Positions 1 to 64,000 of a stretch of DNA of 64,000 nucleotides are shown here, piece by piece (position 1 is the first letter of the stretch; every line of letters starts with the position of its first letter). The translations under genes were made by a program, and so were the position numbers. The stretch comes from a virus: positions 1-64,000 of IMG/VR virus record IMGVR_UViG_3300037264_001145; one strand, 5' to 3'. The notes beneath the pieces are model-generated. The model had not been told where the DNA came from. It saw only the letters and a program-made list of their open reading frames with translations, and did no database searches.

Positions 1-19
1 GGTTATAGGAGCTATAATG

Positions 20-246
20 CCTATGCTCATACCTGCACCTATGCTCATACTGCGCCCAGGCCTACGATCATATACGTCCAATAATAACCTACATACAAGC
101 ATAGTATCGCACGATATACAACAATGCTATCGAGTACGATCATATGAGTCCGATAATACAACGCTTATTGGTCACGCGGCGGCGTGGTCCGATAAGAACA
201 TGGGGGGTGTGGGGGAAATATGCACGTTATCGGAACGTCCGATAAG
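20..246. repeat. Non-coding cluster of short direct and inverted repeats (possible origin, terminus or regulatory region)
   Basis: CCTATGCTCATAC at 20 and 38; TACGATCATAT at 63 and 135; GTCC(G/A)ATAA at 76, 148, 187 and 237; palindrome TTATCGGA-ACG-TCCGATAA at 227-245. Confidence 0.6.
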
Positions 247-378
247 CAGTTTCTTTTAGTAGGGGGCTTAAGCGCACCCGGACACCAAATGAGGTTGAAG
301 GTGTAAAACCGAATTCACTGACACACACTAGTCACGCCCTGTCCACTAAAAAAATACCGGGGACATCCTCGTATAGTA

Positions 379-831
379 TTGCAGCGATTTATGAACAGAC
401 TATCGTTAAAAGACAAATGGATGGAAAAATGGAAGGATGACGTTAGCCTCCAATTACAAAAAATCTATTGGTCCTGTAGAGCAAGATTCGCAGAAAGTAT
501 CTTACGGATATGTTACCACCCCAAACTTGTGCGTCGAGCCAATCATATCTACTATTTAGAAGAGAAGGTTAGAAACCAAGCACAACAAATAACCGCAATG
601 CAAGATCAACTAACATATAAAAATAAATTGAATAAAGCTTTAAATATTCTTGTCGCCTGTGACGGCAATTGTAATAAAAGTTATATGGATAATCCATGGG
701 ATGTGGATGAGGAAGTGATTAGAATAGCAGAAAGAAATTTTGAAAGATTAAAGCACTGGTGGTCAAGGGGAGGCCAACAAGCTGCGGATTTGTATATGAA
801 GAAAAATGATAAAAGGAATCTGTTAAAATGA
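379..831 (+). CDS. Hypothetical protein
   Basis: 150-aa ORF, first of a run of overlapping + strand genes (ATGA overlap with the next); start uncertain. Confidence 0.55.
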   Translation: MQRFMNRLSLKDKWMEKWKDDVSLQLQKIYWSCRARFAESILRICYHPKLVRRANHIYYLEEKVRNQAQQITAMQDQLTYKNKLNKALNILVACDGNCNKSYMDNPWDVDEEVIRIAERNFERLKHWWSRGGQQAADLYMKKNDKRNLLK

Positions 832-1016
832 AATTTATCGTCAGGAGTCTTTTAATGATAACAATACTTCTTTGTTTAGCAATTCTTGCGTCCGGTTTAA
901 TTTATATGGCTATAATCGCTTGGATGGTTTATTGGCCCATAGGATTGATAACAACTCTTATTTTTGGTATGGCCTTTGGTTGTTTGTGGGAAACTAGATT
1001 TGATGGACCTCTATGA
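828..1016 (+). CDS. Small membrane protein
   Basis: Two hydrophobic stretches; ATGA overlaps on both sides. Confidence 0.6.
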   Translation: MKFIVRSLLMITILLCLAILASGLIYMAIIAWMVYWPIGLITTLIFGMAFGCLWETRFDGPL

Positions 1017-1207
1017 TGAGATTAGAAGTTGAAATTTACAAACAAGGTTTCCGCGACCATAGATGGCGAGGATTTCTCGATACGGGTATAAACACTATTG
1101 AAACGAAAAGCGACTCGCGTTTTTATTGGGCAAGCAAGAAGCACGTTAAAGAGTACTTGGAATATATGTGTAAAACTTTAGATTGGCAATTAGAGTTCTT
1201 GATATGA
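1013..1207 (+). CDS. Hypothetical protein
   Basis: 64-aa ORF in a coupled gene run. Confidence 0.55.
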   Translation: MMRLEVEIYKQGFRDHRWRGFLDTGINTIETKSDSRFYWASKKHVKEYLEYMCKTLDWQLEFLI

Positions 1208-1225
1208 TTGGAAAGTGGAGGTAGA

Positions 1226-1636
1226 ATGATTAAAAAATTGTGTTTGATTTTATTGCTCGTGGTTGGTTGTAGAGATATAAGAAAAGAAGCTGGTCCTATA
1301 CTCAATGAAAATGCCACTGTTGTTGATCTAATTTATTCACCTTCTCATCATTCTCGTAGTTTGGATCTTGGATTGACCAGTGGTGGAGATCTTTCGTTTA
1401 CACCAACGTCAGTATCTATTCCAGAAAGACACGGTGTGGTATTTAAGTGTCAGCATGGTAAGTTCTATGTAGAGGACAAGGAACTTTGGTTGAAACTAAT
1501 AGAGGGTGATGATGTTGTGGTAGAATATAAAGAGTTATTTTATGTAGAATACGAAAACGGGGTTGAAATATCCAGAGAACTTTATAAAATGGATTTTCTT
1601 GGCGTGGCAATCATTTGTCACTCGGAGATCAGATAG
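1226..1636 (+). CDS. Putative lipoprotein
   Basis: GGAGG RBS then ATG at 1226; MIKKLCLILLLVVGC has basic N-terminus, hydrophobic core and lipobox-like Cys. Confidence 0.6.
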   Translation: MIKKLCLILLLVVGCRDIRKEAGPILNENATVVDLIYSPSHHSRSLDLGLTSGGDLSFTPTSVSIPERHGVVFKCQHGKFYVEDKELWLKLIEGDDVVVEYKELFYVEYENGVEISRELYKMDFLGVAIICHSEIR

Positions 1637-2004
1637 TGTGCGAATGTGGTTGTTTACTAACCGGGGAATTTTTCAAATTACGTGGCCCAAAGAATATATG
1701 GTACATTATTCACAAATATCCTGGTTGTAAAAATTGCTCGACGCCATGTGGTGTGTTGTTTTCTGAAATACCAGAGGATCATCCGGACTTTCATTTTTAC
1801 GAATTTTATAGAAAAATAATCAAAGGTAAGACAGATTGTATAGCTTTCTTTTCCCAAGAGGAATTACAAACACAATTGAGAAAATATTTGGAGATATATT
1901 TCACAGTAAGAAATCCAACTTCTTACCACGAGGATGGGTGTGACGAACATGACGCGGACGTGATAGCGGAAGAGTTTGCGGAGGAGTTTATGAATGAAAG
2001 ATAA
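1615..2004 (+). CDS. Hypothetical Cys-rich protein
   Basis: CECGC and CKNC motifs; start uncertain. Confidence 0.5.
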   Translation: MSLGDQIVCECGCLLTGEFFKLRGPKNIWYIIHKYPGCKNCSTPCGVLFSEIPEDHPDFHFYEFYRKIIKGKTDCIAFFSQEELQTQLRKYLEIYFTVRNPTSYHEDGCDEHDADVIAEEFAEEFMNER

Positions 2005-2164
2005 AGAATCCCTAAGAAGAGTAAGAGAACTTATTATGCTACAAGATTATATGGAAAACATATTTCTTTGTCATAAAGTACCGGAACGAATTATAAATAA
2101 GATAAGATCAAATTTTGAAGAAAATCTTAAGTCAATTTTATGGCCAGTGAAAGAGTGCAAATGA
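1994..2164 (+). CDS. Small hypothetical protein (below the ORF-track cutoff)
   Basis: MKDKESLRRV...VKECK*; GAGGAG RBS; fills the gap and has an ATGA overlap with the next gene. Confidence 0.5.
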   Translation: MKDKESLRRVRELIMLQDYMENIFLCHKVPERIINKIRSNFEENLKSILWPVKECK

Positions 2165-2376
2165 TCGAAGTAAACCTGAAATACCTGAATAGGCCGAAGT
2201 TTGAACTGTACGCCAACGAACTTTGTGTCAAGCACAATATTTCTTTAGATTTAATCGAATTAAATCACGAACATTGTCGTATAATAATTGACGGGAAAGA
2301 AGAGGACGTAAAAGAATTGATTAAAGATAGACTTGTTTTATATGTCACAGAGACCACCAATAGAAGGAGAAAATAA
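2161..2376 (+). CDS. Hypothetical protein
   Basis: ORF 2140..2376; start moved to ATG 2161 because of the ATGA overlap. Confidence 0.5.
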   Translation: MIEVNLKYLNRPKFELYANELCVKHNISLDLIELNHEHCRIIIDGKEEDVKELIKDRLVLYVTETTNRRRK

Positions 2377-2552
2377 TGTTAGGGTATTTTTGTTTATTTT
2401 TTATTGGATGGATATTGTGCGGACTTTGTGCCGGTACTATACAAATAAAATATTCTCCACAAGGAAGATATATTTCGTGGTTTGAATTTTTGTTTTGGGG
2501 GCCACTTGCTTTATTGATAGTAATATGGATTGATTTTTTAAATAAAGGATAA
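2376..2552 (+). CDS. Small membrane protein (below the ORF-track cutoff)
   Basis: MLGYFLFIFIGWILCG...IVIWIDFLNKG*; two hydrophobic segments; TAATG overlap. Confidence 0.5.
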   Translation: MLGYFCLFFIGWILCGLCAGTIQIKYSPQGRYISWFEFLFWGPLALLIVIWIDFLNKG

Positions 2553-2555
2553 ATA

Positions 2556-3263
2556 ATGCGTGACGTAATAATAATGAGTGTTCAACGAGTGTGGGAAAAA
2601 ATTAAATTAGAATCGCTTCCTCTTCGTGTTGCTGAAATATTTGCTGATGATATTGTAAAATCTATTTCTGATTTCAATAAAGGGAGTGGTGGTCCGTGTC
2701 CTAAATGTGGAAAAGGAATGTCTGCAAAATATTGTAGGAGATGTTCCTTTAAAGAAACTAATATATTACATAAGCCATGTTCTTGTGGGAGTCAATTTCA
2801 GGTTTTTAAAGATGATCTAAATGAAGATATATGGTTATTCATTTGTAATAATGAAGGGGCTTGTTGCGAAGTTATTTCTATGCGAATAAAGGCCGAAACA
2901 GAAGATGGTGCGTGGTTGGTATGGGACGATATCACTCTAGGAACTTATAGTCCTGTTCCAAAAAATATAAAAGAAAGCCTTGGCAAAGCTATAGATAGGG
3001 CCGAGCAAAAAATGCAGGCTGAAAATGTTAAGCCTCGCGTCAATTGTGGTCCACCGACTTTTTCTAATGATAAGGACTATGATATTACATATAATTCAAA
3101 ATTAAAAGAATGTGCTAAGGCTATGGTAGACAAACTGAAGTTAATAGAAAAAGATGGACGATGTGGAAGTATTTTTGTTTTTGCCGCAAACCATGGTTGT
3201 ATTTATAGTGGACCAAATTATAAACAAGAACTTGAAAATTTGGAGGAAGCGTTAAAAATATGA
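2556..3263 (+). CDS. Hypothetical Zn-ribbon protein
   Basis: CPKC, CRRC and CSC motifs. Confidence 0.6.
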   Translation: MRDVIIMSVQRVWEKIKLESLPLRVAEIFADDIVKSISDFNKGSGGPCPKCGKGMSAKYCRRCSFKETNILHKPCSCGSQFQVFKDDLNEDIWLFICNNEGACCEVISMRIKAETEDGAWLVWDDITLGTYSPVPKNIKESLGKAIDRAEQKMQAENVKPRVNCGPPTFSNDKDYDITYNSKLKECAKAMVDKLKLIEKDGRCGSIFVFAANHGCIYSGPNYKQELENLEEALKI

Positions 3264-3445
3264 AGAAACCAACAATAACAATGTCGTTCGATAGTCTTGG
3301 TATCTTAAGTGAAAGTCAGTGGGGTGATTTAATAAAGAGTGTTGAAAAATTCGAGACACACTTAAATGATTGTTTTTTGGATAGTGGGTTAGAGATAGAG
3401 ATGAATAATTTCGACATAGATTGTAACAATGATGAAAAAATATAA
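3260..3445 (+). CDS. Hypothetical protein
   Basis: ATGA overlap; acidic 61-aa ORF. Confidence 0.5.
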   Translation: MKKPTITMSFDSLGILSESQWGDLIKSVEKFETHLNDCFLDSGLEIEMNNFDIDCNNDEKI

Positions 3446-3647
3446 TATACAATATCCGATGACTAGCAATATTTTCAGTGGACCAGTAGATGATTATATG
3501 ATTTTATCGGAACACCATTTTTTGTTATCTGCGTGGTGGACAGCGTATAAATTTCTATCTCGCCAAAATAAAATTAAAAAAGTTAGAATATGTCGGTCTG
3601 CTGATAAGATTTGTTTATTTGAAATACGAAGGTATTATGTTGTATGA
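3429..3647 (+). CDS. Hypothetical protein
   Basis: 72-aa ORF in the gene run. Confidence 0.45.
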   Translation: MMKKYNIQYPMTSNIFSGPVDDYMILSEHHFLLSAWWTAYKFLSRQNKIKKVRICRSADKICLFEIRRYYVV

Positions 3648-3659
3648 AAGGAAAACATA

Positions 3660-3998
3660 ATGTGGTATAGAATAGATTTTAGAGACAACGATAGTAAATT
3701 TTATGAAATAGATGATACAGATATTGGTTTATCAATTATAAATAAAGATTTAATTAAAGTAAAAAGATCTTTTGCTGTGTTTCCCCACAAAGGAAAAGAT
3801 GGTAAAGAAGGGCTTGCGGCTGCACAAATAAAAGATATGAATCCGATGTATTTGGTATGTAACGCAGAATATATCAATACTAGTTTTATTAAAAGTTTTG
3901 GTGTTGTTGATACGGATAGTAATGCGTGGAAACAAATTTCAGAAAACGCACTTGGCGAGAATCGTATATTGACACCAAACAAATCTATTGTTCTGTGA
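3660..3998 (+). CDS. Hypothetical protein
   Basis: AAAGGA RBS; 112 aa. Confidence 0.6.
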   Translation: MWYRIDFRDNDSKFYEIDDTDIGLSIINKDLIKVKRSFAVFPHKGKDGKEGLAAAQIKDMNPMYLVCNAEYINTSFIKSFGVVDTDSNAWKQISENALGENRILTPNKSIVL

Positions 3999-4159
3999 TG
4001 AAAATGGAAGATCAAGCTTCTTTCGATGAAGTAAAAAGTTTGTATGATAGAATTATAGAGATAACAAGTGAGTTATCTTTATTGACTGTTGTTTGTTTGG
4101 TTATGGTAGGTTTTTTAGTTTTATATCCGAAAGGAAAGAAGAAAAATGGCTGTGGCTAA
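3998..4159 (+). CDS. Small membrane-anchored protein
   Basis: TGATG overlap; C-terminal hydrophobic helix LSLLTVVCLVMVGFLVLY. Confidence 0.5.
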   Translation: MKMEDQASFDEVKSLYDRIIEITSELSLLTVVCLVMVGFLVLYPKGKKKNGCG

Positions 4160-4388
4160 AGCTCCAGTTTATAGGGAGAAAAATCATCAACCGAACGTCC
4201 TTAATGATTTATTAGAACAGGCTGAACGGGCTATGGAGGAACTCAACTTTGTATGTCGCGCTAATTTACCAATAAGTAAAGTGCCAGGAAATATTATAGG
4301 GTACGGGATAGAAGCGACAAAGAAGACTATAGTTTGCGATCATTTGGTTTCAATAATTAAAGAGATTAAAAAAATAAAAGGTTGGTAA
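4146..4388 (+). CDS. Hypothetical protein
   Basis: 80-aa ORF overlapping the previous gene. Confidence 0.5.
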   Translation: MAVAKAPVYREKNHQPNVLNDLLEQAERAMEELNFVCRANLPISKVPGNIIGYGIEATKKTIVCDHLVSIIKEIKKIKGW

Positions 4389-4438
4389 ATTCGTATAATA
4401 CTGTGGATGTAAATAATAAGAAAGAATAGGAGAAACAA

Positions 4439-4642
4439 ATGTTTAAGGTGAATGATGTTGTTCGTGTTGTTCGTTGCGAAGGTTGCCCAGGGGTCGTTGG
4501 TAGAGAGGGTCGTGTCACTGGTCTGTCAGAAGACAATACTACTGTTAAGTTGAGTTTCGGGAAGGGTCGTCCCCAGCGCGGTCGCCCAGAAAACTTTCCT
4601 GTTGGAGACCTTGCTCTAGTAACAGAAAAGGCAGGGGTGTAA
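4439..4642 (+). CDS. KOW/SH3-like small protein
   Basis: FKVNDVVRVV..G...GREGRV KOW-like pattern; AGGAG RBS; upstream TATAAT at 4394. Confidence 0.55.
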   Translation: MFKVNDVVRVVRCEGCPGVVGREGRVTGLSEDNTTVKLSFGKGRPQRGRPENFPVGDLALVTEKAGV

Positions 4643-4643
4643 C

Positions 4644-4802
4644 ATGGCTAAAAGAAAGAAATCGGTAAAACGAGGTGATCCATTCAAGAATATGGGAAAC
4701 GGAAAGAGCAAGCCCAAGCCCAGGGGCAAGAAAAGTAAAAAGCAAGGTTTCTTCGAACGATTAAAGGGTTTTTTTCTAGGGATATTTAAATGCCGTATGT
4801 AA
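4644..4802 (+). CDS. Small highly basic protein
   Basis: MAKRKKSVKRGDPFKNMGNGKSKPKPRGKKSKK...; 52 aa; GGGGTG RBS-like sequence. Confidence 0.45.
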   Translation: MAKRKKSVKRGDPFKNMGNGKSKPKPRGKKSKKQGFFERLKGFFLGIFKCRM

Positions 4803-5077
4803 CAAAAATTTTAAGAACACTAGAATTAGATAACGCCATAAGTGCCGTAGTAAATGAAATATCTGACGAGAATCTCAACCCAGGTCTTGTTAATTATACG
4901 ATATCTACCATTCTCGGAAGATTATTGTATAACCAAGACCTTAGTTATAGGAACATAAATCAATTGATTGGTGTTCTAGAGTGTGTTAAAATGGAATTAT
5001 ATCGTCGAATAGCTATTCCGTACGAGGATAAGATGATTGAGAGAAATGGGGACGTGTTTCCAGGGGCTATATTATGA
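4790..5077 (+). CDS. Conserved phage protein (DUF6899-like)
   Basis: MPY...G.VNYTI...IGVLECVKMELYRR..PYEDKMI.RNGDV pattern, recognised from memory. Confidence 0.6.
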   Translation: MPYVTKILRTLELDNAISAVVNEISDENLNPGLVNYTISTILGRLLYNQDLSYRNINQLIGVLECVKMELYRRIAIPYEDKMIERNGDVFPGAIL

Positions 5078-5313
5078 AGCCTTTTGATGTTCTCTCTATA
5101 TGTCCTAAGTGTGAATGCAAAGATGTGAACACTATGTATTTCGAAGGGGCAACATGGATATCCCTGTACGATAAGCTGAGGACATATTATGGGAAACAGA
5201 TATTTGAAGAACATCTAAAAAGACGTTGCACAAGGTGTCGTTTTTCTTGGCCCGAAAGTACCGCCCAAGTTAAAGTTGATAACAGCGGCAGGTCAGAAAA
5301 CTATATAGGATAG
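5074..5313 (+). CDS. Zn-ribbon protein
   Basis: CPKC...H...CTRC. Confidence 0.55.
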   Translation: MKPFDVLSICPKCECKDVNTMYFEGATWISLYDKLRTYYGKQIFEEHLKRRCTRCRFSWPESTAQVKVDNSGRSENYIG

Positions 5314-5325
5314 GAGCATAGATCA

Positions 5326-5589
5326 ATGGTATTTGAAACACTTTGTGTGTTTAATACACTTTATATTTTAAGTATTATTATATTTTATGTTTGTCTTAGA
5401 CATAGAAATCTTTGTTTGCACACCAAGTATAGACAAATAGTTAAATGGTTATTTCCAGGTGGTGTTTCTCGAAAGAGTAAAAAGCAAATTTACGAATTTC
5501 TTGAAAAAGAACCGGAAGAAGTATTTGATGAATCGTGTATTAAGACAACCACAAGTGTTTATACGAAGGAGTCTACGAAGCATGATTAA
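5326..5589 (+). CDS. Membrane-anchored hypothetical protein
   Basis: N-terminal hydrophobic helix; AGGAG RBS. Confidence 0.5.
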   Translation: MVFETLCVFNTLYILSIIIFYVCLRHRNLCLHTKYRQIVKWLFPGGVSRKSKKQIYEFLEKEPEEVFDESCIKTTTSVYTKESTKHD

Positions 5590-5878
5590 TGATACCGATA
5601 GATTAAATTGGTTAGAAGCTCAAAATAGTAAAAATAGTTATACGGGAAAATGCAATTTCAGATGGTCTACTACTGGCAGAGGATGGAGATTGATTGAAAC
5701 TAGTGGTGGACCAAATATGGAACCAACTTTTTCTACTGTTAGAGAAGCTATAGATTATGCAATGGGACAAGTATCTACAAAGGAACACTTTGATCACGGC
5801 CCATCACCCTATGACGCAGGCGTTGGACCGCTTAATGAAAATACGTACAAGAAATATCACGAAGGAGAAAACCATTAA
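5582..5878 (+). CDS. Hypothetical protein
   Basis: Probable start MINDTDRLNWLE at ATG 5582, in frame with track ORF 5459..5878. Confidence 0.55.
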   Translation: MINDTDRLNWLEAQNSKNSYTGKCNFRWSTTGRGWRLIETSGGPNMEPTFSTVREAIDYAMGQVSTKEHFDHGPSPYDAGVGPLNENTYKKYHEGENH

Positions 5879-6135
5879 TGAATATACATTTATTCAAAGA
5901 TATTAAAAGAAACGATTGTTATTATTGGTTCACTGATGAATCGGATGGTCATCTTACGGCGGAAAAAAGAAAAGCTGGTGCGGCAGATTCTTTTGAGGAT
6001 GCACTTATTAGTATAGGTAGAGCTATGATTATCCACAATCTTCAAATCAGTAAGATTTTTTACGAAAACGTACAAATTAATAAACAAACGTGGGATATGG
6101 CCGAACAGAAAGAGGAGATAAGAGACTTGGTATGA
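5878..6135 (+). CDS. Hypothetical protein
   Basis: TAATG overlap; AAGGAG RBS. Confidence 0.55.
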   Translation: MNIHLFKDIKRNDCYYWFTDESDGHLTAEKRKAGAADSFEDALISIGRAMIIHNLQISKIFYENVQINKQTWDMAEQKEEIRDLV

Positions 6136-7358
6136 AAATAATTAGTTTAGAAGCAGAAAATATTAAATGCTTGAAAGCCATAGAGATTAAACCGGACGGG
6201 AATCTTGTGGTTATAGGTGGAGATAATGGGAATGGTAAATCGAGCATTCTTGATTCTATCGAATATGCTCTGGCCGGAGGAAAACATATTCCAGAAAAAC
6301 CCATAAGAGAAGGTCAAGAAAAAGCACGAATAGTTCTTGATCTGGATGAAATTCAAGTTATTCGCACCTTCACAAAAAATGGGACTAATCTTGTTGTAAA
6401 AAGTAAGGAAGGAGCAATCTTCTCTACTCCACAAGCTATGCTTGACAAGATAGTGGGGAACCTGTCTTTTGATCCGTCTGAATTTTTCAGGATGGATAAT
6501 AAGAAAAGAGTTGAGACTCTTAAAAAATTAGTTGGTCTTGATTTTACGGAATTAAACAATAGATACAAGGCGGCTTTCGATAAAAGAACCGAAGTGAATA
6601 GGCGTGGGAAAGAGTTAAAAGCACAACACGAGGCTCTTCCGTTTCATAAAGATGTACCAAACCAAGAAGTTTCCGTATCAGAACTTTCTAAACAGTTGAC
6701 CAGCTCTATTTCAGAAAATCAAAAGCTCAACGAAGTACAAAGATCTTTAGATAATAATTTATTGAAGATACAAAGAATACAGGAGCAACTTTTGCAACTA
6801 ACAGAAGAAAAGACTAAGATAGAAAACTATGTTGTAAACCAAAGATTACAATTAAAGAAATCTCAACCCGTAGACGTAACAGACATACAAAATAAAATTG
6901 CTTCTGCGGAAGACACTAATCACAAGATAAGAGAAAATGTCAAGAAAACATCTTTGAATGTTGAATTAGAAAAACTTAGAGATGAATCACAGTCATTATC
7001 TTCAACGCTTGGGTCTATAATTGTAGATAAAAACGAAGCGATGGAAAACGCCAAGTTCCCGATCAAAGGATTGTCTTTTGATGAAGAGACGGTAACATTT
7101 AATGGAATACCTTTTGATCAAATATCCCAGGGGGAAAGAATTAAGATATCTGTCGCAATAGGATTGGTTATTAATCCTAAGTTGAAGATTCTTCTGGTAC
7201 GTGATGCTTCGCTTCTTGATGAAAAAAATCTGGAGATGGTAGCTAAGATGGCAAAGAAGATGGACGCCCAGGTATGGTTAGAAAGGGTTGGCAAAGGTAA
7301 GGAGTGTTCTGTAATTATAGAAGACGGATCAATAAAAGAGATGGTGTCCGCTGAATAA
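6132..7358 (+). CDS. SbcC/Rad50/RecF-like AAA ATPase
   Basis: MKIISLEAENIK start; Walker A GDNGNGKSS; long coiled coil; signature SQGE; Walker B-like LLVRDASLLD. Confidence 0.85.
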   Translation: MKIISLEAENIKCLKAIEIKPDGNLVVIGGDNGNGKSSILDSIEYALAGGKHIPEKPIREGQEKARIVLDLDEIQVIRTFTKNGTNLVVKSKEGAIFSTPQAMLDKIVGNLSFDPSEFFRMDNKKRVETLKKLVGLDFTELNNRYKAAFDKRTEVNRRGKELKAQHEALPFHKDVPNQEVSVSELSKQLTSSISENQKLNEVQRSLDNNLLKIQRIQEQLLQLTEEKTKIENYVVNQRLQLKKSQPVDVTDIQNKIASAEDTNHKIRENVKKTSLNVELEKLRDESQSLSSTLGSIIVDKNEAMENAKFPIKGLSFDEETVTFNGIPFDQISQGERIKISVAIGLVINPKLKILLVRDASLLDEKNLEMVAKMAKKMDAQVWLERVGKGKECSVIIEDGSIKEMVSAE

Positions 7359-7752
7359 AAAATACAATAGAAGACTAGTCATTGCAGTTGACCTAGATAA
7401 AACCATTGCAATATATGATCACTGGAAAGATATTTATCAGTTCGGCGAACCGTTACCCGGAGCGAAAGAGTTTCTAGAAGAACTACATAAGTTTGGAGAT
7501 ATAATAATCCACACCTGTCGTTGTTCTCCCACTGTTGTTTCTAAAAATACCGCTCCGTGGTTGTTGTCGAAAATCGTTGGTGATTGGATGGATACTCATG
7601 GCTTGGTTTATGATCAAATTTGGTATGAGTGTGGTAAGCCGAATGCAGATATTTTTATAGACGACAAAGGATATAGGGTTCCAGAGAATCCCAAGCCCGA
7701 AGATTATAAAACGGTCATAGAATTTGTAAAAGAAACTTTTGGAGTAGGATGA
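7351..7752 (+). CDS. HAD-superfamily phosphatase
   Basis: The frame is open upstream of the track start 7561 and contains IAVDLDKTI (DxD motif I), HTCR and GKPNADIFIDDK; probable CTG start. Confidence 0.75.
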   Translation: MNKKYNRRLVIAVDLDKTIAIYDHWKDIYQFGEPLPGAKEFLEELHKFGDIIIHTCRCSPTVVSKNTAPWLLSKIVGDWMDTHGLVYDQIWYECGKPNADIFIDDKGYRVPENPKPEDYKTVIEFVKETFGVG

Positions 7753-8279
7753 CGAAAGAAATTTGGAAAAATATTCCGGGTTATGAAAATTTATATCAAG
7801 TTTCTAATTTAGGCTTAATTAGAAGTTTGATTAGATGGAATGGAACAAATAATCGTATACTACAACAAACTTCAATAAAAGATGGTCGTTGGAAAGTTAT
7901 CTTATGTAAAAACAATAAAAAGAAAACATATAAAGTTCATCGACTTGTATTAGAAGCATTTATAGGGAAATGTCCTCTAGGTATGGAATGCAGACATTTA
8001 GATGGAGACCCCGGAAATAATGTATTAGAAAATTTATGTTGGGGTTCTCATTCAGATAATGAAAAAGATAAAGTAAGACACGGAACGAAGACATATCCTG
8101 CGTGGTTCGACAACATTGGATCAAAACATGGTATGTCAATATTAAAAGAAAAAGATATACCAGATATTAGAAATATGTTCAAAAATGGGTTTTCGTGTAT
8201 AGATATAGCTGAAAAATATAATGTTTCTAGAGGATGTATTTCTGGAATAGTATATAAAAGAAACTGGAGGCATATTTAA
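7749..8279 (+). CDS. NUMOD4/HNH homing endonuclease
   Basis: EIWKNIPGYENLYQVSNLG (NUMOD4); VHRLV...CRHLDGDPGNNVLENL (HNH); C-terminal HTH. Confidence 0.9.
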   Translation: MTKEIWKNIPGYENLYQVSNLGLIRSLIRWNGTNNRILQQTSIKDGRWKVILCKNNKKKTYKVHRLVLEAFIGKCPLGMECRHLDGDPGNNVLENLCWGSHSDNEKDKVRHGTKTYPAWFDNIGSKHGMSILKEKDIPDIRNMFKNGFSCIDIAEKYNVSRGCISGIVYKRNWRHI

Positions 8280-8761
8280 TGATATTGTTTATTTCATTAA
8301 TTTTATTTATTGCAACGATTGGGTATCTTTTATTTGAAAGTAATATGTTTAATATACAAAAATTATTTAAAAAACAACCACGATACGACTGGTATCTGGC
8401 CGGGCCAATGACTGGATATCCAGAACATAACCATCCAGCTTTTAAACTTGCCGCGAAGTTATTGAGAAACAGGGGATATACGGTTTGGAGTCCTGCGGAA
8501 GAAAACGACACCCATCTTACTTTTAATGTATGTATGAAAAAAGATTTAAATGCTGTTGTTAATTTATGTAGAGGGATTGTTTTATTGAATGGATGGAAGA
8601 GATCTCTAGGGGCTAATACAGAGACTCTTTCGGCTTATGTGTGCGGAAAGAGTATCAGAGAATTGGTGATCTTTGAGAACAAGGAGACGAAAGATGGTTA
8701 TGAGTTATCTTTTTGCGAGATTAATCCAGAACACTATTTACTTCCATACAATGTGTTTTAG
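8279..8761 (+). CDS. DUF4406 / nucleoside 2-deoxyribosyltransferase-like protein with N-terminal TM helix
   Basis: YLAGPMTGYPEHNHPAF...SPAE...D...LLNGWKRSLGANTE. Confidence 0.75.
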   Translation: MILFISLILFIATIGYLLFESNMFNIQKLFKKQPRYDWYLAGPMTGYPEHNHPAFKLAAKLLRNRGYTVWSPAEENDTHLTFNVCMKKDLNAVVNLCRGIVLLNGWKRSLGANTETLSAYVCGKSIRELVIFENKETKDGYELSFCEINPEHYLLPYNVF

Positions 8762-9342
8762 AATTTGCCTTTTCGGGAGTCCCAAACGACCGTAAAACTT
8801 TTGTCGTTAAAAATATCGTCGGCAATCACTATTTTTTTTCCGAGTCGTTCCTTGGTGCGAATTAGTCTAGGATAACAACAATAGACTAGTTCTGTGCAAC
8901 TCAATCTGTTCTTGTCGCTGAAATCAAAAAGAAAATCGTATTCCATGTTTATCATGGACTTAGCCAATGCGATTGCTCTTTCTACATGATCTTCGCTGGG
9001 TCGAAGTATCACCAGCGTATCTGTTCTCATGAAATTAATAATGTCTTCTATTATTACGCCATTTGAAACCGCATGTATTACTCTTTCTCTGGTTCCACCG
9101 AAATAGAAACCGGCGTGAGTCCAGAAACCAGGAATCAGCCATTTGTCCACATATTGTTCAGACCTAGATAAAAGAATGTCTCCTGGTTTTATTATTTTTG
9201 CAACCTGTCTATAGTGCTCACCCTTTAATTTGTATCCAGGAGCATTTAAAATAAGCCAAAATGGATGTTTTAAACCAAAGAACTTGAGATCACCAAGAAA
9301 TGTTATAAATTTAGACCATATAAGATATAATCGCGTTTTCAA
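8758..9342 (-). CDS. Permuted papain-like NlpC/P60 protein (YiiX/YebB family)
   Basis: KPGDILL, WTHAGFY (His), YDFLF, LSCTELV (Cys) in permuted order; TTG start. Confidence 0.8.
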   Translation of the reverse strand: MKTRLYLIWSKFITFLGDLKFFGLKHPFWLILNAPGYKLKGEHYRQVAKIIKPGDILLSRSEQYVDKWLIPGFWTHAGFYFGGTRERVIHAVSNGVIIEDIINFMRTDTLVILRPSEDHVERAIALAKSMINMEYDFLFDFSDKNRLSCTELVYCCYPRLIRTKERLGKKIVIADDIFNDKSFTVVWDSRKGKF

Positions 9343-9356
9343 TCATCATCAACTCC

Positions 9357-9677
9357 TTATTGACGTTTATACACCTTTTTCTTAATTTTTTCAATGATCA
9401 TATAATTATATGCAGAATAAAGTTCGTTTAAATCTTCGTCACACATCTCGTCTGGTAGTTCGTACTCGTCTTTAGACCAATCTAACGACGGTTCAAACTC
9501 TATAATTTTAGCTTTTATTAGATCAATTTCTCCCATTGGATTAAAAAGATTAAAATCAAATGGGGGTATCGTGTTTTTATTGGTCTTAGAGCATTCAAGA
9601 AATACTCTTTGAATAGAAGAGAATGGAACCAATTGTTTCCATCTATACAAGAGAAATTTTATTGTGTCTTTTTGCAC
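9357..9677 (-). CDS. Hypothetical protein
   Basis: 106 aa, GTG start, minus-strand gene run. Confidence 0.55.
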   Translation of the reverse strand: MQKDTIKFLLYRWKQLVPFSSIQRVFLECSKTNKNTIPPFDFNLFNPMGEIDLIKAKIIEFEPSLDWSKDEYELPDEMCDEDLNELYSAYNYMIIEKIKKKVYKRQ

Positions 9678-9679
9678 GC

Positions 9680-9958
9680 TTATTTTTTCATCGCAGCTAC
9701 GACTTCGGAAGCACAGTCACAGGCTACCTCGATAATACTTTCCTGGAACCTGTTCATAATATCCAAGCTATATCTTCTTCTTAGATAAAATTGTTTATCG
9801 GCAACAATTTTGTCTGATACTATTTTAATGTGTAAAAAATATGCTTCGAATTTTGTTTCTATTACCCACGTTTTTGGTATAGAAACCCAGAAAAAATGTA
9901 GAAACGTCTGTACTATTGCGGGGTATTTTTTTTCTTTTTCCACATCGGTCTTATACAC
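9680..9958 (-). CDS. Hypothetical protein
   Basis: 92 aa, minus-strand gene run. Confidence 0.55.
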   Translation of the reverse strand: MYKTDVEKEKKYPAIVQTFLHFFWVSIPKTWVIETKFEAYFLHIKIVSDKIVADKQFYLRRRYSLDIMNRFQESIIEVACDCASEVVAAMKK

Positions 9959-9962
9959 ATTT

Positions 9963-10496
9963 TTAACGGCTATCGCCGTCCCCTTTTATTACGCCTCTTT
10001 CTTTTCTACTTTTGAGTTTTTCAGTATTCTTGTCCATAACTTCTTCTATCGACGACCCACATATCTTACAGATCAATTTTATGCACGCAACAAGGGAATT
10101 AGATGGTTCGGTCAGACAACTCAATAGAACCGTATTTTTGGAAACACAGAACATAGCTATGTCGCTGATAGCACAGTTCATAGCAACCAATATGTTTAAC
10201 GATGACGAGGCTTGTTCTATAAACAACTGTTTCTCTTCATACTCTCTTTCAAAATCTATTTTTCCTTCCGAATATATTTGAAACAAATACCACATTAAAT
10301 CACCAAGTTCCCCGACAAGACCATCTCTTCTTTCTGTAGTCATAACACCATTGCTGTCTCGCAGGACTTTCTTAAACTTCTCACATATTTCTCCGAACTC
10401 TCCCATTAAGCCCATAAGTGGATATTCAATAGATTTGCCTAAGTTCGGATAACTTGCAGTTGTTCTACTTGCAACTTGGTATTCTTTAAAATTCAT
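9963..10496 (-). CDS. mazG: MazG-like nucleotide pyrophosphohydrolase
   Basis: MNFKEYQ...GLMGEFGEICEKFKK...ELGDLMWY...NTEKLKSRKERGVIKGDGDSR. Confidence 0.85.
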   Translation of the reverse strand: MNFKEYQVASRTTASYPNLGKSIEYPLMGLMGEFGEICEKFKKVLRDSNGVMTTERRDGLVGELGDLMWYLFQIYSEGKIDFEREYEEKQLFIEQASSSLNILVAMNCAISDIAMFCVSKNTVLLSCLTEPSNSLVACIKLICKICGSSIEEVMDKNTEKLKSRKERGVIKGDGDSR

Positions 10497-10509
10497 TTAT
10501 TTCCTTTCA

Positions 10510-11127
10510 TTATTCTTTAACATAAAAGTTTATATCTTGTAGGAGTTCGTCCGCCAGCCCAACATCTATTGTTTCTTGTGGTGAATATATTTTGTCAATA
10601 GTACATAATTTTTCAATTTGTTTTATGGTAATTTTTGGATCTTTCTTTCCCATCTTATCTTGATATATTTCATACATCCTCTTTCTGTCTAATTTAGATT
10701 GTTCCGCTTGCGTCTCTACGTTCCTGGTATGGTCAGAAAGCTCTGTTGTTCCATCGTGAATCAGAAAAATACAACTAGGAGATATAACCCTTAAATCAGC
10801 GGCTTGTAGAATTACAGAACCAGCACTACAACAATATCCAACAGCAACTATTGTTATATGACACCTAGAAGACTTTATTATATCGTATATTGCGAGACTG
10901 TGATACCAATCTCCACCCATATTGTTCATTATTATAACCATTGGTTTTTCTGATACTGTATTGAGATATGTGATTCCTTTTATAGCCTTTTCTGTCATAG
11001 AGTAATCTACGCCGGATTCAGACCCGTCTAAATCTTCTCTCGTAGAACCCATGTAAATTATTCTTTTAGGGGAAAATATCCCATGGTCAAAGTAACGGTC
11101 TATGTCCTCGCGGGAATATCTACTCAT
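10510..11127 (-). CDS. clpP: ClpP-like protease proteolytic subunit
   Basis: RIIYM, INNMGG-type loop (MNNMGG), catalytic Ser in CSAGS, His in LIHDG, Asp in IDKIYSPQETIDVGLAD. Confidence 0.85.
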   Translation of the reverse strand: MSRYSREDIDRYFDHGIFSPKRIIYMGSTREDLDGSESGVDYSMTEKAIKGITYLNTVSEKPMVIIMNNMGGDWYHSLAIYDIIKSSRCHITIVAVGYCCSAGSVILQAADLRVISPSCIFLIHDGTTELSDHTRNVETQAEQSKLDRKRMYEIYQDKMGKKDPKITIKQIEKLCTIDKIYSPQETIDVGLADELLQDINFYVKE

Positions 11128-11360
11128 TATAAATTCTCATAATGAAAAACTTTCATTTTTTCTGAAATATCGCAATAGCGGCATTTTTTGTTTTTTTTAT
11201 TGTTTTGGCAAAACGGACAAAGAGATTTTATTGGACTTGAATGAACATATATGGTAAGAATTCTATACACGCATTTTTTGCAAATATGTACGCAGGACAA
11301 GAGGCTTACTCTTTTTGTTCCGTTGTTAATTTCATCACCACAGATAGAACAATCTAGCAT
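11127..11360 (-). CDS. Zn-finger protein (RING-like or ClpX-ZBD-like)
   Basis: C4-x2-C7...C23-x-H25-x-C27-x2-C30...C48PFC51, plus C60-x2-C63; TAATG overlap with clpP. Confidence 0.6.
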   Translation of the reverse strand: MLDCSICGDEINNGTKRVSLLSCVHICKKCVYRILTIYVHSSPIKSLCPFCQNNKKNKKCRYCDISEKMKVFHYENL

Positions 11361-11728
11361 TTTACTCTTTCTACATATTCAGATAACTTGTCTATAACTA
11401 GATTATAGTGGCTATTGTAAAGTTCCAAATAATCTTCTGTTATCCAATCAAAATCGAGTACGGACGGTTCACTTAGTATCAAAGACTGGAGTTCTGGCAT
11501 TAACTTGAGCAATTCTTGTTGAATTGAATGTTGAACTTTCGTTGTCGGATAATCAAAAATAACAAGTTTTCCTTCAAACTTCACTCTCTTTTTTAGTCCA
11601 CCCTTGGCGCGAGCAGCCTTTACCATAGAATTTTTGGCATTGATCCTTAGAACAGTTCTCCATTGTTCCAATAATTTTGCAACAAGTCCAAACAAACTTT
11701 TATCCATTAAAATCAGTCTCCGAATCAA
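11354..11728 (-). CDS. Hypothetical protein
   Basis: 124-aa ORF; start uncertain. Confidence 0.55.
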   Translation of the reverse strand: MIRRLILMDKSLFGLVAKLLEQWRTVLRINAKNSMVKAARAKGGLKKRVKFEGKLVIFDYPTTKVQHSIQQELLKLMPELQSLILSEPSVLDFDWITEDYLELYNSHYNLVIDKLSEYVERVKC

Positions 11729-11912
11729 ACTTGGTTTCCCATTCTTTCCATGCTAGAAAATTTTCTTCGCCCCTTTTCCCTATATGTCCTTCACATGCAT
11801 CTGCACCTATCATGGGGCCGCAAATTAATCTACCATGGGGACACAAAAATTTTTCCTGTTCTTTCAACTTTCTATTCCATCTTTTCCATCTTTTCCACAA
11901 TTTTTTTAACAT
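11700..11912 (-). CDS. Hypothetical protein
   Basis: AAGGA RBS; 70 aa. Confidence 0.5.
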   Translation of the reverse strand: MLKKLWKRWKRWNRKLKEQEKFLCPHGRLICGPMIGADACEGHIGKRGEENFLAWKEWETKFDSETDFNG

Positions 11913-11926
11913 GTTTTTATAATTCC

Positions 11927-12421
11927 TTATATATAATACTCTATAGGGTCTTTTAACATATGAATTCTTTGATGTTCTGGTTTGGACAATAATTGTAAAT
12001 TGTTTATATTATCATTTAATTGATTGTGATCTATATGATGAACTACGAATCCTTTTGGTATAGAACCATTAAATTTTTTCCATATAAAAATAGCCAATGC
12101 CTCCCACTTATTTTTGGTTATCTTTATGTAAGATCTGGGTTTATTTTCTCTTTTGGGATTTCTTATTCTAATTGTTCCTATCTGCAATTTTTTACCAGAT
12201 GAAATTCCTTTTTTAAATTCTGTTTGTGGGCTTGGTCTAAAATCTTTTACACCAGAATTCCATGGATTAGAATTTTTTGGAAATGGATTTGTGGGTTTTA
12301 ACCCTTTTCTAAATTTATTATTAATCATTCTTTGTTTACGCCACAAAGTAAGACATTTATATGAACAAAATTTATTTTTGCCGCTTGAAACATTACATTG
12401 TTCACAATAATTAATTTTCAA
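11927..12421 (-). CDS. HNH homing endonuclease
   Basis: IPKGFVVHHIDHNQLNDNINNLQLLSKPEHQRIH; N-terminal C-x2-C...FCSYKC. Confidence 0.85.
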   Translation of the reverse strand: MKINYCEQCNVSSGKNKFCSYKCLTLWRKQRMINNKFRKGLKPTNPFPKNSNPWNSGVKDFRPSPQTEFKKGISSGKKLQIGTIRIRNPKRENKPRSYIKITKNKWEALAIFIWKKFNGSIPKGFVVHHIDHNQLNDNINNLQLLSKPEHQRIHMLKDPIEYYI

Positions 12422-13124
12422 TTTGTAATTCTTCTTTAATTTTTTGAATATAAAAATCGCTTATGTCTATTCCTATACAATTCCTTGAATGTTTTTGACA
12501 CATCCTTGGAGTGACACCAGTTCCAACAAAGGGGTCTAACACCGTTTCTCCAGGTTGACTATGCCCAAGTATAATTCTTTCTATAAGAGCTTCGGGGTGT
12601 TGGGTTGGGTGCCATTTTCTTCTTTCCTTGAATGTCCCACACACCCTACTAAACTCCCACATATTATCTGGCAGTTTTCCTAATGGATTAGCCCTCTTGT
12701 CCTTATATTTAATTATACGATCTGACGGCACTCTTATTTTGTCGTCGTAAATAATGTCTTTGTTCAACCAATATATCGGACGCATAGACGGAGTATATCG
12801 TTTTTTATGTGCTTGACCGAAAGTATAGTGCCACTGTAATCTTTGTATCAGCGGTATGTTGTTGTGATAAACAATATCTTCCACATGTCTCGTCCATCTA
12901 CTTGCGAAACTGATAAAAACAGGACCATCGGTTATGTAACAGGCGGAACGCAACCAATCGGCCAATAAACCCACGTATTGCTCGTCAGGCAAGTCGTCAT
13001 CATAGTTCTCGTACTTTCTTTTTTCGTTATCGGGAGGGTCCATAATACATAGGGTTATTCTGTTTGGACCGAATTGTTGATAATCAAAAACTATTTTTTC
13101 AAACTGTCCTTTAATTAATGTTAT
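12411..13124 (-). CDS. DNA N6-A/N4-C methyltransferase (beta-class order), atypical DPPD motif
   Basis: DPPDN (motif IV variant), HPTQHPEALIERII, VLDPFVGTG (motif I); frame is open upstream of ATG 13043 to at least 13124 (ITLIKGQFEKIV...). Confidence 0.8.
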   Translation of the reverse strand: MTLIKGQFEKIVFDYQQFGPNRITLCIMDPPDNEKRKYENYDDDLPDEQYVGLLADWLRSACYITDGPVFISFASRWTRHVEDIVYHNNIPLIQRLQWHYTFGQAHKKRYTPSMRPIYWLNKDIIYDDKIRVPSDRIIKYKDKRANPLGKLPDNMWEFSRVCGTFKERRKWHPTQHPEALIERIILGHSQPGETVLDPFVGTGVTPRMCQKHSRNCIGIDISDFYIQKIKEELQIEN

Positions 13125-13504
13125 AATATAATTTTCCTTTTTTTAGACGGAGGTAGCTCTGGAGGTTGATCCCCATCTTTATTTTTTAATCTTTCTTGAA
13201 AATAATTGAAAACCTGTGGCGATGTTTTGGTGTGGGCTATACCATCTGAATCTAATGATGTTCTTTTATTACTTGCCCAACGCATATGATCCTCGAATTC
13301 TTGTGGTATAATTCCATTTTGTAACAAATATTCAAAGTTTTTCTTTGCTTTTTCAGCTATTGCTTTATTTTTATAATTGCCAACAACGTGTGATTTTTCA
13401 ATATAACAGCCATTATTTCCGCTTCTAGTCGTTGCTATTACAGAATAAGGCTGTATATACGGCAAAGTATTTTTAACTACTGTGATCTCAAAAAATGGAG
13501 TCAT
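13121..13504 (-). CDS. Hypothetical protein
   Basis: 127 aa; first gene of the minus block; TATAAT 7 nt upstream. Confidence 0.6.
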   Translation of the reverse strand: MTPFFEITVVKNTLPYIQPYSVIATTRSGNNGCYIEKSHVVGNYKNKAIAEKAKKNFEYLLQNGIIPQEFEDHMRWASNKRTSLDSDGIAHTKTSPQVFNYFQERLKNKDGDQPPELPPSKKRKIIL

Positions 13505-13595
13505 ACACTATATTATACAAGTTTTTTTGTTTTTTTTGTGACAAAATCTTAAAAATCACCTATTATATATTATGGGACTTGGTGTATAACTTTAT

Positions 13596-13814
13596 ATGAC
13601 GAAATTGAAATGTAATTTAATTGTCAAAGAAACGCAATCAGCTAGCGCCAAGGTCTTGGTCGATTTAACAGATAAAAAGAACGAAGACTTTAATGTAGAG
13701 GCAATTTTTGACGAGGCGCTAGGCAATGAAAGTATATCTGATCCCACCGTCCCTACTGGAACAAGCGAAGCCGATAATCCACAAGATAGCCAAGTCAAGA
13801 AAGAACAAACATAA
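13596..13814 (+). CDS. Small acidic hypothetical protein
   Basis: Directly follows a GGTGTATAAC motif. Confidence 0.4.
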   Translation: MTKLKCNLIVKETQSASAKVLVDLTDKKNEDFNVEAIFDEALGNESISDPTVPTGTSEADNPQDSQVKKEQT

Positions 13815-14283
13815 GTTCGCGTATTTTGATCCGTCAGACATGTACCAGGAAATATATCTACTTTGCCTTGATGCTCTTGGAAGATATGATTCTTCGTGTG
13901 GAAAATTAGAAAATTATTTAAATTCTCATGTTACCAATAGACTCAAAAATTTAAAAAGGGACAAATATTTTAGACCAGAAAAAAAGATCGAGGATCAACC
14001 TTTGGTTCAAACAAGAATAAATCTAGTTAACGCCATTTCAATAGATAATATTAGCGTATCAGACAAAACCAAATTCTTGTCTTCGTCTTCGGCAGAAGAT
14101 GATCCGTCACTTGTTATCGAAACAAAAGATTTAGAAAAATTTCTTATAGATCACATGCCGCTTCATTTGACACAACATTTTACAGATCTTTTGGCTGGAA
14201 AAAAAATAAACAAAAATATATTGGAAGAAATTAGATCTTGTGTGTCTTTAATCTTAAAAAGTATGGATGAGAAAAATGGCTAA
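13726..14283 (+). CDS. Sigma-70-like factor (region 2-like)
   Basis: DPSDMYQEIYLLCLDALGRYD...LENYLNSHVTNRLKNLKR resembles sigma region 2. Confidence 0.65.
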   Translation: MKVYLIPPSLLEQAKPIIHKIAKSRKNKHKFAYFDPSDMYQEIYLLCLDALGRYDSSCGKLENYLNSHVTNRLKNLKRDKYFRPEKKIEDQPLVQTRINLVNAISIDNISVSDKTKFLSSSSAEDDPSLVIETKDLEKFLIDHMPLHLTQHFTDLLAGKKINKNILEEIRSCVSLILKSMDEKNG

Positions 14284-15172
14284 TGTTTTTGAAAAACTGT
14301 CAAGTAATGTGCCGGCAACAGAGTTGCTGTCTAAGCTTTGTAAAGAAGGAATGTCAGATAAAGGGATACGAGACGAACTATTCCATCGTTTTGGTTACAA
14401 GTGGAGTATGGAAACGATAAGAAGAACTAGGATTAAGTTGAATATAAATAAAGAACCGGAAGTGTCTCCAAAGGAAATGTTTAATACTTCTTCTTTCCCA
14501 CCGCCAGGTTTAAGCACTAACGAAAAAGCACAATGGTTTAGGGGGAGTTTTAAGACTAATCATTTGTATGTTATTTTACAAAGCCAATTCACTCAAGAAG
14601 AAATTTCTGTTTACATGGAAGAATATGGCAATTTATGTTGTCAGTTCGAGGATATAGTTACTAGCGAATTTTTTCAAATAGATGATTTTTTAAAGCATAG
14701 AATTCTTATTAACAGACAATTGATTTTGATGAAATCTTTTCAGGAAGAAATAATTAAATTAACAGAATGGTCAACAAATAATCCAATACAGGAAGAAGAG
14801 AGCAAGGATATCAAACAGTTCAGAATTCAACAATATAGATTATTAGATCAAAAAAGATCTGATTTTTCAAAGACAAGCGAGAGATATGATAAGCTAGTGG
14901 CAGAACGCCAAAAGATATACCAAAATTTAGCAGCTACCAGAAAAGATAGGATTGATGAATTAAAAGGGGGCAAGGAAAGTTTCTTTAGTCTTGTGTCTAT
15001 GTTACAAAGTTCCGAGGCTGAAAGGGAAAAGCAGGGTAGGTATGCGGCTCTTACTAAGATTGCGTCAGAAGACATTAAAAGTCACTGGAGAGAGCCTCAA
15101 GAATTTCCAGACGGAACAATTGAACCGTTAATTATTGATGGAGAAACATTCAGCGAAGAAGAGGGTGAATAA
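14267..15172 (+). CDS. Hypothetical protein, possibly terminase small subunit
   Basis: N-terminal HTH-like segment plus coiled coil; lies upstream of the large terminase. Confidence 0.4.
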   Translation: MRKMANVFEKLSSNVPATELLSKLCKEGMSDKGIRDELFHRFGYKWSMETIRRTRIKLNINKEPEVSPKEMFNTSSFPPPGLSTNEKAQWFRGSFKTNHLYVILQSQFTQEEISVYMEEYGNLCCQFEDIVTSEFFQIDDFLKHRILINRQLILMKSFQEEIIKLTEWSTNNPIQEEESKDIKQFRIQQYRLLDQKRSDFSKTSERYDKLVAERQKIYQNLAATRKDRIDELKGGKESFFSLVSMLQSSEAEREKQGRYAALTKIASEDIKSHWREPQEFPDGTIEPLIIDGETFSEEEGE

Positions 15173-15672
15173 TGCCAAGAATGATTTTGCCTAGCTATAC
15201 GGTAATAAGAGACACCAGAGAGAAGGAAGGGTTTGGATGGGAGTTCAAACAACACAAGCCAGAAAGAAGACCTCCTCGATGTGATGGTATGATTGAACAA
15301 ACGTTGAAAACTGGCGATTATAGTTTGGTTGGATATGAAGATTTGTTGGTCATAGAACGCAAAGACAATTATAGCGAGTTATGGGTAAATTACGGAAAAC
15401 GAGATTTGTTCGAAGAAGAAATGGAGCGCATGAGGAACATTAAATACAAATACGTTCTAATAGAAACACAACTTACGACAGACATTTTTAATTTATCTCC
15501 TCCACAGTTTACCAGGGGAGTTCCGGGGAAAGCTCTTGTTAATTGGTTGTCGGACTTGTCTGTTAAATATGGCGTTCCCATAATCCCGGTTGGCAGTTGC
15601 GGCAAACAGTACGCGCAAAGTATTTTTGAATCAGTTATAAGAACGGAAAAGGATAGATGGGCGACAGCATAA
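15172..15672 (+). CDS. ERCC4-domain nuclease
   Basis: IRDTRE...LKTGDY...IERKD...FEEEMERM. Confidence 0.85.
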   Translation: MPRMILPSYTVIRDTREKEGFGWEFKQHKPERRPPRCDGMIEQTLKTGDYSLVGYEDLLVIERKDNYSELWVNYGKRDLFEEEMERMRNIKYKYVLIETQLTTDIFNLSPPQFTRGVPGKALVNWLSDLSVKYGVPIIPVGSCGKQYAQSIFESVIRTEKDRWATA

Positions 15673-17759
15673 TAACACCAGAGATACAGGATATTCTTAC
15701 GGGGCCGGGTGGAGAATATGCTTATCTTTTCCCTTATCGCAAAGAAACACCAGTTATAAAACAACATATTTTTACCGATCTAAAACAATCTAATAAACGA
15801 TTAGACGAGCTTGTTGTTCAAAATATGCTTGACATAGATAATATAGGGTGGACAGCCAAGTACATTTTAAACCTAGAACTTTTCCCATATCAGATTGCGA
15901 TTTTACAACTCTTATGGAAAACGCCGTTGCCGATTTTTTGTGCCTGTAGAGGCGGGGCAAAATCTTTTACCCTTGCCACATACGCCATATTAAGAGCGCT
16001 TCTTGATCAGGGATCGAAAGTTGTCATAGTTGGTGCTGGTTTACGTCAAGCAAAAATAGTCTTTAGCTATATCGAAAGTATATGGAGTAACGCTCCGGTT
16101 TTAAGAAGCATAGTGGGCGGCGGTAGAAATGACGGCCCTCGCCAGAATGTTGATTTATGTTATTTTAGAGTTGGTCAATCAAGGATAACTGCACTCCCAT
16201 TGGGCACAGGAGAAAAAATTCGTGGATTCAGAGCAACGACGATTATAGCCGACGAGTTCTCTAGTATCCCCGAAGATATTTTTAATGTTGTTGTACAAGG
16301 ATTTGCGTCAACAACGAAGACCCCAGTAGACGAAGCAAAAAGTTTGGCAATAGAAAAAAGGTTGAGAGAATTAAACGTAGACGAAAATGTGAGGAAGCAG
16401 ATTATTACCCCGCAGGGGAGTGGGAACCAAATTATACGTGCTGGAACTGCATATTATCAATTTAATCACTTCGCTCAAACATTTGAAAAATGGAGACAGA
16501 TTATAGAGAGCAGGGGAGATCCAGTTAAAACATCGGAAATATTTGGTGGGCCTGGAAATGTTCCAAAAGATTTCAATCATAAAGATTATGCCATAGTAAG
16601 AATTCCTAGCTCGTATCTTCCAGAGGGTCTCTTAGATAGAAGAATGTTGTCTAACGCCAAAGCAACCTTACCCAAAAATATATATGATATGGAATACAAC
16701 GCTATTTTTATCAAAGATTCGGACGGTTATTTTGTTAGAAGTTTAATAGAATCTTGCACTACAACTCCATCCAAGTCTATACCAACACCGGACGGCGAAG
16801 TTATATTTACGCCAATGATGAGGGGGATAAGGGGAAGAAAGTATGTTATTGGTATAGACCCTGGTGCTGAAAGCGATAGGTTCGGAATCACCATTATAGA
16901 AGTTTGGCCAGGTCACTATAGAATAGTTTATTGTTGGGCGATCAACAAACCAGAATTTAATAAAAAGAAAAAGGGTGGTTTAATAGACGAGAAGGAAGAT
17001 TATTACGAATATTGTTGCGCTCGTATCAGAAGCCTGATAAAATTATTTGAACCAATTAGGATTGAGATGGACAGTCAGGGATGTGGATATCCAATCTCCG
17101 AAATGTTAAGATCTAAAAAGGGTTTGAACACAGAAAATGGAGATGTCCCCATTTATGAGATAGTTGATCCCGAAGATTTGAAACCAACGGATGGAGAAAC
17201 TGACGGTCCACACATATTACACCTGGTTCAACAGAGTAATGAATTTAACGCATACGCAAATGCCGCTCTGCATAAAAGTTTTGAAACGAGAAGACTTTTA
17301 TTTCCAGCTTTTGATGTTGTGGCTATGCAATCTGCGTTAATTGCAGAAAAAGCTTTAAATATCGGCATAGATACATACGAAGAATGTATTTACAACATAG
17401 AAGAACTGAAAAATGAAATTTGTACAATACAAAGAACAGAAACCGCAACTGGCAAAGATAAATTCGATACACCATCGACAGTTACTTCTGCTGTAATGGA
17501 GGGTAGACAAAAGAAAGGGAGATTAAGGAAAGACAGATATACCAGTCTTTTAATAGGCCATAAATTCATTTATTCTACGGATGTTGCTCCTGTATCTTCT
17601 ATTGATTATGCTGATACTGCTGGAAATTTTAAACTGATACAGAATCTTAATCCCAACGAAGGAATGTATCGTGGTCCAGGGTGCGGATTAATGGAACAAT
17701 CAAATAAAAGGTCTTATAATAATGCGTTGGGTGCAATTAAAAAGGGAAAGAAAGTTTAA
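15657..17759 (+). CDS. terL: Terminase large subunit
   Basis: Walker A CRGGAKS; GEKIRGFRA; Walker B IIADEF; RNase H-like IGIDPG; KDRYTS. Confidence 0.9.
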   Translation: MGDSIITPEIQDILTGPGGEYAYLFPYRKETPVIKQHIFTDLKQSNKRLDELVVQNMLDIDNIGWTAKYILNLELFPYQIAILQLLWKTPLPIFCACRGGAKSFTLATYAILRALLDQGSKVVIVGAGLRQAKIVFSYIESIWSNAPVLRSIVGGGRNDGPRQNVDLCYFRVGQSRITALPLGTGEKIRGFRATTIIADEFSSIPEDIFNVVVQGFASTTKTPVDEAKSLAIEKRLRELNVDENVRKQIITPQGSGNQIIRAGTAYYQFNHFAQTFEKWRQIIESRGDPVKTSEIFGGPGNVPKDFNHKDYAIVRIPSSYLPEGLLDRRMLSNAKATLPKNIYDMEYNAIFIKDSDGYFVRSLIESCTTTPSKSIPTPDGEVIFTPMMRGIRGRKYVIGIDPGAESDRFGITIIEVWPGHYRIVYCWAINKPEFNKKKKGGLIDEKEDYYEYCCARIRSLIKLFEPIRIEMDSQGCGYPISEMLRSKKGLNTENGDVPIYEIVDPEDLKPTDGETDGPHILHLVQQSNEFNAYANAALHKSFETRRLLFPAFDVVAMQSALIAEKALNIGIDTYEECIYNIEELKNEICTIQRTETATGKDKFDTPSTVTSAVMEGRQKKGRLRKDRYTSLLIGHKFIYSTDVAPVSSIDYADTAGNFKLIQNLNPNEGMYRGPGCGLMEQSNKRSYNNALGAIKKGKKV

Positions 17760-17814
17760 TTTGTGTATTAATAGTTGGATTGTAGTCTGACCGCAGTTGC
17801 ATTGAGGTAAATTT

Positions 17815-19860
17815 ATGGCCAAAACAGAAAGTTTTTATACTAGTGACGGAAACTATATTCTTCCAGATAAAGTGTCCGTAACCCACGGTAGTCGAGCAAT
17901 GGGTAGTTCGTCAGACATTAATCTCAAGACTGGACATAATCGTTACGATACTGAATACCATCGTCCAGAAGATAAAATTCCAACCACCTACCAAGAAATG
18001 ATACAATTGTGTCAAGGAATTTACAAAAAGAACGGACTAGTAAGAAATATAATAGACTTAATGGCGGATTTTGCTTCCGAAGGGATAGATTTAAGACACC
18101 CCATTAAAAGCCAGGAAAGATTTTATAAAGAATGGGCAAAAAGGGTTGATTTAGAAGCTAGAGCTCATGACTTCATGAAATATTTGATGCGTGACGCAAA
18201 CGTGGTTGTGCGTAGAAAGAATGCTTTGATCGGAAAGCCTGCCGTAAAGAAGATGAGCAAGGCAGATTTTTATGGTTCGGAACCATTGGATGAAACCAAG
18301 ACGCCCGAACTGTTAGAGAAAGTTGATCCTGATCAAAAGAAGGGTAATAAAAAAGAAATTCCCTGGAGTTATGTATTCTTATCCCCAGCCATGGTTGAAA
18401 AAATAGGTGGGGCTGTTGGTAAATTTTTTGGTAGCCAGCAACTGGCTATGAGAATATCTACCGAATTACAACAATCTATAACTAATCCAAAAACAGACGC
18501 AGAAAAAGAATTTGTGAAAAAAATTCCCGAAGCCATTAGAAAAGCTGCCAAAAAGGGTGTTAGATTAATAGCTCTTGATCCAGAATTAACGTATGTAGAG
18601 TATTACGAGAAGGACGACTGGGAGGATTGGGGAACTCCATTTTTGATGGGAATAGTAGAAGATATTCTCTTAAAAGACAAAATGAAACAAGCAGATATGG
18701 CGGCATTAGATGGTGTTGTGAATGCTGTTAGACTATGGAAACTTGGAAATTCAGATAAACAAATATTCCCAACCCCCACAGCCGTAAATAAGTTAGTTAA
18801 CATACTTCAGCACAATGTAGGTGGTGGAGTAATGGATCTTGTCTGGGATGATATGATTGATTTTAAAATAGACTATCCCCCAGTAGATCAGATTCTTGGA
18901 TCGGCAAAATACGAATCGGTAAACAAAGATATCATAAGAGGTTTGGGAGTACCAGATGCTTTGATAGGTGGTAGCGAAAGCGCAAACAGCAACGCCCAGA
19001 CAGCTTTTGTCCAGCTAAAAACACTCGTAGAAAGACTAGAATATGTTAGGGCAAAATGTATCAGATGGATAGAGAACGAGTTACAATTAGTGGCTGATGC
19101 TGTTGGCTTTGCTAAAATTCCAAAAGTAACTTTTGAAACTATGAGTCTCCGTGATGAAACCGCAGAGAAACAATTAATGATTCAACTGTTAGATCGAAAC
19201 ATCGTATCCACAGAAACTATCCACAAGGTGTTTGGAAAAGACTTCGAGATAGAATTAGAAAATATGAGATTAGAAAATACGATTAGAAGTAAGAATCCAG
19301 AACTATTAGAAAAAGCAAATCCGTATTATACACCATTAAGTACGATGCGATTTCAAAAAGATACTCAGATGGAAATGAAAAAAACTGAAATGGGAGGAGA
19401 CAATCCTAATGGGGACCAACCTAAGAAACAAGGGCAAACCCCTCCCGGAAGACCTCCGAATTTAAAAGATACAAAAGTAAGAAAACCTCGCACCCCCAAA
19501 GTTTTAGCCGCACTCAAGGCTAGAGCCGAGGAGATAGTAGAAGAAATAGATTCGATTATAGATCCAATATTTTTGTCTAAAAATGATATAAAAAACATAA
19601 GGTCTTTATCAAAACAACAAAAAGAAGAACTTAGGAATGTTAAGTTTTTGATATTGTCTAATATTAATGTTGGAGACAGTATAACACTAGCATTAATAGA
19701 AAATATAGTTGCTAATCCAAACAATAGTAGAATTAATGATTTTTATAATGTTTTAAATGAACTTTGTTTAGAATATAAAACACAACACAATAAAGAGTTG
19801 TCTATTGGTGTAATTAAATCTTTGTCAGCCTCTTGTTGGGCTATTTTGGTTGATAACTAA
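17815..19860 (+). CDS. Portal protein
   Basis: Position after terL; YKKNGLVRNIIDLMADF; WGTPF; 681 aa with a C-terminal extension. Confidence 0.8.
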   Translation: MAKTESFYTSDGNYILPDKVSVTHGSRAMGSSSDINLKTGHNRYDTEYHRPEDKIPTTYQEMIQLCQGIYKKNGLVRNIIDLMADFASEGIDLRHPIKSQERFYKEWAKRVDLEARAHDFMKYLMRDANVVVRRKNALIGKPAVKKMSKADFYGSEPLDETKTPELLEKVDPDQKKGNKKEIPWSYVFLSPAMVEKIGGAVGKFFGSQQLAMRISTELQQSITNPKTDAEKEFVKKIPEAIRKAAKKGVRLIALDPELTYVEYYEKDDWEDWGTPFLMGIVEDILLKDKMKQADMAALDGVVNAVRLWKLGNSDKQIFPTPTAVNKLVNILQHNVGGGVMDLVWDDMIDFKIDYPPVDQILGSAKYESVNKDIIRGLGVPDALIGGSESANSNAQTAFVQLKTLVERLEYVRAKCIRWIENELQLVADAVGFAKIPKVTFETMSLRDETAEKQLMIQLLDRNIVSTETIHKVFGKDFEIELENMRLENTIRSKNPELLEKANPYYTPLSTMRFQKDTQMEMKKTEMGGDNPNGDQPKKQGQTPPGRPPNLKDTKVRKPRTPKVLAALKARAEEIVEEIDSIIDPIFLSKNDIKNIRSLSKQQKEELRNVKFLILSNINVGDSITLALIENIVANPNNSRINDFYNVLNELCLEYKTQHNKELSIGVIKSLSASCWAILVDN

Positions 19861-19876
19861 TTAAGGAGAGAAAACT

Positions 19877-20203
19877 ATGGCAATGACTGTTATTTCGGTT
19901 GATACAGAAACACAGGAATGTGTTTTAACGGTAAATGGCGTTTTGGTTCCTGCGGACGAAGTGTTTTTCTCTAAATATATTGATTATGACGGAAATGTTC
20001 ACAAAGACCTAACCTATTCCGTAGAAACATCGAATGTGGACGGTGTGAAACAAAGAACTCAATTTACCATGGTCAGGAAGGATGATCCCGAATATTCAAG
20101 CGAAAATAGTGGATTGGTTGCCAAAGAAATAAAAGATAAAGGTAGACTTTATGAAGAGCTACAGGCTTTCGTTAGCCTGCATTCTAATAAAGCAACTATT
20201 TAA
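19877..20203 (+). CDS. Hypothetical head-region protein
   Basis: AAGGAG RBS; between portal and protease. Confidence 0.6.
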   Translation: MAMTVISVDTETQECVLTVNGVLVPADEVFFSKYIDYDGNVHKDLTYSVETSNVDGVKQRTQFTMVRKDDPEYSSENSGLVAKEIKDKGRLYEELQAFVSLHSNKATI

Positions 20204-20248
20204 TATAGAAAGATCTTTATTGTAATATTTGTTGTGTATTAATAATAG

Positions 20249-21664
20249 ATGGCTATTCAGACATACGCTCAAGAAATCAAGGACGGCATGAAGGACAAGG
20301 TAGAGAAATCCTCTGTTTGTCTTACTGCCGCTTGTGCTATTTCAAATCCAGCAGATAATTTAGAATTGGATAATTTTATCAAGACATTAAAAAGTCGTGC
20401 AGATTTCAATACTTTAAAAGATGTAATAGGTATGGATCAGCCAGACTTAGCTTTGCTGGTTTCTGTTTTAGTTAGCACTGGGTGGAATTTAAACGACGAT
20501 GTTTTCTTGGCAGAAGAATTAATAGCCGCAAAAGATACTCCTGTACATAAGCCAATTGATTATGAGCATGACCCAAGTATTATATTGGGACACATGATCA
20601 AAAGCCGTCTAGTTGACAAACATGGAAAAGAAGTGGGGGCAGATAGTGTTCCTGAGAATTTTGATATAGAGGTAGCTGGCGTGCTTTATAAATCCATGCC
20701 GGTAATTGACGTTATTGTTAAAAGCATTTTAGAAAAAGCAAATAGCGGTAACATGTTTGTTTCTATGGAATGTTATTTTAACGATTTCTCTTACAGTTTT
20801 AGGGATGATAAAGGGGAAACTAGGGTTGTTGGTAGAAACGATGAAACTTCGTTTCTGACAAAACATCTACGAGTATATGGTGGTTCTGGAGAATATAAAG
20901 GATATAAGATTGGCAGAGTTCTAAAGAACATTGTTTTTGGTGGACAGGGCTTGGTAGAAAATCCTGCCAATCCAGATTCGGTGATAAGAATTGCTGCAAG
21001 TAAAACTGTGTCCGAGAAGGATACTCAACTTAATTTAACGAAAGGGGGTGCCGAAAAGATGGACGAAGAGATGAAGAAAAAGCTAGAAGAGGCTTTAGCT
21101 GCTATTGTTTCTAAAGACGAGCAAATTGCAAGTCTTACAAAAGGACTAGAATCCGTTAAGGAACTAAATAAGCAAGAAGCAGAAAAAACTATCGCTGGTT
21201 TTGAAACCAAGGTCAAAGATTTGTCTGATAAACTTACTGTCGCTCTAGAAACTGTTAAAACTCTAGAAGCAGAAAAAGTTACTATGGCAAAAGAACTAGA
21301 AACCGTAAAGACAAAAGCTGTTGAATTTGGCAAAGAACTGTTGGAGATCAAGAAACGAGAAAAGGCAACCGAAAGATTCGCCAAGCTATCTACGCTTCGA
21401 ACAATCGAAGACAAAGATAAGGAAGCAGTAATGAAGGAAATCGCCGAACTATCAGACGAAACCTTTGAGACTGTTTGTAAGTATTCTGGAATGCCAGAAA
21501 CAAAAACTGAGGCCACTGCATCTTTAAAAGATGTAGAAGTCATTGTGACCCCTGACGTTCAGGTTGGCTCAGAGAAGATAGAAGACGAACTAGCAAAGGT
21601 TGCTTTGGCAACAGCTAATTGTTTACTGCAAGTTAAAGAAAAAGTTAAAGAAGGGGGTGAATAA
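20249..21664 (+). CDS. Prohead protease/scaffold fusion
   Basis: N-terminal domain NLNDDVF...IDYEH...VSMEC...GQGLVENPA; C-terminal coiled coil; precedes the capsid genes. Confidence 0.75.
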   Translation: MAIQTYAQEIKDGMKDKVEKSSVCLTAACAISNPADNLELDNFIKTLKSRADFNTLKDVIGMDQPDLALLVSVLVSTGWNLNDDVFLAEELIAAKDTPVHKPIDYEHDPSIILGHMIKSRLVDKHGKEVGADSVPENFDIEVAGVLYKSMPVIDVIVKSILEKANSGNMFVSMECYFNDFSYSFRDDKGETRVVGRNDETSFLTKHLRVYGGSGEYKGYKIGRVLKNIVFGGQGLVENPANPDSVIRIAASKTVSEKDTQLNLTKGGAEKMDEEMKKKLEEALAAIVSKDEQIASLTKGLESVKELNKQEAEKTIAGFETKVKDLSDKLTVALETVKTLEAEKVTMAKELETVKTKAVEFGKELLEIKKREKATERFAKLSTLRTIEDKDKEAVMKEIAELSDETFETVCKYSGMPETKTEATASLKDVEVIVTPDVQVGSEKIEDELAKVALATANCLLQVKEKVKEGGE

Positions 21665-21666
21665 TA

Positions 21667-22140
21667 ATGGCTCTTAGACCAGATCGTGAGTATAATGAGG
21701 TAACAGATATCAGTTACTTTTGGTCCAACGAAGCTGCGCAAGCAACACAGGAGAAGGGTGGAATTGCGTGCCTAGAGGGGACTGGCGGATCAGGCGTTTC
21801 ACTAGACGACGCATCTAACCTTGCCCAGTATGCGACTGTCGGTTCAGGTAGTATTCCGCTCGGCGTTCTTCTGCAAGACGTTAATCCTCCGTTGAGCGCA
21901 ACCAGAGACTTCAAGAATTTCTATAATATGGAAGTCCGTCCCGGAGAGAAAGTAACACTAGTAAGAAAAGGTTGGGTTGTTACCGATATGGTTAGCGGTA
22001 CTCCTGGTGTTGGTGGAATAGCTTATGTTGGTCCAAGTGGACTAATCGCTACCACGTCACTAAATTCCGCACCAGCTGTTGGTAGATTTGAAAGTCTTGT
22101 CGATGCAGATGGATTCTGCAAAATTTATATTGATCTTTAA
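21667..22140 (+). CDS. Capsid decoration/cement protein
   Basis: 157 aa directly upstream of the MCP; PLGVLLQDV...GEKVTLVRKGWVVT. Confidence 0.7.
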   Translation: MALRPDREYNEVTDISYFWSNEAAQATQEKGGIACLEGTGGSGVSLDDASNLAQYATVGSGSIPLGVLLQDVNPPLSATRDFKNFYNMEVRPGEKVTLVRKGWVVTDMVSGTPGVGGIAYVGPSGLIATTSLNSAPAVGRFESLVDADGFCKIYIDL

Positions 22141-22159
22141 GAAAAGGGGGTGAATACGG

Positions 22160-23188
22160 ATGAAAGCAAAAGATAAAATTCAAAGACCAAGCGACGAAAT
22201 GCTCGCATTACTAAAACGAACCGCTTCTAGCAATAAGGCTGAAGCTGATGTTGCTATGCAGGCTTTAGCAGCCGCTCTTCAAATCCCTCTTCGTGAGGGT
22301 CTATTGAACGGCGATATTCTTGATAACATCTTTTCTGTCGAGCCACTAGATCCAGGCGCTACAGCAGAGTATCCACTAGATTTGTATCAGCAACACAATG
22401 ATGGACAGTACACAGCTTATGTAATTCCAAGTGAAGGGGCTATTCCTCAACGCACGGTCGTTAGCGATAGCGTCACTGTCAACACATATAAAGTTGGTAA
22501 CTCGATTGATTGGCAACTTGATTATGCTCGACAAGCACGATGGAATGTAGTTGCACGAGCTATGGAAGTTCTGCAAGGTGGGTTTATTCGTAAGTTTAAT
22601 ACCGATGGTTGGAGTGCTCTGATTTCGGCTGCGGCTGGAAGAACAGACTATTTGGGTGGCGCTCCGATGGTATTTGATAGCGGTGCTGCTGTAGGCCAGT
22701 TCACCAAACGCCTAGTAAGTTTGATGAAAACCACAATGGCTCGTTTAGCTGGTGGAAATAGTTCTTCACCAAATCGCGGACGATTAACCGATATTTATAT
22801 CAGCGAAGAAGCTCTCGAAGATATTCGTGAGTGGGATCTCGACGATATAGATGATGTTACACGACGAGAAATTTTCCAAGCGGGCGACAGTGGCCCATTG
22901 GCGAAAATCTATGGCGTTAATCTTCATCCTTTGTTCGAGCTTGGTGTTGGCCAGGAATTCCAAGTTTACGCTGATAGTATTGGCGTAGTTATGGGCACCA
23001 GTGACGAAGAAATTGTTGTAGGTCTCGACCTCAGCAAGAACGATTCGTTCGTAATGCCAGTCAAGGAACCAATCACTGTGTTCGATGATCCATTCCTGCA
23101 CCGTAGAGGAAAAGCGGGCGTATATGCGTGGACTAATATTGGCTTTGGAGTACTCGATCCGCGCAGGGTGATTTTGGGCAGCCTGTAG
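22160..23188 (+). CDS. Major capsid protein (HK97-like)
   Basis: 342 aa, head-module position, followed by a strong terminator; C-terminal G.Y.W..IGFGVLDPRRVILG. Confidence 0.85.
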   Translation: MKAKDKIQRPSDEMLALLKRTASSNKAEADVAMQALAAALQIPLREGLLNGDILDNIFSVEPLDPGATAEYPLDLYQQHNDGQYTAYVIPSEGAIPQRTVVSDSVTVNTYKVGNSIDWQLDYARQARWNVVARAMEVLQGGFIRKFNTDGWSALISAAAGRTDYLGGAPMVFDSGAAVGQFTKRLVSLMKTTMARLAGGNSSSPNRGRLTDIYISEEALEDIREWDLDDIDDVTRREIFQAGDSGPLAKIYGVNLHPLFELGVGQEFQVYADSIGVVMGTSDEEIVVGLDLSKNDSFVMPVKEPITVFDDPFLHRRGKAGVYAWTNIGFGVLDPRRVILGSL

Positions 23189-23234
23189 GGTTATGCTCGG
23201 ATCATTCTAAGTTTTTAATACAAAGTATTAATAT

Positions 23235-23270
23235 AAGAAAATGGGGATTTCGGTCCCCATTTTTCTTTTT
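23235..23270 (+). terminator. Rho-independent terminator after the MCP
   Basis: AAAATGGGGAT-TTCG-GTCCCCATTTT followed by a T-tract. Confidence 0.85.
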
Positions 23271-23353
23271 ATACGTCCTATAACCCAAGTTATTAGGTTT
23301 TAAAAATTGTGTATAAATTAAAGGTTGAAAGATCTTTATTTAATGGTTAAAGT

Positions 23354-24328
23354 ATGGCTACATATTACGTAAGTGCGGCATCTGGAAGTGATACTGATGA
23401 TGGATCAACCGAAGCCTTGGCGTGGTTAACCATAGACCACGCCATGAACACAGTAGTAGCCGGTGATCACGTCTACATTAAAAGTGACGGCAATTATAAT
23501 GAAACTGCTACACTAGATACTGTTGGAACACTCGCGGCCCCCATTGTTTTTGAAGGATATGCTTCTGTCACAGGAGACAATGGTGTTGCTGTTATTGATG
23601 GGCAAGATACAAGAGCAAACTGTCTTGCTGATAGCGTTGGGTCAACAACAATTATGCATTATGTTTTCAAGAATCTTCGTTTAACACAAGCTACGGGTCG
23701 TGGGGCGTTACTAGCAAACAGGATACATTTCTATAGATGTAAATTTGATAATAACGGAACTCACGGAGCAGATCTTGGAAATGCATGGTTCATTCAATGC
23801 GAATTTTCCGATAACGCAAATGATGGGGCTAATAATCTTAATACTGGTACTGTTCATTTTTATGCTGGTTGTCGTTTTTATAGAAACGTAAATAGTGGAT
23901 TCACACTGTCTACTGGTCATGCGATTTTGTTTGGCTGTGAATTTTTTAGCAATGGTAGTAACGGTGTTGTATTGGGTTCAGCAACTTCCATGTTTGTTGT
24001 AAATTGTACCTTTGATGGTGATAGTAAGGATAGTATCATCTGTCTTCAAACCACAACAAGTAATGGTCCAATATTATGTTTAAATAATGTTATTTACGAT
24101 GGGATTACAGGAATACAGAACCAAACTGCCCAGGGTGTTGAAAATTACATGTCTTTTAATAATTTAATAAATTCCAATACAACAGATTATACAAACGCAA
24201 GTACTCTTGAGGGTGAAATTACGTCGGCTCCAGGGTTTTATAACGAAGGCGTTAACGATTATAGACCGGGGGATGGGTCTGCATTGTCTGGTGCGGGATT
24301 TGACGCCAATAAAATAGAGGGATTTTAA
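23354..24328 (+). CDS. Right-handed beta-helix (pectin lyase-like) virion protein, copy A
   Basis: YYVSAASGSD.DDG N-terminus; repeated C.F..N ladder; 324 aa. Confidence 0.75.
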   Translation: MATYYVSAASGSDTDDGSTEALAWLTIDHAMNTVVAGDHVYIKSDGNYNETATLDTVGTLAAPIVFEGYASVTGDNGVAVIDGQDTRANCLADSVGSTTIMHYVFKNLRLTQATGRGALLANRIHFYRCKFDNNGTHGADLGNAWFIQCEFSDNANDGANNLNTGTVHFYAGCRFYRNVNSGFTLSTGHAILFGCEFFSNGSNGVVLGSATSMFVVNCTFDGDSKDSIICLQTTTSNGPILCLNNVIYDGITGIQNQTAQGVENYMSFNNLINSNTTDYTNASTLEGEITSAPGFYNEGVNDYRPGDGSALSGAGFDANKIEGF

Positions 24329-24447
24329 ATGTCTATATATTACGTAAGTGCGGCATCTGGAAGTGATACTGATGATGGATCAACCGAAGCCTTGGCGTGG
24401 TTAACCATAGACCACGCCATGAACACAGTAGTAGCCGGTGATCACGT
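23362..24447. repeat. 111-bp perfect direct repeat (23362-23472 and 24337-24447)
   Basis: Identical 5' ends of copies A and B at a 975-bp offset; also a 28-bp identity at 24291-24318 and 25266-25293. Confidence 0.9.
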
Positions 24448-25303
24448 TTATGTTAAAAATGATGGTAATTATAATGAACTTGCAACAATTGACACGACTG
24501 GAACAGTGGCAGCCCCAATTGTTTTCGAAGGATACGCTTCTGTAACAGGAGATAATGGTGTTGCTACTATTCATGGACAATCTTCAAGAGCCAATGGTGT
24601 TACTACTACTCTTACGGCAGGAACAAATACTAATTATGTTTTCAAAAATATTCGCATTACCGGACACACAGGAACAGGATTTTTAGCCGCGACCGACAAC
24701 TTACAGTTTATTCGCTGTAAGTTTGATACTAATGGTTCAAGTGGATGTAGTTGTCGCTCTTCTACACATATTCAATGTGAATATTCTAACAACACATTAG
24801 ATGGCTCTATAAGCACTGGATCATCAACATTATACTATGCTGGTTGCCGTTTCTATCGCAACGGAAGACATGGAGTAAATCAAGCAACTGGCAATTTATA
24901 TCTCTTTGCTTGTGAATTTTTTAGCAATGTGACAAATAATATTCTTTTTGCTAACGGGACTTTGTTGACTGTTATCAACTGCACTATTGATGGAGACGGT
25001 AATGATTCTGACGCCGGAATAGCAACAACGACAGGAAATGGTTTTCAACTATTAATAAACAACGTAATCTATGATTGTGTAACAGGAATTAGTAATGCTG
25101 TTGCGCAAGGGGTTGAAAACTACGCATCTATACACAACTTAGTAAACGCAAATGGAACTCCGTACACCAATGCAAGTACTCTTGAAGGAGAGATCACGTC
25201 GGCACCAGAATTTCATGATGAAGCCAACAATGATTATCGACCTGGGTTTAGTTCTCCGCTACTTAGTGCGGGATTTGACGCCAATAAAATAGAAGGGTTT
25301 TAA
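24329..25303 (+). CDS. Right-handed beta-helix virion protein, copy B
   Basis: Tandem paralog of copy A, also 324 aa. Confidence 0.75.
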   Translation: MSIYYVSAASGSDTDDGSTEALAWLTIDHAMNTVVAGDHVYVKNDGNYNELATIDTTGTVAAPIVFEGYASVTGDNGVATIHGQSSRANGVTTTLTAGTNTNYVFKNIRITGHTGTGFLAATDNLQFIRCKFDTNGSSGCSCRSSTHIQCEYSNNTLDGSISTGSSTLYYAGCRFYRNGRHGVNQATGNLYLFACEFFSNVTNNILFANGTLLTVINCTIDGDGNDSDAGIATTTGNGFQLLINNVIYDCVTGISNAVAQGVENYASIHNLVNANGTPYTNASTLEGEITSAPEFHDEANNDYRPGFSSPLLSAGFDANKIEGF

Positions 25304-25306
25304 CTT

Positions 25307-27373
25307 ATGTCGATTGATATTGGCGCTCTTCAGCTTTATCACATAGACATAGGCGCACTTCAGGGTGAAACCATACCAATTGGTGAAATTACAGATACCA
25401 TAGATTTATTTGCTCATGGACACACATCCGTAGATGATACTATAACCCTTTTTATTGAAGGATTTACTACAGATGAGGTTCTAACTCTATTTATCTCTGG
25501 ATACAGAGAAGGCACTCGATTATATTTACCTTCTAGTTCTTCGGCACCTTCAATTTATCCTGCCATAAGCAATACGTGGGATTTATCAACGCCTGGGGGT
25601 ATTACTTGTCCTGGTAATACTTATGGTATACGCAAATGTCATACAATAAAAAACAATAGTGCTATAACACCCATAAGAACGACTATAGAGTGTTATGATG
25701 AGGATTCTGATTTAGATCTTATAGCATTTCAATACGTATCTCATCCTTTAACTCCTGGACAAACGATTTATGGTGGACCACCACAAGCTCCTGATTTTAG
25801 ATTAAATAATTTTACAATAGTTTACCAGGGGAAAGAAGATTATAGCCTCAATAGTCTGGTAACTAGTTATATAGCTCGGATTATAGGTCGTGACGGAGAA
25901 GTTCGCAAAATTCTTTTCGATCACGCAAGACGGGGGCCAGAATTCCCTGTAGGATATTTTAGAAGCTGTTATTTTGGCAGGGCAATATTGCCCGGAAACT
26001 ATGTAACTGTACTTGGCGATTGTATCGTTATAGAAATTGGCGTAGCTGGTAATCCAGTAGTTGGTTTTGGTGGTACTTATGATGGATATATAAGGATAGG
26101 CGATCCTGAAGGATGGGATTTGTCAGACGATGGTAATGAAACAGAACCTCTTGCTCCATGGGCCGAGTTGTCTGCTACGTTAGAATTTGATGGACCTGGT
26201 GTTGTAAATGCGGACTGTGATTTATTTATACATGGTCGTACAACTATCAACGATTCGTTAGATCTTATCCTTACTTATCCAAGCTTTCATATTATAGCGT
26301 TAGATTTGTTCCTTAAAGCCCCCGAACCGATAAACGATTCTATTAATTTGTTTACACATAATTTTGAACAGATTACATTTTCCAGCGATCTGTTTATACA
26401 TGGCTACGAACAAATTACAGATTCCGAAGACTTATTTATATGGGGTTGTGCTTCAAAGAACAGGTCTTTCACCATCACCCTTACCTATCCTAGCTTTCAT
26501 ATTATAGCGTTAGATTTGTTCCTTCATGGTTATCAACAAATTACAGCAGATAGCGACCTATTTATATATGGTCATAAATTTAATACTAGTGATATGGATT
26601 TATTCATTTGTGGCCATCAAGATAAAACGACAAATATTGATCTGATAATTTCTGGAAAAGATTCAAACAACCAAGATCTAAACTTGTTCATTAACGGTCA
26701 CGAAGTTGATGTTAATAGTATAGATTTATTTATACATGGACCAGAACAAATTACGGACTCTAGTAATTTATTTATACATGGTTACACCACAATAAACGAT
26801 TCGTTTACTCTCACCTTAACCTATCCCAGCTTCCATATTATACCATTAGACTTGTTCCTTCATGGCTATCAACAAATTACAGTAAATAATGACTTGTTTA
26901 TATACGGCCTCGAACAAATTTCTGATTCTAGCGATTTATTTATACGTGGTCCGGAATCGGCAAATATATCTGTAAATCTTTTTATTAGTGGACCTAGTTC
27001 TGGAGATGATAATTTTGGTCAGAAAATAGAGATGTTATACTTGAAGGGAGATTACTATCCTCAACTAATGGGGAGGTTTACTACCGCCGTAATTTCTGTC
27101 ACAATAGAAGTATGGGAAGTTGGAGAGGGGGTCAATACTCCGATCACAACTTTATTGGATACCGATTGTTACAGCATAGGAAACACTGGAAGATGGGGAT
27201 GGTCAACAAGACACTTTAGGGAATTTTATAGCAAAGTAAATCATTTTGTATTTAGAATGACTGGGGATAATGCTGAAGAATTTCTTGGGGAATTTATTAT
27301 TACGACCGGAAGATCAGAAAGCCACAGGACAGGGAAAGTCAACAAGAACTTGAACTATCAAATAGACGACTAA
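25307..27373 (+). CDS. DLFIxG-repeat fibre-like protein with an inserted globular domain and C-terminal anchor-like domain
   Basis: About 20 copies of a ~14-aa repeat; TYPSFHII x3; C-terminal GRFTT...WGWST domain. Confidence 0.7.
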   Translation: MSIDIGALQLYHIDIGALQGETIPIGEITDTIDLFAHGHTSVDDTITLFIEGFTTDEVLTLFISGYREGTRLYLPSSSSAPSIYPAISNTWDLSTPGGITCPGNTYGIRKCHTIKNNSAITPIRTTIECYDEDSDLDLIAFQYVSHPLTPGQTIYGGPPQAPDFRLNNFTIVYQGKEDYSLNSLVTSYIARIIGRDGEVRKILFDHARRGPEFPVGYFRSCYFGRAILPGNYVTVLGDCIVIEIGVAGNPVVGFGGTYDGYIRIGDPEGWDLSDDGNETEPLAPWAELSATLEFDGPGVVNADCDLFIHGRTTINDSLDLILTYPSFHIIALDLFLKAPEPINDSINLFTHNFEQITFSSDLFIHGYEQITDSEDLFIWGCASKNRSFTITLTYPSFHIIALDLFLHGYQQITADSDLFIYGHKFNTSDMDLFICGHQDKTTNIDLIISGKDSNNQDLNLFINGHEVDVNSIDLFIHGPEQITDSSNLFIHGYTTINDSFTLTLTYPSFHIIPLDLFLHGYQQITVNNDLFIYGLEQISDSSDLFIRGPESANISVNLFISGPSSGDDNFGQKIEMLYLKGDYYPQLMGRFTTAVISVTIEVWEVGEGVNTPITTLLDTDCYSIGNTGRWGWSTRHFREFYSKVNHFVFRMTGDNAEEFLGEFIITTGRSESHRTGKVNKNLNYQIDD

Positions 27374-27406
27374 TATTGTGTATAAATTGTAGTTGAAAGG
27401 TATTTT

Positions 27407-27790
27407 ATGAAATACGAAAACACAGAATTGGTACGTCTTTATGTTGACCAGAAGAAAAGTTGTCACGAAATAGCGCTGCTCGACGGAAGAAGCGAGAGTA
27501 CAATATACAAGATACTGGTTTTAAATAAAGTTGCACTTAGAAATAAATCGGAGGCCAACAAAATATTCGCCGACCTAGTTCTGATAACACTTTACAACCT
27601 CGGCTTGTCCTTTAAACAGATGAGTAGATTATTGGGGATACACCCAACAACGATTTCAAAAAGATTCGACATCCTGCACTTCCCAGTTCGGTCTAGCCAA
27701 GTAGCTAAATCAATAGGATATTCTAATGCGGAATTTCAAAAATATTATTGTAACAACAGATTCATTGATTTATTAAAGGAAATTGTATAA
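27407..27790 (+). CDS. Tandem-HTH DNA-binding protein
   Basis: SCHEIALLDGRSESTIYKIL and SFKQMSRLLGIHPTTISKRF; own TTGTGTATAAAT motif at 27376. Confidence 0.7.
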   Translation: MKYENTELVRLYVDQKKSCHEIALLDGRSESTIYKILVLNKVALRNKSEANKIFADLVLITLYNLGLSFKQMSRLLGIHPTTISKRFDILHFPVRSSQVAKSIGYSNAEFQKYYCNNRFIDLLKEIV

Positions 27791-29055
27791 TGGCGATCAC
27801 ATGGTACGTCGATAAAATTAGTGGGTCTGGTAATGGCGGATCTTCCGAGGGGTCGCCAAAAGCAAGTGGAACTGGTGCCGCGACTGATGAGACTACTATC
27901 ATTGACCTGAGCGTTGATGCGCCCGATCTTTCTGCGGTTGTTATTGGTGACACAATTAGACTTAACGGAAGAACAGACGGGATTCGTAGTACAGATATTT
28001 TTCGGATAACAGCCAAAGATGACGGTCTTGATACTGTCACAGTTACACCAACTCCAGGATCGACTACCAGTGGAGTAACGTGGGCTATAGGCGGTGCATT
28101 TAACACTATAAGCAAATCTATGTTGGTCTGTACGTCCACGGATACGATATGGATTAAAGATTCAGCTAATTATCAAGAAACTATTACGATTAGCGTTTTG
28201 AGCGCAAACACAAACATAGTTGTCGAGGGTTATACAAGTGTAACTGGCGACGGCGGTATGGTTACGGTTGATGGCCAAGGTGTTAGAAGTTATGGGTTGA
28301 ATGAAACAGTAGGAGCACCTGGCGTTTATTTTTATTATGTTTTTAAAAATATTGAATTTATAAACCATACAGTTCATGGAGCATATATTTCTAATGGACT
28401 TATGATAACATTTAAAAACTGTTGGTTCAATGATAATGCAGAAGATGGTTTTGATGCTGATCTTTCTCATTATTTAAGTTTTGAAAGGTGTCGGTTTAAC
28501 GATAATGGAGAAGATGGTTTCTGTAGCGGAGCAGACTCGGCTACTCAACGGCATTGTTTAGTTGGTTGTGAGTTGATGAGAAATGTTAGTCGTGGTTGTT
28601 TTGTTTCAAATGCTATTATCTCTAACTGTGTCTTTTTCGATAATGGCTACGCGCAAATAGAAGTGTGGTCTTCTATAAATATCTTTATAAACCACTGTAC
28701 AGTAGACGGTAAAGACAAAGATAACATTGGAGTTACTTTTGTTGACAGAAACTATATATCTCCTGTTATAATAAATACTATAATTACTAGATGTGCGAGT
28801 GGATTTGTTGCCGCAAGTGGCATTGGTGAAATGATGACTTCTAGAAACAACTTATTCTATAACAATACAGAACATTATATTGGTGGTGCTTTTACGTCAG
28901 AAGGCGAGGTTTTAAGTAATCCATTATTTATTAATCAATTTATACAAGACTATAGATTACAGACTTCTTCTCCTGCTATTGGCGCTGGTTACGATGCGTC
29001 TAGTATTGTTGGTATTAGTAGTCAATGTGATATTGGTGCTTATCAAAGCGAGTAA
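27790..29055 (+). CDS. Beta-helix virion protein, copy C
   Basis: WYVDKISGSGNGG; C.FNDN ladder; DYRLQ..SPAIGAG...DIGAYQ. Confidence 0.7.
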   Translation: MAITWYVDKISGSGNGGSSEGSPKASGTGAATDETTIIDLSVDAPDLSAVVIGDTIRLNGRTDGIRSTDIFRITAKDDGLDTVTVTPTPGSTTSGVTWAIGGAFNTISKSMLVCTSTDTIWIKDSANYQETITISVLSANTNIVVEGYTSVTGDGGMVTVDGQGVRSYGLNETVGAPGVYFYYVFKNIEFINHTVHGAYISNGLMITFKNCWFNDNAEDGFDADLSHYLSFERCRFNDNGEDGFCSGADSATQRHCLVGCELMRNVSRGCFVSNAIISNCVFFDNGYAQIEVWSSINIFINHCTVDGKDKDNIGVTFVDRNYISPVIINTIITRCASGFVAASGIGEMMTSRNNLFYNNTEHYIGGAFTSEGEVLSNPLFINQFIQDYRLQTSSPAIGAGYDASSIVGISSQCDIGAYQSE

Positions 29056-29065
29056 GGAATAGTCA

Positions 29066-30721
29066 ATGTCAACATATTACGTAAGTGCTGCTTCGGGAGA
29101 TAATGGGAACAGCGGATTAACAGAAGCTCTTGCGTGGGCTACTATTGATCATGGAATGAACACTGTCGCTCCTGGAGATCATGTTTATGTTAAAAGTGAC
29201 GGTAATTACAATGAATTAGTAACTCTAGACACCGTTGGGTCTGGTGCGAATTACATAGTTTTTGAAGGATACTCAGGCACAATAGGAGATAACGAAAGAG
29301 CAACCATAGATGCTCAAAACACAAGAGCTAATTGTCTTGTAGATTCTATAGCCAATGGCCTTCAGGCTTTTTATGTCTTCAAAAATCTTAGATTTACGGA
29401 TGCTACTGGCAATGGAATTGTTGTAGAATGTTCTTCTTTAAAATTCAAAAATTGTAGAGTTGATAGTTGTGCTTCTTGGGGCCACTATACTTACGGTGCC
29501 GTTCTTGAAGATTGTGAATTTGACAATAACGGAGAAGGATCTTTTTATACTAATAATCATACATATCTTGGTTGTAAATTCAGCAATAATGGTAATGGCG
29601 ATGCAAATGGTTCGATAGACACTATTTTCTATGGATGTACCTTTTTTAGTGCAGTAGAATATGGTATATATGTTCATACTACCGCAAATTTTACATACGT
29701 ATTTAATTGTACTTTTGATGGAGATAGCAAAGATACGGGGATTGCCTTTGATTGTGAATTTGGCGACAAACAACTCGTTTCGGTAAATAATCTCTTTTAC
29801 GATAATGGAGTTGCCTTAAGACACCCCATTGGTCAACGATGCGTCTCTATGAACAACTTATTTCATAATAACACAAGCAAATATCAATTGGGGGCAGACA
29901 CATACACAGATGAAATAGAGGGTGATCCAGCTTTTATTGACGAAGGAGCAAATGATTATAGATTAGAAGCGGGTTCTTCTGGTATATTTAACGGTTTTGA
30001 TTTTTCAAAAATAAAAGGCTTTTTCCCTGGCGGGATGGATATCGGTGCCTTTCAGGTTCTTGGATCGGGATCTCCGTCACAATGGATAGAAACATCCGGC
30101 GACAGAAACTTAAGTATGGGTGGACACTTAGATGTTTCTGACCAGATAGACTATTCTATACATGGTTATGCTCCAAAAAATAAGTCGTTAAATCTTATTT
30201 TTACTTATCCTAGCTTCCATAATTACCCTACATTAGACTTTTTCCTTAAAGCTCCAGAACCCGTAAATGATTCCATTGATGTATTTGTTCACGGCCACGC
30301 CCTTAATAGTAATACTATTGGTTTGTATACTTCCGCCCAGTTTGTTCAAACAATAGTAAGTCTATACATTAAGGGAGAGGCGGTATCTCCCGAAGAAGAT
30401 ACGTTTGGTATATCTCTAGATCAATTAATAAAAAATGCAGACTTCAATCCCCAAATCATTGGTAGGTTTACCACTGAACCATCGAGCGTGACCATAGAGT
30501 TGTGGGATTTGATGAATAATAATTCCCCACTTTCTTTGTCGAGCTATGATTGTTATGAAATAGGGGATACTGATAGATGGGCGTGGTCTACTATTAATTT
30601 ACCTCCACTAACAAAAAGGGTAAATCAATTTGTTTATAGGATGACGGCGAATACGGCGGAAGTGTTCGAGGGAGATTTTATCGTGAAAATAAAAAAAATT
30701 GGTAAAGAAAGGGGCAGATAA
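29066..30721 (+). CDS. Beta-helix protein, copy D, fused to a short repeat stalk and anchor-like domain
   Basis: Beta-helix, then DIGAFQ, a few DLFI-like repeats and a GRFTT...WAWST domain. Confidence 0.75.
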   Translation: MSTYYVSAASGDNGNSGLTEALAWATIDHGMNTVAPGDHVYVKSDGNYNELVTLDTVGSGANYIVFEGYSGTIGDNERATIDAQNTRANCLVDSIANGLQAFYVFKNLRFTDATGNGIVVECSSLKFKNCRVDSCASWGHYTYGAVLEDCEFDNNGEGSFYTNNHTYLGCKFSNNGNGDANGSIDTIFYGCTFFSAVEYGIYVHTTANFTYVFNCTFDGDSKDTGIAFDCEFGDKQLVSVNNLFYDNGVALRHPIGQRCVSMNNLFHNNTSKYQLGADTYTDEIEGDPAFIDEGANDYRLEAGSSGIFNGFDFSKIKGFFPGGMDIGAFQVLGSGSPSQWIETSGDRNLSMGGHLDVSDQIDYSIHGYAPKNKSLNLIFTYPSFHNYPTLDFFLKAPEPVNDSIDVFVHGHALNSNTIGLYTSAQFVQTIVSLYIKGEAVSPEEDTFGISLDQLIKNADFNPQIIGRFTTEPSSVTIELWDLMNNNSPLSLSSYDCYEIGDTDRWAWSTINLPPLTKRVNQFVYRMTANTAEVFEGDFIVKIKKIGKERGR

Positions 30722-30722
30722 T

Positions 30723-31058
30723 ATGGCACTACTAGAGTACGATTATTCATTAGACGATCCGATATCTTTAATCGGAGACTTTGTTACGGGAGAAACTGTT
30801 AACATAGAATTGTGGGTTGATGGTGTTGAGCAAGGTATATCTCCGAGTGGGTGTGATGAAATTAATGCAACTGGAAAATATTCTTGGTCAACCGGGAATA
30901 TTGTTGCGTTAACAGCAAGTAGGGTTCAATACCACTGGAGAATGACAGATAGTGGACTTAATACTGTAGAAGGAGATTTTGTTCTCAAGAGTGTAGAGGG
31001 CGATGACGGACAAATGCCTTCGTTGAACAATAAGGATTCGTATATTATTTCATTTTAA
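30723..31058 (+). CDS. Stand-alone anchor-like (possibly Ig-like) domain protein
   Basis: IGDFVTGETVNIELW...C.EI..TGKYSWST...WRMT...EGDF aligns with the C-termini of ORFs 25307 and 29066. Confidence 0.65.
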   Translation: MALLEYDYSLDDPISLIGDFVTGETVNIELWVDGVEQGISPSGCDEINATGKYSWSTGNIVALTASRVQYHWRMTDSGLNTVEGDFVLKSVEGDDGQMPSLNNKDSYIISF

Positions 31059-31068
31059 GGGGTGAAAC

Positions 31069-31614
31069 ATGGCTTGGGATACTGATTTGGTATTAACCTT
31101 GAGGGTTCTCATAGGAGATCTTAATGATCCCCAGAAGAACACAGACGATTATTTGGAAACGGTTTTAGTGGCCGCAGGAATTTTTGTTAATAATGAAATA
31201 GACTTATCAGAAGATTATGTTTTTGATATAGCTAATGTAACAATTACTCCTGATCCAGTGGCAGAAGGAGATGTGCAGGCCCAAGCACTTTTACCATTAA
31301 AAGCCGCGTGCATCCTTAATCAGTCCAGTTTTCAAACGGCTCTTTCTCAGGGTATTAAAGTTCGAGACGGAGATTCCGCCATTGATACTAGCGTTGGTTT
31401 TGATGGTTACAAAAATATATTAAAGCTTGGTCCTTGTGCGGCTTACGAACAATTGAGATTGCAACTGCAAGCCTCCGGCAGTTCTCTCGTGGGTCGCGCT
31501 GTACTTGGTGCTTATAGAGGACCGAGTAATTCGCCGATAGACACGGTAAGATGGTTCTATGATGGCGTAGCTTCTTTGGTGAATAATTGTCGTAATGGTG
31601 GGGGAATTAATTAA
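31069..31614 (+). CDS. Head-tail adaptor (connector) protein
   Basis: LRVLIGD...DDYL..VL pattern; position downstream of the head genes. Confidence 0.65.
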   Translation: MAWDTDLVLTLRVLIGDLNDPQKNTDDYLETVLVAAGIFVNNEIDLSEDYVFDIANVTITPDPVAEGDVQAQALLPLKAACILNQSSFQTALSQGIKVRDGDSAIDTSVGFDGYKNILKLGPCAAYEQLRLQLQASGSSLVGRAVLGAYRGPSNSPIDTVRWFYDGVASLVNNCRNGGGIN

Positions 31615-31626
31615 AGGAGAGTATAA

Positions 31627-32868
31627 ATGTCCATGTGGTTAAGACAATCAACTGCGGTAGATTTAGGCATTGGTGCTTTTGTTAACAACGTAGACGAATT
31701 TACACCATCTGGTGGGTTAACAATTACACAACCAGACATAAGACTAAAAAAGAACAACGGAAACTGGGCACAAAAGAATGCCTCACAAACTCTTCTTCAC
31801 GAAGAAAATGGCTGGTATGAACTTTCCCTTAACGAGACTGATACTAATACTCTTGGGTCTCTTATTGTTGCTGTAAGTAAAGCCGATACACTGCCAATAT
31901 CTCGTGAGTTTTCGGTAGTTCCATCCAATGTATGGGACTCTTATTTTAGTAGCAGTAATCTTGATGTAAATGTGGCGAGTATGAACAATAACGTAATTAC
32001 ATCTGGAACACTTGCCGCAAGCGCCATAGATAAAATTGCTGACGGGATTTGGGATGAAGTTTTAACTGGTGCAACTCACAATATTTCATCATCAGCCGGT
32101 CGTCGCCTTCGAGTTTTGGCAGATAATAATTTAGATGATGGCGTGGCCCAGAGTGGAAATGCGGATTTGATTCAATTAGCCACAACCGCAAGCACTACTC
32201 CTGGTTTGTATGTTGGCTGTCAAATAGCTATTGTTGGAGGAACTGGTGCGGGTCAAAGTCGATATATCGTTGGTTATACGGCTGGACGAGTAGCTTATGT
32301 ATCCAGGCACTGGATAGTAACCCCCAATGCTACATCGGAATATGCGGTCTACGCGGACAATCAGGTTTTATTTATTCATATGGGATTAGCCCAAGGTGGA
32401 GATGCAACTCATATTACTCTGCAATCAACAGCCAGTTCAATAAATAATATATATAAAGGACAAGTGGTTCGTGTTCTTTCTGGCACTGGTGATGATCAAA
32501 TGCGTTCGATTATAGCATACGACGGAATATCTAAAATAGCGGAAGTTGGGAGAGCATGGGAAGTTCCTCCGGATAATACAAGTTATTATGGAACCTCGAT
32601 GACTGGATCAGACGTTTATGTTGGAGCAATTGATCAGGCTAGTATTCTAGCAATCGTAGATTCTTTATTGAAGAGAGATATGAGCGCTATTTCTGGAGAA
32701 GCCGCGAGGTCGTTGTTAAATGCTATCCGTAAACTTATGAACAAATGGTCAATCACTGGTACTGTATTAACAGTAACTAAAGAGGATGATGCAACACCAG
32801 CTTTTACACAAAATATTACAAATTCTCCTGGCGCTGATCCGATAGTCGGTTTAGATACGGTGGGATAA
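31627..32868 (+). CDS. Virion structural protein
   Basis: MWLRQSTA...NGWYEL N-terminal domain; two internal AQ.G....I.L...AS...Y.G..V.I..GTG..Q.R.I..Y repeats. Confidence 0.65.
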   Translation: MSMWLRQSTAVDLGIGAFVNNVDEFTPSGGLTITQPDIRLKKNNGNWAQKNASQTLLHEENGWYELSLNETDTNTLGSLIVAVSKADTLPISREFSVVPSNVWDSYFSSSNLDVNVASMNNNVITSGTLAASAIDKIADGIWDEVLTGATHNISSSAGRRLRVLADNNLDDGVAQSGNADLIQLATTASTTPGLYVGCQIAIVGGTGAGQSRYIVGYTAGRVAYVSRHWIVTPNATSEYAVYADNQVLFIHMGLAQGGDATHITLQSTASSINNIYKGQVVRVLSGTGDDQMRSIIAYDGISKIAEVGRAWEVPPDNTSYYGTSMTGSDVYVGAIDQASILAIVDSLLKRDMSAISGEAARSLLNAIRKLMNKWSITGTVLTVTKEDDATPAFTQNITNSPGADPIVGLDTVG

Positions 32869-33569
32869 TGGCAGTAGGATTTAAAGGATTAATTGATTTC
32901 GTTGGCTACTCTGTGGGAGTACTACCCGTATTCCCAATCAATGATAGCCTTGACTTATTTATATATGGCCAATCACTTCCCTTATCTCAAGATATCTCTT
33001 TAATAATCAAAGGATCAAGCCCACCACCAACCATTGCTTGTCCAACCCTTGATCCGTTAGCTCCCATACAAATAGGCGGTGATTTAATTAAAATTTATCA
33101 GGATAGGATTGATTCTTTAATTAATCAACTGGGAAAGAACGTCTTGTTTATATTCGATCCTATTATAGAACCGTGTACAAATTGTGTGTTCGATACTGAA
33201 AAAAATAGGTCTACTGGGGTTTACAAGATAGGCGGTCCAATCCCATTCACAAGAGGATATAAGTGTCCATATTGTAAGGGGCAGGGTTTTCTTGAAAGAG
33301 CGGTAGAGAAATGTGTTAAATGTTTAATTAAATGGAATCCAAAAGAATTCAAAAATTATGGAATTTCCGTACAGAAGAATCATGCGGTTGTTAGATTAAA
33401 AGGATTTTTAACAGACGCTCCATATATGGTAAAAGCTAAAGCTGCTATTGTGGATCACGATATTAAAAAGTCATTTAAGTTGATAGTGAGATTAATACAG
33501 GGACCAATACCAGTTGGCCTTAGAGAAGACCGATACTGTGTTTCTTATTGGGAATTAATAGATTTATAA
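32868..33569 (+). CDS. Putative head-closure/neck protein with Zn-binding motifs
   Basis: PCTNC, KCPYCKGQG; position in the neck module. Confidence 0.55.
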   Translation: MAVGFKGLIDFVGYSVGVLPVFPINDSLDLFIYGQSLPLSQDISLIIKGSSPPPTIACPTLDPLAPIQIGGDLIKIYQDRIDSLINQLGKNVLFIFDPIIEPCTNCVFDTEKNRSTGVYKIGGPIPFTRGYKCPYCKGQGFLERAVEKCVKCLIKWNPKEFKNYGISVQKNHAVVRLKGFLTDAPYMVKAKAAIVDHDIKKSFKLIVRLIQGPIPVGLREDRYCVSYWELIDL

Positions 33570-33581
33570 GAGGAGAAAAAT

Positions 33582-34034
33582 GTGGTAGACAAGAAAAAGA
33601 AAAGTAAAAAAGAAATAGCCATTAAAGACAATGTTCGCATTATCTTAAGGGGGCCAGATGGAAAAATCAAACATGAAAGTGTCCATAACACTGTAACTAC
33701 TGCTGGAAAAGAGGGGGCCGCAGATCAGATACTTGCGTCACCAACTTTGCCAAAGGTAGGTTGGATGGCCATTGGAACGGGTACGCCCGCCGCAACTTTA
33801 CTAGGCACTGAAATTGATCGCAACGCCTTCACAACTAAAACTCGTTCCGGCGCTATCGTTACAATGGTTGGAGACTGGGCTGCGGGAGACGGGACTGGCA
33901 CTATCACCGAAGCTGGTATTTTTGACGTAGTAACAGCAAACACTGTTAATATGTGGGCGTCTGCGTCTTTCGGAGCTATTACTAAAGCTGCTGGAGACAC
34001 CCTCAAGATTACGTGGACATTGACATTTGCATAA
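33582..34034 (+). CDS. Virion structural protein (tail-fibre/baseplate-associated type)
   Basis: MAIGTG.PA..T.LGTEI.R...GDGTGTITEAGIFD; GTG start. Confidence 0.6.
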   Translation: MVDKKKKSKKEIAIKDNVRIILRGPDGKIKHESVHNTVTTAGKEGAADQILASPTLPKVGWMAIGTGTPAATLLGTEIDRNAFTTKTRSGAIVTMVGDWAAGDGTGTITEAGIFDVVTANTVNMWASASFGAITKAAGDTLKITWTLTFA

Positions 34035-34044
34035 GGGGTAGGTT

Positions 34045-34773
34045 GTGGCAGATACCAAGATTAGCGGACTGTCGGCAGTAGGTGCAGTAATAGGAAGCAA
34101 TGAGATTCCTGTTAACGAAGCCGGAACGTCAAAAAAGGCTACTGTAACTCAATTGGCGGCATTTTTGAATGCTTCTCCTACATTTACAGGAGTACCAACA
34201 ACCACTACTCCCATAGATTATGATTCTACAACCCAAGTAGTAGATTGTCGTTTTGTACAAAAAATGGGGCGGGTTCAAGTTATAGCTTTGGCTGGTGATG
34301 CGACAGAAAACGAAACTACAAGTATGGTAGCAATTACTGGATTGACATTGCCAGACCCAGTTCCTCCGGGCAGTTATGCTTTTCAGTATTACTTGCGAGT
34401 GCGTACTGTTGGAGATGCTGCGAACAGCGTAAAGTTTGCGGTAAATCACGACGGAGGAGCAACTCTTTGTTGTTATAATTTATATTGGCCATCTACTGGA
34501 ACAAGTGCGGCAACGGGAACTATGTCACAAGAGCAAAATAATAATACGGGAAGCGTTTGGGCATTTGTCGCAACAAGGGTAATGAATACCACTCTTGGTC
34601 CACAAGTGTCTCTTACTACGGATGCCGCAGACACATTGTTTGTTATCGAGGGAATGATAGTATTAAGCGATAGTGGAAGTCTTATTTTGTATCACGGATC
34701 GGAACTTGCACAAACGAATGGAACCCAAGTAAAAGCTGGTAGTTGTTTGATTTTAACGAGATTGGACGCATAA
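34045..34773 (+). CDS. Fibre-like structural protein, triplet copy 1
   Basis: MADTKISGL...SPTFTGVPTTTTP...C-terminal beta-rich domain. Confidence 0.65.
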   Translation: MADTKISGLSAVGAVIGSNEIPVNEAGTSKKATVTQLAAFLNASPTFTGVPTTTTPIDYDSTTQVVDCRFVQKMGRVQVIALAGDATENETTSMVAITGLTLPDPVPPGSYAFQYYLRVRTVGDAANSVKFAVNHDGGATLCCYNLYWPSTGTSAATGTMSQEQNNNTGSVWAFVATRVMNTTLGPQVSLTTDAADTLFVIEGMIVLSDSGSLILYHGSELAQTNGTQVKAGSCLILTRLDA

Positions 34774-34774
34774 A

Positions 34775-35497
34775 ATGGCAGATACCAAGATAAGTGCTTT
34801 AACAGCCGTTGGTTCTGTTGTAGGAGCTAACGAGCTGGGTTTAAGCGAAACTACGGATGTGGCTTCTAAAAAAGCCTCGGTTACTCAATTGCAAACGTTC
34901 CGCAATACAGCGCCAGGATTAACAGGCTTTCCTATTGCTCCAACCGCTGCGGCAGACGTTAGTACCACTCAATTGGCTACTAGCGAATTTGTAAGAACTA
35001 AAGGGCCGGTTAAGTGTTTATCAGTAACATCTATTGTTACAAATACGGGATCAACCCTAGCAAAAGTAACCGCTCTGGACGCTGCTCTTACCATTAACAG
35101 CATTTATGTTTTTGAATATTACATAGCTGTTCAAGTTGATACGGCTCTTACAAGTAGCTTGAAGTTCGCCGTCAACTATACAGGAACCAACGGTGCTTTT
35201 GTATGTAATCTATATTTTCCTAGCGCTGGTATCTTGGCCTCTACTGGAGCAGTAGCCCAAGAACAAAACGCAACAACTGGATTTGTATGGAGCGCTCATT
35301 ACACTAGAGTTAAAAATACAAGTCTTGGTCCACAGACTGGAGTAGATGTTCTTGACGCTAATATTATGTATCGGATTAATGGGGTTATCGTGACAACCGG
35401 AACTGGTGGTAATCTGGAGTTATATCATGCTTCGGAAGAAGCTACAACATCAACTGTAAGAGTTGGGTCGGGACTGATTCTGACAAAGGTAGGATAA
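34775..35497 (+). CDS. Fibre-like structural protein, triplet copy 2
   Basis: MADTKISAL...PIAPTAAADVSTTQLAT. Confidence 0.65.
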   Translation: MADTKISALTAVGSVVGANELGLSETTDVASKKASVTQLQTFRNTAPGLTGFPIAPTAAADVSTTQLATSEFVRTKGPVKCLSVTSIVTNTGSTLAKVTALDAALTINSIYVFEYYIAVQVDTALTSSLKFAVNYTGTNGAFVCNLYFPSAGILASTGAVAQEQNATTGFVWSAHYTRVKNTSLGPQTGVDVLDANIMYRINGVIVTTGTGGNLELYHASEEATTSTVRVGSGLILTKVG

Positions 35498-35498
35498 C

Positions 35499-36218
35499 AT
35501 GGCAAATACAGAAATAAGTGATTTAACTGGGGTAACAGCGGTTGCCGGTACTAACGCGTTTCCCGTTAACGAGGTTGCGGGACCAACCACGAAAAAGGCT
35601 ACAGTAACTCAATTAACTGAGTTTTTAAATGAGACTCCAACTTTTACAGGTGTTCCTGCCGCTCCAACCGCTGCGGCAGATGTAAGCACTACTCAAATAG
35701 CTACTACCGCTTTTGTACAAACTAATGGACCTGTTAAAGTAAAATCTATAGCCAGCGATGCCACTGCTAATGCAACGACCGGCATGGTGAAAATAACGGG
35801 TATGGATGTGACCGTACCAGCAGGCACATATCAAATAGCATATTATATTATAGCACAAACTTCTGCCGCTACCACCTCTCTTAAATTTGCCGTGAACCAC
35901 ACCGGAGCATCGGAATCGGTTTTCTGTTATAATCTTTTCTTGTCCAATACTGGTGTTACGGCGGTATCTAATGCTATAGATCAAGAAAATAATGTTACAA
36001 CTGGGCTTATGTTTTCATTTGATGCAACTCGTATAAAGAATACTACACTTGGGCCGCAAGCAAATACTACCGACGCAACTGCGGATTTATTTTACATTAT
36101 CCGGGGGTTGATTTTATTAACGAACACCGGCACCTTAGAATTATACCACGGATCAGAGACGGCTGCAAGTACAACTGTTAAGGCTGGAACGTGCGTAATT
36201 ATAACTAAGGTGGGGTAA
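35499..36218 (+). CDS. Fibre-like structural protein, triplet copy 3
   Basis: MANTEISDL...PTFTGVPAAPTAAADVSTTQIAT. Confidence 0.65.
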   Translation: MANTEISDLTGVTAVAGTNAFPVNEVAGPTTKKATVTQLTEFLNETPTFTGVPAAPTAAADVSTTQIATTAFVQTNGPVKVKSIASDATANATTGMVKITGMDVTVPAGTYQIAYYIIAQTSAATTSLKFAVNHTGASESVFCYNLFLSNTGVTAVSNAIDQENNVTTGLMFSFDATRIKNTTLGPQANTTDATADLFYIIRGLILLTNTGTLELYHGSETAASTTVKAGTCVIITKVG

Positions 36219-39200
36219 TGGCTGACAGATATCTAATAGAGGGGAGTGCAGCAGACGGGTATCTGCTCGAAGACGGGACCGGAGTTTTACTTCTTGAACA
36301 ACAAGCAGTAGCTCACGAGAAAAGTCTTGGAGATACTATAACCCTGACCGATGCTAAAACCGCACTTGTCAGCATCTCTATTTCTACCGATGCTATTACA
36401 TTATCCGATGCCGAAGTTGCAACCGTAAGCGTCTCTCTTACTGATACAATTACATTATCCGACGCTGAAACCGCAATCGCAAGTGTTTCTCTTTCCGATA
36501 CAATCACATTATCTGATGCTGAAACCGCAACCGTAAGTGTTTCTCTAACCGATACAGTTACTCTCAGTGACGCACAGGAGATCGTATCTACAAAGACAGC
36601 GGACATAGATTTATTCATTAATGGTTACGACACAAAAACAACGGATATAGATTTATTTGTTCGTGGATACGAATTTTTTAATAACGATAATTTAGAATTG
36701 TTCGTACAAGGAAAAGAAACAAAAACCCAGAGCATAGATTTGTTTATCTATGGTTACGCGACTTTTACAATTGACACAGATTTGTTTATTCACGGATACG
36801 AATTTTTTAACAACGACAATTTAGAACTTTTTATACAAGGAAAAGATTCAAAAAATCAAAGTCTAAATCTTTTTATAAAAGGTGCTGATTCAAAGAACAG
36901 CGATATAGATCTTTTCATAGAAGGAAAAGATGCAAAATCCCAAGATTTAGATTTGTTCATTCATGGACACGAACCTTTTAATAACGATAACCTAGAATTA
37001 TTTATTCATGGTTACGAATCTTTTAACAACGATAATCTGGAACTGTTTATCTACGGACAAGAAGCAGAAACCAAGAGCTTGGATTTGTTTATCCAAGGAG
37101 ATGTGTCTTTCACGGCTGCTATAGATTTATTTGTTCGTGGACATGAATCTTTTAGTAACGACACCTTGGAACTCTATATCGGCGGGAAAGAGGCCGAGAC
37201 ACAAGATATAGACCTGTTCATTAACGGTCAGGCATCTTTCAATGATAGTTTAGAATTATTCATACATGGACAAGAAACAGAAACCCAAAGCATAGATTTG
37301 TTTATCTCTGGGATTATTGCTCAAACACCGTTTAATTATGATATTGACTTGTTCATTCGTGGTCATCAAACCAAAACAACAGACATTGATTTAGCGATTT
37401 TTGGAAAGAATACAGACAACCAAAGTCTGGACCTATTTATAGAAGGTTTTGATACTGACAGTAAAGAGTTAGATCTTTTTATACGTGGTTATGAATCTTT
37501 TAACAACAGCAATTTAGAACTCTTCATTGGCGGACAAGATACCAAAACACAAAGCCTAGATTTGTTTATTAATGGTTATGAATCTTTTAATTATGATCTT
37601 GACTTGTTCATTCATGGTAAAGATCCAGAAAACCAAAGTATAGACCTATTCATAAAAGGTTTTAATACCGACAACAGAGGGCTAGATCTTTTTATTAGTA
37701 GTTTTGAAGTTATTAATAACGACAACTTAGAACTCTATATTGGTGGAAAAGATAATAAAACACAAGACATAGATTTGTTCATTGGCGGTAAAGCAGCGGA
37801 ATCTATCTCCTTAGATTTGGCCATTAACGGTCACGTTAGTTTTAATGCTAGTTTACCCTTATTCATGAACGGTCAAGATGCAGAAAATCAAAGCTTAGAC
37901 TTGTTTATCGAAGGACATGATTCTAAAAATCAAAGCTTGGACTTGTTCATCAAGGGACTCGCTGCTAATACCAGTAGCTTAGATCTTTTCATTAATGGGC
38001 GTGACAACAATTCTGGCGATATTGATCTGTATATAGAAGGTAGTATAGCTAGTACACAAGCTATAGACCTTTTTGTAAGCGGTATAGGTTTTGAAAACCA
38101 AGATTTAACACTGTTCATAAGCAGTCTCAATATAACAACAAAATCTCTTAATCTTTTCATAAGTGGTCCGATCTACGCTAGTGGAGATTGCGAATTATTC
38201 ATACATGGACACGCTTCTCAAACACAGAGCATAGATTTGTTTGTTGGTGGTTACGAATCCGTTAACGAGAGTCTAGAGTTATTTATAAAAGGACAAGATT
38301 CTAAAAACAACGAGATAGATCTTTTCATAACAGGAAAAGATACAAAGTCCCAAGATATAGATTTATTTACACACGGAAAGAATTCAGAGACCAAAGATGT
38401 TGATCTATTCATTAATGGTTTCGATAATAAGACTCAAGATCTTGATCTATTTATCCATGGTAAAGATACTCAATCCGATCAAATAGATTTGGCCATCAAT
38501 GGTATAGCTGGACACAATCAATCTGTCGATCTGTTCGTACACGGAAAGAACACAGACAATCAATCTATAGATCTTGTCATTAATGGATACGCTACAGACA
38601 CCAGCGAAATAGATTTGTTCATATTTGGAATGGACTTAAATTCCATCTTTGATTCTATTGACTTGTTTATAAGCGGGCCAATCACTTTCAATAATAGTTG
38701 CGATTTATTCATAAAAGGAAGAGAAGACAACACTAATAATTGTGATCTTGTAATAAATGGACACAAAACAAATACTAACAATATAACCCTATTCATCAAT
38801 GGTTTTAACAACCAAACCGACAACGTTGATTTGTTTATAAGAGGCTTGCTATCAGAAGATAACGACATAGACATCTCCCTTGTGGGTCATGCTTCGCTCA
38901 ACGATAACATAGACCTGTTTATAAGAGGTTTTACAACCGGAGTAACATCGGTTTCTGGTGAACTTACACTGATAATGAAGGGGTCGTTTGTTCCAGTTGG
39001 AGTTTCTTGTCCAACACTAGACCCAAATACTTCTATTCAAATAGGCGACGATTTAATAGAAATTTATCAAGGTAGAATTGACTCTGTTATCAATCAACTT
39101 GGTAAAAATGTATTGTTAGAATTCGATCCAATTATTGAACCATGCACCAACTGTGTGTTTGACACCATGAACGGTAGATCAACGGGAATATATAGGGTTG

Positions 39201-39538
39201 GAGGCCCAATTCCATTTATCAGAGGACACAAATGCCCCTATTGTAAGGGTCGCGGCTTTTTAAAGAGAGGGGTAAATAGGTGTATAAAATGCTTAGTGAA
39301 GTGGAATCCGGGAGATGCACAGGATTACGGAATTAGTCTTTTAGACCCAGGGAGTGTTGTCAAATTAAAGGGGTTCTTGACAGACGGAGACGATATGGTT
39401 ATGTGTAAATCGGCTATTATTAATCACGATATATCCGATATTCTTAAGTTGAGAGTAGTATTAATAAAAGGTCCGATTATTATAGGTCTTAGAGAAAGTA
39501 GATATATGATAACTTTCTGGAAGTTGACGGATTCATAA
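36218..39538 (+). CDS. Long DLFIxG-repeat protein ending in a second copy of the neck-like domain
   Basis: LLEDG..LLLE N-terminus; about 5 x 18-aa SLxDTITLSDA repeats; about 55 x 14-aa repeats; C-terminal paralog of ORF 32868. Confidence 0.75.
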   Translation: MADRYLIEGSAADGYLLEDGTGVLLLEQQAVAHEKSLGDTITLTDAKTALVSISISTDAITLSDAEVATVSVSLTDTITLSDAETAIASVSLSDTITLSDAETATVSVSLTDTVTLSDAQEIVSTKTADIDLFINGYDTKTTDIDLFVRGYEFFNNDNLELFVQGKETKTQSIDLFIYGYATFTIDTDLFIHGYEFFNNDNLELFIQGKDSKNQSLNLFIKGADSKNSDIDLFIEGKDAKSQDLDLFIHGHEPFNNDNLELFIHGYESFNNDNLELFIYGQEAETKSLDLFIQGDVSFTAAIDLFVRGHESFSNDTLELYIGGKEAETQDIDLFINGQASFNDSLELFIHGQETETQSIDLFISGIIAQTPFNYDIDLFIRGHQTKTTDIDLAIFGKNTDNQSLDLFIEGFDTDSKELDLFIRGYESFNNSNLELFIGGQDTKTQSLDLFINGYESFNYDLDLFIHGKDPENQSIDLFIKGFNTDNRGLDLFISSFEVINNDNLELYIGGKDNKTQDIDLFIGGKAAESISLDLAINGHVSFNASLPLFMNGQDAENQSLDLFIEGHDSKNQSLDLFIKGLAANTSSLDLFINGRDNNSGDIDLYIEGSIASTQAIDLFVSGIGFENQDLTLFISSLNITTKSLNLFISGPIYASGDCELFIHGHASQTQSIDLFVGGYESVNESLELFIKGQDSKNNEIDLFITGKDTKSQDIDLFTHGKNSETKDVDLFINGFDNKTQDLDLFIHGKDTQSDQIDLAINGIAGHNQSVDLFVHGKNTDNQSIDLVINGYATDTSEIDLFIFGMDLNSIFDSIDLFISGPITFNNSCDLFIKGREDNTNNCDLVINGHKTNTNNITLFINGFNNQTDNVDLFIRGLLSEDNDIDISLVGHASLNDNIDLFIRGFTTGVTSVSGELTLIMKGSFVPVGVSCPTLDPNTSIQIGDDLIEIYQGRIDSVINQLGKNVLLEFDPIIEPCTNCVFDTMNGRSTGIYRVGGPIPFIRGHKCPYCKGRGFLKRGVNRCIKCLVKWNPGDAQDYGISLLDPGSVVKLKGFLTDGDDMVMCKSAIINHDISDILKLRVVLIKGPIIIGLRESRYMITFWKLTDS

Positions 39539-39540
39539 TT

Positions 39541-40227
39541 ATGATAAAACTAACAGTTGTACCATCTGCACAATTCGACAAACAACTGGAAGAGGGTGTT
39601 GTTAAATATGGATCAATCGCCATTAATAATAGAATAGCCTTCACCTTTAAACAAATAGCTTCAGAAGTAGGAAATTTTATAGCAAATACTGTTAGTCAAA
39701 CAGATGTTATGAAAGCATTAAGGGGGCAAGGAGGAGAAGATTTGCCCGCTCATTTTGGTTTGTCTGATGGGGATGCAAACGGGTTGGTTGAGGGAATGTT
39801 AGACATTATACGGAACAGCGTTGAGGTTGCGTTCAACACACAAAACTCGGATGGTAGAGGAACCATAATTATTCGAGCAGTAGAAAGTGATTTTCAAAAA
39901 TTCATGGCGTTGCCAGGAGCCCAATATGTTTCACAACCGTCTAATATAACGATTCCAGTTATGGAATGGATGCTTTTTGATCCTTCTATAGATATTGGTG
40001 CGGCAGCATATCAGATTGTTTTTCAGGGAGACAAGAATTTTCATTCCGAAAATTCTAGAAGCGGAAGAGCTATTATGGTTAGTCTAGAAAAACTTGGTGG
40101 TGGAGGGGGTTATGTTTTACCGAGCATTATAAGTCAAACAGGTGGAGCTAACTTCTTAGAATTTGCAATAGCCCAAAAGGGTGTGGCCCAGAATGTTGCT
40201 CAAATTGTAATTGATAGGATTAAATAA
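39541..40227 (+). CDS. Putative neck/tail-completion protein
   Basis: Position between the neck and tail-terminator-like genes. Confidence 0.45.
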   Translation: MIKLTVVPSAQFDKQLEEGVVKYGSIAINNRIAFTFKQIASEVGNFIANTVSQTDVMKALRGQGGEDLPAHFGLSDGDANGLVEGMLDIIRNSVEVAFNTQNSDGRGTIIIRAVESDFQKFMALPGAQYVSQPSNITIPVMEWMLFDPSIDIGAAAYQIVFQGDKNFHSENSRSGRAIMVSLEKLGGGGGYVLPSIISQTGGANFLEFAIAQKGVAQNVAQIVIDRIK

Positions 40228-40229
40228 AA

Positions 40230-41060
40230 ATGAAAACAAAAACCAGTAGAAGAAGATGGACAAAAGAACAATGTGATATTTTATTTAAATTTTATCCAAG
40301 TATGGGCTCAGAATATTGTTCAAAATTATTAAATAAAACAAGAATGTCTATTCTACATAAAGCCGTTAAATTAAACTTAAAATCTGATCATACGGAATGG
40401 AAACAGGAGGAAATAAATATTTTGAAAAGATTTTATACAAATAATGGTCCAAAATATTGCTACAAACTAATTAAAAGAAGTCAAAGTGCTATAAGGTCAA
40501 TGGCAATAAAACTAAATTTAAAAACTATGATTGCAAATAGTAATAACTTACCAAAAAAGACTGTAATTAAAAAAATATCAAACAGTCAAGTTGTGTCAAC
40601 ATGTAATATGCATGGTGAAACCACACACGAATATAGAAACAATAAAATATATGGGTGTAAAAAATGTAGAATTATTTCGGAATCTAAACGTCCCATATAT
40701 AATTTTACCAAAAGAATAAGATGTTTAATTAGAAATAGTTTTAAAAGAATTGATAATAAAAATGGTGTTTCTATATCCAGAGGTTGTTTTAGAAACTTAG
40801 ATTATACTCCAACACAATTATATAATTATTTAACTAATATTAAAAAATTACAAGACAATAAATGCCCTATATGTAAAAGTTCTTACGACAAGTGCGAGAT
40901 GAATATAGAGCATGTTATTCCGTTAGAAAAAGCAAAAACAGAGCAACAAGTTATAGATTTATTTGATTTAAAGAATTTAAACTTAATGTGTAAATCATGC
41001 AATTCGTCAAAGAGTAGTAAAAATTATAATATATGGATGGAGAATAGAAAATGTCATTAA
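40230..41060 (+). CDS. HNH homing endonuclease
   Basis: WTKEQ..IL...Y repeats; CPIC...NIEHVIPL...NLNLMCKSCNSSK. Confidence 0.85.
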   Translation: MKTKTSRRRWTKEQCDILFKFYPSMGSEYCSKLLNKTRMSILHKAVKLNLKSDHTEWKQEEINILKRFYTNNGPKYCYKLIKRSQSAIRSMAIKLNLKTMIANSNNLPKKTVIKKISNSQVVSTCNMHGETTHEYRNNKIYGCKKCRIISESKRPIYNFTKRIRCLIRNSFKRIDNKNGVSISRGCFRNLDYTPTQLYNYLTNIKKLQDNKCPICKSSYDKCEMNIEHVIPLEKAKTEQQVIDLFDLKNLNLMCKSCNSSKSSKNYNIWMENRKCH

Positions 41061-41983
41061 TTTTCAAGGGAGTTGAAGAGGGGGGATACGGTGGATATAG
41101 CCTTACAGATCAATTACTCTACAACCTGAAAGGATGGATTGACTGGGCTCTCTTACATCATGGAGCGTATAATATCTACACGCTTAGTCAAGATTCTTAT
41201 TTTGCAAATGATGAATCAGTTTTATATCCCGTACCAGACGGAAGACTGCCCGACCGAACCGTGTACAATGGCGTTGGAAGAGAATGGGTTTGGGAGACTG
41301 ACGCAATAGTACCCAGTGGTGCAGCGGAACCATTTAGAGTATCGGGAGTTTATGTTAATGACAATTTTGTGTCAAGCGGCAGTACGGGAATAAGTAGGTT
41401 TCATACAGATTATAGAAACGGTAGAATTATATTTGATCAATCACAAGGGGTGGACGATGTTATATCGGCAAATTATACCAGCAGGGGCGTTTATGTTGGG
41501 ATGGCGGACAGCGAAGAGTTTAATTTGTTAATGCTTGATTCGGTAGAAGAATTTCTTACAAACGATGTTCCATCTGGAACGCCGTCTAAAGACCATCAAG
41601 TGTGGCTTCCAAGTGTTTTCTTGGAGTTAGATTCTGGAACTGGTAGAGGTTTGGCCTTGGGTGGTGGTCAGATAAAAACAAGAATCATTACTTTACATAT
41701 TTTTGCGGATTCGGCTGGAGATAGAAATTTGCTTATGGACTGGTTAGATTTTCAAAATAGAGCTAATTTCTGGATGGCTGATTTAAATGCAATAACACTT
41801 CCTTTTAATGAATACGGAGATGTTGTTCCAGGAACTACAAATTGGGCAGATTTAACAATTAGTCATCCGTGGAAAAAATTGAGAATAATGGATGGTTCTG
41901 TAAAAAGAATTAATTCATTAAATACCAAGTTGTTTCGTGCTACGGTAAGATATAAAGTAGAAATTGATGTTGGAAGTATTTAA
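41051..41983 (+). CDS. Tail terminator-like protein
   Basis: WLPSVFLE...LGGGQ...TLHIFA; directly upstream of the tail tube gene. Confidence 0.55.
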   Translation: MSLIFKGVEEGGYGGYSLTDQLLYNLKGWIDWALLHHGAYNIYTLSQDSYFANDESVLYPVPDGRLPDRTVYNGVGREWVWETDAIVPSGAAEPFRVSGVYVNDNFVSSGSTGISRFHTDYRNGRIIFDQSQGVDDVISANYTSRGVYVGMADSEEFNLLMLDSVEEFLTNDVPSGTPSKDHQVWLPSVFLELDSGTGRGLALGGGQIKTRIITLHIFADSAGDRNLLMDWLDFQNRANFWMADLNAITLPFNEYGDVVPGTTNWADLTISHPWKKLRIMDGSVKRINSLNTKLFRATVRYKVEIDVGSI

Positions 41984-42040
41984 AATTTGTGTATAAAACC
42001 ATAAGATGGGATAGTTTCTTTATAGAAAGGTGATTAAGTT

Positions 42041-43087
42041 ATGGCAAATAACAGAGTCTTTTATGCTATTCAGGCGCTTGGATTTGCTCCACATAATACG
42101 GTTGATCCAGCGAATACTCTCGAACCGTCAGGATTTGTTACGGCAAACGGTGTGCAAAGCGTTGGTTTGACAACCACATTTAATCTGGAACAAGTCTTCG
42201 AACTTGGTCAACTTGACCTTTATGAAAATATCGAAGGTATTCCAGATATTGAGATGACGGCCCAAAAGGTTTTGGATGGTTATCCTCTGTTGTATCATCT
42301 TGGCACACCAGGGGCGACTTCTCCTACCCTGATCGGAAGATCTAATGAAAGAACTTATGTTGCATTGAATATTTATCCAGACACGAACGACAATGCTTCT
42401 GGTATCCCTCTACAAAGCGTAGGCATGTCTGGTATGTTCGTTTCTTCGTTATCATACACTCTCAATGTTGATGGTAATTCAACAGAAGATGTCACGTTTG
42501 TAGGCAATAACAAGGAATGGTTTCAGTCTGGTGTATTTTTCAGTCCAGTCGGATTTGACGGAACAGACGAACCGCTTGCCCTAGCTGCTTCCGGAGGTGT
42601 TCAAAGACGAGAGAATGTCATCATGGGTTCTGGCGCAAGTGGTAGTCTATGGCCAATAGAAATTCCTGGCATCAACGGAGCGGGATATAATTTGGTGGAT
42701 GGAGATTCGTTTGCGGTACACTTCCAAACTGTTACAGTTTCTACAGACTTAGGACGAACAGACTTGTTTGAGCTTGGCCGCAGAGGACCATATCATAGAT
42801 TCGTTTCATTCCCTATCGAAGTTACGTGCGCAATAGATATTACCACAAGCGAAGGGGATTTGATTGATGCGCTTGCCGATCCTCCTGGCGGAACAAATCT
42901 AACAGATCAGACGATCAAGATATATATGGACGAAGGAACGATCTTAGATTTGGGAACGAAGAATAAATTGGCTTCGATAAATTACGGTGGGGGAGATACG
43001 GGTGGGGGTAACGTGACCACTTCTTTCCAATATAGTACCTTCAATAAGCTTGACGTGACGCACCCCCAAGATCCAGCAAATCAATAG
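42041..43087 (+). CDS. Major tail (tube) protein
   Basis: ANGVQSVG.TT.FNLEQVFELGQ..LYENIE; internally duplicated ELG motif; own promoter-like motif and terminator. Confidence 0.75.
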   Translation: MANNRVFYAIQALGFAPHNTVDPANTLEPSGFVTANGVQSVGLTTTFNLEQVFELGQLDLYENIEGIPDIEMTAQKVLDGYPLLYHLGTPGATSPTLIGRSNERTYVALNIYPDTNDNASGIPLQSVGMSGMFVSSLSYTLNVDGNSTEDVTFVGNNKEWFQSGVFFSPVGFDGTDEPLALAASGGVQRRENVIMGSGASGSLWPIEIPGINGAGYNLVDGDSFAVHFQTVTVSTDLGRTDLFELGRRGPYHRFVSFPIEVTCAIDITTSEGDLIDALADPPGGTNLTDQTIKIYMDEGTILDLGTKNKLASINYGGGDTGGGNVTTSFQYSTFNKLDVTHPQDPANQ

Positions 43088-43113
43088 CTCCTGGATGAGT
43101 GATATTGGTGTAT

Positions 43114-43146
43114 AAGAAGGATAGAGAGATCTATCCTTCTTTTTTA
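43114..43146 (+). terminator. Rho-independent terminator after the tail tube gene
   Basis: AAGAAGGATAGA-GAGA-TCTATCCTTCTT followed by Ts. Confidence 0.85.
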
Positions 43147-43158
43147 TTGGAGTAATTT

Positions 43159-43761
43159 ATGGAATCAAAAGAAAGAACTAAAAAATGGAGAAAGAAAAAA
43201 ATTATTAGTGGCTTATGTCCAAGTTGCGGACAAGAAAAGACTTCTGGCAAAAGATGTATAAAATGTTTAAAGAATGCCAAATTGGACAATCAAAGGCGTC
43301 GTAAAGAAAGATTTGAACAAGGGTTGTGTGTTAATTGTGGAAAAAATCCACATAAAGAAAATATGAAAAGATGTCAAGAGTGTTGTGATAAACATCTTCA
43401 GTGGTATAAACAATCTGAATATGTTGAAAAGAATAGGGGATTAGATAAAAAAAGAAGACAAGACAGAAAGTTAAGAATCATTAATCATTATGGTGGAAAA
43501 TGTATTTGTTGTGGAGAAAAAGAATTAATTTTTCTTTGTTTGGATCATATTGATGGTGGAGGAAATGAACACCGAAGACAAATAGGTAATGCAAAAAATA
43601 GATGTGGCTCAAGTAGCACAAATTTTTATAGATGGATAGAAAAAAATAACTATCCAGATATACTTCAACTTTTGTGTCATAACTGTAACGCCGCGAAGGA
43701 AATAAATAATGGAATCTGCCCCCATCAACAAAAAATTCTATTGACCGAGAACGTACAATAA
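43159..43761 (+). CDS. HNH endonuclease with N-terminal Zn fingers
   Basis: LCPSC, LCVNC; YGGKCICCGE...LCLDHIDGGG...LLCHNCN. Confidence 0.85.
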   Translation: MESKERTKKWRKKKIISGLCPSCGQEKTSGKRCIKCLKNAKLDNQRRRKERFEQGLCVNCGKNPHKENMKRCQECCDKHLQWYKQSEYVEKNRGLDKKRRQDRKLRIINHYGGKCICCGEKELIFLCLDHIDGGGNEHRRQIGNAKNRCGSSSTNFYRWIEKNNYPDILQLLCHNCNAAKEINNGICPHQQKILLTENVQ

Positions 43762-43836
43762 GATATGGGGTCACTGACACAGGTATCTTAGGGGTTTTAG
43801 ATATATGTGCCTTGATCCTATTTTTATTGGTACGAT

Positions 43837-43965
43837 ATGGGATTATGTAGAAGAGTCATAAAATATAGAAAGAAAAATAGTCTTTGCCCGGTTTGCGGCA
43901 AACCCAATGTAAAAGGCGAGCATTTTTGCGCCCAACATTTACCAAAAAAGGAGGAAAAAAAATGA
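43837..43965 (+). CDS. Small Zn-finger peptide
   Basis: MGLCRRVIKYRKKNSLCPVCGKPNVKGEHFCAQH; ATGA overlap with the next gene. Confidence 0.45.
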   Translation: MGLCRRVIKYRKKNSLCPVCGKPNVKGEHFCAQHLPKKEEKK

Positions 43966-44129
43966 GATATTGGCCGACAGATAAAAAATATGAATACGTT
44001 CGAGAGGATGGTGAAATTTGGACTCTTACAAATATGCTCAAAAGAGATGTTAATCCCACAATTGTTTATGATGAAGATATACAAGTGCCTAAAATTGTTT
44101 ATAGAACAATGGAAAGAATATTTGTATGA
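43962..44129 (+). CDS. Hypothetical protein
   Basis: AAGGAGG RBS before ATG 43962 (MRYWPTDKK). Confidence 0.5.
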   Translation: MRYWPTDKKYEYVREDGEIWTLTNMLKRDVNPTIVYDEDIQVPKIVYRTMERIFV

Positions 44130-44419
44130 CAGAAATTTGTCCAATTTGCAAAGGCAAAGGTAAAATTCCATACGAGAGAGAAATTCATCCTGATGTTGTG
44201 ATTCCGTCAACAACTAATATGGAGGTACGAATGGCACAATGTCATGGATGTAATGGAAAAGGATGGATTAGTCCCAATAACGAACATTGGTATCCACCAG
44301 ATTATCCTATCTATCCGTCTTATCCTGTTTACCCAACTTACCCAACTTGCCCAACTTACCCACATCCTACGTGGTACAATGCGACGATGCAATATGACAA
44401 AAGCAGAATATTTAAATAA
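44126..44419 (+). CDS. DnaJ-type Zn-finger protein with Tyr-Pro repeats
   Basis: CPICKGKG, CHGCNGKG; YPxYPx repeats. Confidence 0.6.
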   Translation: MTEICPICKGKGKIPYEREIHPDVVIPSTTNMEVRMAQCHGCNGKGWISPNNEHWYPPDYPIYPSYPVYPTYPTCPTYPHPTWYNATMQYDKSRIFK

Positions 44420-44484
44420 TTTAATTGATTCTGGGGTATAATATAATAGTTGGTTTGGTAAATATGGTTCTTAAAGGAGAAACT

Positions 44485-44763
44485 ATGAAGCGTTTTATGG
44501 GTTGTATTTTGGGCTTGGCTCTATTGGTCAGCACAGGATGTGCGTCAAAGACAGTTCTAGGGGTAGGCAAGTGTCAGATTGGTGTACGCACAGCGGCCCA
44601 CGCATGGCAAGGTCCATCTGCGGGTCACAACGAAGCTACAGGGGAATCAAGAGCTACACTTGGTTTCGTGTCAGTAGGGGTTATAGGAAAAGTTGTAGAA
44701 AATGTTGAGGCCGTTACTTTTCAAAGCGTAACTGGTGAAACATCCGTCGTAGACGGCGAGTAA
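44485..44763 (+). CDS. Putative lipoprotein
   Basis: AAAGGAG RBS; MKRFMGCILGLALLVSTGC lipobox. Confidence 0.7.
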   Translation: MKRFMGCILGLALLVSTGCASKTVLGVGKCQIGVRTAAHAWQGPSAGHNEATGESRATLGFVSVGVIGKVVENVEAVTFQSVTGETSVVDGE

Positions 44764-44778
44764 GGTGTATAAGTAGTT

Positions 44779-44866
44779 GTGCGGGCGTCGGTACGCCATT
44801 CATTCGCGTTGGACGCATCTCGCTATTTTAGGCCGAAAGAGACCCTGCTTTGCAGGGTTTCTTTTA
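44779..44866 (+). ncRNA. Candidate small structured RNA
   Basis: GC-rich intergenic segment between a GGTGTATAAG motif (44764) and a terminator; two GCGT-loop-ACGC hairpins. Confidence 0.35.
44836..44866 (+). terminator. Rho-independent terminator
   Basis: AAAGAGACCCTGC-TTT-GCAGGGTTTCTTTT. Confidence 0.8.
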
Positions 44867-44892
44867 TTTCGACAAAGAATTTTAAAAGTTTT

Positions 44893-44901
44893 TGGTATAA
44901 T
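44893..44901 (+). promoter_or_regulatory. Extended -10 promoter (TGnTATAAT) for hpt
   Basis: TGGTATAAT ends 5 nt before ATG 44907; no SD sequence. Confidence 0.55.
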
Positions 44902-44906
44902 CATAT

Positions 44907-45476
44907 ATGATCAAGCTTAACGACGAGTTACTGTCTGGTAAGCTACAGCCGTTGATTGCTAGTGGCAACATACAAAACAGGGTTCGTGGGATGGCTCATG
45001 AAATCAATGCGTTTTATGGGTGGGAAAAAGGAGAGTTGGTTGTTGTTGGTTTGGCTGACGGAGCAAGTATCTTTTTATCAGACCTGATTAGATCAATACC
45101 CTTTAAAATTAGTTTGAATTTTGTAAAGGTAAAAACATATTGCGGGACAGAAAAGGTTGGTAGAAGCAGGATTGATACCGGGGAATTTTCTGATGATTTT
45201 TGTCACTCTATGGAAGGCAACAATGTATTGATTGTCGATGATGTTTTTGATACGGGAGAATCACTTCAGTCTGTTTGGGAAGCTGTTAACATATTTGGTC
45301 CAAAGACTATAAAAACAGCCGTTTTGATCAACAAGTACAAACAGAGAGACTGCGAGATAAAACCAGACTTTGTGGGTTTTAATGTTGCAGACAAATTCAT
45401 AGTCGGCTATGGTATGGACTACAACAATTACTATAGAAATTTAACAGATATATGTGTATTAAATATGGTGATATGA
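44907..45476 (+). CDS. hpt: Hypoxanthine(-guanine) phosphoribosyltransferase
   Basis: VVVGLADGASIFLSDL; VLIVDDVFDTGESL (PRPP loop); FIVGYGMDY..YYRNL. Confidence 0.9.
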   Translation: MIKLNDELLSGKLQPLIASGNIQNRVRGMAHEINAFYGWEKGELVVVGLADGASIFLSDLIRSIPFKISLNFVKVKTYCGTEKVGRSRIDTGEFSDDFCHSMEGNNVLIVDDVFDTGESLQSVWEAVNIFGPKTIKTAVLINKYKQRDCEIKPDFVGFNVADKFIVGYGMDYNNYYRNLTDICVLNMVI

Positions 45477-45477
45477 T

Positions 45478-45822
45478 ATGGCAAAATATTATTGTCAAAA
45501 TAATCAGTTCAAAACTATAGTTGATGCACCGTCTCCACTGGCGGCTGTTGAAAAAACATTAAGAAAAATAATGAATGACGAAGAAGTTCTTGGCTTATTG
45601 ATGATAATTGGTGAACGAGGTTTTAGTTACAAGCAAGATAATTTGTTGGTTCCAGTCATTCCTGTCTTGAAACAAATGAATGTTATTGACGAAGATATTG
45701 ATTTAGAAAAATTGATTTGCGAATCGTTAAAGATTAAAAGAAAAGATATTTCGGACAAAGAAATAAACTGGTTAATAACTGGAAGATTAGAAGAAGGAGA
45801 AGGAGATGTCGCTAAGGATTAA
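45478..45822 (+). CDS. Hypothetical protein
   Basis: 114 aa, coupled to hpt. Confidence 0.6.
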   Translation: MAKYYCQNNQFKTIVDAPSPLAAVEKTLRKIMNDEEVLGLLMIIGERGFSYKQDNLLVPVIPVLKQMNVIDEDIDLEKLICESLKIKRKDISDKEINWLITGRLEEGEGDVAKD

Positions 45823-46141
45823 AGATGGGGAAAATGAGATTGAAATTTTGTTTGATCATATAAATGAAAAAACTGATTTAAACGAAGAAGTTAGGGCAAG
45901 CCGGATTAGTTCTTTATATCCCTTGCCACCTAATACAAAAGGGACACTGGTGACAATGAAATGTAATGGTCAATTACCAATTACCGCCGTATCTTTATGT
46001 AGTCCAAAAGATAATTTTTCTAAATCCACAGGAAGAAAATTAGCTTTATCAAGAGCTATAAAAATAGCAAAAGAACGTAAAATTATTGATAAAAAGATAA
46101 GTAAAATAATATGGAATGAATATCGAAAGAATTGTAAATAA
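45806..46141 (+). CDS. Phage hypothetical protein
   Basis: CSPKDNFSKSTGRKLALSRA motif; AGGAG RBS. Confidence 0.6.
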   Translation: MSLRIKDGENEIEILFDHINEKTDLNEEVRASRISSLYPLPPNTKGTLVTMKCNGQLPITAVSLCSPKDNFSKSTGRKLALSRAIKIAKERKIIDKKISKIIWNEYRKNCK

Positions 46142-46142
46142 C

Positions 46143-46325
46143 ATGAGAAAAGAAAGAAAATTCAAGAAACAAAAAGTTGATGAAACCATAATATCCTCTA
46201 TTAGTAGTCCTAACGCATGGACCGAGGCTGACGAGGAAGAATGGCTTAAACAACCAGCTTTTGAACTACGGAAACGATTCCCTCCAATGTCTAAACCAAG
46301 GCACGTTAATTATATCGTAAATTAA
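46143..46325 (+). CDS. Small hypothetical protein
   Basis: MRKERKF... in frame with track ORF 46116. Confidence 0.45.
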   Translation: MRKERKFKKQKVDETIISSISSPNAWTEADEEEWLKQPAFELRKRFPPMSKPRHVNYIVN

Positions 46326-46353
46326 TGAAATAATCCCCATTTCTTGTCTTGCT

Positions 46354-46380
46354 AATGGCCGGTCCTCGGCCATTTTTATT
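46354..46380 (+). terminator. Probable terminator
   Basis: AATGGCCG-GTCCT-CGGCCATT followed by TTTATT. Confidence 0.7.
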
Positions 46381-46445
46381 GTGTATAAACCAATAGGATA
46401 GCAGTAGGATAAGCAGCACCACTATATTCGTGTGTTGGGAATTTT

Positions 46446-47534
46446 ATGGACGCTTTACAAATAGAAAAAACAATTGACATTATATCGTGCGACAAGGTGT
46501 TTACGGAGCAAATATTAGGTGATGGTTCATCAATTGAACTCATACTTTATAATTCTTCCCTTTCTGACAGAAAAAGATCCGTTCTCGTCTACGAAAAAGC
46601 ATATTTAAAAGCTATAGAGATTGGTCTTTTGACAGAAGAAGAATTAAAAATGTTTTATATTGAAGCTGATCTGTGGAGCGTAGACAAGGAAATACGTATA
46701 GAAACTATTAGAAGCGATATCCACAAAATAACCAAGGGTTTACTTAGTTTGATATTTTATCCAAGTAAACTAAGAATGGCCAAGGCTATGCTTAGAAAAG
46801 CAGAAAAAGAACTTAGAAATCTGATCGTAGAAAAAATGACCCTACTGAGACACACCGCAGAAGATTACGCACTATCTCAAAAACAAAGATACATTATTTC
46901 AAAAGTTGTTCATGTTGACGACGGCAGATTCTGGAAATCGGATCGTGATTTTGACAACGAACAAGATATTCAGTTAGTTAATAGATTGTGTTCTTTATTG
47001 TTTGATGAATCAAGATTGGGAATTAAAATTATTAAGGAAGTGGCAAGGTCTAATCAGTGGAAAGTTATCTGGTCTGCAACTAAAAATTCTGGAAATTTAT
47101 TTGAAACACAACCTATTTGTTGGACAGATAATCAAATAGATTTGGCTTATTGGTCTTCTGTTTATGATATGGTCTTAGAAGCTTATGAACGACCCTCTAA
47201 AGAGATTATAGACGACGACGATCTATTAGATTCTTGGTTCATCAATCAACACGACAAAATAGAAGAAAAAGCTAAGGGGAGTAAAATGGATGCTTTGAAA
47301 ACTAACAAGAATGGAAAACAAGAGATTTTTGTTTTTTCAGATAGAGAAGGGGCCAAAGAAGTTTATGGGTTAAACGACAGTATAACAAGATCAAAAATCA
47401 AAGCCAAACAAAAAACCATAAGTTTAAAAGGTCGTATAGCCGAACAAGATCTGCCAGAGAGCCAAACAGAGATGCGGGAACAAATGGTTAATAAACTTAG
47501 GAATCAGATGGGGAATATAAGCAAGGGGAAGTAG
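46446..47534 (+). CDS. Hypothetical tail-region protein (chaperone-like)
   Basis: Helical 362-aa protein between tail tube and tape measure genes; own promoter-like motif at 46379. Confidence 0.5.
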   Translation: MDALQIEKTIDIISCDKVFTEQILGDGSSIELILYNSSLSDRKRSVLVYEKAYLKAIEIGLLTEEELKMFYIEADLWSVDKEIRIETIRSDIHKITKGLLSLIFYPSKLRMAKAMLRKAEKELRNLIVEKMTLLRHTAEDYALSQKQRYIISKVVHVDDGRFWKSDRDFDNEQDIQLVNRLCSLLFDESRLGIKIIKEVARSNQWKVIWSATKNSGNLFETQPICWTDNQIDLAYWSSVYDMVLEAYERPSKEIIDDDDLLDSWFINQHDKIEEKAKGSKMDALKTNKNGKQEIFVFSDREGAKEVYGLNDSITRSKIKAKQKTISLKGRIAEQDLPESQTEMREQMVNKLRNQMGNISKGK

Positions 47535-47535
47535 T

Positions 47536-47892
47536 ATGGACCAACTTGATCGTCTAGCTGATTTAAGAAAAAAACAATTGAACGACGCTAAAGTTAGTAG
47601 GAATGAAAAAAACAAGGAAAGGTTTAAGAATATTTGCAAGAAAAAATTTCAAACATGTTTCATTTTCCCCTTAGCGGAATTCGAGGAGGCGTTTGGTAAA
47701 GAATTATTGGGAACAGGATCTCAAGAATATGAATTGACGGACGAGCAAAAGGCAAACAGGATTAAATGGAATCAACTTAGAAAAAACATTTTGGACAAAG
47801 GAAATTCACAGATGAGGGCTTTTTTGTCGGAGATTGAATTGTACGATATTCAATACCGAGGATATCATGTCAATTTTACGGGAGCAAAATAA
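47536..47892 (+). CDS. Hypothetical protein
   Basis: 118 aa; TAATG overlap with the next gene. Confidence 0.6.
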   Translation: MDQLDRLADLRKKQLNDAKVSRNEKNKERFKNICKKKFQTCFIFPLAEFEEAFGKELLGTGSQEYELTDEQKANRIKWNQLRKNILDKGNSQMRAFLSEIELYDIQYRGYHVNFTGAK

Positions 47893-48731
47893 TGGAAGAC
47901 GTTAAGGAATATTTGTTGGCCAAAAGTGAGGACGGGGTAGATGTTGAAATTTATGTTATTTCTCCAACACATAAAATAATTCAAGATGCGAGTTTAATCT
48001 ATAATATGAAAGTTGCTTCTCTTATACGAGGAGGGAAAAATGTTAACGAAAGATTGCTTTTACGAGCAGAAGTAGAAGAATATTTAGAAAAATTTAATAT
48101 ATGGACCAATGAGGATAGATTGCGAATGGAACAACTAGGATTACGTATTCGATCAATAGAACTCTTGATGAAAAAGGGCGGGATAAAATTATCCGAAGGC
48201 AGACAATTAACAATAGAGACAGGAAGATTAAGAGAACAAATGCTTCAGTTGTATAACAAAAGACAACAATTAGATTCTGCTACAATAGAATCTGTTGCAG
48301 AAAATCACAGATTTAATTTTCTTATCTCTCAATGTGTTTTCAAAAAATCAACGGAACAACCATATTATGGAAGTTTCACTGACTATTTGAATAGGTCTTT
48401 TGAGCAAGTCGCAATAACAGGGGCGAAGAAACTTGCGGAAATGTTATATGGATTGAGCGACAATATTAAAGATACTCTTTTTGAAAACAAGTGGCTTAAA
48501 AAGGCTGGATTTGTTAACGACGATGGAAAATATATAGATAAACAGGGAAGATTAACCGACATAGATGGTCGCCGCATTAACGAAAACGGAAGATTTATTG
48601 ACGAAGAAGGAAATCTTGTAGATAAACATGGAAATTCAGTTGACCAATCGGGGGATTTTCTTGTTGTTGAATCACAACCATTTATAGATGACGAAACTGG
48701 AAATGCGGTAGTGTTTAAAGAAGGTGATTAA
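47892..48731 (+). CDS. Putative tail assembly chaperone
   Basis: Directly upstream of the tape measure gene; C-terminal D..G..(V/I) short repeats. Confidence 0.5.
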   Translation: MEDVKEYLLAKSEDGVDVEIYVISPTHKIIQDASLIYNMKVASLIRGGKNVNERLLLRAEVEEYLEKFNIWTNEDRLRMEQLGLRIRSIELLMKKGGIKLSEGRQLTIETGRLREQMLQLYNKRQQLDSATIESVAENHRFNFLISQCVFKKSTEQPYYGSFTDYLNRSFEQVAITGAKKLAEMLYGLSDNIKDTLFENKWLKKAGFVNDDGKYIDKQGRLTDIDGRRINENGRFIDEEGNLVDKHGNSVDQSGDFLVVESQPFIDDETGNAVVFKEGD

Positions 48732-48733
48732 TA

Positions 48734-51700
48734 GTGGCAGCATTTGTTCTTGATGTCAATTTGCAGGTTCAAAAGGTTCTTGGCTTAGAGGCGGTTAAGC
48801 AGCAACTTGCTGGTGTTGACGGCTCTGCGGCCACTGTTGGTGTTGGCGTTAAGGGAGCGGCACAATCTGCAACTGCTCTTAACGCGACCGCTACTGCTGC
48901 AACGGCTGCGTCTGCAAGTATTGCAAATATAGGATTTGTTTCAAATAAATCGGAAGTAGAACTCGACAATCTTATAAAATCATTAAAATTATCTGGAGGC
49001 ACCATTGAAAAAACCGCTGGTCTTTTTGACGATTATGGTCATAGAGTAGGCTTGGCTGGAGCAAGATATTCTGCGTTTATTGCTGCTACTGCTATTCCAT
49101 TTGCCGGACTAGCTGCTTTAGGCGCTGGGGTACGGTCTATAGTAGAATTTGATAGTGCTATGATTAAATTATCTCAAATATTGCAACAACCACAAGATCA
49201 AATAGACGCCTTAAGAGAAAAAATGATTAAATTATCAACACAAACAGGAACGTCGCTAAAAGAGATATCTGATGCCGCCTCAACTCTTGCACAAGCTGGT
49301 TTTTTACAGAATACGGGAGATTTTGAAAAATTTCTGGAACCACTCGCCAAGGTTCCATTGCTTCCAACTTTCAAAGATATAGGACAAGCGACAGAAGGTG
49401 TTATTGCTGCGCTTGGTCAGTTTAAGGATGCCGCTCTTGAACCGATTGATGTATTGGACAAATTAACTAATGTTGCCGCTAAATTTGCTGTAGAATCATC
49501 GGACTTAAATACTGCTTTACAAATAGCTGGAGGAACATTTTCTCAACTTGGTGGAAGCATAGACGAATTTTTAGCTATATTCACTACCATAAGACAAACA
49601 ACGCGAGAAAACGCATCTTCTATCGCTACTGCGTTAAAAACTATTGCTACTAGACTTGCTCAACCAGTTACTATTGGTTTCTTGGAGGGGATAGGTGTTG
49701 CTGTTAAAAACGCCGAAGGAGAACTTCTTGGAGTGACTCAAATATTTGAAAATTTGCAAGAAGTTTTTAATGCGTCCGGAAAAGAACAACAAGCCAGAAT
49801 AGCAACACAGCTTGGTGGCGTTAGAAACGTTGGTCGTGTTTTAGCTGGTCTTAGAAACACCGATTTAACATCAGATGTTTTAAATGCTTCTTTAACTTCT
49901 TCCGGTACGGTTGCTGCTACTGCCGCAGAAGGAATGAAAAAATTAAGTGTGCAAATAGATCAGTTAATGGCAAGATTTATTGAATTAGCACAATCTTTAG
50001 CAGAACCATTGTTTATACCACTAATAGAGGGCGCGCTAGCTTTCGGAAACGCTATGGTTACTGTAATTGACGCCCTTGGACCAGCAATACCCTTGCTCGT
50101 ACAATTAATCGGAGTTGCCGCTGGACTAAAGATTTTTCAATTAGCTGCCGCCTCTATTGTAGCTTTTGGTCAATCGCTAGCTGCTCTTAAATTGCCTGGA
50201 ATAACCGCTGGATTAACTGGAATGGCGAATGCTGCCAAGGATATAAGCACGACAGCAGGAGGACAACAAGCCTTTGGTTTTGCTCAACCGCCTCCAGTTG
50301 CACAACAAGGCAAAGAACTGGTTACTGGTACGATTGGACAATTAGCTGGATTGTTAGCGGTAAAAGTAGCTACAGAACAACTAGCAGCCACTTTCGATAA
50401 AACTGATAATAGTGTTGTTAAGCTTGGTCTTAATGCTACGTCTACAGCGGCTACGCTCCTGGGTCTTGGTTCATTACTTGCTGGCAAATCTGTTGGTGGA
50501 CTGTTAAAGGGTGGCGCTTTTGGACTTTCTGGTGGAGCAATAGCTGGTGGTATCGCTGGTGTAGCCGGAGTTCAGGCTATTACAAGTCAATCAGACATAG
50601 ATATAGATGAGCTGGTTGCCAAAGCTGCAAAGACAATTAACGGTTTAGATATTAAAATAACCCAAGGAAGCGAAGAAGATTTAAGCAAAGCCGTTGATCA
50701 ATTGTCACAACCAATAGGTAGAGCTTTTCAAGGTATCGCAGACGAATTTGATATTGGTACTTTTGCTGGTTTTGCTCGTTCCGCTGCTGATCATCTTAAA
50801 AAGTTTTTTACTTTAGACGTAGACGCATTAGGTTTAGATACATCTGATGTTGTAACTACTGGGGGAGCTATAACCAATAAACAAGTTGAAAAATTTATTA
50901 AGGATATGCTTGGTTCAAACGGAGAAAAAGGAAACAAAATATTATCAGAAGCAATATTTGAATTTGGTTCCGATTTTTCGTCGGGGTTGCAGGGAAATTT
51001 AGAAAAATCTCTTGCTCCGTTCGCCGGTCTTGGGGTTGATATCGGAAAACTTGCTTCAAAAATTAGAGAAGAAATAGTTTCCCGCGCTGGTGGGATAGAA
51101 GGTTTAGCAAATCTTGCTAGAGAAGCACAGAAAAAAGCTGAAAACAAATTACTATCAGACAATTTTAAAAAGATTGCCGATGATTTAAAAAATCTTATAA
51201 TACCACAACAACTTGGTGGAGACTTAAGATTACTAGCTGAAGCAGTAAAAGAAACTGTTAAAATAATAAGTAGTGAAAATAGTACTTTTGATCAACTTTT
51301 TGGAACGGTTGGGAAAATAGCTACTCCAAAACTACCTACGAATATTGGAGAAGATGCTACAAAAGGTTTACTTAGACAGGGTGGAGGAGAAGGTGTTTTT
51401 GGGAAAGGAAATTTCGCGCAACTTGATAAGGCTACCCAAGAATTACTGAGATCGCAAAAGGGTATTGCTGATTTTCAAACAGCGGCAGAAGACATGTTCG
51501 CACAGATATCTAAAGGACTTGGTGGACTAGATTTTAATAACATAAGAGTTTTTGACGAGTTTACCAAAGATTTTCTAGCCAATAAAGGACTAGAGCTACC
51601 ACCAGAAACGAAAAAGGCTATTCAAGGTATAGCTCCTGCGTTAGCACAGAAATATAGTGAAGCAATAAGCGCTGGCAGAGCAGGACTAACAGACAAAGAA

Positions 51701-53701
51701 ATAGAAAGTACAATGGAGCAACTTTTTGAGCCACTGCAAAATATTCCAGATGTAGTTGTCAACAGTGCAAGGGAATTGATTAATGCTTCGAATGAAAAAG
51801 CTAATCGGCAACTTGAACTTTTGGACGCAAAGGCTCAAGTTGTAGCTACAGAGACCATCGCGCCACAAACAAGATTAGATGTAATTGCCGCAACGATAGA
51901 CCAACTTGGTCTCTCGGCATCAACCGCAAACACAGACATCCAAAGATTAGCTCAAGGAATGAGGGAAATTCCTGATGCTGACGATATTGGAACGACCGGG
52001 GGTAGAACTCAACGAGCTCCGTTTAATCGAAATCCAGAACAATCCTTGGATAATTTGGCTACAGACACTAAGTTTGCTACTGAATTAACCGATAAATACG
52101 CGGAATCTTTAGCTAGATCGGGAGCGGCACAGAAAAATTATAACGATATTTTCAACAATGTTATTCCTGGAAACCTTAAAGATGCTGAAAATGCTGTAAT
52201 GGATGCTAATGTTGAGCTAAGAGCTTTTAAATCATTAATAATAGAACTTGGCAGAGAAGTGGGTGTTGCTCGTAGTAATCCCATTAAAGGAGGGTCACAA
52301 GATACTCCATCCCAAGCGGACGATGTTGCTAGACAAAACAGGGCTAGGTCAAGGAATCTTGATGCTGTGCAGGAGATACTTGGACCTGTTGCCAAACTAC
52401 TAGAATTGAATGCCGTTGCCTCCGACTCTCAAATTTTTATGGATGCCAACATAATATTCAAGAATAGTGTTGATAGACTAGTTAGTGGTATATCTAGCAG
52501 TATTGATAAGTTAAATCAATTCATTGCTAATGCCGCTGTCGGAACAAAAGACGCGAGAGTTAAGCAATCTGAACCTTTTGATCAAAAAACTAATGGAAAT
52601 GTTCGTTTCGTACAAGACAGAGACGAAAAAGGAAACCCCACAGGTTTGAAAATTGTTCCGGGAGATTCGGATAAAGTAGTTAACAAAATATCCGAAATGA
52701 CTATTGCTGTGAATAAACTTGTTGATACTAGAAGACAAGAAGATCAGCGTGAACTTCAGAGGATGTCACGAACAGGCGATCCAGGTTTTGGACCAAATAT
52801 AGGAATAGACTTTAAAGACATTTCTAATCCATTAAGGGAAGTTGAAGAGGCTATAGTAGATCTTCCTGAAATGATAGCGGAAGAAAACAAAAGAAATCCG
52901 GGTGGACCGCTTAGTCCTCTTGGCACTGACAAGGCAGATATTGGGAAAAATCTTGGTTTCAACGCTACCAAAGGCGGGGGCGTAGAAATATTTCCTAGCG
53001 AAGAGATTAAAGAACTACTGGAAGGCGGTATTAAACCATCAAAGGGCATTAGACCAGAAGATATTGGAGGAGCAGAGAATGATGGTCCTGGGGCAAGCGC
53101 GGATGAAATCGGTGGAGCAGAACAATTCGCGGGCGGGGCGCAGATGTTCGAGTCTGCTGTACAATTTCTATCAGACTCTTTGGCTCCTTTGGATGGTGCT
53201 GTAGAAGGTATACGACTAGCAAATGAAACGCAAGCGTCAGTAGCCGCCGAAACTAACGCATCTTTTCTGTCTAGCTTATCGGAACAAATTTCGACAATGC
53301 TTGCGTCAATGCAACCTGGTGGTCCAGTAGATTCAGTCGCTCCAACAACTCCAACAAATGATGGTGCGGCTGAAGCCGCTACAGCACAACAAGTTGCTGC
53401 TACTAATGCAAATAGTCAAAAATTAGATAGTGTGGGAACTGAAATGGCAGGTGTTTCTAGCAAATTAGACCAAACAGCAGGTGCTTTAGCAAAAGGCATT
53501 AGTGTTCAAGTAAACGCTGTACAAAAAGTTAATGTAGATGTTACTGGTGTTTCACAAGAAATAGAAGGGATAGGAGAGCAATTTGCAGATGCAGCAAGGG
53601 CGATTGCAAAAGAACTGATTAATCAAGTGTTAAGCGATTTGGCTGCTGCTGCTGCAAGCACAGATGAATCCAATAATTTAGAAGGGGCAAAACTTTCATA
53701 A
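48734..53701 (+). CDS. Tail tape measure protein
   Basis: 1655 aa, Ala/Gly-rich; VEFDSAMIKL...EISDAASTLAQAG...IDVLDKL..VAAKFA TMP core; GTG start. Confidence 0.9.
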   Translation: MAAFVLDVNLQVQKVLGLEAVKQQLAGVDGSAATVGVGVKGAAQSATALNATATAATAASASIANIGFVSNKSEVELDNLIKSLKLSGGTIEKTAGLFDDYGHRVGLAGARYSAFIAATAIPFAGLAALGAGVRSIVEFDSAMIKLSQILQQPQDQIDALREKMIKLSTQTGTSLKEISDAASTLAQAGFLQNTGDFEKFLEPLAKVPLLPTFKDIGQATEGVIAALGQFKDAALEPIDVLDKLTNVAAKFAVESSDLNTALQIAGGTFSQLGGSIDEFLAIFTTIRQTTRENASSIATALKTIATRLAQPVTIGFLEGIGVAVKNAEGELLGVTQIFENLQEVFNASGKEQQARIATQLGGVRNVGRVLAGLRNTDLTSDVLNASLTSSGTVAATAAEGMKKLSVQIDQLMARFIELAQSLAEPLFIPLIEGALAFGNAMVTVIDALGPAIPLLVQLIGVAAGLKIFQLAAASIVAFGQSLAALKLPGITAGLTGMANAAKDISTTAGGQQAFGFAQPPPVAQQGKELVTGTIGQLAGLLAVKVATEQLAATFDKTDNSVVKLGLNATSTAATLLGLGSLLAGKSVGGLLKGGAFGLSGGAIAGGIAGVAGVQAITSQSDIDIDELVAKAAKTINGLDIKITQGSEEDLSKAVDQLSQPIGRAFQGIADEFDIGTFAGFARSAADHLKKFFTLDVDALGLDTSDVVTTGGAITNKQVEKFIKDMLGSNGEKGNKILSEAIFEFGSDFSSGLQGNLEKSLAPFAGLGVDIGKLASKIREEIVSRAGGIEGLANLAREAQKKAENKLLSDNFKKIADDLKNLIIPQQLGGDLRLLAEAVKETVKIISSENSTFDQLFGTVGKIATPKLPTNIGEDATKGLLRQGGGEGVFGKGNFAQLDKATQELLRSQKGIADFQTAAEDMFAQISKGLGGLDFNNIRVFDEFTKDFLANKGLELPPETKKAIQGIAPALAQKYSEAISAGRAGLTDKEIESTMEQLFEPLQNIPDVVVNSARELINASNEKANRQLELLDAKAQVVATETIAPQTRLDVIAATIDQLGLSASTANTDIQRLAQGMREIPDADDIGTTGGRTQRAPFNRNPEQSLDNLATDTKFATELTDKYAESLARSGAAQKNYNDIFNNVIPGNLKDAENAVMDANVELRAFKSLIIELGREVGVARSNPIKGGSQDTPSQADDVARQNRARSRNLDAVQEILGPVAKLLELNAVASDSQIFMDANIIFKNSVDRLVSGISSSIDKLNQFIANAAVGTKDARVKQSEPFDQKTNGNVRFVQDRDEKGNPTGLKIVPGDSDKVVNKISEMTIAVNKLVDTRRQEDQRELQRMSRTGDPGFGPNIGIDFKDISNPLREVEEAIVDLPEMIAEENKRNPGGPLSPLGTDKADIGKNLGFNATKGGGVEIFPSEEIKELLEGGIKPSKGIRPEDIGGAENDGPGASADEIGGAEQFAGGAQMFESAVQFLSDSLAPLDGAVEGIRLANETQASVAAETNASFLSSLSEQISTMLASMQPGGPVDSVAPTTPTNDGAAEAATAQQVAATNANSQKLDSVGTEMAGVSSKLDQTAGALAKGISVQVNAVQKVNVDVTGVSQEIEGIGEQFADAARAIAKELINQVLSDLAAAAASTDESNNLEGAKLS

Positions 53702-53716
53702 AAGGAGTATGAGACA

Positions 53717-54532
53717 ATGGCAATTACATCGTTAGACGGTATTATCGCAGGTATGCAACCACCGGAGGATTTTTTGAAGGTCGGTGGAACAATGGAGGCT
53801 GCTGGGGTTCATTATTCTCCATTCTACGTATCTGGTAGACCGGGGGCGGCAACTGCACCAACTGGTTTGAATGGAACGGCCCTAACATCTTATGCTGGCC
53901 AAATTCCATTTCGCAATCCCACTAGTGGCAACTCTTATTTAGCAAGATTTTTTGCCGTAGCTGGTTTGACTGGCATTGCAATTCTTTGTGATAGATTGTG
54001 GCATAATGGTAGTATAAATGCCGCTACCACTACGGAACAAGCAATTACATTTCCAGGTTTGCCCGCAAGATGTCCTCCGGCAACAGGAAGTACTCCAGAT
54101 GCCAGTGGATATAATATTATGTGTGGAATAGAACTTTCTACTGGCGGCGCTGCTGGTGCTATCACAAATACCACACTTAATTATACTAACCAAGCAGGAA
54201 CAACTGGTAGAACTGGAACAATTGCTAGTTTTCCAGCAACTCCACAAGCTGGTACGTTTGTTCCATTTCAACTTCAAGCGGGCGACACTGGTATTCAAGC
54301 AATTGCAGGTATTACGCTTGGAACATCTTATGGTTCAGCGGTTCCTCATTTGGTGATGTATCGTATTCTTGCTCGCGTTGCTGTTCCGGATGTGATAATA
54401 GGAGGTACGGTAGACGCCATAAGTAGCGGCTTCCCTCGATTATATGACGATACAGTTCCATTTTTATTGTGGCTACCTTCGGCTGCTACGGCGATTACTC
54501 TTCAGGGGCATATGATTGTAACGCAAGGATAA
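53717..54532 (+). CDS. Minor tail/virion protein
   Basis: MAITSLDGIIAG...ILCDRLWH; follows the TMP. Confidence 0.6.
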   Translation: MAITSLDGIIAGMQPPEDFLKVGGTMEAAGVHYSPFYVSGRPGAATAPTGLNGTALTSYAGQIPFRNPTSGNSYLARFFAVAGLTGIAILCDRLWHNGSINAATTTEQAITFPGLPARCPPATGSTPDASGYNIMCGIELSTGGAAGAITNTTLNYTNQAGTTGRTGTIASFPATPQAGTFVPFQLQAGDTGIQAIAGITLGTSYGSAVPHLVMYRILARVAVPDVIIGGTVDAISSGFPRLYDDTVPFLLWLPSAATAITLQGHMIVTQG

Positions 54533-54535
54533 CAC

Positions 54536-55603
54536 ATGGCTACCATCAATGGACGTGGAGATTTTCCATTTTCCTCTGTGTGGCCCACAAGGATAGGTCT
54601 TACTCCGGAACAATTTAGGGGCAATTCTGATCAAGACCTTCAAACAGCTTTAGAGCAATGGTTCTTTCAACTCGGAGTCCCCATCAATGATTCTATAGGA
54701 CTGCGTATATCCACCATAGATTTCTGGTATAGTCCGTTAGATCTTTTTATCCCAGGTTACGATACAAAGTCTAACGAAGTTCCATTATTCATTTTTAATT
54801 CAGAAACAATAACTACAAGTGGTGATCTTTTTATTAATGGATACGATTTTGTTTCTGGAACAATAGGTCTCGTGGCCCTTAATCTAATACCAGCAACTGG
54901 GCAACTAAACCTTGTCATTCACGCCCCCCTGCCATCGAGCGGAACTTTTCCTTTATTTATAACTGGTTATAGGGAATCAATTCAGACAACCTTGTTCATG
55001 GCAGTAGATTCTAAAGACATAGCTACAAGTAGATCTTTCCATATCTACGGATCTCCAATAGGCGTAGATTATAGTTTCACAGGACAAAAGATTCCATTAT
55101 TTGTAAAAAGTAAAGTCGCGGATACCATATGGCCTCCGTTGGCATATAGCGTAACGTCCTTATTCATGCAAGCTATTGATGGAACTACAAGCAATAATGC
55201 GTACTGGTCACTATTTTTAAATTCAAACACCGTAATCAATAATGATTTAAGTCTTTACGTAAGCACTTACGAGCCAATAGTAAGTGGGACTATGGATTTA
55301 TTCATTGCTAGAATTCCAGACTATCCAGCACAAGATGGTTACACTCCGATAAATACTTATCAAACACTATTTCTTGAGACGCTGCCTGGAACACAACAAG
55401 AATTAGAACTATATATTTCTGGTATACCCGGACCATCTAACGAACAGATAGATTGTTTTGTAAAAGGTATTCTTGGTATTAATGACACTTTACCATTATT
55501 GTTGTATGGTATTTCTGGTGCGATTAATGATAGTGTGGATTTGTGTCTTTATGGAATTGGCGAACTTTCCGATCCCATAAGCTTATTTGTTAGGGGGTAC
55601 TAA
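54536..55603 (+). CDS. Degenerate DLFIxG-repeat protein
   Basis: LDLFIPG, GDLFING, FPLFITG, MDLFIAR, LELYISG, ISLFVRG. Confidence 0.65.
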   Translation: MATINGRGDFPFSSVWPTRIGLTPEQFRGNSDQDLQTALEQWFFQLGVPINDSIGLRISTIDFWYSPLDLFIPGYDTKSNEVPLFIFNSETITTSGDLFINGYDFVSGTIGLVALNLIPATGQLNLVIHAPLPSSGTFPLFITGYRESIQTTLFMAVDSKDIATSRSFHIYGSPIGVDYSFTGQKIPLFVKSKVADTIWPPLAYSVTSLFMQAIDGTTSNNAYWSLFLNSNTVINNDLSLYVSTYEPIVSGTMDLFIARIPDYPAQDGYTPINTYQTLFLETLPGTQQELELYISGIPGPSNEQIDCFVKGILGINDTLPLLLYGISGAINDSVDLCLYGIGELSDPISLFVRGY

Positions 55604-57321
55604 TGGCTAGAGTAATATATGACGGGAAAGCTATAATTCCGGCACCACTAGTGCAAGTGACCAAAGATTATATTAGAACACAAGATGGCACAAAAATAAG
55701 TGCTCTCTGGGGGATTGAACTAACTGGTACAGCCCTACCATTCAGAGGATCTCCTAGTGGCAATTTTGTTTCACCAGCAAATGCTTTTTGGACATTGGCC
55801 GGTGATCCTCCGGACGAAACTTTTGCAGATAACGACGGCGCTTTTTCAAGCCTGGTAAAAAAAGAAGAAGCCCTTAGATATTTATTTAGTTTCGATGGAC
55901 AGTTATTAGAATTGTATGCTGGCGCTTCTCCGGCTACTATAAGATGTAATCCTAGAGTTGTTTCGGTAGAATTTTCGTCGGGTCAGTGGGTTGATAGATT
56001 AGAATATTCTATAAGATTAGAGGCCGATTGGGTACAGATTGCCGGTTTAGCAAAAAGTACGGAAGATACTTTTGAAGTTGAGTTGATAAGTGACGGGCAA
56101 GAAAAATGGTCTTTTAACGAAGTAACTGGACAAAGTGGTGTGATCCAAGAAGTTTCTCATACTATCACAGCCCAAGGTATTTTAGGGTATGACGCAACAG
56201 GACTTCCTTATTCTGGCGCTGGAGAAACAGCGGGTGGAGAGGCGTGGAAGCACGCGAAGACTTGGTGTGACAATAGGGTGCTTGGGTTTGTTGATCCCGA
56301 TGTGATGCTTGCTGTTCTTGGTGTGACAGGGTTAATTGGTGGGTCTTATGTAAAAAGTTCTAGCATGGGGGAACTCGATGGAGAATATTCCGTTACAGAG
56401 GAGTGGGTTTTATCTCCTCAAAACTATTTTATAGAAAAATCATTTTCGTATAATAGAAACAGGGATGGTGTCATAAGCGTAGATTATGATGGAAAAATTA
56501 TGGGGTTAGAGGACGGAGAAGCAACTGGTGGACCTCTAGCTATAGCAAATGCTAAAGCTGCTATTCCTTCAGATGCCACGGCAAAGACAGAGACAGAACA
56601 GGCTCTTTTAGGAATGTTGGGAACTTTTGTCTTAGGAGTTTCTCCGTCAGAGAAGAAAATTGTTATTGATAATGGAACCGCCGTAATAGACTTCTCTTTT
56701 GGTTGGACGGCTGATGACGAGGAAGAATATACAAGAAAATGTGAAGCGGGTCTTAGTTTCAATATTAATGATTCAACTTACACACTGACTTATAGTTGCG
56801 ATATTGAGGGTCATGGAGACACACCAGAAGACAGACTTGCCAACGCAGAACTTGGAATATTGAACGATGTAGATGCGAGAGCAGCGGCCATCGCGTTAAT
56901 TGGAACCTCCCTCCCTGTCGGTGTCACAATAGCTACGGATTTTCAATCATCTTCTGTATCCAAGAATGAAACCGAAGGAAGTGTTAGATTTTCTTATTCG
57001 TGGAAAAATGATGATGATGAATTCGGAAAATATGAAATTTCTATTGATATAGATTTCCCGCACGATGTCGTTGCTATACTACCAATCCCCGGAAGGGGAG
57101 CCGGACCAATCATCCAAGACATGGAAACAGTAACCCCACAGATAGTTACCGTCTCGCTTAATAGTCTTGGAAACGACACTAAACCAGATAACGCGACTAT
57201 TATTGGAATCATAGAAAATGCGGCTGGTTTTGCTGGTACGTGGCTATTACAAAATGATAAAGAAAATTATTCCCCAACAAGTAAGAAGTACACAAGGACA
57301 AGATCTTATTTAGTTGATTAG
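55603..57321 (+). CDS. Tail tip / distal tail-like protein
   Basis: Acidic, beta-rich 572 aa downstream of the TMP. Confidence 0.55.
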   Translation: MARVIYDGKAIIPAPLVQVTKDYIRTQDGTKISALWGIELTGTALPFRGSPSGNFVSPANAFWTLAGDPPDETFADNDGAFSSLVKKEEALRYLFSFDGQLLELYAGASPATIRCNPRVVSVEFSSGQWVDRLEYSIRLEADWVQIAGLAKSTEDTFEVELISDGQEKWSFNEVTGQSGVIQEVSHTITAQGILGYDATGLPYSGAGETAGGEAWKHAKTWCDNRVLGFVDPDVMLAVLGVTGLIGGSYVKSSSMGELDGEYSVTEEWVLSPQNYFIEKSFSYNRNRDGVISVDYDGKIMGLEDGEATGGPLAIANAKAAIPSDATAKTETEQALLGMLGTFVLGVSPSEKKIVIDNGTAVIDFSFGWTADDEEEYTRKCEAGLSFNINDSTYTLTYSCDIEGHGDTPEDRLANAELGILNDVDARAAAIALIGTSLPVGVTIATDFQSSSVSKNETEGSVRFSYSWKNDDDEFGKYEISIDIDFPHDVVAILPIPGRGAGPIIQDMETVTPQIVTVSLNSLGNDTKPDNATIIGIIENAAGFAGTWLLQNDKENYSPTSKKYTRTRSYLVD

Positions 57322-57330
57322 GAGAAAGAA

Positions 57331-60084
57331 ATGGCTGACACATATACTGAAATAACATCGTCTATACAAGAGACCTTTTTTGGCTTAACACTCCAGAGAT
57401 TAAATATAGACTTTGGTATTGGAGACAGTAACGGAAACGCATACACTTTTACTTTGGTAAGAGAAGATGGTCAAATATTTGCATTGAGAAATATTGACTT
57501 CACAAACGGAGTGGCTCCCTTATACCATTTTTTGTTCGGTAATATAGATATTATTGGAGCCTTGGTCTCGTGGGAAGAAAATATTATTGATATAAATGGT
57601 AATTCTATTTTTACGGTAAAATTAGCCCAATACAAAGAAATTTTTCTTGGTTCGTTTACAATAGTAGAAGATGATGAAATAGAAGCTCCTGTACTTTTTG
57701 GTAATATTATTAAAATAAATACTATTCTTGTCACAGATTCAGAATTTGGTGGAGTTACCTACACCAATGATCCAGCACTCGACGAGGGTACAACGGAACT
57801 TGTGGGGGGTGATGGGGCGGGGGATGAACCTTTTAATCTTGGTGGTGGTGGTGGTGGTGGTAGTAGTTCTTGCGTAGCAGATAAATGTACAGAAGAAGAA
57901 ACTGGCACTAGCGACCAAGAAGTTGTTGGCCCAGACATTGCGCAAATCTTTAATTTATTTGCCGGTAGAATTTTTATGGTCGGCGAAAAACAAGTAATGT
58001 TTAATTTTCTTAATATACTTTCCTTTAATCTGTACAGGATTCCAGTGGATGGAGAGGAATTAACTTTGTTAAATGTTATTGATTCCTATGCCGAAGACCA
58101 GGATTTTACTTATCACTTAGGTTTCGAAGTAGTGAACAACGTTTATATTATTTCTTTTATCAAAAACAAAGGCATTAATGAATTAAGTCGTTCTTCTGTA
58201 AATTTTACCAATGTTTTAGACGCTCTTAGAAGTGCTCATGAAGGCGAGATTATGACTTTCAAAAAAGGTCATTCTATTACAGAAGGTTTTTCTCAACAAT
58301 ATGGAATCGAATCAATAGTTCTCGATTTCTTCATGCAAGATGTTGTTACTGTTGTTCGTGGTGGATTAATAACGGATTTTCTTAATTTTACCGAAGTCGA
58401 TATTATACCATTTTTTGGACTTTCCGAGGGTGGTGTTATTGTTGAACAACCAGACCAGGACACACTTGAGAGAATGGAGAGAATATTAAATGACGAAGAA
58501 GAAGCACCACCAGCAAATACTCGAATTAGCCAATTGATGTCTCGTTGGGGTAAAGAATTTTATGTAAATAGACGAAGATTGACACAACTTCTACCGTATA
58601 CAGAAGAACAATTAGCTGCTGTTGCCTTAGAAGAACAGGCTATGATTGATTTTATAGTTGCTATGTTAGCATATTTCAACGCCCTTCCGGTTAGACAAAT
58701 TGGGGATGCCGCAAGAGATGGTCGTGCGGAGCTCATAACTTTTATGGATGCATATATTATTGCAGTACCAGATGTTATCGACCAAGCTATTGAAGATATT
58801 AAAAATATTATGAATGTCGATAATTATAATAACACCCTTAGTCTTGCGGCTGAATTTAATGTTCAAATAAATAGTTATACTCCTGGGTATCCTTCTGTAG
58901 ATAGTATTTCTGCTGTTATAGGAACAAAATTAAGTTTAAATTCTACTGCGGATCTTCTTCAACAAAGAGAAGTAAGTGTATCTATACCAGACACAACAAG
59001 AGTATTATTTTCCTGTTTTCCGGTTGTTGATCATCCACTCATGGAAGATTCTATTGCTCAGGGCTTACTTAAAGATGGAGTTGGACGATGGCATTCTTAT
59101 GTTCAATTACCATCACTTAATAATAGTGATTCAACATCTAGTTATACGTGGCAATCCGCCAAGGCTATATTATCTGATGGAAACTATTTTACTAAAGTTG
59201 AACATTTCAAAAGTGGAGACATATACATTATTAGATTGGAGGATCAATTAGTACAAATACAAACAACTGCCGACGGCGAGACATCTCGTTTGACAGTACC
59301 AACAACCTTGTCGCAAACGTTTCTGTCTAGCGCAAGTCCCAATAAAAGATACGGTCCATTTATTTTTCTAGATGGTAAATTAATAGATGAACAAAGTAGT
59401 AAATATCAAAATGCATTAGACGATCCAAGATATAGAATTAAAAATATTAATAATAATAATTTGATTCCAGAAAATTTTAGTAATAAAGGAACTCTTTCTT
59501 ATACTGATACTTATGAAGCAATGGAAAATTTTGTTGTAAGAAATATAAGTGTTTTTGAATCTCACGTACAACTATTACAATCTTTTGGTTCGGTAGAAGT
59601 TGCTGGATTACCAGTATCATTAGCTTTTGATGGAACAATTTTTCGAGATGGTAGTTTTGTTGATAGAATTGCTATTAATTTTGATGTAGGTGGTATAAAA
59701 ACCGTTTATCAAGTAAAATCAAAAGACCCCAAAGGAAAATCAAAGAAAAGACCAGAGAAAAAAACAATAGATGTTCCTAAAACACCGTGCGAAGAACCAG
59801 AGCCAAGTAAAATGGGAAGAGGGGGTAAAGCTATAATTACAGGCAATGGTGGATCAGGTAGTTTTAATGTTGGTGGATATTTTTGTGAATTGGTTGGTGC
59901 TACTGATCTGGGTGTCAGAAGAAACTATGATGCAGAAAATACAGCAGAATGGAATATTGGCCAAGGACATCTTCCTATCGGAACTTTTGTTAGTCTTGAA
60001 GTCTATAGAGAAACCGAATGTGGTCCAGACTTAGCAAGATTTAGTTATCCACTAGAAGTATTTTCTCCTCCGGCGGAAGAATAA
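57331..60084 (+). CDS. Large tail tip / hub-like protein
   Basis: 917 aa in the tail module; poly-Gly linker. Confidence 0.5.
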   Translation: MADTYTEITSSIQETFFGLTLQRLNIDFGIGDSNGNAYTFTLVREDGQIFALRNIDFTNGVAPLYHFLFGNIDIIGALVSWEENIIDINGNSIFTVKLAQYKEIFLGSFTIVEDDEIEAPVLFGNIIKINTILVTDSEFGGVTYTNDPALDEGTTELVGGDGAGDEPFNLGGGGGGGSSSCVADKCTEEETGTSDQEVVGPDIAQIFNLFAGRIFMVGEKQVMFNFLNILSFNLYRIPVDGEELTLLNVIDSYAEDQDFTYHLGFEVVNNVYIISFIKNKGINELSRSSVNFTNVLDALRSAHEGEIMTFKKGHSITEGFSQQYGIESIVLDFFMQDVVTVVRGGLITDFLNFTEVDIIPFFGLSEGGVIVEQPDQDTLERMERILNDEEEAPPANTRISQLMSRWGKEFYVNRRRLTQLLPYTEEQLAAVALEEQAMIDFIVAMLAYFNALPVRQIGDAARDGRAELITFMDAYIIAVPDVIDQAIEDIKNIMNVDNYNNTLSLAAEFNVQINSYTPGYPSVDSISAVIGTKLSLNSTADLLQQREVSVSIPDTTRVLFSCFPVVDHPLMEDSIAQGLLKDGVGRWHSYVQLPSLNNSDSTSSYTWQSAKAILSDGNYFTKVEHFKSGDIYIIRLEDQLVQIQTTADGETSRLTVPTTLSQTFLSSASPNKRYGPFIFLDGKLIDEQSSKYQNALDDPRYRIKNINNNNLIPENFSNKGTLSYTDTYEAMENFVVRNISVFESHVQLLQSFGSVEVAGLPVSLAFDGTIFRDGSFVDRIAINFDVGGIKTVYQVKSKDPKGKSKKRPEKKTIDVPKTPCEEPEPSKMGRGGKAIITGNGGSGSFNVGGYFCELVGATDLGVRRNYDAENTAEWNIGQGHLPIGTFVSLEVYRETECGPDLARFSYPLEVFSPPAEE

Positions 60085-60087
60085 TTT

Positions 60088-61878
60088 ATGCCAAATTTTT
60101 CAGTAAGATTAATAGATGCACCATCCGTAGTAGCCATTATAAATGGATATACACCCTTTACTCCAGATGGAGGGATTTTTTGTGGTGGTTATCAAGGACC
60201 ATTATATCCAAATCCTACAACTCTAATTTCCCCTAAGACAAAATTCAATCCATATGATTACATGGGTGGTAATGGAAATATGCCAACTGTTACTTCTCGT
60301 TCACTTCCAAATACAGGAGATAGATATAGAGGTTTAGGAAAAGGTAATCCTGGAATTAGATATAAAAATCCTGGACACATACTGGGAGTTATAGACACTT
60401 ACTGTAGAATGTCTTATGGACTTGGATTTTATAAATTATTAAGGTTGGGACAAGCCAGTTATTCTTTTGCGCCACTCATTGATGTACAAATACCTTTTAA
60501 AGTATTAAATAATAATGGTTCACTTGATAATAAAACAATAGGGATGGCAGAATTATATCCATATTTTTCACCGTCTCCAAATTCTTGGTTATTCGCTTAT
60601 GTGCCTAACATATTTTATAATACAAAAACGACATTTAATCCAAGAACTTTTGAGCCTTTTGTTTTTGATGGAAGCGGTCCAGAAACAGGTGGGAGTTCAA
60701 TTAGTTTTGAAGCCTTGTTTGGTGGTGTTTATATAAGATCGTATTTTGATACAATACCATATTTTAGAGCACTCTTTGAAGAAATGGCTACTTTAATAGC
60801 TGGAATATATAATTTTAACACTTTTGAAGAAGGACTTGTGGATGACGAGACTGGTCCGTGGGCCTTAGAAGGAACTCTTGTTGCAGACTTACCGTGTCCA
60901 GCAAAACCTATAGAAGGTTCTCCTTGGCACGAAAGTAGTATTAATCCAACTTTAGGTACTCTCAATGCTCATCCAGAAGGAACAGACTACGGAGAATGGG
61001 CTTATCCAATTTCTCCTTTTCATTACTATAATGCGTGTAAAACTTTGTCTGCTCCAGAAGCCCTACTATTATTAACAGGATCTCCAGACTATCACGAAAA
61101 CCGTCCTGGTACACCGTCAGCAAATTACGAATACAGATCTTTAACAGAACTTAATGCTGTAGTAAATTTATTACCAATACAAACAAATAGTTTTCTTTAT
61201 AGTTTTGGTGCTAAATGGGATTCAGTGCCCCCCTCTTTATTACCATTCGCAGAATCAACCCCCATTACCGCCGCAACACAAGTTGTTTATTCTATTTGCG
61301 ATATTTGTTTTACCACTTTTGTGCCAGGTAGCATAACTATATCTGTTAATGCAGAAATAGAAAATTACGTAAGACGGTGGTTTATGGCCGCAAGCTTGGG
61401 GGGTGGTCAAGAAACTTTCTTTGCAAATTCCGAAAGACGATTTATTTTCAGTACTTCTGTAACCAATAATTTCGGATGGGACAGAGATTGGTTTGGTGTT
61501 CAGGGCGAAAGCGTGAATACTGTTTGGGCTGCGGAAGGAGTTTTTACCGCTGGAGAAAGATTGGGAGAACAAGAAGATATTCAAACGACCACAACTTTCA
61601 AGGATTTGTCAAAGTTTGAATCAGTAGCAAATTTAACAATCCCAGAAGGAGGAGGGTCTCGTACAGTAAGAGCAAGACTTATATTACAATCAAAAACTAT
61701 GGGTGGGTGGAAGCCAACCGAAGACGTTTATTTATTATTTGGTCCATTTGACCACGAAACTTTAAAAATGTTTATTACAATTGATATTGGTCATTTCGGT
61801 ACTATGACCCATAATGTTCATATTCCATTGCGTCTAGACCGATATTATGATGTAGAAGGTTTGCCTCCAACGGAGTAA
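60088..61878 (+). CDS. Hypothetical tail-associated protein
   Basis: 596 aa, Pro/Gly/aromatic-rich. Confidence 0.5.
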   Translation: MPNFSVRLIDAPSVVAIINGYTPFTPDGGIFCGGYQGPLYPNPTTLISPKTKFNPYDYMGGNGNMPTVTSRSLPNTGDRYRGLGKGNPGIRYKNPGHILGVIDTYCRMSYGLGFYKLLRLGQASYSFAPLIDVQIPFKVLNNNGSLDNKTIGMAELYPYFSPSPNSWLFAYVPNIFYNTKTTFNPRTFEPFVFDGSGPETGGSSISFEALFGGVYIRSYFDTIPYFRALFEEMATLIAGIYNFNTFEEGLVDDETGPWALEGTLVADLPCPAKPIEGSPWHESSINPTLGTLNAHPEGTDYGEWAYPISPFHYYNACKTLSAPEALLLLTGSPDYHENRPGTPSANYEYRSLTELNAVVNLLPIQTNSFLYSFGAKWDSVPPSLLPFAESTPITAATQVVYSICDICFTTFVPGSITISVNAEIENYVRRWFMAASLGGGQETFFANSERRFIFSTSVTNNFGWDRDWFGVQGESVNTVWAAEGVFTAGERLGEQEDIQTTTTFKDLSKFESVANLTIPEGGGSRTVRARLILQSKTMGGWKPTEDVYLLFGPFDHETLKMFITIDIGHFGTMTHNVHIPLRLDRYYDVEGLPPTE

Positions 61879-61908
61879 AAATGTGTATAAATTAAACGGG
61901 AGATTTGT

Positions 61909-62535
61909 ATGAGCGTATCAATTTATGTAGGAGAAGACCAATTACTTCCAAGCACTTCCGGCCTTGGTTTTTATGGGAACGATGGCTTTGGCGAATCAAT
62001 ACTCATAGGAGAGTATAATGGAAGAATGTTTGTTACAAACGCCTCCGGAACAGAAGAGGGCTTTGAATGTAACAACAATAAATATTTGAACACATCTGGC
62101 GTTATTTATGGACAGACCGGAAACGGTATTCAATTAATTAGTTTGCCAAACAGTTTAGCTACTATCAATGTCAGATTTGAATATGTGACAGAGGTTAAAA
62201 CTCTTGCTGGTAGATTTTATATATTCGATGGAACGCTGGACGTAGACGATATACCGATGACAGGCAATCCTCCAAGCGGATTAACCTGTTATACCGCCGA
62301 GACAAGACATCAAACCGAAACCCAAATTCCTGACGGGATAGGAGATACCGATTGGCTTGACACACAAGGGAGTACTTATCTAGAGGTAATTAGTTCCCCA
62401 GGAACAAGCGGATTAAGGCCGAATGGTTCCAATACCTTAGATACGAGACATGATTGGTATATAGCTATGACCGCTACTCCATTTCAGTTTGGGAATAAGC
62501 AATTTGCTATGTATTTTGAGACTGAATTTTTATAA
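61909..62535 (+). CDS. Virion structural protein (paralog of 63517)
   Basis: SGLGFYG..FG.S...G.Y....F.T...G......NNKY. Confidence 0.6.
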   Translation: MSVSIYVGEDQLLPSTSGLGFYGNDGFGESILIGEYNGRMFVTNASGTEEGFECNNNKYLNTSGVIYGQTGNGIQLISLPNSLATINVRFEYVTEVKTLAGRFYIFDGTLDVDDIPMTGNPPSGLTCYTAETRHQTETQIPDGIGDTDWLDTQGSTYLEVISSPGTSGLRPNGSNTLDTRHDWYIAMTATPFQFGNKQFAMYFETEFL

Positions 62536-63382
62536 GATCTAAAATAGATTGTGTAAGTTTAGCTTCATTAAATACCTGTTTTTGAACAACTCGTATTTTA
62601 ATTTTTCCGCATATACTTATGTTTTTATCTTTATAATTCAATAATATTGTCCGTTTCTTCTTCTTCGATAATAGATTATTTTTTTGTTCATCTGTTAATT
62701 TTATGTCACCAACTATTCTTCTTAGAGACGTTATAGGGATATCTAGCTCCATGGATATGTCTCTTAACGAACGCCCCAACGCCCTTTGTTGTCTAGCTAA
62801 AAATTCTTTTGTTGGACCTATTGTAAGATTTATACTATCCGATAATTTTAATATTCTTTGATATTTGTTTGTTTTTTTATTTTTTTTAATAATTTTTTGT
62901 TCTTTTAATACTTGTTTTTTAATATGTTTAATGGTGCATTTATGTATGTTAAATTTATTTACAATTTCATTAAAACCAAGATTGTTTAAAATCATTTCTT
63001 TTATTTTAATTATTTTATTATTGTCGATACTACTAATTTCTTTATCAATCATTGATTTTCTGTGTAATGCCCTATCTTCTCCATTTTCTTTTGGAGTTCC
63101 CCATTTTATGTTTTCTATATTATTGTTTAATTTATTTCCATCAAGATGTCTACATTGAAAACTCTGTGGTCTATTTCCAGAAAAAGTTTCTAAAATAAGT
63201 ACATGTATTTTTTCTATTTTCCCTTTCAAACAAATAGCCATATATCCATTAGACATAATAAATGGTTTTACAAATTCCTTTTTATCTATATTAAATATTC
63301 TTCCATCTCTATAAGCTAATAAGTTATTATACCTTGGTACTATTTTGGTTTTTACTTCCATTTTTCTTTTTTCCTGACACAC
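62507..63382 (-). CDS. HNH homing endonuclease with HTH
   Basis: IHVLILETFSG...CRHLDGNKLNNNIENIKWGT; own GTGTATAA motif at 63391-63404 (minus strand). Confidence 0.85.
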   Translation of the reverse strand: MCQEKRKMEVKTKIVPRYNNLLAYRDGRIFNIDKKEFVKPFIMSNGYMAICLKGKIEKIHVLILETFSGNRPQSFQCRHLDGNKLNNNIENIKWGTPKENGEDRALHRKSMIDKEISSIDNNKIIKIKEMILNNLGFNEIVNKFNIHKCTIKHIKKQVLKEQKIIKKNKKTNKYQRILKLSDSINLTIGPTKEFLARQQRALGRSLRDISMELDIPITSLRRIVGDIKLTDEQKNNLLSKKKKRTILLNYKDKNISICGKIKIRVVQKQVFNEAKLTQSILDLIKIQSQNT

Positions 63383-63516
63383 TTTCTACTTATATTATAC
63401 ACTATCACTACCAATTATTGTTTGTTTTTCTTAAATTTTTAAAAAGACGTGTTAAATAATGTGTATTTATATATGTGGTGAAATACAATCAAATTATTTT
63501 TGAAAGGGTGATATAA

Positions 63517-64000
63517 ATGGCTGCTGCGATAACTTTTTTTGGTGGTGTAGGCGCTGGCGAAACCGGCTTGGGAGCTTCTGGTGTAGGATTCTACGGCGCT
63601 ACCTTTGGTAGCTCTGTTCAAGTAGCATCTTATCAGGACACGACTTTCATTACTGATACTTTAGGGACAACCAATGGTGGACAAATTGATAATAACAAGT
63701 ATCTTGGTACTTCAAGTGGTGTTAAGGTTAATGCGTTTGACAATGAGATTCTTGCTAATGTTCCTACTATCTCTGGAACATTGAATGTGAGATTTACATT
63801 TGATACCCCAGTAATGACACAAAACGGCGAGTTCAGAATTTTTGACAGAGCGGACATAACCTTACCAGCCACAGGCGTCACCTGTTGGGTAGCTATGATC
63901 GGTAACGGCGGTTCTGGTGTCAACCAGACCACTGGGGAGGCTCAGGCGGGCCATAACGGATGGGCAGCACTGTCTGGAGCATCGCCAAAATGGGTGCTGT
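63517..64000 (+). CDS. Virion structural protein, truncated by the window end (paralog of 61909)
   Basis: MAAAITFFGG...SGVGFYGATFGSSVQVASYQDTTFITD...IDNNKY...LNVRFTFD; open to 64000; missing from the ORF track. Confidence 0.7.
   Translation, partial: MAAAITFFGGVGAGETGLGASGVGFYGATFGSSVQVASYQDTTFITDTLGTTNGGQIDNNKYLGTSSGVKVNAFDNEILANVPTISGTLNVRFTFDTPVMTQNGEFRIFDRADITLPATGVTCWVAMIGNGGSGVNQTTGEAQAGHNGWAALSGASPKWVL

What the first reader, a model, noticed from the sequence alone, without database searches (positions are those of the whole stretch)
24329..27373. In-frame TAA splits a beta-helix head from its stalk exactly where a paralog is fused
Seen in sequence: ORF 24329 ends ...GGG TTT TAA, followed by CTT ATG TCG ATT GAT ATT in the same frame. 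Reading through gives KIEGF-*-LMSI-DIGALQ, which aligns without a gap to KIKGF-F-PGGM-DIGAFQ in the fused paralog 29066. ORFs 23354, 24329 and 25307 all share one frame. Inference: this is either stop read-through giving a ~1014-aa beta-helix/stalk/anchor fibre plus free parts, or a gene fission in which the duplicated IDIGALQ at the start of 25307 supplies the missing C-terminal strand and docks interchangeable beta-helix heads (A or B) non-covalently.
Basis: partly seen in the sequence, partly recalled or inferred. Interest (0 to 1): 0.72.

Follow-up and report, generated by a model that had tools for sequence, protein, structure and literature searches.

The report
Split phage enzyme head with docking tag
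In this uncultured phage, and in many others, a sugar-cutting-type "head" protein is encoded without its last short segment, and the next gene (a fibre stalk or small anchor) starts with two copies of that segment, which looks like a plug-in system for attaching exchangeable heads and not like stop-codon read-through.

Summary
Heads A (23354-24328) and B (24329-25303) and stalk C (25307-27373) share one frame. B ends GGG TTT TAA, followed by CTT ATG. Reading through aligns without a gap to the fused paralog at 29066.

The TAA is not an error and probably not recoded. It is the usual stop here (38 of 45 ORFs), there is no suppressor tRNA, and C has its own ATG and a GAAGGG Shine-Dalgarno-like site.

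The comparative result is the main finding. In 21 of 22 distinct junctions from independent metagenomes, a head lacking the terminal DIGAxQ segment is followed at once by a gene starting with a tandem pair of that motif. This happened after 0 of 15 heads that carry the motif in cis (Fisher 2e-9). Frames at these junctions vary (11 in frame, 10 not), so a fusion product is not the conserved outcome.

An AlphaFold model of B joined to the start of C places motif 1 (pLDDT 84-87) within the range that aligns to the C-terminal part of pectate lyase Pel9A (Z 32).

Best reading: a conserved gene split with non-covalent completion and docking of interchangeable PL9-like heads. Binding in trans and its stoichiometry are inferred, not shown. 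I found no description of this in the literature.

The parts
23354..24328 (+). Head A: a 324-aa right-handed beta-helix that ends ...FDANKIEGF + TAA and has no DIGAxQ segment.
   Evidence: Pfam PF13229 E 7e-10. 63% identical to B. The first 120 nt are 98% identical to B, while the core has diverged.
24329..25303 (+). Head B: a 324-aa PL9-like beta-helix that lacks the terminal segment. Its stop TAA is at 25301-25303.
   Evidence: AlphaFold model m9beb70adace0 has mean pLDDT 93. Pel9A 1ru4 matches at Z 32.2, rmsd 2.8 A over 317 residues.
25292..25309 (+). Junction: a Shine-Dalgarno-like GAAGGG (25292-25297), TAA (25301-25303), the spacer CTT, then the ATG of the stalk gene (25307-25309).
   Evidence: The same layout (GA[AG]GG[ATG] TTT TAA NTT ATG) is found in L014, L015 and L016.
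25313..25333 (+). Motif copy 1 (IDIGALQ, residues 3-9 of C). It is collinear with the single cis motif of the fused paralogs.
   Evidence: In the read-through model these residues (329-335) have pLDDT 84-87 and lie within the range aligned to the C-terminal part of Pel9A and of PL9 rhamnogalacturonan lyase.
25343..25363 (+). Motif copy 2 (IDIGALQ, residues 13-19 of C), 10 residues after copy 1.
   Evidence: A second copy is present in every partner gene examined. Its pLDDT is only about 58 in the model.
25307..27373 (+). Stalk protein C (688 aa). In order: the motif pair, three DLFxxG repeats, an insert domain at about residues 70-350, more DLFIxG-type repeats, and a C-terminal domain of about 115 aa shared with 29066 and 30699.
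   Evidence: No Pfam or PHROG match. The Atlas gave only weak beta-sandwich or CBM-like leads.
27790..29055 (+). Third head (421 aa), with an N-terminal extension and its own cis motif at the very end (...SSQCDIGAYQSE*).
   Evidence: Pfam PF13229 E 1.5e-10. There is a weak, sub-threshold match of residues 385-420 to NCBIfam NF041518 choice_anch_Q.
29066..30721 (+). Fused paralog (551 aa): head, then one cis motif (MDIGAFQ, D codon at 30038), stalk repeats, and the C-terminal domain.
30699..31058 (+). Small ORF that encodes only a copy of the C-terminal domain. The match covers 30759-30992.
   Evidence: E 2e-8 to residues 461-542 of the fused paralog.

Best explanation
A, B and C are three separately translated genes of a conserved two-part module. 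The heads are monomer-type, pectate-lyase-family-9-like beta-helices. They are encoded without the short C-terminal segment (DIGAxQ) that closes the fold in relatives. The gene that follows starts with a tandem pair of exactly that segment. In this window that gene is a repeat-rich fibre stalk with a C-terminal domain. Elsewhere it is a stalk, a 35-59-aa mini-adaptor or a peptide with a hydrophobic tail.

Inferred mechanism: after translation, a motif copy inserts into the open C-terminal cap of a head, which both completes it and tethers it non-covalently to the stalk. Because A and B keep near-identical ends but divergent cores, either can plug into the same stalk, so one fibre can carry different glycan-binding or glycan-cutting specificities. 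The in-frame layout in this window is most simply a relic of how the fission arose (a stop codon plus a nearby Met). It is not a recoding device.

Shown: the split, its conservation, the strict co-occurrence with the motif pair, the variable frames, and structural compatibility in a model. Inferred: binding in trans, the stoichiometry (two heads per chain, or one head per pair), enzymatic activity, and where on the virion the fibre sits.
For: 1. Of about 180 cluster representatives of the head family, about 57-60 stop 15-21 residues after the DY(R/T)(P/L) cap strand and have no motif. About 94-110 carry exactly one motif in cis, and none carries two.
2. Forward test: every motif-less head examined is followed by a gene that starts with two or more motif copies. 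These are the window, L009, L011, L014, L015, L016 (two junctions), L024, L038/L043, L039, L041, L042, L047 and L048. In L019 one extra gene intervenes.
3. Reverse test: a DNA pattern for the motif pair gave 8 new hits in IMG/VR. In 7 of them the pair lies at the extreme N-terminus of an ORF that directly follows an ORF ending in a motif-less beta-helix-cap-like tail.
4. Association: 21/22 against 0/15, Fisher 1.7e-9.
5. The two copies co-vary within each lineage: DIGPLQ twice in L014, IGAY twice in L038, AWNxLDIG twice in L041 and L042.
6. With about 100 cis homologues in the alignment, AlphaFold places motif 1 at pLDDT 84-87. Pel9A aligns over model residues 1-337, and its aligned range runs to residue 425.
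7. On a tree of 154 heads the cis/split state changes at least 22 times, with at least 11 changes forced by well-supported branches. Sister pairs include P0017 (cis) with P0021 (split). This is as expected for a modular exchange point.
8. C has its own ATG and an SD-like site, and all partners start with ATG or GTG.
Against: No experiment or multimer prediction shows binding in trans, because the only model is a covalent read-through chain. DSSP assigns no beta-strand to motif 1, so 'missing strand' is loose wording. Motif 2 is poorly placed (pLDDT about 58). A first model with a shallow alignment left the whole junction disordered (pLDDT 31-39). Gene counts do not settle the stoichiometry: one head gene with one pair (L009, L011, L016), two head genes with one pair (window, L015), three heads with two pairs (L047). 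In-frame junctions are slightly over-represented (11/21, p = 0.056; 8/18, p = 0.22 after collapsing close kin), so occasional read-through in this clade cannot be excluded.
Confidence: 0.65

Rival explanations
1. Programmed stop-codon read-through (or another recoding event) at TAA 25301-25303 makes a covalent B-C fusion of about 1014 aa, and perhaps an A-B-C fusion, as a functional minor product. This would resemble the Q-beta A1 protein.
For: A, B and C share one frame, and the read-through aligns without a gap to the fused paralog. Four close relatives keep TAA + 3 nt + ATG. In-frame junctions are slightly enriched, 11/21, p = 0.056.
Against: Ten of 21 junctions are out of frame (TAATG overlaps, or spacers of 1, 4 or 8 nt), and no shared slippery site is present. 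L019 has a 203-aa gene between head and stalk. The stop is TAA, which from general knowledge is the tightest bacterial terminator and which ends 38 of 45 ORFs here. The record has no suppressor tRNA. Every partner has its own start codon. The enrichment disappears after collapsing close kin (p = 0.22).
Confidence: 0.06
2. This is a plain gene fission with no interaction. The heads are free, soluble enzymes released at lysis, and the motif pair on the stalk has another role, for example stalk oligomerisation.
For: Trans binding is untested. DSSP shows no strand for the motif and motif 2 is low-confidence. Motif-less heads are predicted to fold confidently up to about residue 320.
Against: The strict co-occurrence is hard to explain without a functional link between the two genes: a pair only after motif-less heads, 21/22 against 0/15. 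The same holds for the positive reverse test, the co-variation of the two copies across very divergent lineages, and the translational coupling (TAATG, TAA|ATG).
Confidence: 0.15
3. Sub-model A of the docking idea: each motif copy completes one head, so each stalk chain carries two heads (A+B, A+A or B+B).
For: One motif is enough in cis, since all cis heads have exactly one. The two copies stay near-identical to each other within each lineage, as expected if both fit the same kind of site. The window and L015 have two head genes and two copies.
Against: Partners with a single copy were never seen, and cis heads with an extra copy were never seen. L047 has three heads but four copies arranged as two pairs. 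The copies are only 10 residues apart, which is sterically tight.
Confidence: 0.35
4. Sub-model B of the docking idea: the pair is the docking unit for one head, acting as a hairpin or through avidity. A and B then compete for the same stalk.
For: The motif always occurs as a pair in trans and single in cis. L047 has two pairs after two head polypeptides. Most loci have one head gene per pair.
Against: In the model, motif 2 does not pack confidently on the head (pLDDT about 58). Two non-equivalent hairpin strands would not be expected to stay identical.
Confidence: 0.3
5. The TAA is a sequencing or assembly error in a single fused gene.
For: None beyond the in-frame layout.
Against: Homologous stops at the same position occur in many independent assemblies, and 57 or more cluster representatives have the same truncated length.
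Confidence: 0.01

Closest known systems
Pectate lyase Pel9A and PL9 rhamnogalacturonan lyase (PDB 1ru4, 5olq); Pfam PF22842 Pel9A-like_beta_helix
   Same: The same right-handed beta-helix fold. Z is 32.2 (rmsd 2.8 A over 317 residues) for 1ru4 and 29.7 for 5olq. The aligned model range (to residue 335-337) includes the stalk's motif 1, and the aligned range of the chain reaches the C-terminal part of the solved chain. PF22842 is precomputed on several family members.
   Different: In the solved enzymes the C-terminal segment belongs to the same chain. Here it is encoded at the start of the next gene, in two copies. Catalytic residues were not checked.
NCBIfam NF041518 'choice-of-anchor Q' C-terminal module of bacterial beta-helix proteins
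   Same: The cap sequence (F.DE..DY.L..SPA.DAG ... CDIGAYE/Q) resembles this 58-position model. It gives weak hits on the cis heads P0002, P0085 and P0068. From my own knowledge of how the 'choice-of-anchor' families are named, that module sits just before variable anchoring signals, much as the motif here sits at the boundary to variable stalks and anchors.
   Different: All hits are below the curated cut-off (14-20 bits against 25). In the phage the module is split between two genes and its last part is duplicated.
Donor-strand complementation in chaperone-usher pili (general knowledge)
   Same: In concept, an incomplete fold is completed by an N-terminal extension of the next subunit, which also links the subunits non-covalently.
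   Different: The fold is unrelated (an Ig-like pilin against a beta-helix cap). No chaperone is evident, a tandem pair is used in place of a single strand, and the mechanism is not demonstrated here.
Branched or adaptor-based tailspike attachment in phages (G7C gp63.1/gp66, CBA120 TSP1-4, K1-5/SP6 adaptors, Klebsiella phage anchor-branch systems; general knowledge)
   Same: Several exchangeable beta-helix enzymes are attached non-covalently to one virion structure, and the receptor-binding modules are shuffled as units.
   Different: Those systems dock through folded N-terminal domains of trimeric spikes. Here the beta-helix starts at residue 2-3, and the interface is its C-terminal cap plus a short peptide tag from the partner.
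Programmed read-through extensions of virion proteins (Q-beta A1; general knowledge)
   Same: An in-frame stop lies between a structural domain and an extension.
   Different: The stop is TAA, the downstream ORF has its own start and an SD-like site, and the frame is not conserved among relatives.

Membership tests
PL9-like right-handed beta-helix (Pel9A-like) | Beta-helix fold superposable on Pel9A | tested here: met
   VIA-align Z 32.2, rmsd 2.8 A, 317 residues aligned to 1ru4. Foldseek E 4.5e-9.
PL9-like right-handed beta-helix (Pel9A-like) | Profile match (PF13229 or PF22842) above threshold | tested here: inconclusive
   A matches PF13229 at E 7e-10, but B has no Pfam hit. 16 of 35 relatives hit PF13229. 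PF22842 is precomputed on P0007, P0040 and P0090.
PL9-like right-handed beta-helix (Pel9A-like) | Ca2+-binding aspartates and the catalytic lysine of PL9 lyases | not tested
   No residue-level superposition was available, because model coordinates are not exported.
choice-of-anchor Q domain (NF041518) | Score at or above the curated cut-off of 25 bits | tested here: not met
   P0002 19.8 bits, P0085 17.0, P0068 14.3. The B read-through and P0001 gave no hit.
Programmed stop-codon read-through | Downstream part conserved in frame and dependent on the upstream start | tested here: not met
   11 junctions are in frame and 10 are not. All partners have their own ATG or GTG. One locus has an intervening gene.
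Programmed stop-codon read-through | Leaky stop context or a suppressor tRNA | tested here: not met
   TAA ends 38 of 45 ORFs in the window. The only tRNA in the record is tRNA-Thr.
Programmed ribosomal frameshift | Conserved slippery site at out-of-frame junctions | tested here: not met
   Junction sequences differ and share no heptamer. L009 alone has a T-run, TTTTTAATG.
Donor-strand / fragment complementation | An acceptor fold lacking a terminal element that relatives have in cis | tested here: met
   Alignment A2 and the classification of about 180 heads.
Donor-strand / fragment complementation | The donor segment occupies the vacant site | tested here: inconclusive
   This was modelled only as a covalent chain. 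Motif 1 has pLDDT 84-87 within the range aligned to the C-terminal part of Pel9A, and the shallow-alignment model failed. No two-chain prediction or experiment was done.
Adaptor/branch tailspike systems (gp10-like, XD, G7C-type) | A folded N-terminal docking domain on the spike | tested here: not met
   In A and B the beta-helix begins at residue 3 and there is no N-terminal domain. P0002 does have an extension of about 90 aa, which was not analysed.

The most novel reading that the evidence does not exclude
The tandem DIGAxQ pair is a general phage 'docking tag' that works by fragment complementation. When fused to any anchor (long fibre stalks, 35-59-aa mini-adaptors, peptides with hydrophobic tails), it captures motif-less PL9-like beta-helix enzymes by completing their C-terminal cap. 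This would give plug-and-play exchange of host-glycan specificities. It would also explain why heads switch between fused and split states at least 11-22 times in the family tree.
Probability: 0.5. Interest if true: 0.8.

Novelty: new variant of a known kind. Interest (0 to 1): 0.68.

Why it matters
Phage host range depends largely on how receptor-binding and glycan-degrading modules are attached and exchanged. Every attachment system I know of uses folded N-terminal domains. A short, portable peptide tag that completes and tethers an enzyme head would be a new attachment principle. It would explain rapid cassette shuffling in a large family of uncultured phages: 546 cluster representatives at E < 1e-30, about a third of the examined ones split. 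It could also provide a compact natural tag-and-catcher pair for engineering phage specificity or for protein display. Finally, it shows that an in-frame stop between homologous parts need not mean recoding.

Tried and rejected
- tblastn of the major capsid protein, stalk C and head B against 50,697 GenBank phage records found nothing, so no cultured relative is available.
- The search for related loci with stalk C alone found no relative.
- The first AlphaFold run, with a 35-sequence alignment, left residues 320-350 disordered. It was superseded by the 148-sequence run.
- A profile search of PDB sequences matched only the N-terminal cap of GH136 lacto-N-biosidases.
- Literature searches for the motif, for 'choice-of-anchor Q', for strand complementation plus tailspike, and for head fibres plus beta-helix returned nothing relevant.
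- ESM Atlas searches of the stalk's C-terminal and insert domains gave only weak beta-sandwich or CBM-like leads, so the virion attachment site remains unknown.
- The motif-pair pattern in 185,579 prokaryote genomes gave one low-complexity chance hit and one phage-like MAG contig, so no host could be assigned.
- I did not model an A-B-C triple read-through. The one-residue A-B link would make docking of motif 2 on A geometrically impossible in a single chain.
Full report
**What is there.** The window is the first 64 kb of a 119.6-kb IMG/VR phage record, estimated about 71% complete. The structural module runs as follows:
- terminase, 15657
- portal, 17815
- an XM1-gp53-like minor capsid protein, 21667
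- major capsid protein, 22160-23188

Directly after the capsid gene come head A (23354-24328), head B (24329-25303), stalk C (25307-27373), a small HTH gene, a third head with its own C-terminal motif (27790-29055), a fused head-stalk paralog (29066-30721) and a bare copy of the stalk's C-terminal domain (30699-31058).

The read-through aligns column for column with KIKGFFPGGMDIGAFQ of the fused paralog.

**Is the stop real and is it read through?** TAA ends 38 of the 45 long ORFs in the window. The whole record has one tRNA (Thr) and no suppressor. C has its own ATG preceded by GAAGGG. Homologues of B found among 5.8 billion proteins very often end at the same place...IEGF*...AGLNG*...AGFDGGS*. 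The stop is therefore a conserved gene boundary and not an error.

**The comparative pattern.**
- I fetched the genomic context of many relatives. Every head that lacks the DIGAxQ segment is followed by a gene that begins with a tandem pair of it.
- Examples are MNIDIGALQLSSIDIGALQ (L009), MGMEIGAVQVPGMDIGGVQ (L011), MSMDIGPLQVSYIDIGPLQ (L014), MPMDIGALQDRHIDIGALQ (L015), MDIGAIQRNGMDIGAIQ (L024), MANSIGAYAQDGLNEIGAYEY (L038), MGYRDIGALQQANGADIGALE (L039) and MAWNTLDIGSQQHGSAWNALDIGAEQ (L041).
- The spacing between copies is 10 residues in the window's clade and 10-14 residues overall.
- The one apparent exception (L019) has a 203-aa gene inserted, and the stalk with the pair follows it.
- Heads that carry the motif in cis have exactly one copy, and the gene after them never starts with the motif.
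- The association is 21/22 against 0/15, Fisher 1.7e-9.
- The reverse test also holds. A degenerate DNA pattern for the pair gave 10 hits in 2.9 million viral contigs. Of the 8 new ones, 7 lie at the very start of an ORF directly preceded by an ORF whose tail resembles a motif-less beta-helix cap. Some of these tails differ from the window's head family.
- In prokaryote genomes the pattern gave only one phage-like MAG contig and one low-complexity hit.

**Frames.** Junctions are TAA+3 nt, TAA+6, TAA|ATG, TAATG overlaps, or TAA+1, +4 or +8 nt. Eleven are in frame and ten are not (p = 0.056; 8 of 18, p = 0.22, after collapsing the window's close kin). No shared slippery sequence exists. A covalent fusion therefore cannot be the conserved product. 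The in-frame layout here is best read as a trace of fission by a stop codon next to a usable Met.

**Structure.**
- A read-through construct (B, Q at the stop, L, C residues 1-75) folded with 35 sequences gave a confident beta-helix but a disordered junction.
- A shorter construct (C residues 1-40), folded with 148 sequences including about 100 cis-motif homologues, scored mean pLDDT 93.
- In that model the junction and motif 1 scored 84-87 and motif 2 about 58. DSSP assigned no strand to the motif.
- The model superposes on pectate lyase Pel9A (Z 32.2, rmsd 2.8 A, 317 residues; model 1-337 onto chain 39-425) and on PL9 rhamnogalacturonan lyase (model 1-335). Motif 1 therefore falls within the range aligned to the C-terminal part of the solved single-chain enzymes.
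- The cis heads weakly resemble the bacterial 'choice-of-anchor Q' cap (NF041518), below its cut-off.

**Evolution.**
- The head family is large: 546 cluster representatives at E < 1e-30. About a third of the roughly 180 examined are split.
- On a tree built from head residues only, the cis/split state changes at least 22 times, with at least 11 changes forced by well-supported branches. It includes close sister pairs of opposite state.
- A and B are 98% identical over their first 120 nt and about 75% identical at the protein C-terminus, but only 35-40% identical in the core. Their ends are conserved and their binding surfaces have diverged.
- Within each partner the two motif copies co-vary (P/P, Y/Y, an extended AWNxLDIG unit), which shows that both copies are under the same constraint.

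**Mechanism proposed.** The three genes are translated separately. A motif copy from the stalk's N-terminus then completes the head's C-terminal cap and tethers it. A and B are interchangeable cargo.

The stoichiometry is open:
- One motif is enough in cis, which favours two heads per chain.
- The motif always comes as a pair in trans. L047 has a single head, then two heads fused in one 648-aa protein, then a partner with four copies arranged as two pairs. This favours the pair as the unit.

Enzymatic activity, the oligomeric state of the stalk and the virion attachment site (the genes sit next to the capsid genes) were not determined.

**Novelty.** I found no paper on this motif or on this mode of attachment, and no cultured relative. 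It works like donor-strand or fragment complementation applied to modular phage fibres. It is not a member of the known adaptor-domain tailspike systems.

Noticed in passing
window 27407-27790; also L009 8939-9319, L015 5242-5640, L016 1793-2167, L011 5620-5997, L052: A small HTH protein of about 125 aa (HTH_38/HTH_23, with weak PHROG hits to HNH endonuclease and DNA-binding proteins) is conserved between or beside the head/stalk cassettes in many relatives. It could be a regulator or a remnant of a mobile or homing element that promotes cassette exchange.
   Followed up: partly
window 23354-23473 vs 24329-24448: The first 120 nt of heads A and B are 98% identical, against 62-79% further in. 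This suggests recent gene conversion or recombination at the 5' ends of the tandem cassettes.
   Followed up: yes
L047 355-3459: One motif-less head (328 aa) is followed by a 648-aa protein made of two motif-less heads fused head to tail. The next gene starts with four motif copies arranged as two pairs (MPRINSIGAYDKGGSNEIGAYG...NDIGAYDTAGNDIGAWQ), and then the contig ends.
   Followed up: partly
L038 924-1103; L055 (partner ORF of 56 aa): Two mini-partners of 56-59 aa consist of the motif pair, a short linker and a hydrophobic, transmembrane-like C-terminal tail. The tag may therefore also tether heads to a membrane.
   Followed up: no
L036 about 4987-5095: The head ends at TGA. An overlapping TTG-started 35-aa mini-ORF encodes NIGAYLTTADIGAYQ, a glycine run, then PKQTLLGIG. 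That last stretch resembles the short tails of cis heads. This is either a tiny adaptor or a frameshift in the assembly.
   Followed up: no
L019 1227-2647: A 203-aa gene is inserted between head and stalk. In the stalk ORF the motif pair lies at residues 38-55, after an LLENxSxxDGELLENG-type leader, so the pair need not be at the extreme N-terminus.
   Followed up: partly
window 30699-31058 and 36218-39538: There is a stand-alone copy of the stalk's C-terminal domain. The same DLFIxG-type stalk repeats recur in a 1106-aa virion protein further downstream.
   Followed up: partly
cis heads P0010, P0012, P0017, P0029, P0032, P0073 and others: Cis heads end in short conserved tails after the motif (...NVFKLRIGV, ...LLMPNKRGGKQ, ...IVMAG). 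These may be a second, different docking peptide.
   Followed up: no
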